This document shows positions 1 to 11,364 of a stretch of DNA of 11,364 nt, piece after piece. Below the pieces are notes generated by a model. That model ran no database searches. It saw only the letters and a list, made by a program, of their open reading frames with translations, and was not told the DNA's origin. Each line of letters begins with the position of its first letter. Position 1 is the first letter of the stretch. The position numbers and the translations under genes were made by a program. The DNA comes from Verrucomicrobiota bacterium. Its GTDB lineage: Bacteria; Verrucomicrobiota; Lentisphaeria; UBA2565; JAYEIY01. Location of the stretch: positions 1 to 11,364 of the forward strand of contig JAYEIY010000142.1 of assembly GCA_034660375.1 (NCBI GenBank), read 5' to 3'.

Positions 1-37
1 ATTAATCATTAATCATTAACCTTGAGCCTCTGGTTGC

Positions 38-304
38 CTACTGATGACCTAGAACAACGCGAAAACCCAAGTTGCTGGACGTGCTCGACGGCGAGTAACG
101 GTTGCGATTCGCTGAGCGGCAACTCCAGGCAGTGTTGCTCCAGCAACCGCCACGAAAAACCCGGTACGAGGACGAAGAAACACCCTGTGAATCCGTAACA
201 CTACCCGAAGGATAATCTCCATACAAATCCGAACACCACTCCCAGACATTACCGCTCATATCATAAATTCCAAGTTCATTAGGCTTCGTTTGCCCCACTG
301 TGAC
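38..304 (-). pseudogene. In-frame continuation of the FGE/C-type-lectin-fold domain after the TAA at 305-307 (GNVWEW...YRVFRGGCW...RSANRNRY...GFRVVLGHQ*); carries the putative DGR variable region. Either the gene 38..2674 is an ochre-interrupted pseudogene, or the stop is suppressed or a sequencing error.
   Basis: Same reading frame as 305..2674 (both coordinates are 2 mod 3). The translation restores the canonical C-terminal FGE motifs (GxYDMSGNVWEW, RGGxW, RSAxR, GFR) directly after the stop. The track ORF begins at a GTG two codons after the TAA. Confidence 0.7.
41..250 (-). other. Putative DGR variable region (VR) at the 3' end of the kinase-FGE gene, followed (plus coordinates ~20-37) by a GC-rich stretch GCAACCAGAGGCTCAAGG that could act as IMH
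   Basis: Abrupt composition shift to ~53% GC in a ~33% GC context. The coding strand is only ~16% A (33 T in 210 nt on the plus strand) against ~31% T. Codons at the non-scaffold positions are NNC-type (agc aac act gcc tgg agt tgc cgc tca gcg aat cgc aac cgt tac tcg ccg tcg agc acg tcc agc aac), as expected if template AAC codons were adenine-mutagenized. They sit in the classic CLec-fold VR scaffold YRVxRGGxW...RSAxR...GFRVV. Confidence 0.55.
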
Positions 305-2674
305 TTATTTTATAATGACTGAACCCGAATATTTATAACCTCTGCTTTTTGTTCCGCCTTTAGCAGCATATTCCCACTCTGCTTCCGTTGGTAAACGATA
401 AATATAATCTTCTGGTAAACGACCTGCCTTGCGTTCTCTATAAGTAAGTTTCTTGCAAAAATATACCGCATTATTCCAAGACACTTGTTCTACTGGATAA
501 TTAGCGCGTTTAATATAGCTTGAATTATTGCCCATAACTCGTTGGTATTCTGCTTGCGTCACCTCATACTTTCCAATCCAAAAATCATTGGTCAGGGTTA
601 CTTTATGAACAGGCTTTTCGTCACTTTCTCCGTTATTTGAGCCCATCTGAAAACTACCCGATTCCACATACACAAACTCCATGCCAAAATCAGGAATTTC
701 CCAGATAAGTTTTTCCTCGGCAAACACCTTGAATTCTTTTGCCTTAATACTCGAAAAATCGATTTTTAGTGCGGACTTTGCAAATTTTAGCATATTTCTC
801 CAGTTTTCGGAACTTTTTGCGGACTCCCCAAGTGAAATTAATTCTGCTAACGGTAATAAATTTAGTGCTTTTTCCCATTTTTGTATGGATTCAGACCACT
901 TTTCATTTTTAGCGAGTTGTTTTGCGGAGTCCGCAGAAAATTTTACATTTGCGTAGTCCGCACCACCAAATTCGATAAGTTTTTTCTCATCTGTCTTGGA
1001 AAGTGCTTTTTTATAGGTATTTTCGGCAATATTTACTGATTTTGTACCTTCTGAATAGATTTTTGCCTTTTTGTATTCGTTTTGAGCATTTTTCCAGAGT
1101 TTTGCGGAGTCCGCAAAATTTTCTCCACTTTTAAATATTTCTTCGGCATTTTTTTTGAGGTTTTCTGCGTTATTCCACAGAATTTCCGCATATTTTGCGG
1201 ACTGTGCATTTTCTGCTATTTTTGCGGAGTCCGCACTGCTTCGTTTTGCATTCAGAGCAGTTGAGCGTTCTTTGTCGAGTTCTTGTATTTTTGCACACTC
1301 CGCAATTACACTCTGATAATTTTTTAGTGCATTTCCATAGGATTTTTGTTTATAGAATTCTTCTGCGGTTTTTATTGTTATTTTTATTTTCCTTAATTTT
1401 TCTTTAAATCCTTCTCCTGGTTTTATTTTCTGTGTGTCTTTCCAGAGAATCTCAGCGTTACTTTTTGTCGGTGCGGTCCTAGAGAGTCCCTGGGATTTTA
1501 TGGGAGTTGTGTTTTGGGGTGTTTTTGTTTGCAGATTGGCTATAGGTAGACCTTTGAAGTAAAATAGGGAACCACTTGCAAGAAGTAAGATGAGTAGAGA
1601 CAGTTTCAGTAATCTGCCTGAAGGCAGAAGGGGAACACCGCCTGAAGGCGGTACTACAAACTTTTTTCCGCCAACAGCATTCACAAAATCAGAGCATGAT
1701 GAAAAGCGTTCATTTGGATCTTTGGCAAGGGCAGTAAAGAGAAATTTGTTTTGTTTGCGTTTTAGTTCTGAGAGGGATTCGGGGGTTTGTTCTTTAGCGA
1801 CCTGCATCATTACAAATGGATCATTGGTTTCAAATGCAGATGCAAAGGGAACTGCACCGCTGATGAGTTCATAAAACGTTACTGCGAGTGCATATTGGTC
1901 GGTTTGTTCATTTTGATGCTTCCCTACCCATTGCTCAGGAGCCATATACGGACGCGTGCCGCTGGTGTCGCTTACCTGATTGGAAACTCGACTCATTGAA
2001 GAACGGATTTCTGCAGCAAGACCAAAATCCAGTACCTTGATTTTGCCATCCTCTGTAATCATTACATTAGATGGTTTTATATCACGATGAACTATCTTTT
2101 CACCGTGTGCAAAATCCAGTGCCGTGGCAACTGCAGAACAAATTTCGACTGCCTTTTCAAAAGGGACTTTTTTATCATCGAACTGTCGTCGCCAGGAAGA
2201 GACAGTAGAACCTTTGATGTACTCCATTATGACCAAATAACCACCCTGCCCTACTTTTAACAAATTTTCAGAAGACTCATCTATTTTTTCGATTTTATGA
2301 AGATGTTCAAGAGATGCAATATTGGGGTGTTTCAACTTACTGACAAGAGCAAAATTTTTCCTAACATTTTCGAGTTCTTCGGGATCTTGCGAAATAAGAG
2401 CCGGAAGTACTTTTATAGCAACATAAAGTTGTGAAATAGTGTCGAACGCAAGATAGACTGCTCCAAAACCACCTGCTCCGAGTTTATGAAAAAGTTTATA
2501 CCTATCTATGCATCCAAGAACTTCTTCTCCTTTTGGACCCTGCGGTCGCTCCGTAACCATAGTCCAGATAGAATTTTCTTCTGTTTCCAAAAAAGGTTCC
2601 TGAATATTATTATCAACAACCTCTTTTCCCATAGAATTTTTTGTCGTAAAATCGCCTAATGATTTATTTGTCAT
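305..2674 (-). CDS. Transmembrane Hanks-type Ser/Thr protein kinase fused to an extracytoplasmic alpha-helical repeat region and the N-terminal two-thirds of an FGE-sulfatase (SUMF1 / C-type-lectin-fold) domain; ends at an in-frame TAA
   Basis: Kinase motifs in the translation: GAGGFGAVY (P-loop), VAIK, HRDIKPSN (catalytic loop), DFGLA, PYMAPE. One hydrophobic TM helix LLKLSLLILLLASGSLFYF. Then ~330 aa of degenerate helical repeats with a recurring ADSAK motif. Then FGE-domain motifs MGS..DEKPVH.V, YRLPTEAEWEYAAKGG. Weak SD-like AAGGA about 12 nt upstream of the ATG. Stop TAA at 305-307. Confidence 0.85.
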   Translation of the reverse strand: MTNKSLGDFTTKNSMGKEVVDNNIQEPFLETEENSIWTMVTERPQGPKGEEVLGCIDRYKLFHKLGAGGFGAVYLAFDTISQLYVAIKVLPALISQDPEELENVRKNFALVSKLKHPNIASLEHLHKIEKIDESSENLLKVGQGGYLVIMEYIKGSTVSSWRRQFDDKKVPFEKAVEICSAVATALDFAHGEKIVHRDIKPSNVMITEDGKIKVLDFGLAAEIRSSMSRVSNQVSDTSGTRPYMAPEQWVGKHQNEQTDQYALAVTFYELISGAVPFASAFETNDPFVMMQVAKEQTPESLSELKRKQNKFLFTALAKDPNERFSSCSDFVNAVGGKKFVVPPSGGVPLLPSGRLLKLSLLILLLASGSLFYFKGLPIANLQTKTPQNTTPIKSQGLSRTAPTKSNAEILWKDTQKIKPGEGFKEKLRKIKITIKTAEEFYKQKSYGNALKNYQSVIAECAKIQELDKERSTALNAKRSSADSAKIAENAQSAKYAEILWNNAENLKKNAEEIFKSGENFADSAKLWKNAQNEYKKAKIYSEGTKSVNIAENTYKKALSKTDEKKLIEFGGADYANVKFSADSAKQLAKNEKWSESIQKWEKALNLLPLAELISLGESAKSSENWRNMLKFAKSALKIDFSSIKAKEFKVFAEEKLIWEIPDFGMEFVYVESGSFQMGSNNGESDEKPVHKVTLTNDFWIGKYEVTQAEYQRVMGNNSSYIKRANYPVEQVSWNNAVYFCKKLTYRERKAGRLPEDYIYRLPTEAEWEYAAKGGTKSRGYKYSGSVIIK
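816..1236. repeat. Intragenic DNA repeats inside the kinase gene: near-palindromic 15-mer TTTGCGGAGTCCGCA. Exact copies at 921-935, 1101-1115 and 1222-1236; variants at 816-830, 951-962 and 1186-1200. Each encodes an ADSAK motif of the helical-repeat region.
   Basis: Direct reading of the plus strand. The reverse complement tgcggactccgcaaa translates to A-D-S-A-K. Confidence 0.8.
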
Positions 2675-2675
2675 A

Positions 2676-3120
2676 TTATATTTTGTCCTTTGCTCTTAAT
2701 CATTTCCGCTCTACGAGCTAAGAAATACTTGCATTCGCAAATACCGTTCGGGGGCTCACTTTCCTGCCACATAATCATTCTGTCAATCCGCACTTCGCCC
2801 TTTCCATATCTTTTGCTCTTAATCATTTTGTCACATAATCATTTTGTCACATAATCATTCTGTCAATCTGTCCTTCGCCCTTAATCATTTCCGCTCTACG
2901 AGCTAAGAAATATTTGCATTCGCAAATACCGTTCGGGGGCTCACTTTCCTGTCACATAATCATTCTGTCAATCCGCACTTCGCCCTTTCCATATCTTTTG
3001 CTCTTAATCATTTTGCCACATAATTATTCTGTCAATCTGTCCTTCGCCCTTAATCATTTCCGCTCTACGAGCTAAGAAATACTTGCATTCGCAAATACCG
3101 TTCGGGGACTCACTTTCCTG
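2676..3120. repeat. Composite intergenic repeat block, about 2.5 tandem copies of a ~170-185-bp unit. Three copies of a 61-bp conserved element (2706-2766, 2891-2951, 3060-3120), with CACATAATCATT(C/T)TGTCAAT(C) modules (reverse-oriented GACAGAAT iterons), CTTCGCCC and ATCTTTTGCTCTTAATCATT modules.
   Basis: Sequence identity between copies is visible directly, e.g. ccgctctacgagctaagaaatacttgcattcgcaaataccgttcgggggctcactttcctg x3 with 1-2 substitutions. The last copy abuts, and supplies, the TGA stop of the downstream gene at 3121-3123. Confidence 0.9.
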
Positions 3121-4650
3121 TCACACACCCTTTTGTTCGGGCACTTCCAGTACTTCGCCAATAAAACTCTCCTTTGGAAGGTTTTTGAGTCCTCTGGTAA
3201 GCCAGATCCATTCATTTTGACCATCAGTTATTGCAAATGCATCATCTTGTCTGTATAGTTTCCATGGTGTATGAATCTCTGGGAATATTTCTGATAAAGG
3301 CAACCAGTGATTAAGGATTAGGTATTTTTCTTTTAATTCATCATATCTTTTCATTAGAATTGCGGAGAAAAATTCATTTTCAGTAATATTTTTTAAAAAC
3401 TTTCCTAAAAAGCCACTTTTTTTATCTTTACGCATCTTATAGATTTTTGTTTCAAGCGGAAAGCATGATGAACTGTCTCGTGGGGAGAGCGATAATTCAA
3501 AGTATCTCTTATCATTCAAAGAGATCTTATGCTTATTAATTTTTACTGCATTAATACATGTTTCTGAAACAGAACTCAGATTCTCAATAACAGCAAAGCT
3601 ATCATTTAGCTCAATTGATGCGTGAAGTTTGCTTATCGCCTGATTTTTTCTTCTCAATTTTTGATTACTCCAGTCTTCGCTCTCGTCCGGCAGATTTCTT
3701 GTTATTAAATCCATTTTTTTCTCTTTATAGTTTCGTGCTCTGCCCAGAGAGATCTTCTTTGAATAAAGCTGCAGAAAGCTCCCGTCATTCATTTTTAGTG
3801 TAAGGCGTTTATTTTTTTCAGAATTATATGGAATCTGCAAGTTTTTTTTCTCAAGATTTTCTGGAGGTTCTGCAAGGCAAAGGGCAACTTCTTGCCAGAG
3901 CGAAGATTTTCTTAACTCTTTAAAAAGCTCAATTGAAGAAATATCTTGTTTATTTTTCTTTAGTTCATCCAAAATAGGCAGGCGAATATCACCACCTGCT
4001 TTTTGTGATGTAATATCGCCAATATTTATACTCATATTTTCAAAAAGTTTACCCGCATCTTCATTTTCAGGATGAACCTCAATCTCTATTTGTTCAGAAA
4101 AACATTTTTCTTCTTTTTCCAATTCATAAATAAAGTAGACCCAAGCAGATTGCTCAGCACCTTTAGAGCCTGCCTTTGGTCTATAATTTACCTTGATTTC
4201 TCTTTTTGAAGAAATTCTTGAGTAACGGATATGTGCTTCCTTAAAACTTCCGTCAGGCAACTCTAAAATAAGCTTAAAATTCTCTGCGTTCTTTGCATTT
4301 GGGCTTTTGGGAATAATCCGAAATTGCAGGGCCGCCATATTTTTTTCAATAAAAACAGATGAACCAGCATTCCACTCAAGAGAAAAATCTTCACAATCTG
4401 AATCTAAGTTTGTATCAACTTCTTCTATAACTTTCTCTTCGTTTCGATTGATAATCCCGCAGATGCTTTCTTCGGAAATTTTGAGAGTTTTACTCTCTGA
4501 GAGCGCATCATTTGAGTCTTCGTTGAAATCACTTTTTTGAGGTCCCTGTTCGATATGGCTATCGTTATTTTCTACTTTTGTACCACATTCAGAACAAAAC
4601 AGTGCATCTTCCGATAATATTTCACTGCATTCCGGGCATTTAAAACTCAC
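3121..4650 (-). CDS. N-terminal zinc-ribbon (CPEC...CSECG) protein with a C-terminal FHA (forkhead-associated, phospho-Thr-binding)-like domain; likely partner of the adjacent Ser/Thr kinase
   Basis: 509-aa ORF with GTG start 7 nt after GGAGG. N-terminus CPECSEILSEDALFCSECG. FHA-like motifs: SLGRARN...DLITRN (GR loop), ISKLHASIEL (SxxH), NDSFAVIENLSSVSETCINAVKI...ISLNDKRYFEL. Stop TGA is embedded in the repeat module. Confidence 0.7.
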   Translation of the reverse strand: MSFKCPECSEILSEDALFCSECGTKVENNDSHIEQGPQKSDFNEDSNDALSESKTLKISEESICGIINRNEEKVIEEVDTNLDSDCEDFSLEWNAGSSVFIEKNMAALQFRIIPKSPNAKNAENFKLILELPDGSFKEAHIRYSRISSKREIKVNYRPKAGSKGAEQSAWVYFIYELEKEEKCFSEQIEIEVHPENEDAGKLFENMSINIGDITSQKAGGDIRLPILDELKKNKQDISSIELFKELRKSSLWQEVALCLAEPPENLEKKNLQIPYNSEKNKRLTLKMNDGSFLQLYSKKISLGRARNYKEKKMDLITRNLPDESEDWSNQKLRRKNQAISKLHASIELNDSFAVIENLSSVSETCINAVKINKHKISLNDKRYFELSLSPRDSSSCFPLETKIYKMRKDKKSGFLGKFLKNITENEFFSAILMKRYDELKEKYLILNHWLPLSEIFPEIHTPWKLYRQDDAFAITDGQNEWIWLTRGLKNLPKESFIGEVLEVPEQKGV

Positions 4651-4680
4651 TGAATACCTCCTTTTATTTTAACTGCCAAT

Positions 4681-4716
4681 TTGACAGAATTATTAAGAGC
4701 AAAAGATCTATTTTAT
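4681..4716. repeat. Single forward-oriented module TTGACAGAATTATTAAGAGCAAAAGATCTATTTTAT, 30 bp upstream (coding sense) of the FHA-protein start
   Basis: Matches the iteron plus AAGAGCAAAAGAT modules seen at 2800-2830 (inverted), 6676-6840, 10036-10068 and 10851-10882. Confidence 0.8.
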
Positions 4717-5164
4717 ATCTTTGAACTAGGGCTGAAAGCGCGCAATAAAACAATCTCTAAATTCATAAAAAATTTTCTCAGATTGTGTTTTTATCCATTT
4801 TGAAGAAGAAGTCTTTATTTCTTCCAATAATTTTGCTGGTGCAATCTTTTTTGATATTTGACATAGTATATGAACGTGGTCATTAATCCTGCCGATAATT
4901 ATTGAGGGTGAATTCTGTTTTTCACAAATTGTAGCTACATATACATGTAAATTTGCTTGCAGTTTCTCCAGAATAATTACCCGTTCAGTTCAATTTATGT
5001 GAAATCTAATATGTGTATAGCTGTGATAATGATTGTGCCATATTTATTACGGGTCTTCAGCCCTCTTATTCTTGTTACATCCGTTTTCCCGAAGCGTTGT
5101 CCCGGGCTATGGAATTATGGGCCTTCTTCGTCCTTATCCGTGTTTATCCGTGTCCATCTGTGGT

Positions 5165-6652
5165 TTACCTATTAATATTACTCCTATTTTTTGCTACTTC
5201 GGCGTTGGCATCAAGGGCCTTTTCCATAATTTTTTCAAGTCTATCTGAATTTTCTTTTATTATTTTTTCTCTTTCTTCGTATCCTTTATTTTCTGCTTCC
5301 ATCATTGCTGCGAGAGCCTTTGCGGCTTCTGGCGAACTTTCTGCAGCTACAGCAAGACGTTCTTCAGGTGTCATTAATTTTTTGTCATCCTGTTGCTTAA
5401 ATTTGAGTAGTCTTTGAGCCTCTTCTTCAGGCAGTGCAGCAATCATTTCTTTTATATCGTGTTTTGAATACATTTCTAGCTTTGCTTTTTGATCATCGCG
5501 AGTTATTTGTTGCTTCTGTTGTTTTATCTTTAACCAGTCTTCAGTTTCTTTTAGTTCTTGATTATGCGTTCTATCCTGCTGATCAAGTCCCTGAGTAAAC
5601 TGCAAGTCTTCGAGTTCAAGTTGATGCAATCCATCTTTTTTATCTATTTCATGATTATGAACCTGCTTTAAGACCTGCATTTCATGTTCCATATTCTCAC
5701 GGCTTACTCCGTATTCATGAAGAAGTTGTTCTTCATACATTTTGAGATCATTATCCGACTTTATTTCATCCATTTCATCCGCACGAACAGCATCACGAAG
5801 ACGCTTTTTCAGAACATTTTCACGGCATCTTATTTCTATATCACCGGATTTCTTACGCAATTCTTCATAATCTTCTCCGTAAAACTGAATGGCGGCAACC
5901 CTCACCTCTTCTATTCCTAAATGCTTAGATGTTTTATTAATGACATCAGCAAGAGAATCTTCGAACGCACTTCTTACGTCAGAAGATTTAATTAAATCAT
6001 CAATATTAGTCGAATTAGTCAAATTTTTGACAGCCTGAGATACATCACGCTCTACTACTTCTGTTATTTGCTGATAAGTTACCTGTCTGGAATCTTTCAT
6101 CAAATTATTAATAAGTTCATCGATTCTTTTTAAATTAAACTGAAAAACTGATTCAGTATAAAAACTCAATTCCATATCTTCTTTGGAGCGAAGTCCCTTC
6201 TTTTGAAAAGGCAAGATAATTTCACCACTATCAACCAATAAAATACTCTTTATGGCAGAGGAAAAGATGCTGGCAAATATCCCGTCTTTCAAAGAATATT
6301 TGCCGGCTTCAATAACTTTTGACACCTTTGCATCTTTGAGAACAACAATTGCGGTTCCAGGCTGAATAATAAGAAAATTTTTTACATTGCGTCTTATGTC
6401 AGCGACCTCGATTCGTTGCAAAAATGCTTCCGGCGGACGATTGATTATATTTCCAGTTACAAGTTTGCGTTCTTCTGGATGCAATCTGCTTTTGCAATGC
6501 GGACAAAATTCAGATTCCACACCGACCCATTTATCACAAGTTCCGCACTTGCTCCAGCCCTTTGGTGCCGGCTCTCCGCATTTACTACAAAATCTAGCAC
6601 GCTTTTTTACAGTATGACCACATTTTTCACACTTATTACTAAAAATACCCAT
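5165..6652 (-). CDS. Double zinc-ribbon / SPFH (band-7, stomatin-prohibitin-flotillin family) domain protein with a long C-terminal coiled coil
   Basis: 495-aa ORF. ATG is 8 nt after GGAGG. N-terminus CEKCG...FCSKCG...CGTCDK...CPHCK. SPFH-like core IEVADIRRNVKNFLIIQPGTAIVVL ... GIEEVRVAAIQF. C-terminal ~200 aa is charged heptad-rich (EEQLLHEY...KETEDWLKIKQQKQQ). Stop TAA. Confidence 0.8.
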   Translation of the reverse strand: MGIFSNKCEKCGHTVKKRARFCSKCGEPAPKGWSKCGTCDKWVGVESEFCPHCKSRLHPEERKLVTGNIINRPPEAFLQRIEVADIRRNVKNFLIIQPGTAIVVLKDAKVSKVIEAGKYSLKDGIFASIFSSAIKSILLVDSGEIILPFQKKGLRSKEDMELSFYTESVFQFNLKRIDELINNLMKDSRQVTYQQITEVVERDVSQAVKNLTNSTNIDDLIKSSDVRSAFEDSLADVINKTSKHLGIEEVRVAAIQFYGEDYEELRKKSGDIEIRCRENVLKKRLRDAVRADEMDEIKSDNDLKMYEEQLLHEYGVSRENMEHEMQVLKQVHNHEIDKKDGLHQLELEDLQFTQGLDQQDRTHNQELKETEDWLKIKQQKQQITRDDQKAKLEMYSKHDIKEMIAALPEEEAQRLLKFKQQDDKKLMTPEERLAVAAESSPEAAKALAAMMEAENKGYEEREKIIKENSDRLEKIMEKALDANAEVAKNRSNINR

Positions 6653-6675
6653 GATAAATCCTCCTTTTATTTATT

Positions 6676-6840
6676 TTGACAGAATTATTATGTGACAGAA
6701 TTATTAAGAACAAAGAGCTTATTTTTTTTATTGACAGAATTATTATGTGACAGAATTATTAAGAACAAAGAGCTTATTTTTTTTATTGACAGAATTATTA
6801 TGTGACAGAATCATTAAGAACAAGAGCCTATTTTTTTATT
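6676..6840. repeat. Perfect tandem repeat, 3 x 55 bp (TTGACAGAATTATTATGTGACAGAATTATTAAGAACAAAGAGCTTATTTTTTTTA). Each unit has two 13-bp iterons GACAGAATTATTA and a T8 homopolymer. It sits immediately upstream of the SPFH gene start on the opposite strand.
   Basis: Copies start at 6676, 6731 and 6786. Copies 1 and 2 are identical; copy 3 has about 3 changes. Confidence 0.95.
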
Positions 6841-7006
6841 TTTTTTATTTGAACTTCTTTATTATTAAAATTTATCCAAATCAGACTATTCAAATTAGTA
6901 TGTAACAATAAACGCTGAATATTATTCTTATAATTTTCCTGTTTTCTAGAAATAGCAGATAAATGAAAAGCTGTTGTTGTATTTAATAAATGGAATTTTT
7001 GTTTAC

Positions 7007-7627
7007 CTATCTTTTTTTATCCACATAAATATCAACAGAATGTATCACTTTTTCTGAACCTCCGAGAAAGAATACCAAAGCTTCGTTGTATAAATTTATA
7101 TCTAAAAAAACTCCCCAATTATTAAGTAACTCAGTTAATATGTTCAGTAACATTGCACTTTCAGAATCCCTATCCTCAAAATTTTTATTATTAATTGAAA
7201 ATCGTTTTCTTGATTGAAAATCCAAAGATGTAGAAACGAATTTATATTCTACCGACAGGGGCGTAAAATTAATTAATTTACCATGCCTTACATTAGTTAA
7301 TAATAAATAGTTTATTAATTGATTTTGATGAAACTCATTCAACTTTTCTACAGTTTTCAATTCATAAATAATGGAGTTTTCAACAACTAAATCTAAAAAG
7401 TAAGTTTTTCTGAAATTTTTGTAAATAATATGAATAGGAATTTCTTTTTCTACTTTTAAACCTATATTTTTACATAAAATACTCAATTGAGTCTGATAAA
7501 TATCTTCGTTGCAAAAACGTCCCAATTCGTTATGAATTTCATATACCTGCCCCATAACTAAGTAATCAATTTCATGAAATTGATTTTGATTTATTACTTT
7601 TATTTTTTCTCTACATTCAAACGCCAT
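7007..7627 (-). CDS. GxxExxY-family protein (PD-(D/E)XK nuclease-like superfamily)
   Basis: 206 aa. N-terminal pattern EIDYLVMGQVYEIHNELGRFCNEDIYQTQLSILCKNIGLKVEKEIPIHIIYK...YFLDLVVENSIIYELKTVEKL...HQNQLINYLLLTNVRHGKLINF. It matches the family architecture recalled from memory: (YKIIG..VY..LG.GLLE..Y...L...GL.VE...P..Y.G...RLDLLVE...IVELK.VE...H.AQLL.YL.....GLLINF), including the D...ExK core. Stop TAG. Confidence 0.65.
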   Translation of the reverse strand: MAFECREKIKVINQNQFHEIDYLVMGQVYEIHNELGRFCNEDIYQTQLSILCKNIGLKVEKEIPIHIIYKNFRKTYFLDLVVENSIIYELKTVEKLNEFHQNQLINYLLLTNVRHGKLINFTPLSVEYKFVSTSLDFQSRKRFSINNKNFEDRDSESAMLLNILTELLNNWGVFLDINLYNEALVFFLGGSEKVIHSVDIYVDKKR

Positions 7628-7628
7628 A

Positions 7629-7855
7629 TCCTTCGCCCTTAATTATTCTGTCACTTAATCATTCTGTCAATCTGTCCTTCGCCCTTTCCTATCTTTTGCC
7701 CTTAATTATTCCCGCTCTACGAGCTAAGAAATACTTGCATTCGCAAATACCGTTCGAGGGCTCACTTTCCTGCCACTTAATCATTCTGTCAATCTGTCCT
7801 TCGCCCTTAATTATTCTGTCAATCTGTCCTTCGCCCTTAATCATTCTCTTGATTT
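7629..7855. repeat. Composite intergenic repeat block: CTTCGCCC modules, reverse-oriented iterons (AATTATTCTGTCACTTAATCATTCTGTCAATCTG), and the fourth copy of the 61-bp element (7722-7772)
   Basis: Direct sequence identity to 2676-3120 modules: ccgctctacgagctaagaaatacttgcattcgcaaataccgttcgagggctcactttcctg. Confidence 0.9.
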
Positions 7856-8755
7856 TTACCAAAGTTTGGTTTTTCCCGTAGAAAAAATTGCTTTGAGATT
7901 ATTGCTTTGTGTTGAACTAGAAGCCTTAAATGCTAAAGAGATAAATTGTTCTACCTGCTTGTCTGTATCTTTTATTTTCTTGATTTTCTTAAAATCTTTT
8001 GCTTCTATATATTCATAAATTATTCCGCTAGGATAGACATCCTTTATGTACATAATATGAATTTTTATTATTTCCCAATTGTTTTCAAGCAAGCGACAAG
8101 TAATAATCCCTGTTTTTCCCGACAAGGTATTTACAAGTGTATCTACTTTTCTCTGGAGCCCACTTACGCTAGTTCCAAAGGCATTCTGCAAGACTTTTGC
8201 ATCAAGGACAATTTCTGTAGAAGCAATACTCGCAATGACTTTGTTACAGGATCTATTTACATGTGGGAGGACTTCTGATGTAAGTTTTTTAATAACTTCT
8301 CTTTTAGCATTGTCTTCTCCTACAACTCTTTCACTCATAGCAGTAATTTGTTCACGAGCCAACAAGTATTCTCTATTTAATCTGACAGATAGATCCAATT
8401 GTCCTTTGTAGACATAGTATGATGCATATTTATTAAATAGTTTATTATCACAATCCATATCAACTGTTACAAAAGGAGTCTCAGTTACAACGAGTTTAAA
8501 TCCAAGTCTGGCAATCTCACCCTCGACTTTCCTGACTAAATCATTGTCATTGCCTTCAACTTTAAGAGGAATTTTTCTTGGTTGAATTGATGCAATTTTT
8601 TGTAGTCCAAGCAAGCCACCTGAGTCACTTTTAGCTTGTGCAGTTCTTATAATTACTGCTGTTTGAGCTGTTGCTACAGTCTGCTCAACTCTTTTGGGAG
8701 TACGAGCGCAACCTACGAATACGAGTACTGCGATTAATAAAACTAGATTTCTCAT
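7856..8755 (-). CDS. Lipoprotein of unknown function (signal peptide MRNLVLLIAVLVFVGC, lipobox VFVGC)
   Basis: 299-aa ORF. ATG is 8 nt after AAGGAGA. Starts 14 bp downstream of the stop of the 8770..9990 gene, so probably co-transcribed with it. No recognisable catalytic motifs. Confidence 0.7.
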   Translation of the reverse strand: MRNLVLLIAVLVFVGCARTPKRVEQTVATAQTAVIIRTAQAKSDSGGLLGLQKIASIQPRKIPLKVEGNDNDLVRKVEGEIARLGFKLVVTETPFVTVDMDCDNKLFNKYASYYVYKGQLDLSVRLNREYLLAREQITAMSERVVGEDNAKREVIKKLTSEVLPHVNRSCNKVIASIASTEIVLDAKVLQNAFGTSVSGLQRKVDTLVNTLSGKTGIITCRLLENNWEIIKIHIMYIKDVYPSGIIYEYIEAKDFKKIKKIKDTDKQVEQFISLAFKASSSTQSNNLKAIFSTGKTKLW

Positions 8756-8769
8756 TTGTTTCTCCTTTA

Positions 8770-9990
8770 TTATCTTATTTGAGTCATTTTTTTAAGAATA
8801 AAAATTGCCAACACAAGGGCAATCAACGCAGCGACAACACCACCTGCAATCATTAAAATAGTCTTGTTATCTTTAATTGCTTTTTTTACTTTATAATCGG
8901 GGGTACGCTCAGCTGTATCAATAAATTGACCAGTTACTGTCTTGCCCCAGAGAAGTTGATTATTTTTAAAATTTCTTAGCGAAAATGCAACTGTTATACT
9001 ATATTCTTTCTGATCTTTTGCTTTATTGTCTTTCTGTTCAAGATTTTTTACTACTCCGGTCATATAAAGATTTTCTTTTGAAATTTTAGTTGTAACTCCG
9101 GAAGCACCGCTTTCCGTTCCTATATCAAAAACCTGCTCGACCTGCTTCATCATTCTTTTTATCTCCCGCATATCCGGTAGAGTTCCGGAACCTGCACCCG
9201 CAAGATCCAATGCAATAGAATGTGCAACTCTTTTATTTTGTGGATTTGAAGGACTAGAGAAAAATGCAAGCTTTGTGTTCCCAACAGCCACAATCTCTGA
9301 CAAAATAGTATCTGTAAGCTGATCTGCTTTTTCTCCAATAAGAGGAAGTACAAAAACATTGCCGTCAGGAATTTGTGATATTTTTTCCTGCAAATCTTTC
9401 AAAGCATTTTGACCAAGATTTTCCGCTGCAAAAAGTAGGCCTTTTGAAATATTTTCCAGTTTCATTATTTTATGCTCGCCAACTATATTTCCTGACCACA
9501 GTATCTTTTGAGATCTTAGATCCTGTAGAGTCAATGTAACCCTAAAGATTCCAGAACCATCTACAACCGTGGCCTCAAGAACTTTTCCATACAAATATGC
9601 TTCTACACCTTGTTTTTTGGTCTTTTCCAATGAAAGAAAAGTATCAAGATCAATTGTTGATTCCTGTCCCATAAGAGCTAACTCAAGCTCAGACCCTGAA
9701 AATGCATCAGTTTCCATTTCCGACATCCTACGTTCGGCTTCATCTCTTGTAATAAATTCATACTCTCCAGGAACCCTTAACAATCCTCCCCTAAACACAA
9801 AGTTCATCTCCTTTGCACCCGCAATTCCTAGAAATGCGATTTTTTTGACATCCACCTTGCGTTTTGTCAACTCCTTGATTGTTTTGAATGCCGCATCTTC
9901 CGCTGCATAGTCAATCTCTCTTTCCGCCGCCGAGATTAAAAATCCAGCACACACGAGTAACACCATTAATACTTTTCTTGCTTGTTTCAT
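8770..9990 (-). CDS. Exported protein of unknown function with an N-terminal signal peptide and a C-terminal transmembrane anchor (ILMIAGGVVAALIALVLAIFIL)
   Basis: 406-aa ORF. ATG is 8 nt after GGAGG. Hydrophobic N-terminus MKQARKVLMVLLVCAGFLISAA. Ends with tandem stops TAA TAA. Confidence 0.7.
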   Translation of the reverse strand: MKQARKVLMVLLVCAGFLISAAEREIDYAAEDAAFKTIKELTKRKVDVKKIAFLGIAGAKEMNFVFRGGLLRVPGEYEFITRDEAERRMSEMETDAFSGSELELALMGQESTIDLDTFLSLEKTKKQGVEAYLYGKVLEATVVDGSGIFRVTLTLQDLRSQKILWSGNIVGEHKIMKLENISKGLLFAAENLGQNALKDLQEKISQIPDGNVFVLPLIGEKADQLTDTILSEIVAVGNTKLAFFSSPSNPQNKRVAHSIALDLAGAGSGTLPDMREIKRMMKQVEQVFDIGTESGASGVTTKISKENLYMTGVVKNLEQKDNKAKDQKEYSITVAFSLRNFKNNQLLWGKTVTGQFIDTAERTPDYKVKKAIKDNKTILMIAGGVVAALIALVLAIFILKKMTQIR

Positions 9991-10035
9991 CTTACTACCT
10001 CCATTTTTGTTAGTTAATTGGTTAATTGGTTTGAT

Positions 10036-10068
10036 TTGACAGAATAATTATGTGACAGAATAATTAAG
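10036..10068. repeat. Forward-oriented double iteron TTGACAGAATAATTATGTGACAGAATAATTAAG, between the vapC stop and the start of the 406-aa gene
   Basis: Same 13-mer / 16-bp period architecture as 6676-6840. Confidence 0.85.
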
Positions 10069-10171
10069 TGCTTTTTTTACTACTTCTTCTACTTTGTCCA
10101 TCTCTACAATAACCTGCCTGAGTTCCGCACTTATGCGGATTATAGTATAATAAAGCTAATTAAAAAGAAAT

Positions 10172-10558
10172 TTAATAAAGCAAAAGTCCATCAATATTCT
10201 TAAAGTGCTTATCAAGTGTAAACAATGCTAACCCATATTGAATAGTTGTTGCTGCAATCCAAATATCATTGGTGGGAATAGGTTTGCCTTTTTCTTTCAA
10301 CTGCTTAAAAACAGAAGCATAAATTTCGGATGTTGTTTCATATAAAGACAAAAAATCAACACGTGGAGTATCTAGAAATTCCTCCAAGTAATAAATATTC
10401 TGTTTTTCTTTATTTCCCAATTAAAAACCAGAATAAATTTCTCCTAAAATTATTGCCGAAATGCCTATGTACTCTGTAGATTTTTATACCTTTATCACTT
10501 CAGGATTATTTCTCTTGAATTCAGAATAAATATTAGTGTCTATTAATATTTTTTTCAT
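10172..10558 (-). pseudogene. vapC: vapC-like PIN-domain toxin interrupted by two in-frame TAA codons (10484-10486 and 10421-10423), with no frameshift
   Basis: Conceptual translation in one frame: MKKILIDTNIYSEFKRNNPEVIKV*KSTEYIGISAIILGEIYSGF*LGNKEKQNIYYLEEFLDTPRVDFLSLYETTSEIYASVFKQLKEKGKPIPTNDIWIAATTIQYGLALFTLDKHFKNIDGLLLY. Typical VapC motifs: ILIDTN, SAI.LGE, NDIWIAATA. Its ATG overlaps the vapB stop as ATGA. Confidence 0.7.
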
Positions 10559-10812
10559 TTCCAAAGCCCCTTGTCAATTTGAGAAAAAGATTTGGTATTT
10601 GCATTAAATTCTTTATATTCTTCTTCTGTCCAGGTTCCCGCTAAACTATCTAAGTCGTCATATTTTACCGAAAACTGTTTTTTAGATACTTCTGTTCCCT
10701 GTCTCAATATTTTAAGAACACAAGAGTTCAAACTCGTATTTGTTTTTCTTGCTTTATCCTTTAATGTGTTAACTAACTCAGCATCAATACTTTTAATTGT
10801 TAGTGTTGACAT
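10555..10812 (-). CDS. vapB: VapB-family antitoxin (ribbon-helix-helix N-terminus, C-terminal toxin-binding tail with LAGTWTEEEYKEF motif)
   Basis: 85 aa, MSTLTIKSIDAELVNTLKDKARKTNTSLNSCVLKILRQ (FitA/RHH-like). Stop TGA overlaps the vapC start (ATGA). SD GGGGAG 8 nt upstream. Confidence 0.75.
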   Translation of the reverse strand: MSTLTIKSIDAELVNTLKDKARKTNTSLNSCVLKILRQGTEVSKKQFSVKYDDLDSLAGTWTEEEYKEFNANTKSFSQIDKGLWK

Positions 10813-10850
10813 AATATATTCTCCCCTGTTTTGTTTGTTAACTGCTTTTT

Positions 10851-10882
10851 ATTGACAGAATTATCAAGAGCTAAGAAGCTCT
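10851..10882. repeat. Single forward iteron module ATTGACAGAATTATCAAGAGCTAAGAAGCTCT upstream of vapB
   Basis: Matches the TTGACAGAAT..ATTAAGAGC module family. Confidence 0.75.
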
Positions 10883-10917
10883 ATTTTGTATTATTCTTTG
10901 TATTCTTGAACCTATAT

Positions 10918-10981
10918 CTATGGTAACTCGCTCCTCGCAACCATAGGCTGTATTATTCATATCCCACCGCGATGCGGTGGG
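10918..10981 (+). other. GC-rich structured segment: stem-loop CTATGGT-(15 nt)-ACCATAG (10918-10946) and an 8-bp GC hairpin CCCACCGC-gat-GCGGTGGG (10963-10981)
   Basis: Inverted repeats read directly. Unusually GC-rich for this window. Confidence 0.5.
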
Positions 10982-10992
10982 CTACGGTGAAT

Positions 10993-11013
10993 ATCCCCGT
11001 TGGGGATTTTTTT
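10993..11013 (+). terminator. Rho-independent terminator-like hairpin ATCCCC-gtt-GGGGAT followed by T7, plus-strand orientation
   Basis: Stem 6 bp, loop 3 nt, then run of 7 T. On the minus strand it is preceded by the A-run, not followed by U-run. Confidence 0.55.
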
Positions 11014-11241
11014 CTTATCCACGTTCCACGATAACACCGTATTCATCCCTAAAAGGGATATCTCAATAAGTTCCCATTCCAAAGACCTTCCATTTATGAT
11101 TTTTTTTATACCTAATAGATAAATACATTAATTTGTATCCTTATTTTTCTAATCTTTTGTTCTTCAAAAATTCCTATATCAAAAGTACCTAATGTCTTTT
11201 TATTGAAACTTGTTTTTTGTTTTTGACCTGAAAGGTTATTT

Positions 11242-11277
11242 TATATTAGCCCAGGGTTTAAACCCTGGGTTAATATA
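11242..11277. other. 36-bp near-perfect palindrome TATATTAGCCCAGGGTTT|AAACCCTGGGTTAATATA (core 20-bp perfect palindrome 11250-11269)
   Basis: Reverse complement of the left half equals the right half except for one position. Confidence 0.8.
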
Positions 11278-11287
11278 AAAAATATAG

Positions 11288-11308
11288 TTTGCCCTGCAAG
11301 GGCATTTT
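11288..11308. terminator. Hairpin GCCCT-gca-AGGGC flanked by TTT and ATTTT; possible bidirectional terminator closing a minus-strand ORF that enters from beyond the window end
   Basis: 5-bp GC stem with T-tracts on both sides. The minus strand shows an ORF tail ...FLKKYNIDYDEKYVWD* ending at 11314. Confidence 0.4.
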
Positions 11309-11364
11309 ATAAATTAATCCCATACATATTTTTCATCGTAATCTATATTGTATTTCTTCAGGAA

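Follow-up and report, generated by a model that had tools for sequence, protein, structure and literature searches.

Gene content of the analyzed region

The analyzed stretch of DNA (11,364 nucleotides, referred to as the window) carries at its left end a reading frame on the minus strand (38..2674) which codes, in this order, for a Hanks kinase, one hydrophobic helix, a Lys/Ala-rich linker, and an FGE-sulfatase domain. An initial annotation had treated this frame as one gene for a receptor-type kinase, the 3′ end of which resembles the variable region (VR) of a diversity-generating retroelement (DGR). The proposed order of domains (kinase, transmembrane [TM] helix, helical repeats, FGE) is borne out by Pfam profiles, catalytic motifs, and hydrophobicity, with the helicity of the repeats being presumed. 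The assignment of the frame to one gene could not be upheld. An in-frame TAA at 305-307 divides it into ORFs of 789 aa (305..2674) and 86 aa (38..298), and the FGE core lacks about 12 codons. The features referred to below are:

1..37, no strand: spacer downstream of the stop codon, with the IMH candidate of the initial annotation (20-37) and part of a generic intergenic repeat (1-20)
38..298, minus strand: ORF remnant of 86 aa, in frame with the 789-aa ORF, C-terminal part of the FGE-sulfatase domain (profile positions 169-254, E=3e-22)
41..268, minus strand: composition-shifted segment (GC3 43-63% vs. 31%; third-position A 4/76 vs. 302/802)
45..169, minus strand: VR-like core, matching the verified VR and template repeat (TR) of locus L122 in a gap-free alignment of 125 nt
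305..319, minus strand: lesion, consisting of the in-frame TAA (305-307) and the site of a 36-nt deletion (from homologue comparison; Pfam positions 136-168 unmatched)
305..2674, minus strand: ORF of 789 aa with kinase, TM helix, linker, and N-terminal FGE-sulfatase half, ending at the premature TAA
323..679, minus strand: N-terminal part of the FGE-sulfatase domain (Pfam profile positions 4-135, E=4e-25)
692..1555, minus strand: Lys/Ala/Glu-rich linker with ADSAK repeats, presumed to be helical
1556..1612, minus strand: single predicted TM helix LLKLSLLILLLASGSLFYF (residues 355-373; top Kyte-Doolittle 19-residue window, 2.0; exact boundaries inferred)
1697..2500, minus strand: protein kinase domain (residues 59-326; Pfam Pkinase E=1e-44)
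3121..4650, minus strand: zinc-ribbon and FHA-domain protein of 509 aa (weak FHA match, 22.1 bits at a cut-off of 20.7)
7856-8755, minus strand: 299-aa gene (22% identity to a gene of locus L121)
8770-9990, minus strand: LpoB-like gene of 406 aa (31% identity to a gene of locus L121; weak Pfam LpoB match below the cut-off)

The motifs GAGGFG (residue 66), VAIK (85), HRDIKPSN (196), DFG (216), and APE (245) are all found in the kinase domain. Judged by its fold and these catalytic motifs, it is a Hanks-type (eukaryotic-like) Ser/Thr protein kinase. PADLOC and NCBIfam returned generic kinase-domain similarity alone, with no match above a curated cut-off. The linker is shorter than in the homologues.

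The scaffold YRVFRGGCW / CRSANR / LGFRVV, which the initial annotation had listed as YRVxRGGxW / RSAxR / GFRVV, can be read directly in the translation of the remnant. The latter holds the VR-like segment and terminates at a TAG (38-40). According to phmmer alignments, the best match of the FGE domain among solved structures is TvpA (2y3c, E=1.1e-25). The domain does not resemble a catalytic formylglycine-generating enzyme: the Cys-bearing segment which follows RGG in human SUMF1 (GGsymCHRSY...), and which we take to be the active site of the enzyme, corresponds to a gap in the window sequence, and the non-catalytic TvpA matches better. Rfam and tRNA scans of the window detected nothing.

Interruption of the reading frame

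Relative to every homologue, 36 nt (12 codons, "DxVAWYxxNSGx") are absent just upstream of the TAA. In an alignment with 13 homologues, the near-invariant W and N are seen to be lost together with the AWYxxNS core. EWEYA and DMSGNV are spaced 39 residues apart in the window, compared to at least 46 in 95 domains from 86 homologues. The window gene thus does not cover the whole Pfam profile of an intact FGE-sulfatase/SUMF1 fold, which includes the AWYxxNS...THPVG core. All 43 codons of the VR can be read through, none of them being a stop.

With the FGE fold cut by the TAA and the deletion, the VR is no longer coupled to the kinase, which probably makes this copy a pseudogene that decayed recently. 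The initial annotation had envisaged a variable domain wired directly to a kinase output; in this copy, the two are separated by the TAA and the 36-nt deletion in the FGE core. Assembly or sequencing errors could be responsible, but the combination of a 36-nt in-frame deletion with a stop codon is unlikely as an error.

The window also contains a VapC gene, which is broken by two in-frame TAA codons. Because all three in-frame stops of the window are TAA, recoding of TAA as a sense codon was considered. It was rejected: the LpoB-like gene terminates with TAATAA, after which come an AGGAGA ribosome-binding site and the following ATG, and the residues of the homologues at the three TAA positions are not constant.

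Composition of the 3′ end

On the coding (minus) strand, positions 41-250 have a GC content of 53.3% and consist to 15.7% of A, while the adjoining part of the FGE region has 38-39% GC and 34-35% A. The adenine depletion to about 16% reported by the initial annotation is thus confirmed, as is the rise to about 53% GC. The starting value of about 33% was set too low, however, since the gene body has 38.8% GC. The reported dominance of NNC codons also proved correct, these making up 39% of the codons in 47-171 and 15.5% across the rest of the gene.

The shift is most pronounced at the third codon position, where A occurs in 4 of the last 76 codons compared to 302 of 802 elsewhere (Fisher p=3e-10). 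This depletion cannot be explained by amino acid composition. Avoidance of A at the third position is what is expected when the NNY codons of a DGR VR derive from AAY, and it is found in the window segment. The shifted segment (41..268) reaches about 100 nt further upstream than the VR of L122 (see below), which could be due to a TR of greater length or to recombination with a foreign cassette.

Comparison with a homologous DGR locus

One of the homologues is associated with a DGR that could be verified (locus L122; GCA_029935755.1, contig JAPOGX010000723.1). Its protein P0006 is 42% identical over 78% of the query. The kinase-FGE target is followed by an HRDC gene, an RVT_1 (RT) gene, and the TR, all three of which are located within 1.8 kb downstream of the VR. 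The VR (3510-3638) and the TR (5333-5461) are 87% identical, and all 17 mismatches fall on adenines of the TR. The homology between TR and VR stops 7 nt short of the stop codon.

L122 resembles the window gene in domain organization (Pkinase, TM helix, helical stalk, FGE), in the placement of the VR, and in the combination of a low-GC body with a GC-rich, A-poor VR. In L122, the body has 33% GC and the VR 52.5%; third-position A is 9% in the VR compared to 44%, the corresponding values for the window being 4.7% and 37.5%. The two loci differ in that the L122 gene is intact and accompanied by an HRDC gene, an RT, and a TR with exclusively adenine-specific mismatches, whereas the window gene is interrupted, has no TR or RT visible in the window, and carries a shifted segment that is about 100 nt longer.

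The VR-like core of the window is homologous to a VR/TR pair which is itself verified by adenine-specific mismatches. At the positions where the L122 TR has Asn codons (AAY), the window has TAC, TTT, AGC, AGT, TAC, AGC, TCC, and AGC. Mismatches to the L122 TR affect 19 of 36 A sites and 21 of 89 non-A sites (Fisher p=0.003). The L122 TR is not the template of the window gene, because the two are just 68% identical and there are 21 mismatches at non-A sites. A C-terminal VR on a C-type-lectin/FGE fold with a conserved scaffold is indicated by Pfam, by the TvpA match, and by the 13 aligned homologues.

These data support the assignment of the 3′ end to the class of DGR variable regions, as far as this can be read from the sequence. 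The initial annotation had arrived at a DGR variable region as well, and the L122 homology, the codon signature, and the TvpA match speak for it; what did not hold is the integrity of the target, as the copy is broken. What the signature proves is that the segment descends from a diversified or template-like sequence; it is no proof of current activity.

Search for the template repeat and for DGR genes

The initial annotation had stated that TR and RT are not in the window, and all repeat, blastn, pattern, and domain searches came back empty. A TR-like copy was found in the 11.4-kb window neither by a repeat finder nor by low-stringency blastn nor with an adenine-tolerant IUPAC pattern (C to M, G to R, T to W; up to 3 mismatches), for which the sole match in the window was the VR itself. 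An anchored version of this pattern (CGWGGMGGWWRMTGGARMAAMAMWRMMWRRARWTGMCGMWMAGCRAAWCGMAAMMRWWAMWMRCCRWMRARMAMRWMMARMAAMWWRGGWTTWCGM), in which the bases of conserved Gly, Arg, Trp, and Pro codons are fixed, had no match in viral contigs or in JGI metagenome contigs. A blastn search with 30-270 against phage and plasmid collections gave short matches to FGE genes only, and no TR. Among the window ORFs of at least 60 aa, none has an RVT, Avd, or HRDC domain (Pfam).

Nine homologous kinase-FGE loci have enough flanking sequence for comparison. An RT within 10 kb is present in one of them (L122); the other eight have neither RT nor TR in the flanks examined (up to 10 kb on each side). Because of this, the location of RT and TR just beyond the left edge, as predicted by the initial annotation, is not the default expectation.

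The initial annotation had also suggested that the GC-rich stretch after the stop codon might be the IMH. This is not supported: no significant hairpin is formed, the stretch enters a generic intergenic repeat, and the homology in L122 already ends before the stop codon. A DGR is expected to have an IMH and a GC-rich hairpin at the 3′ end of the VR, and these were not found in the window, which has 37 nt past the stop codon; the 80 nt around and after this codon do not form a significant hairpin or cruciform (-4 kcal/mol, z=0.55). As a structured RNA, the 95-nt intergenic repeat folds no better than shuffled sequence.

Relatives and conserved gene neighborhood

Three proteins encoded in the window have no identical product on record. 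The closest relative in the protein and contig collections is 58% identical to the window gene. The 13 aligned homologues vary exactly at the x positions of RGGxWxxxAxxCRSAxRxxxxPxxxxxxLGFR. In the VRs of L121 and L123, paralogues from the closest relative which were compared with regard to a shared TR, differences occur at synonymous non-A sites. Kinase 2 of L121, which has a non-VR-like FGE end, shows almost no shift in third-position A (19% vs. 24%).

The FHA, LpoB-like, and 299-aa genes are neighbors common to the window and L121. The FHA protein next door, which had been pointed out by the initial annotation, is corroborated by the weak Pfam match and by its 31% identity to the FHA gene that adjoins P0002, the kinase gene of the closest relative, in L121.

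Interpretation

We consider it likely that the gene belongs to a family of receptor kinases of the DGR target type, that its 3′ end carries the imprint of a TR, and that this particular copy has decayed. The window gene is a member of the "bifunctional Ser/Thr kinase / FGE-family" receptor proteins, a family which is widespread and has a presumed layout of cytoplasmic Hanks kinase, one TM helix, helical stalk, and, at the C-terminus, a C-type-lectin domain of the FGE type. This lectin domain is, in at least some members, the target of a DGR. While copying the TR, the RT would introduce errors at adenines, and the last approximately 125 nt of the gene would be overwritten by the cDNA, so that the ligand-binding face is randomized while the RGGxW...CRSAxR...LGFR scaffold is kept. 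The last 125-230 nt of the window gene appear to bear such an imprint. Given the homologous scaffold, the NNY codons at Asn-template positions, and the near absence of third-position A, a TR most likely served as the source of this segment at some point in the past. In an intact receptor, a ligand on the variable face may activate the kinase, and the resulting Thr phosphorylation may be read by the conserved neighboring FHA protein; we infer this signaling logic from domain functions and the conserved neighborhood.

The same data can be read in other ways. Were the gene an intact and currently diversified target, with its DGR components (TR, RT, accessory gene) just outside the left edge, the lesions would have to be artefacts. 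Exactly this arrangement is seen in L122, where the DGR components lie within 1.8 kb past the VR, and both the 43 codons of the VR and the 789 codons upstream are open. We nevertheless regard this as unlikely: adjoining independent lesions (a TAA and a clean 36-nt deletion) are untypical for errors, VapC in the same window has two TAA nonsense codons as well, RT and TR are missing from the flanks examined (up to 10 kb on each side) of eight of the nine homologous loci, and the left edge of the window already enters a generic intergenic repeat. An ordinary FGE C-terminus without any DGR history is very improbable. All FGE-sulfatase domains, including those of enzymes, share the RGGSW...R.A.R...GFR scaffold, and a conserved end rich in Gly, Arg, Trp, Cys, and Ser would by its amino acid content alone predict some rise in GC. 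Such an end would not account for a third-position A depletion (p=3e-10) which is independent of amino acid content, nor for the homology to a verified TR at the DNA level; moreover, the non-VR-like end of L121 kinase 2 is barely shifted, the Cys-bearing insertion of catalytic FGE is lacking in the alignment, and TvpA is the best match.

It is also conceivable, though doubtful, that we are dealing with a remote (trans) target or with an orphan paralogue, which no DGR of this genome services. Its VR-like end would then have come, by inheritance or recombination, from a DGR-associated paralogue or a higher-GC foreign cassette. A VR-like end with no DGR nearby is found in most close homologues, and remote targets as well as non-diversified C-type-lectin (CLec) paralogues are on record (PMC5758913, PMC7517822). 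The shift of about 230 nt exceeds the 125 nt of TR homology and begins within about 40 nt of the lesion, which would fit a recombination junction, and the 3′ end GGGTTTTCGCGTTGTTCT(A/T)GGTC is nearly identical in DNA across genomes of different GC content. On the other hand, a donor sequence was not found in the viral, metagenome, phage, and plasmid collections, and third-position A is as low as in the verified VR, which favors origin from a template over ordinary divergence. Published remote targets are, moreover, still serviced in trans, so that a missing local RT does not imply inactivity. We raise as a tentative possibility that a trans-acting DGR, possibly with an unusually long TR of about 230 nt, still diversifies the extracytoplasmic lectin tips of TM Hanks kinases in this apparently non-cyanobacterial low-GC genome, that these kinases signal to a conserved module of FHA/zinc-ribbon, LpoB-like, and 299-aa proteins, and that the window copy has just been inactivated.

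Such a trans-acting DGR would amount to an "adaptive" receptor-kinase pathway. If a DGR services the family, a variable lectin face outside the membrane would be carried by a receptor kinase with a conserved FHA partner, which would offer a simple route from hypermutated ligand recognition to phospho-signaling, and this outside the cyanobacteria, from which kinase-CLec targets were initially reported. Kinase and C-type-lectin DGR targets, remote targets, and "antigen-sensor" proposals are already published. Under the reading which we prefer, the window gene is likely a decayed further member of the known kinase-FGE type of DGR target. Its value is that of an additional family member and of a VR signature which persists in a decaying gene.

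Comparison with known systems

The archetype is the Mtd DGR of Bordetella phage BPP-1, which has a phage tail-fibre target, the accessory Avd, and a defined IMH with hairpin. The window gene presumably shares its mechanism, by which the 3′ end of a CLec-fold gene is altered through adenine-specific mutagenic retrohoming; it differs in that no IMH, hairpin, avd, TR, or RT was found in the window.

TvpA (Treponema denticola variable protein 1) is an FGE-type C-type-lectin target of an HRDC-type DGR (PMC5758913). It has in common with the window protein the FGE-subtype CLec fold, the C-terminal VR, and RVLRGGSW...GFR (PMC5758913). In contrast to the window protein, it is a lipoprotein without a kinase and keeps the AWYGSNSGS segment which the window protein has lost.

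DGR targets have also been described for Thiohalocapsa PB-PSB1 and other multicellular bacteria (Dore et al., 2024; PMC10907252). As in the window, CLec/FGE VRs are fused to domains for signaling or conflict, among them Pkinase and TM segments, and variable positions are confined almost entirely to the first two positions of a codon. For these loci, TRs and RTs were identified and variation was measured, whereas no TR or RT was found in the window.

The cyanobacterial DGR variable proteins which combine a Ser/Thr kinase with a CLec domain (Vallota-Eastman et al., 2020; PMC7517822) likewise have an N-terminal Hanks kinase fused to a C-terminal CLec. They include many remote targets and paralogues, and a role in tuning signal transduction has been proposed (PMC7517822). 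Among the relatives of the window gene, one is named as Victivallaceae and none as cyanobacterial. The window protein further differs from the cyanobacterial targets by its conserved FHA/LpoB-like neighborhood and by a TM helix between the kinase and the lectin domain, and the variable face would therefore be located outside the cytoplasm.

The 3' end of the kinase gene as a probable DGR variable region

As the initial annotation had stated, GC content rises and adenine is depleted at 41-250 (53.3% GC and 15.7% A on the coding strand, against 38-39% GC and 34-35% A in the adjoining part of the FGE domain). NNC codons account for 39% of codons in 47-171 and for 15.5% in the remaining gene, and GC3 reaches 63% over the final 43 codons compared to 31%. 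The strongest statistic, which is independent of amino acid content, is the depletion of third-codon-position A (4/76 in the last 76 codons vs. 302/802 elsewhere; Fisher p = 3e-10). The composition shift reaches ~268, which is ~100 nt further upstream than the equivalent of the variable region (VR) in locus L122 (GCA_029935755.1, contig JAPOGX010000723.1) and at most 40 nt from the lesion described below. This extension may reflect a longer template repeat (TR) or a recombined cassette.

The target protein of L122, P0006, is 42% identical to the window protein at 78% coverage. The order of elements in this locus is:

466-3645, kinase-FGE gene
3871-4314, HRDC-domain gene
4311-5315, RVT_1 gene
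5333-5461, 129-nt repeat of the 3' end of the kinase-FGE gene

The repeat copies show 17 mismatches, all of which correspond to adenine in the downstream copy. L122 is thus a bona fide diversity-generating retroelement (DGR); its architecture is the HRDC (Treponema-like) type of Wu et al. (PMC5758913). Window positions 45-169 align without gaps to the L122 TR/VR pair; mismatches to the TR occur at 19 of 36 adenines and at 21 of the 89 remaining positions (p = 0.003). Because differences also occur at 21/89 non-adenine sites, the window VR would derive from a related template rather than from that of L122 itself. At the Asn codons of the L122 TR, the window has TAC, TTT, AGC, AGT, TAC, AGC, TCC, and AGC; its odd TGG codon pairs with an AGG codon of the TR. 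L122 shows the same compositional jump (body 33% GC, third-position A 44%; VR 52.5% GC, third-position A 9%), while a non-VR-like FGE end in L121, the locus of the closest relative, shows almost no shift. Among solved structures, the window FGE domain matches best to TvpA, the DGR variable protein of Treponema. Homology and signature both place the window 3' end in the DGR-VR class, and to this extent the proposed variable region stands; its intact link to the kinase does not.

An IMH had been proposed just after the stop codon (GCAACCAGAGGCTCAAGG). This placement is not supported: folding of the 80 nt around this stop codon does not surpass that of shuffled sequence (z = 0.55), and the stop codon in L122 already lies 7 nt beyond the end of TR/VR homology. 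We infer that GGGTTTTCGCGTTGTTCT(A/T)GGTC, located within the coding 3' end and nearly identical in the homologous loci L123 and L124 although genomic GC differs, is a better candidate than the post-stop GCAACCAGAGGCTCAAGG.

Disruption of the kinase-FGE gene

According to the ORF list, the frame from the ATG at 2674 to the TAG at 38-40 (minus strand) is broken by an in-frame TAA at 305-307, which leaves two ORFs:

305-2674, minus strand, long ORF, 789 aa
38-298, minus strand, short ORF in the same frame as the long ORF, 86 aa

The 789-aa ORF carries a protein kinase domain (residues 59-326; Pfam Pkinase, E = 1e-44) with the full Hanks motif set (GAGGFG, VAIK, HRDIKPSN, DFG, and APE). C-terminal of the kinase are a single strongly hydrophobic 19-residue segment (355-373) and a Lys/Ala-rich linker with ADSAK repeats, and the ORF closes with the N-terminal half of an FGE-sulfatase domain (E = 4e-25 over profile positions 4-135). 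The 86-aa ORF corresponds to the final third of this domain (E = 3e-22 over profile positions 169-254), and profile positions 136-168 are unmatched in the window gene. The domain order reported for 38-2674 (kinase, TM, repeats, FGE) is therefore correct, but this is not a single uninterrupted ORF. The ADSAK peptide is the product of a DNA repeat with the perfect palindrome TGCGGAGTCCGCA (806-1304, minus strand, in the linker), which has three exact and three degenerate copies; the motif is absent from the homologues.

All 13 aligned homologues have SGS-(N/D)x(I/L)DxVAWYxxNSGxKTHxVGxKxxNELGIYDMSGNVWEW in the FGE core, where the window gene has SGS-VIIK*VTVGQTKP-NELGIYDMSGNVWEW. DNA comparison with L122 revealed that a clean 36-nt (12-codon) stretch is missing, and the TAA at 305-307 occupies the place of Thr in the "KTH" of the homologues. 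EWEYA and DMSGNV are 39 residues apart, compared to 46-82 in homologues (95 domains from 86 homologues). Because 12 codons and the near-invariant Trp and Asn are lost and the TAA is in frame, the FGE fold is disrupted, and translation of the kinase no longer extends into the VR-bearing part. In this copy, the variable domain is thus not wired directly to a kinase output, as had been suggested.

The VapC/PIN toxin gene (10172-10558, minus strand) aligns over its full length to solved VapC structures, yet two TAA codons interrupt its frame (10484-10486 and 10421-10423). The RHH antitoxin gene paired with it (10555-10812) is intact. TAA is the codon at each of the three internal stops in the window. 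Recoding of TAA as a sense codon was rejected: the LpoB-like gene terminates in TAATAA, downstream of which are an AGGAGA ribosome-binding site and the following ATG, and the homologous residues differ among the three TAA positions. The simplest reading of the broken kinase-FGE and VapC genes is gene decay in this genome stretch.

Search for the template repeat and the retroelement

No TR-like copy was found in the 11.4-kb window, even with a pattern allowing A at every position plus three extra mismatches, and domains of the RT, Avd, or HRDC type are absent from all window ORFs. The initial annotation had likewise placed TR and RT outside the window. The anchored TR pattern had no matches in viral contigs and JGI metagenome contigs. 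As the window's own TR was not found, the DGR question was approached via homologous loci; the nearest protein relative shows 58% identity. Among the nine kinase-FGE loci with sufficient flank to judge (L121, L122, L123, L124, L125, L132, L144, L157, and L200; flanks of up to 10 kb on either side), an RT or adenine-biased repeat is present in L122 alone. Targets with FGE only and a local RT are found in L127, L140, and L158.

L127 (JGI10211J34971_10036249, 12-3219) represents the HRDC-type DGR lineage of L122 (48% RT identity). Its target has no kinase but a long N-terminal region and an FGE VR domain 50% identical to that of the window; the variable cassette is joined to differing N-terminal modules. 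L140 (Ga0114922_10000544, 985-12620) has a single DGR with RT at 1544-2590 and TR at 2614-2737, which serves three VRs (985-1107, 10542-10665, and 12493-12620). The RT is 8-10 kb away from two of the VRs. The three VRs have 9, 12, and 16 mismatches at TR adenines and 0, 3, and 2 at other sites.

Remote DGR targets are well documented (PMC5758913, PMC7517822). The left edge of the window (1-20) is a partial copy of a generic intergenic repeat also found between other window genes. A location of TR and RT just beyond this edge is possible but not the likeliest.

Genomic neighborhood

The neighboring 509-aa protein combines a zinc ribbon with a weak match to FHA, and shares 31% identity along its entire length with the FHA protein adjoining P0002, a kinase of L121, which agrees with the FHA-domain protein annotated next door. 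The pairing of kinase and FHA would support a phospho-signalling module. A 406-aa LpoB-like protein and a 299-aa protein are also common to L121 (31% and 22% identity). The gene set accompanying the kinase family (zinc-ribbon/FHA, LpoB-like, and a ~300-aa gene; window 3121-9990, L121 15376-19315) differs in gene order between the two loci, and the window has an additional zinc-ribbon SPFH/Band7 protein (5165-6652). PADLOC and NCBIfam returned only generic kinase matches.

The intergenic regions carry these repeats:

2678-2772, 2863-2957, 3032-3126, and 7684-7778, minus strand, four copies of a ~95-nt element with core GTGRCAGGAAAGTGAGCCCCCGAACGGTATTTGCGAATGCAAGTATTTCTTAGCTCGTAGAGCGGAAATGATTAAG
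2772, 2852, 2957, 3021, 4682, 6677-6803, 7640-7808, 10037, and 10053, among others, sites of TGACAGAATNATTA in spacers, with a partial copy at 1-20

Between the FHA and kinase genes, the ~95-nt element occurs three times in tandem; it has no Rfam match and folds no better than shuffled sequence. The 14-nt motif TGACAGAATNATTA has 17 copies in the window (nine on the plus and eight on the minus strand), all intergenic; those upstream of the kinase gene are promoter-like TTGACA-17-AATGAT sites. The motif may serve as a promoter or operator module; alternatively, it may be a dispersed repeat responsible for the assembly break at the left edge. The very AT-rich region 6600-7600 (20-28% GC) has the appearance of an island inserted between the genes for the Band7 and 299-aa proteins; it includes three 55-nt repeats in tandem (6667-6842) beside a PD-(D/E)XK_3/GxxExxY-family gene (7007-7627).

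Relation to known systems

The initial annotation is thus partly confirmed in its observation and partly supported in its interpretation: composition and VR class hold, but not the intact gene and the post-stop IMH. The locus is probably a decayed member of a known DGR-target class, with a putative retroelement. The Pkinase plus FGE-sulfatase architecture is common to thousands of proteins (7579 matches at E <= 1e-10). Kinase-containing DGR targets are type b12 in Wu et al. 2018 (PMC5758913), are the commonest multidomain DGR targets of cyanobacteria, where numerous copies are remote (PMC7517822), and are among the DGR targets of Thiohalocapsa PB-PSB1 (PMC10907252). The window locus may differ slightly from these described targets in its TM topology, which would place the variable face outside the cytoplasm, and in its conserved FHA/LpoB-like neighborhood; another possible difference is the host, which is likely non-cyanobacterial, the sole organism name among the relatives being Victivallaceae.

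Follow-up and report, generated by a model that had tools for sequence, protein, structure and literature searches.

Intergenic iterons as the probable ends of small selfish elements that carry a two-domain GxxExxY nuclease gene

Introduction

The window analyzed in this work, an entire contig of 11,364 bp, carries closely similar short repeats in six gaps between genes that are all encoded on the minus strand, which raises the question of what kind of genetic entity these repeats belong to. The explanation that we consider probable is that a family of small selfish elements carries two iterons at each end, as subterminal direct repeats that form their terminal inverted repeats (TIRs), and has a single gene, that of a two-domain GxxExxY nuclease. 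The window contains one gene-bearing, frameshifted copy of such an element (approximately 6676-7670) along with gene-less leftovers of the same family.

Results

Repeat modules of the intergenic gaps

Across the whole window, the TGACAGAATNATTA iteron is matched 20 times with at most one mismatch, compared to 0.05 matches expected from shuffled sequences. All these matches are intergenic and fall inside the six gaps to which an earlier note on this DNA had assigned a common repeat family: 2772-3034 (six sites, minus strand), 4682 (plus), 6677-6816 (six, plus), 7640-7821 (four, minus), 10037 and 10053 (plus), and 10853 (plus). Doublets predominate, and adjacent units are spaced by 16 bp in all eight cases. 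The other modules likewise exceed expectation, with 8 copies of GGGCGAAG, the reverse complement of CTTCGCCC, versus 0.12 expected and 3 copies of AAGAGCAAAAGATMT versus 0.03, so that the reported modules are real; the strands of the sites also bear out that they occur in both orientations relative to the genes. The element described as 61 bp long does exist, in four copies with no more than one mismatch, but its length is 58 nt; neither of its strands gives a signal of RNA structure (z from -0.6 to +0.6). Similarly, the first 25 bp of the window, said to be of the same flavor, share the AATCATTA core with the iteron but otherwise consist of an ATTAATC heptamer. Tandem organization was detected at 6676-6837 (55 bp x 3) and 7776-7847 (30 bp x 2.4) by TRF, and a unit of 166-185 bp is repeated approximately 2.4 times across 2684-3203, with a further copy at 7690-7855. 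The Logan contigs, assembled independently from the same organism and shorter than the window, break within the repeats (L001, L018), which indicates that the repeats are real, whereas their tandem copy numbers are those of this MAG contig only. Neither the 58-nt block nor the tandem amplifications are accounted for by the explanation favored here.

No Rfam family matches the repeats, and searches of the literature with the motif strings returned only chance matches. The repeats are not CRISPR, as had been noted, given the spacings of 16, 30, 55, and 185 bp with "spacers" that are themselves repeated. Nor are they iterons of the plasmid type, which lie beside a rep gene and an origin: a Pfam scan of the window revealed no Rep protein.

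The repeats can be mapped as ends of two types. The gene-proximal 5' TIR of the nuclease gene (7629-7670, minus strand) consists of TTGACAGAATGATTAAGTGACAGAATAATTAAGGGCGAAGGA followed by ATG, with iterons at 7640-7653 and 7656-7669; it matches TTGACA-N17-AATAAT at 11 of 12 positions, directed into the gene, and includes an SD-like GAAGGA. It is continued by an extended 5'-type array (7671-7855, minus) with iterons at 7778-7791 and 7808-7821, the 30-bp tandem and GGGCGAAG modules, where a 58-nt block at 7712-7769 splits one iteron. [quoted passage not shown] The remaining copies are gene-less. An amplified 5'-type array (2676-3120, minus; approximately 2.4 x 185 bp) lies upstream of the kinase-FGE gene and includes six iterons (2772-3034), four GGGCGAAG modules, three 58-nt blocks (2706-2763, 2891-2948, 3060-3117) and the terminus ATTAAGAGCAAAGGA-N13-ATG. 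[quoted passage not shown] As to the leftovers, four genes have a solo 3'-type end 23-45 nt before their start codon, and amplified 5'-type arrays precede the nuclease and kinase genes.

A nuclease gene between inverted doublets

The gene at 6834-7627 (minus strand), identified with Pfam, NCBIfam and tblastn, encodes a two-domain GxxExxY (PDDEXK_3, Cas4-like) nuclease and is frameshifted. The ORF at 7007-7627 covers amino acids 1-205 and the rest lies in another frame over 7010-6801/6834, given that tblastn with full-length homologs yields two HSPs in different frames. The product, named GxxExxY protein (MEA2012300.1) by NCBI, is matched by Pfam PDDEXK_3 (PF13366; E=4.5e-28, 98.4 bits against a cut-off of 22) and NCBIfam TIGR04256 (E=4e-26, 91.6 bits against a cut-off of 35), and the conservation of the catalytic residues D79, E89, and K91 places it within this family. 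Its homologs are 45-53% identical and approximately 265 amino acids long. It has no match in PADLOC or PHROGs, a PDB sequence search was empty, and IMG/VR contains neither the doublet nor a homolog of the nuclease. The PDDEXK_3/GxxExxY family comprises 13,148 clusters at 50% identity that match at E<=1e-3; its function was given as unknown in a survey of the superfamily (PMC3424549), and few papers in the searchable literature use the name GxxExxY.

In the window, the doublets on either side of this gene, at 7640-7669 (minus) and 6677-6816 (plus), both read inward, and the two ends have approximately 35 of 42 positions in common. The same layout, with inverted doublets at the gene borders, was found in all six independent loci of our sample (Victivallales, Opitutae, KSB1 and others), namely the window and five loci of homologs: L024/L030, between thiE and the gene of a DinG-like helicase; L028; L041 of Opitutae, between addB-like and addA-like genes; L031/L033; and L047 of KSB1. 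In L024 (16 kb), L028 and L030, all motif matches lie within approximately 90 nt of the ends of the nuclease gene, when about 0.3 chance matches are estimated per 16-kb locus. L041 also contains a GIY-YIG mini-gene, which is not flanked by inverted repeats. The motif and its spacer differ between lineages and agree at both ends of a given gene (GACAGAATCATT, GGCAAAATGATT or GGCAAAACGATT, with a spacing of 15-16 bp). In at least 11 of 75 long homologs, the 3' doublet is translated as a C-terminal tail (for example, KNDSVTNDSV or NDFAANDFV). In records of Bacteroides and Treponema, GxxExxY genes with a single domain also lie between inverted repeats, of a different sequence. The nuclease gene, which had been taken for one of the cargo genes, itself travels with the inverted motif ends. 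Two homologs, P0109 and P0135, were always found at one locus each (13 and 10 contigs, respectively), which argues against IS-like multicopy behavior and fits a single-copy state, either RAYT-like or vertically inherited.

The remnant of an IS200-like (Y1, RAYT-type) gene at approximately 4730-5040 brings up a different reading, under which that gene serves the repeats, which would be REP/REPIN sequences. The Y1_Tnp pseudogene (E=6e-10) abuts the solo repeat at 4681-4716, and RAYT genes are typically flanked by their own REPs (PMC3337134). However, the motif adjoins this remnant on one side only, with a different repeat, TTATCCGTGT x2, upstream; a Y1 gene adjoins the motif in none of the six nuclease loci; and the units are neither palindromic hairpins nor tagged with GTAG/CGTC. 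We regard this reading as highly improbable.

The ends could also act at the RNA level only, as RNase III stems that excise the nuclease ORF from operon transcripts, in which case the elements would be immobile, vertically inherited relics. Indeed, for the window element, for L041 and for a single-domain GxxExxY gene of Bacteroides, the ends pair in both the MFE and the centroid fold, forming a predicted RNA stem of approximately 30-40 bp. [quoted passage not shown] This reading nevertheless leaves the solo ends, the motif arrays and the many intergenic gene-less copies unaccounted for, along with the retention of the catalytic residues; moreover, a stem needs mere complementarity, yet the 12-mer is conserved in sequence across contigs of 31-66% GC. 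A role confined to RNA is accordingly quite unlikely.

Gene-less copies and the host gene cluster

Gene-less inverted pairs of 55-95 bp were detected in L003, L006, L012, L015, L017, and L041, and the longest motif arrays reach 11 units (L007); the motif-selected loci among these (L002-L017) were picked with a pattern that fixes the 16-bp spacing. The gene-less copy in L041 contains the genome-specific TTCGACAG spacer that is common to the gene-bearing ends of that genome. The search that had been proposed to establish whether the motif is confined to this island shows that it is not, as contigs from several phyla, with GC contents of 31-66%, also contain it.

The genes separated by the repeats had been considered functionally unrelated. 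This does not hold for all of them: F (8770-9990), E (7856-8755), C (5165-6652) and B (3121-4650), which encode two lipoproteins, an SPFH protein and a Zn-ribbon/FHA protein, respectively, form a conserved contiguous cluster in relatives. The gap between E and C is 139-161 nt in relatives versus 1203 nt in the window, and the nuclease element is absent from this gap in distant relatives (41-43% amino acid identity). In three orthologous clusters, the motif was not found in the intergenic regions of the cluster at up to two mismatches, although the E-C gap of L022 starts with a degenerate doublet. Thus, in the window, the F-E-C-B cluster is interrupted by selfish inserts.

The proximity of the repeats to start codons could alternatively mean that the doublets are primarily host regulatory DNA, that is, a promoter (TTGACA-N17-AATNAT) and/or an operator of a global regulator common to many genes. 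The sigma-70 consensus is matched at 11 of 12 positions at 10036-10064 (plus) and 7670-7642 (minus) and at 10 of 12 in five other places, and copies lie 23-45 nt 5' of four start codons. AGAATnATTAT resembles the 7-1-7 boxes of the Fur family, which we count in favor of this possibility. However, the repeats are not simply a shared promoter, as the earlier note had stated; the promoter-like reading is directed away from the adjacent gene at B, C, F, and H. TTGACA is not kept in the variants of other lineages, which start with GGCAAAAT or with GACAGAAT after A, G or T. The three orthologous clusters have no intergenic match, notwithstanding the degenerate doublet of L022, and the motif accompanies the nuclease gene through unrelated operon contexts. 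Furthermore, promoter-like sites in the window are not in excess over shuffled sequences (41 versus 36.4). The promoter reading is treated here as no more than a lineage-specific by-product. Taken together, a primarily regulatory role is unlikely. Resemblances to sigma-54 sites and to the Pho box, noticed by eye, were rejected, as neither the spacing nor the key GG/GC or 11-bp period fits.

Variation between strains, which had been proposed for comparison, was observed at the repeats in another organism: L033 and L031 are 99% identical as far as the outer edge of the 3' doublet, and exactly from that edge L033 contains an additional 3 kb of toxin-antitoxin cassettes (TumE, HicAB, Phd/YoeB). 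Such an indel could suggest that the repeats are sites of integron-like cassette exchange, with the toxin-antitoxin modules, the IS200-like gene and the nuclease as doublet-bounded cassettes, all the more so as most cassettes of the L033 block are preceded by motif copies in the same orientation and the RHH-PIN pair of the window lies between two such copies. Against this, L033 has no doublet at the right-hand end of its indel, F-E-C-B is a conserved cluster rather than a set of cassettes, and neither the window nor the examined loci of 5-20 kb yielded an integrase or other recombinase; IntI in particular was found neither among the major window ORFs (Pfam scan) nor in the related loci. The sites are direct 12-14-mers rather than attC-like imperfect palindromes; in agreement with the earlier exclusion of attC, the direct 14-mers show sequence conservation, and a single cluster lacks self-complementarity. 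Cassette exchange of this kind thus appears improbable.

Some copies are flanked by TTA...TAA, or possibly TA (L024, L041), and others are not (L003, L006, L012, L028); no consistent target-site duplication was detected among the copies inspected.

Discussion

The explanation of the iterons as ends of selfish nuclease elements draws on the linkage of the motif to the gene, the inverted layout, the co-variation between lineages, the occurrence of inverted pairs without a gene and the retention of the catalytic residues. Elements of this GxxExxY-nuclease type are present in several bacterial phyla, and we found no description of them in the searchable literature. The candidate roles proposed previously, sites of a dedicated recombinase or a miniature repeat family, were close in that the repeats are sites of the recognition type and belong to a mobile or miniature family; a tyrosine or serine recombinase is unneeded, as the associated protein is the nuclease of the window itself. 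The nuclease would bind the paired sites and cut at the element ends, and, by analogy with REPIN/RAYT or IS/MITE systems, such cutting would spread gene-bearing and gene-less copies. The paired ends of an element in an operon transcript could form a stem that RNase III might cut, as in the intervening sequences of 23S rRNA, and an insertion between genes that are transcribed together would then be tolerable. The doublet may, in this lineage, double as an inward-facing promoter of the sigma-70 type.

Several observations speak against this explanation. No consistent target-site duplication was detected among the copies inspected, and two homologs were each always found at one locus. A PD-(D/E)XK nuclease on its own is no known transposase. 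The solo ends of the window are mostly in the same orientation and directly 5' of genes, which simple decay would not predict.

A broader proposition, which is tentative and on balance doubtful, is that the two-domain GxxExxY proteins are the mobilizing enzymes of an unrecognized class of prokaryotic transposable or homing elements, with doublet ends of 12-14-bp sites, REPIN-like non-autonomous copies, capture of cassettes at the ends, and IVS-type elements included. If so, a Cas4-like PD-(D/E)XK nuclease would be a stand-alone transposase or homing enzyme. The association of this subfamily with a DNA site that brackets its gene yields a testable hypothesis of site-specific binding and cleavage. 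On the practical side, the repeats fragment short-read assemblies of MAGs of the PVC group, give rise to spurious short ORFs (MILS... and NDSV..., for example) and may mislead promoter and operon annotation.

Comparison with known systems

Like integron attC arrays, the repeats are located between co-oriented small genes, including toxin-antitoxin pairs, and cassettes vary between strains at a repeat edge; unlike these arrays, they come without an integrase, are conserved in sequence and not palindromic, and mostly separate genes of one cluster.

The resemblance to IS elements and MITEs lies in the TIRs, which are present here and consist of repeated subterminal sites, in the gene-less derivatives of 55-95 bp, the solo ends and the indel beside an element end. 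The ends of Tn7 and Mu also contain several transposase-binding sites. In contrast to IS elements, the only ORF here encodes a Cas4-like nuclease, with no DDE, HUH, serine or tyrosine transposase, hence no transposase of a known class; no consistent target-site duplication was detected, and the gene-bearing copy is not found at multiple loci.

With the REPIN-RAYT systems (PMC3337134), the elements share a gene between its own inverted repeats, the single locus (in the two homologs checked), the many intergenic gene-less inverted pairs, and the co-variation of repeat and protein by lineage. The combination of dispersed gene-less pairs with a single-copy flanked gene is found in both, as an analogy only: the flanked gene encodes a Cas4-like PD-(D/E)XK nuclease (PDDEXK_3 in six of six loci) rather than an HUH Y1 transposase, and the units are direct-repeat 12-14-mers, unlike the hairpin palindromes with a GTAG or CGTC tag.

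Finally, the intervening sequences of 23S rRNA with an S23p (four-helix-bundle) ORF in Leptospira and Coxiella, the origin of which is still called unclear (PMC4990558), differ in that their ORF encodes a four-helix-bundle protein instead of a PD-(D/E)XK nuclease and in that they reside in helix 45 of 23S rRNA, whereas the elements described here, in the window and the related loci, lie in gaps between protein-coding genes of operons, have conserved 12-14-mer doublets as ends and have numerous gene-less copies. In both cases, nevertheless, the selfish element is small, has one small ORF and is bounded by terminal inverted repeats that form a stem (in predicted folds for the present elements), short tandem direct repeats are located just 5' of the ORF (GACAGAT heptamers in Coxiella; PMC4990558), mobility is suspected, and insertion within a transcription unit is tolerated. 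The present finding might therefore hint at the nature of other elements that consist of an ORF between inverted repeats, such as the rRNA intervening sequences.

Gene context and the repeat family

All sizeable genes detected in the window by ORF and domain scan are on the minus strand. They encode a Ser/Thr kinase fused to an FGE-sulfatase domain (gene A, 305-2674), a Zn-ribbon protein with an FHA domain (B, 3121-4650), a Zn-ribbon protein with an SPFH domain (C, 5165-6652), a PDDEXK_3 nuclease (D, 7007-7627), a lipoprotein (E, 7856-8755), an LpoB-like lipoprotein (F, 8770-9990), a truncated PIN (VapC-like) toxin (G, 10172-10420) and an RHH antitoxin (H, 10555-10812); a pseudogene of the IS200-like Y1_Tnp type, interrupted by an in-frame stop (approximately 4730-5040), has the same orientation. 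The window spans an entire contig of 11,364 bp from a Verrucomicrobiota MAG, and its closest kin are Victivallales and Lentisphaerae. The kinase-FGE gene appears to be split by a stop or frameshift near 299-304 because the FGE profile is divided over two minus-strand ORFs within 38-2674 (profile positions 4-135 in the ORF 305-2674 and 169-254 in the ORF 38-298). Its central region (806-1304) contains six copies of TTTTGCGGAGTCCGCA, a coding, protein-level repeat that is unrelated to the intergenic family. The PIN ORF spans only positions 59-119 of the profile and the upstream RHH antitoxin is intact (10172-10560), so that the toxin-antitoxin pair is in decay.

The genes separated by the repeats had been considered functionally unrelated, and this view does not hold for all of them: in the contigs that encode the homologues closest to C (41-43% identity), the orthologues of F, E, C and B lie side by side in one orientation. 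In these relatives, the E-C gap is 139-161 nt and the C-B gap 19-283 nt; in the window, the cluster is broken twice, by an E-C gap of 1203 nt that contains gene D and repeats, and by a C-B gap of 514 nt that contains the Y1_Tnp pseudogene and one repeat. The intergenic regions of the cluster in the relatives yielded no motif match within 2 mismatches; the E-C gap of one of them (L022) starts with a degenerate doublet, i.e., two repeat units 15-16 bp apart. Upstream of the F orthologue, the relatives share the sequence GCGTGAGAAYNTAGTATTA..GCGAATATNTAGTATAA (L019 7250-7423, L021 7222-7422, L022 6050-6238), a candidate native promoter or operator for the lipoprotein-SPFH cluster. Two other sequences were observed in the window. 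A 19-bp perfect palindrome, TTTTATATTAGCCCAGGGTTTAAACCCTGGGTTAATATAAAA, is located within 11224-11283, where an Rfam match to the Acido-Lenti-1 RNA is below threshold (33.9 bits vs the gathering score of 37), and similar strings, ATATTAGCCYRGGGT, are also present in the E-C gaps of L021 and L022. Upstream of the Y1_Tnp pseudogene, the 10-bp sequence TTATCCGTGT is repeated twice in tandem (5134-5153); it differs from the iteron family.

The short repeat modules that the earlier note had described in six intergenic gaps were recovered there, with 20 copies of the iteron TGACAGAATNATTA (at most 1 mismatch) compared to 0.05 expected and none elsewhere in the window, and the 16-bp spacing holds for all neighboring units. 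The further modules GGGCGAAG (8 copies) and AAGAGCAAAAGATMT (3 copies) are likewise real, both far above chance. In the coding-strand direction, a variable AAGRGCRAARGA module follows every unit. The element reported as 61 bp long is a recurrent block, with four copies, far above chance, although its length is 58 nt (GAAAGTGAGCCCCCGAACGG...GTAGAGCGG; 2706-2763, 2891-2948, 3060-3117 and 7712-7769). This block interrupts an iteron after TGRCAG and was amplified together with it; it shows no RNA-structure signal and has no match in any compared locus of another organism. The window's initial 25 bp consist only of a heptamer, whose resemblance to the repeats is limited to the shared core AATCATTA. 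Tandem repeat analysis (TRF/repeat finder) delineated three copies of a 55-bp unit (6676-6837), a 30-bp tandem (7776-7847) and about 2.4 copies of a unit of about 185 bp (2684-3203, with an additional copy at 7690-7855), the tandem copy numbers being those of the MAG contig alone because this organism's contigs in an independent Logan assembly end within the repeats.

Association of the repeats with GxxExxY genes

Gene D is bracketed by doublets that point inward on both sides, upstream at 7640-7669 and downstream at 6677-6816. We compared six gene-bearing loci, namely the window and five further independent loci with homologues of D: Victivallales-type contigs (L024, L030), where the homologue lies between thiE and a DinG-like helicase gene; L028; an Opitutae contig (L041), where it lies within an addB/addA-like pair; L031/L033, where it is downstream of a glycosyltransferase gene; and a KSB1 MAG (L047). 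All five are arranged like the window, with an inward doublet or array immediately 5' of the ATG and an inverted doublet at or over the stop codon, and in L024, L028 and L030 all motif matches of the locus are confined to the gene borders. The motif and spacer are lineage-specific, with a period of 15 or 16, yet within any one element both ends agree (GACAGAATCATT, GGCAAAATGATT, GGCAAAACGATT). In at least 11 of 75 longer homologues, the reading frame continues into the 3' doublet and yields tails such as KNDSVTNDSV and NDFAANDFV, so the association between motif and gene extends beyond the loci compared at the DNA level.

Single-domain GxxExxY genes are also located between inverted repeats, of unrelated sequence, in a Bacteroides finegoldii plasmid (L048 1155-1626; repeats of 30 nt with 90% complementarity, built of CAGAGGAC sub-repeats) and in Treponema saccharophilum pTS1 (L049 1107-1567; 16 nt, 88% complementarity). 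Thus, this arrangement may be general in the GxxExxY family. The inverted repeat of the Treponema gene, CACACGGATTCG, is similar to the TTATCCGTGT tandem of the window. No target-site duplication was established among the element copies examined.

Copies without a nuclease gene and variation between strains

The motif is not restricted to this island, the possibility raised in the earlier note: the exact doublet was found in at least 4 GTDB genomes and at least 12 metagenome contigs, which span 31-66% GC and include Gemmataceae and Chlamydiota. Inverted doublet pairs 0-35 nt apart form elements of 55-95 bp (L003, L006, two in L012, L015 and L017), and the longest array consists of eleven 16-bp units, head-to-tail, between two co-oriented genes (L007 1075-1235). 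In the Opitutae contig, an inverted pair without a gene, 5 kb off, has the same genome-specific TTCGACAG spacer as the gene-bearing ends. In L031 and L033, as in the window, the family occupies nearly all intergenic gaps. A doublet-bearing intergenic region of another MAG (L004 4230-4520) is crowded with other short tandem motifs (GGTGCGGTGCGGGATGAA x2, TTCACTATTCACTATT and GTTAAGGGTTAAGGG), and several repeat families of this kind may coexist in these genomes.

Variation between strains at the repeats, which had been proposed as a check, was seen in another organism. L033 and L031 share 99% identity as far as the outer edge of the nuclease element's 3' doublet and then diverge: exactly from this edge, L033 carries about 3 kb (1894-4892) of toxin-antitoxin cassettes (TumE, HicAB, Phd/YoeB), most of them preceded by motif copies of the same orientation, compared to about 18 nt in L031 (6845-6862). 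In one gap of this comparison, a 39-bp doublet copy is repeated three times in tandem.

The GxxExxY protein

Gene D encodes a member of the GxxExxY family (TIGR04256 match). Its homologues are uninterrupted proteins of about 265 aa; gene D has a frameshift in an A/T homopolymer run (7007-7022) and runs on to about 6834, inside the repeats. This copy is probably non-functional unless the frameshift is a contig error. A profile built from 85 homologues retrieved 489 clusters (50% identity) at E<=1e-30. The PD-(D/E)XK triad (D79, E89, K91) is invariant or nearly so among the homologues, and the AlphaFold model is confident (pLDDT 96.4), with the C-terminal half predicted to form a second alpha/beta domain that has no match of its own. 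The family has no match in PADLOC, PHROGs or IMG/VR, and no PDB relative by sequence. In a survey of PD-(D/E)XK proteins, the function of PDDEXK_3 is listed as unknown, with multiple transfers (PMC3424549).

A putative nuclease-gene element and its relation to known systems

Taken together, these observations make it fairly probable that the iterons are subterminal repeats in the terminal inverted repeats of a small nuclease-gene element, and that the window contains one frameshifted gene-bearing copy along with solo 3'-type ends (copies without the nuclease gene) and amplified 5'-type arrays. The solo ends, which show an orientation bias, are located 23-45 nt 5' of the start codons of B, C, F and H, and the amplified arrays are 5' of D and A. 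The array next to A closes with the same ATTAAGRGCRAAGGA...ATG arrangement as that of D, so the 5' end of the element seems to have been copied ahead of the kinase gene. The linkage, the co-variation of the ends and the retained active site suggest that the nuclease would recognize and cut the element ends.

A promoter could also be read into the repeats: the window doublet matches TTGACA-N17-AATNAT at 10-11 of 12 positions and is directed into D at the 5' end; at the solo 3'-type copies, it is directed away from the neighboring genes, and TTGACA is not kept in other lineages. This likeness is regarded here as a lineage-specific by-product at most.

Our literature search with the GxxExxY name, the motif and related concepts found no description of such an element; the name appears in three papers, none of them on this subject. 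Two homologues, represented in 13 and 10 contigs, always occupy one locus each, which is closer to single-copy RAYTs than to multicopy insertion sequences. The two ends pair as a 30-40-bp stem in the predicted RNA folds of three elements, one of them the Bacteroides element (z = -4.8). Such predicted stems around an ORF resemble the intervening sequences (IVS) of 23S rRNA, in which inverted repeats that are cleaved by RNase III enclose an S23p ORF; in Coxiella, GACAGAT heptamers are located upstream of this ORF (PMC4990558). The IVS-type elements and REPIN-RAYT are the nearest known systems, and the element described here is unlike them in its protein, repeat type and host sites.

Follow-up and report, generated by a model that had tools for sequence, protein, structure and literature searches.

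Four near-identical copies of a 61-bp element lie within a single 11,364-nt stretch of a Verrucomicrobiota genome (contig JAYEIY010000142.1, the whole of which we call the window), raising the question of whether the element is kept constant by selection or has simply been copied recently along with the DNA around it. On the plus strand we find four copies, each with at most one substitution relative to the query, and 200 dinucleotide-preserving shuffles of the sequence yield none:

2706..2766, plus strand: 61-mer copy 1, no mismatches; read on the opposite (gene-sense) strand, it lies 31 nt before the kinase start codon
2891..2951, plus strand: 61-mer copy 2, C23T
3060..3120, plus strand: 61-mer copy 3, G48A, abutting the FHA stop codon at 3121-3123
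7712..7772, plus strand: 61-mer copy 4, G46A, on the outer side of the GxxExxY cassette's 5' arm and 40 nt from it

The sequence-only reading from which we started had claimed four such copies, and at 0-1 mismatches to the query this is borne out; its starts at 2706, 2891 and 3060 are correct, while 7722 for the fourth copy is a slip for 7712. The copies are also GC-richer, as it had said, at 49-51% GC compared with 35.5% for the window, and the 61-mer is both the longest and the most GC-rich module of a mosaic repeat. Where a genome is AT-rich, structured RNA genes typically stand out by a GC content like this one (about 50% in a genome of 35.5%), and in that respect the composition counts against treating the 61-mer as a passenger. 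The substitutions are of the same kind: all five are transitions, and on the minus strand all but one either keep a predicted pair (G.U to A-U, U-A to U.G, G-C to A-U) or lie in a loop. That they are all transitions and mostly preserve minus-strand pairs is a second observation on that side.

Is the 61-mer better conserved than its surroundings? The sequence-only reading had held that it is far better conserved than the surrounding modules and had taken this level of conservation to suggest a small RNA, a protein-binding site or a recombination site. The copies sit in two arrays, the first of which was delimited by repeat-family analysis:

2684..3125: tandem array taking up all of the FHA-kinase gap, stop codon to start codon
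2684-2868 (185 nt), 2869-3037 (169 nt) and 3038-3125 (partial): units of the tandem array
7628..7855: module array separating the 299-aa gene (stop) from the GxxExxY gene (start)

Between tandem units the 61-mer is identical at 60/61 positions, and the remainder of the unit at 106/108 (98%) with one 16-nt indel. The dispersed copy gives a similar picture. The segment 7640-7845, with copy 4 inside it, is collinear with 2836-3058 over 177/189 identical positions (93.7%) and two module-sized indels; here the 61-mer matches the array at 59/61 positions and its flanks at 118/128, a difference that is not significant (Fisher p=0.34). Divergence from consensus is likewise 1.7% for the 16-nt modules (over 14 fixed positions) and 1.2% for the 61-mer. 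The claim of exceptional conservation is therefore not borne out, and with flanks equally conserved the function derived from it is unsupported. Uniformly high identity over a longer duplicated segment, which the same reading had named as the alternative, is what we find for the three tandem copies and essentially what we find for the dispersed one. Because the 61-mer is as conserved as the recently duplicated DNA around it, its conservation is by itself no evidence of function; the near-identity of four copies here is a cautionary example of recent duplication and not selection.

The array also contributes to both neighbouring genes, and the sense strand of all genes here is the minus strand. 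The stop of the FHA reading frame (3121-3123) adjoins copy 3, which ends at 3120, and the TCACA that holds this stop also follows the 61-mer in copy 2. The last codons and the TGA of this gene had been attributed to the end of the 61-mer; the stop and the last one or two codons do lie in repeat sequence, with the stop abutting copy 3. This repeat-derived gene end supports the further suggestion of recombination at the 3' end of FHA, with the repeat array joining at the extreme terminus of the gene. Truncation of FHA by the insertion is ruled out: the protein is full length, and alignments with homologs of 463-523 aa stop only a few residues short of its C-terminus. On the other side, the AAGGA ribosome-binding sequence of the kinase gene comes from the array. 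Most likely, both the FHA stop and the kinase ribosome-binding site were supplied by accident. The array has stops in the translated gene-sense reading frame. A 51-aa upstream reading frame (2826->2671, ending in ATGA over the kinase start) was rejected as a gene, having no ribosome-binding site and starting inside a module. Stop-codon reassignment for in-frame TAA codons is ruled out because TAA ends the 406-aa and Band7 genes at near-homolog lengths.

What, then, are the surrounding modules? The 16-nt module TGACAGAATNATTAWG occurs in 21 copies in this 11-kb contig where 0.12 are expected, all of them intergenic, and it is not self-complementary. Some copies stand apart from the 61-mer:

4682..4697, plus strand: solo 16-nt module just upstream of the FHA start
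10037..10068, plus strand: solo double 16-nt module just upstream of the 406-aa gene
10853..10868, plus strand: solo 16-nt module with 1 mismatch, upstream of the RHH antitoxin gene

The 61-mer keeps a constant orientation in all four copies and always lies beside arm-type modules. It breaks the 16-mer at TGRCAG^AAT, a breakpoint identical in the three copies with a module there; at that place copy 3, next to the FHA gene, has no more than TGTGACAG. The exactness of this breakpoint would also suit targeted insertion, and as such counts against a passenger origin. The 61-mer begins CCGCTC... and finishes ...TTCCTG, which do not form an inverted repeat, and we find no target-site duplication at the TGRCAG^AAT junction. 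At 7638-7669 a double module is uninterrupted. Double 16-mers match a sigma-70-type consensus at 10-11/12 positions, a match to consensus only; the 61-mer itself does not match in this way, and it separates the two hexamers, leaving TTGACA-17-GAAAGT. A sigma-54 promoter (TGGCAG-N5-TGAGC) was rejected, with a GG-to-GC spacing off by one and no GG in copies 2-3.

Sequence comparison shows that the modules around the 61-mer are homologous to those forming the arms of a gene cassette next to copy 4:

6831..7627, minus strand: long-form GxxExxY (PF13366 / TIGR04256) PD-(D/E)XK nuclease gene with one frameshift near 7013-7022
7638..7671, minus strand: 5' inverted-repeat arm, two tandem 16-mers; TTGACA-17-AATAAT, 11/12 of a sigma-70-type consensus
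6785..6818, plus strand: 3' inverted-repeat arm, 819 nt away from the 5' arm (7638-7671) and 91% complementary to it
6676..6837, plus strand: three tandem 55-nt units, each a 3' arm plus spacer

The GxxExxY protein is split by the frameshift into residues 1-205 in one frame and 203-266 in the next. It matches PF13366 / TIGR04256 with the D-E-x-K residues invariant, and its fold matches the Cas4, CinB and AdnAB nucleases. This is a large family whose function was listed as unknown in a 2012 survey of PD-(D/E)XK proteins (PMC3424549). The arrangement is not peculiar to the window: long-form GxxExxY genes are framed by arms in seven independent loci at 38-53% protein identity, and the same module, through its 13-nt core, forms inverted tandem pairs around the genes of the relatives L013, L014, L017, L019, L020 and L021. 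Five loci with a TGACA core hold exactly four cores each, with none outside the arms in the 6-21 kb examined around the cassettes; L020 has a GCAGAAT variant instead. Arm length ranges from 26 to 56 nt; the two arms of a locus are separated by 808-824 nt and show 82-92% complementarity (5 loci including the window), and lineage-specific variants tend to be common to both arms of a locus, most clearly in L020, L019 and the window. The cassettes occupy tight gaps between co-directional genes (addB|addA and TMP-TENI|DinG-like in Opitutae and Victivallales genomes, and 299-aa|Band7 in the window). A search for GxxExxY paralogs in the same genome gave a closest match only 53% identical, and viral contigs hold no GxxExxY relatives. 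Our literature search found no report linking GxxExxY with flanking repeats, nor the module sequence, and the association of gene and arms appears to be undescribed so far.

The 61-mer has no such distribution. We find no relative of it in the genome, metagenome, viral, plasmid, phage or E. coli collections searched, which includes BLAST of the 185-nt unit against plasmids and phages and of the 61-mer against E. coli. Exact-pattern scans with a 22-mer from the right half give 0 matches in genome, viral and metagenome collections; a 20-mer from the left half gives 0 viral matches and a single metagenome match (L012). We reject the latter as a relative: its contig has 56% GC, the match falls in the codons for the N-terminus of an ABC ATPase, and the similarity goes no further than the 20-mer; by our estimate, a database this large should contain about one such match by chance. 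Reading frames translated across the 61-mer match nothing in a set of 5.8 billion proteins, and an nhmmer profile of the four copies, run against all fetched loci, recovers only the end of a Logan contig from the same sample.

We consider it reasonably probable that the 61-mer is a module of a lineage-specific mosaic repeat derived from cassette arms and not an independently selected element, and most likely that its copying is recent. Other readings of the same sequence deserve weighing against this. The 61-mer could be a minus-strand small RNA or 5'-leader element, expressed from the hybrid promoter TTGACA-17-GAAAGT that its insertion would have created, with predicted hairpins GUAUUUGC-GAAU-GCAAGUAU and GCUC-GUA-GAGC upstream of the kinase and GxxExxY genes. 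Its GC-rich island would suit such an RNA, and so would a central stem of 8 pairs that, because of G.U pairs, forms on the minus strand only; substitutions mostly keep pairs on that strand and break two on the plus strand. The stem-loops proposed in the sequence-only reading are partly present, namely GCTC-TAC-GAGC and TTGC-ATTC-GCAA, while CCG-TT-CGG, with its 2-nt loop, cannot form as an RNA hairpin. Yet the folding energy is no better than that of shuffled sequence (z = -0.7 on the plus strand, -0.5 on the minus), and the covariation consists of one double change among 4 near-identical sequences, a measure reached by 249/500 shuffles and one for which four copies provide no power. Rfam gives no match over the 61-mer in a scan of the whole window (E<=1) and only noise of 17 bits or less over 2660-3140 at E<=10; an ARAGORN tRNA/tmRNA search returns 0 genes, and there is no intrinsic terminator in the 61-mer on either strand or after it. 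The spacing of TTGACA 17 nt upstream of GAAAGT is seen in copies 1, 2 and 4, but GAAAGT matches only 3/6 positions of the -10 consensus and copy 3 has no upstream TTGACA. With the 61-mer also missing from every relative, we regard an RNA as unlikely.

Somewhat less likely again is a DNA site for a protein, either a regulator or the GxxExxY nuclease, centred on the inverted repeat TA(C/T)TTGC-ATTC-GCAAATA. Its two halves, 7-8 bp long and 4 bp apart, match perfectly in copy 2, and the constant orientation beside arm-type modules would fit a candidate site; so short a palindrome is not unusual in 61 nt, however, no equivalent lies beside the arms of six related cassettes, and a conservation indistinguishable from that of the flanks argues against it. 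About equally improbable, in our estimate, is that the 61-mer is a miniature mobile insertion in its own right, which, like derivatives of the IS200/IS605 type, would enter its target (the TGRCAG/AAT junction of the 16-mer) without duplicating it. The shared breakpoint favours this, the uninterrupted double module would be its 'empty' equivalent, and the left-hand neighbouring module of copy 4 differs in type from that of copies 2-3. Nevertheless, we see neither terminal inverted repeats nor a target-site duplication, the element lacks a subterminal hairpin at each end, and at 59-61 nt it is, to our knowledge, shorter than the known derivatives of this type. Moreover, copy 4 and the array share collinear flanks over about 200 nt, so that one segmental copy accounts for both. 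We give very little weight to a short-read mis-assembly of the array or its copy number. The contig itself begins within a repeat, and the Logan contigs, assembled independently from the same run, are broken at modules and within the 61-mer; but each copy has its own substitution, the FHA/61-mer junction is reproduced in a Logan contig (an independent assembly of the same reads), and homologous cassette arms in other assemblies mark the modules as biological.

As a module of the arm-derived mosaic, the 61-mer would have spread as follows. A stretch of about 200 nt, comprising an arm and its flank with the 61-mer included, would also have been placed in the FHA-kinase gap, possibly through ectopic recombination, or because the nuclease helped to copy a solo arm along with its flank. 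There it would have been amplified about 2.5-fold in tandem, probably by slippage or unequal recombination between 16-mers, which fits because the indels are of module size. The TGA of FHA, the AAGGA of the kinase and the split of a promoter-like double module would then be by-products of the position of the array. By itself, the 61-mer is an unremarkable repeat module specific to this lineage.

More tentatively, and with somewhat less than even confidence, we suggest that long-form GxxExxY genes and their inverted tandem 13-16-nt modules constitute a previously undescribed selfish cassette, whose arms proliferate as ORF-less arrays much as REP/REPIN depend on RAYT but driven by a PD-(D/E)XK nuclease, the 61-mer being hitch-hiking flank DNA copied with a solo arm. 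On this view the cassette may be mobile and its nuclease may take part. In the boldest version, the 61-mer may be an RNA or binding site added in this lineage to control the cassette. The GxxExxY family thereby gains a testable hypothesis: the nuclease would recognise the modules that flank its own gene, and the repeats would have proliferated in a genome where pseudogenes are also seen.

The closest parallel is REP/REPIN with RAYT, in which a gene is flanked by inverted copies of a repeat that is also scattered intergenically (Bertels & Rainey 2011, PMC3116915; PMC3337134; PMC5581495). Likewise, the GxxExxY gene is flanked by inverted copies of a dispersed repeat (arms 82-92% complementary), is syntenic across one group of related genomes (L013-L019), and shares its repeat with intergenic DNA, although the scattered copies are seen in the window and not near the relatives' cassettes. 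The differences are equally clear: RAYT is a Y1/HUH transposase of the IS200/IS605 type whereas the GxxExxY protein has a PD-(D/E)XK nuclease fold, REP is a 20-40-nt imperfect palindrome with a GTAG/CGTC head and a hairpin while the present module is non-palindromic, 13-16 nt long and in tandem pairs, and the dispersed copies form direct arrays in place of the inverted doublets of REPIN. Enterobacterial BIMEs offer a second comparison, being intergenic mosaics of few short motifs in variable order and number, with longer non-palindromic motifs between repeats, the position held here by the 61-mer. In BIMEs, palindromic units alternate in opposite orientation and bind IHF and gyrase; the modules here are direct repeats. 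MITE-like repeats such as Neisseria Correia elements and RUP/BOX are lineage-specific, high-copy and intergenic, and can donate promoters, ribosome-binding sites and stop codons. The present repeat similarly is lineage-specific and intergenic and gives a stop codon and a ribosome-binding site to its neighbours, but the 61-mer, unlike MITEs, lacks terminal inverted repeats and a target-site duplication. Finally, as with Rickettsia palindromic elements, the repeats overlap coding-region ends in a genome that is low in GC and contains pseudogenes; the Rickettsia elements insert in frame inside genes, whereas here the repeat-derived part is the stop codon and the last one or two codons only. A practical consequence follows from the abundance of the arm modules: since they occupy nearly every intergenic gap in this genome (11 kb examined), assemblies of this organism break between genes.

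The window is a whole contig of 11,364 nt from a metagenome-assembled genome labelled Verrucomicrobiota bacterium (locus tags U9O87_*, proteins MEA2012300/302), and its minus strand carries every credible gene:

38-298, minus strand, FGE-sulfatase fragment
305-2674, minus strand, Ser/Thr kinase-FGE gene
3121-4650, minus strand, zinc-ribbon/FHA gene
5165-6652, minus strand, Band7/double-zinc-ribbon gene
7007-7627, minus strand, GxxExxY gene (PF13366 / TIGR04256)
7856-8755, minus strand, 299-aa gene
8770-9990, minus strand, 406-aa LpoB-like gene
minus strand, PIN fragment and RHH antitoxin gene

The same genes are found on independent Logan contigs from the same run (SRR26901932). These contigs terminate within repeat sequence; one breaks off after 25 nt of the 61-nt element (the 61-mer) beside the FHA stop. 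At the start of the window, positions 1-19 read (ATTAATC)x2.7, similar to the right half of the 16-nt module described below, and the assembly break there evidently falls within a repeat.

All four copies of the 61-mer reported in the sequence-only reading are recovered on the plus strand with 0-1 mismatch each, while none was matched in 200 shuffles; three start where it placed them (2706, 2891 and 3060), and the fourth starts at 7712 rather than 7722. The element is indeed GC-richer (49-51%, against 35.5% for the window) and varies at three positions (C23T, G48A, G46A). The claim that it is far better conserved than its surroundings, however, does not survive alignment. The tandem units that hold copies 1-3 measure 185, 169 and 88 nt, the last being partial. 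Units 1 and 2 agree at 60/61 positions in the 61-mer and at 106/108 of the other aligned positions, and differ by a single indel exactly as long as one 16-nt module; unit 3 is identical to unit 2 at 86/88. Similarly, around copy 4, 7640-7845 is collinear with 2836-3058 (177/189, 93.7%, with two module-sized indels), and here the 61-mer matches at 59/61 and the flanks at 118/128 (Fisher p=0.34). For the three tandem copies, and essentially also for the dispersed one, what we find is the longer duplicated segment that the same reading had named as evidence against itself. For the 16-nt module, TGACAGAATNATTAWG, we count 21 copies (<=2 mismatches) where 0.12 would be expected, always in intergenic DNA and in both orientations; it departs from its consensus at 1.7% of positions (its two free positions omitted), compared with 1.2% for the 61-mer. 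The surroundings looked poorly conserved because modules are shuffled and gained or lost as indels, not because substitutions are more frequent there. Since the flanks are equally conserved, the proposed step from conservation to function (a small RNA, a binding site or a recombination site) is unsupported; such a role is possible but unlikely.

The 61-mer itself was also searched for signs of function. Rfam returns no match over the 61-mer in the whole window (E<=1) and only noise of <=17 bits for the array alone (E<=10), ARAGORN finds no tRNA or tmRNA, and the 61-mer contains no terminator-like site; translated in the gene-sense frame, the array is not coding. The minimum free energy is ordinary on both strands (z = -0.7 on the plus strand, -0.5 on the minus strand). 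In the RNAalifold prediction for the minus strand there are two hairpins, a central one of 8 bp that includes two G.U pairs and a GCUC/GAGC one of 4 bp; a third stem-loop suggested earlier, CCG-TT-CGG, cannot form with a loop of only 2 nt. Substitutions mostly retain the pairs on the minus strand and break two on the plus strand, which is at most a hint of an RNA fold: with four sequences, the observed covariation is reached by 249 of 500 shuffles. Nor does the 61-mer have relatives elsewhere. Its halves, searched as exact 22-mers and 20-mers, were absent from genome, viral and metagenome collections apart from one metagenome match, which we reject as chance: it falls on the opening codons of an ABC ATPase gene in a GC-rich contig. 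Neither BLAST searches of plasmids, phages and E. coli nor a protein-space search with spurious ORFs across the 61-mer gave a match, and the sole match of a profile search over all fetched loci was a contig end from the same sample.

The array fills the gap between the FHA and kinase genes. The stop codon of the FHA gene, said to come from a 61-mer copy, does lie directly after copy 3 (3121-3123), in a TCACA that also follows copy 2. Homologs of 463-523 aa align with the 509-aa FHA protein to within a few residues of its C-terminus; no more than the final codons can therefore have been replaced by the array, and the gene is not truncated. At the other end, the array begins 10 nt before the kinase ATG, and its TCCTT (2686-2690) provides the only Shine-Dalgarno-like AAGGA of the kinase gene, 11 nt from the start codon.

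Where does this repeat DNA come from? When loci gathered for other purposes were scanned, the module turned out to flank GxxExxY genes. In Victivallales-like loci (L013-L019), whose GxxExxY proteins are 50-53% identical to that of the window, two tandem modules (TTGACAGAATCATTTTTGACAAAATCATT...) stand 13-26 nt ahead of the ATG and two in inverted orientation follow the gene, overlapping its stop codon or just beyond. The same arrangement holds in L020, a more distant member (49% identical, GCAGAATGAT variant), and in an Opitutae member (L021-L025, 38% identity) between addB- and addA-like genes. Each locus carrying the 13-nt core has exactly four copies of it, with no further core within up to 20 kb. 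The arms that these module pairs form measure 26-56 nt, show 82-92% complementarity and are separated by 808-824 nt; those of the window (6785-6818 and 7638-7671; 91% complementary, 819 nt apart) share this geometry. Both arms of a locus tend to share its lineage-specific variants (the central base is C in L013-L018 but G in L019, L020 combines GCAG with the spacer GTRCGG, and the window has a 16-nt period with ATTAWG). For most loci, the highest-scoring partner of the 5' arm is the 3' arm beside the same gene. Seven more family members have module-encoded peptides at their annotated termini (e.g. NDSVTNDSV, NHSA, GRMI, QNH). Of the 12 positions in the sigma-70 consensus TTGACA-17-AATNAT, the double 16-mer agrees at 10-11, a match to consensus only, and the 61-mer separates the two hexamers.

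The gene and its arms form a cassette. The cassette is placed exactly in the addB-like/addA-like gap in the Opitutae loci L021-L025 (2958-3827), while in L013-L019 it has TMP-TENI on one side and a DinG-like helicase gene on the other; judging by these placements, cassettes settle where co-directional genes leave little room between them. The GC content of the cassette is 20-30%, against 33-45% around it, and the corresponding gap of the nearest relatives with the LpoB-like, 386-aa and Band7/DZR cluster has neither GxxExxY gene nor modules, which together suggest that the cassette was inserted. The GxxExxY gene of the window is one frameshift (near 7013-7022, in an A/T homopolymer) short of the usual ~265 aa, leaving an ORF of 206 aa with the remaining ~60 codons intact in the next frame; once restored, the reading runs to 6831, immediately beside the 3' arm. 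The frameshift could be sequencing error, decay or slippage. D79, E89 and K91 are invariant across 113 family sequences, and the predicted fold (pLDDT 96.9) is two-lobed, with Cas4, CinB and AdnAB nuclease domains as best PDB matches. The function of PDDEXK_3 is listed as unknown (Steczkiewicz et al., 2012, PMC3424549), and we found no paper linking GxxExxY to flanking repeats.

The arrays holding all four copies of the 61-mer have their modules in the 5'-arm orientation (on the gene-sense strand, TGACAGAAT). Copy 4 lies outside the resident cassette, 40 nt from its 5' arm, and the FHA/kinase array, as the collinear alignment shows, contains a copy of the arm (2836-2867) together with this flank. 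The 61-mer interrupts a 16-mer at a fixed point, TGRCAG^AAT, with neither terminal inverted repeats nor a target duplication. Most likely, the 61-mer is a passenger module within repeat DNA that descends from the GxxExxY arms. In the simplest history, which we consider fairly probable, one arm and its flank segment would have been copied between the two gaps, followed by tandem amplification through slippage or unequal exchange between 16-mers.

In its possible mode of working, the closest parallel is REP/REPIN-RAYT (PMC3116915, PMC3337134, PMC5581495), where inverted repeat copies likewise flank a gene and the repeat is scattered in intergenic DNA, as here within the 11 kb of the window. However, the protein there is a Y1 transposase and here a PD-(D/E)XK nuclease, the cassette repeat lacks the defining palindrome, and its dispersed copies are direct arrays, so the cassette does not belong to that class. 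BIMEs have a mosaic build similar to the array; the features of a MITE are not seen. The wider association of arms and GxxExxY genes is of more interest than the 61-mer itself.

Related modules occur in other settings. In L003 (Chlamydiota MAG CSMAG_474, another PVC genome; 2531-2775), a GC-rich stretch of roughly 170 nt, with a possible long-range stem and no Rfam match, lies between opposite-orientation modules. L004 (MAG CSMAG_1684; 4228-4534) has a solo double module between uvrC and a heptosyltransferase gene, with a copy of CGGTGCGGTGCGGGATGAA on either side. Beyond the PVC group, L005 (Candidatus Fimisoma, Firmicutes; 3150-3235) has a direct array of related CAGAATGA cores (GCAGAATGACCAAG, GCAGAATCACCAAG) without an adjoining GxxExxY gene.

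Elsewhere in the window, an in-frame TAA (305-307, minus strand; region 296-307) divides the FGE-sulfatase domain of the kinase gene, and ORFs 305-2674 and 38-298 share one frame; the FGE region appears shorter than typical FGE domains. The PIN/VapC gene (10172-10557), downstream of the RHH antitoxin gene, has two in-frame TAA and no frameshift, leaving an ORF of only the 82-aa tail; because TAA still terminates other genes of the window, the gene has decayed and the genetic code is unaltered. A palindromic hairpin at 11224-11283 matches Rfam Acido-Lenti-1 at 33.9 bits, slightly below the gathering score of 37, and 10960-11310 holds more GC-rich hairpins. A 513-nt gap (4651-5164) with no credible ORF separates the Band7 gene from the FHA gene, its right part (about 5040-5165) somewhat GC-richer with a TTATCCGTGT x2 repeat. 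Within the kinase gene (804-1235), TTTTGCGGAGTCCGCA occurs 4-5 times at spacings of 27-285 nt; this repeat is coding (...ADSAK...) and its core is palindromic. Genes for an LpoB-like lipoprotein, a 300-390-aa protein, a Band7/double-zinc-ribbon protein, an FHA protein and an FGE-domain kinase also cluster in distant relatives (L006/L007 and an ERZ1426829 contig), and the cluster may be one functional system.
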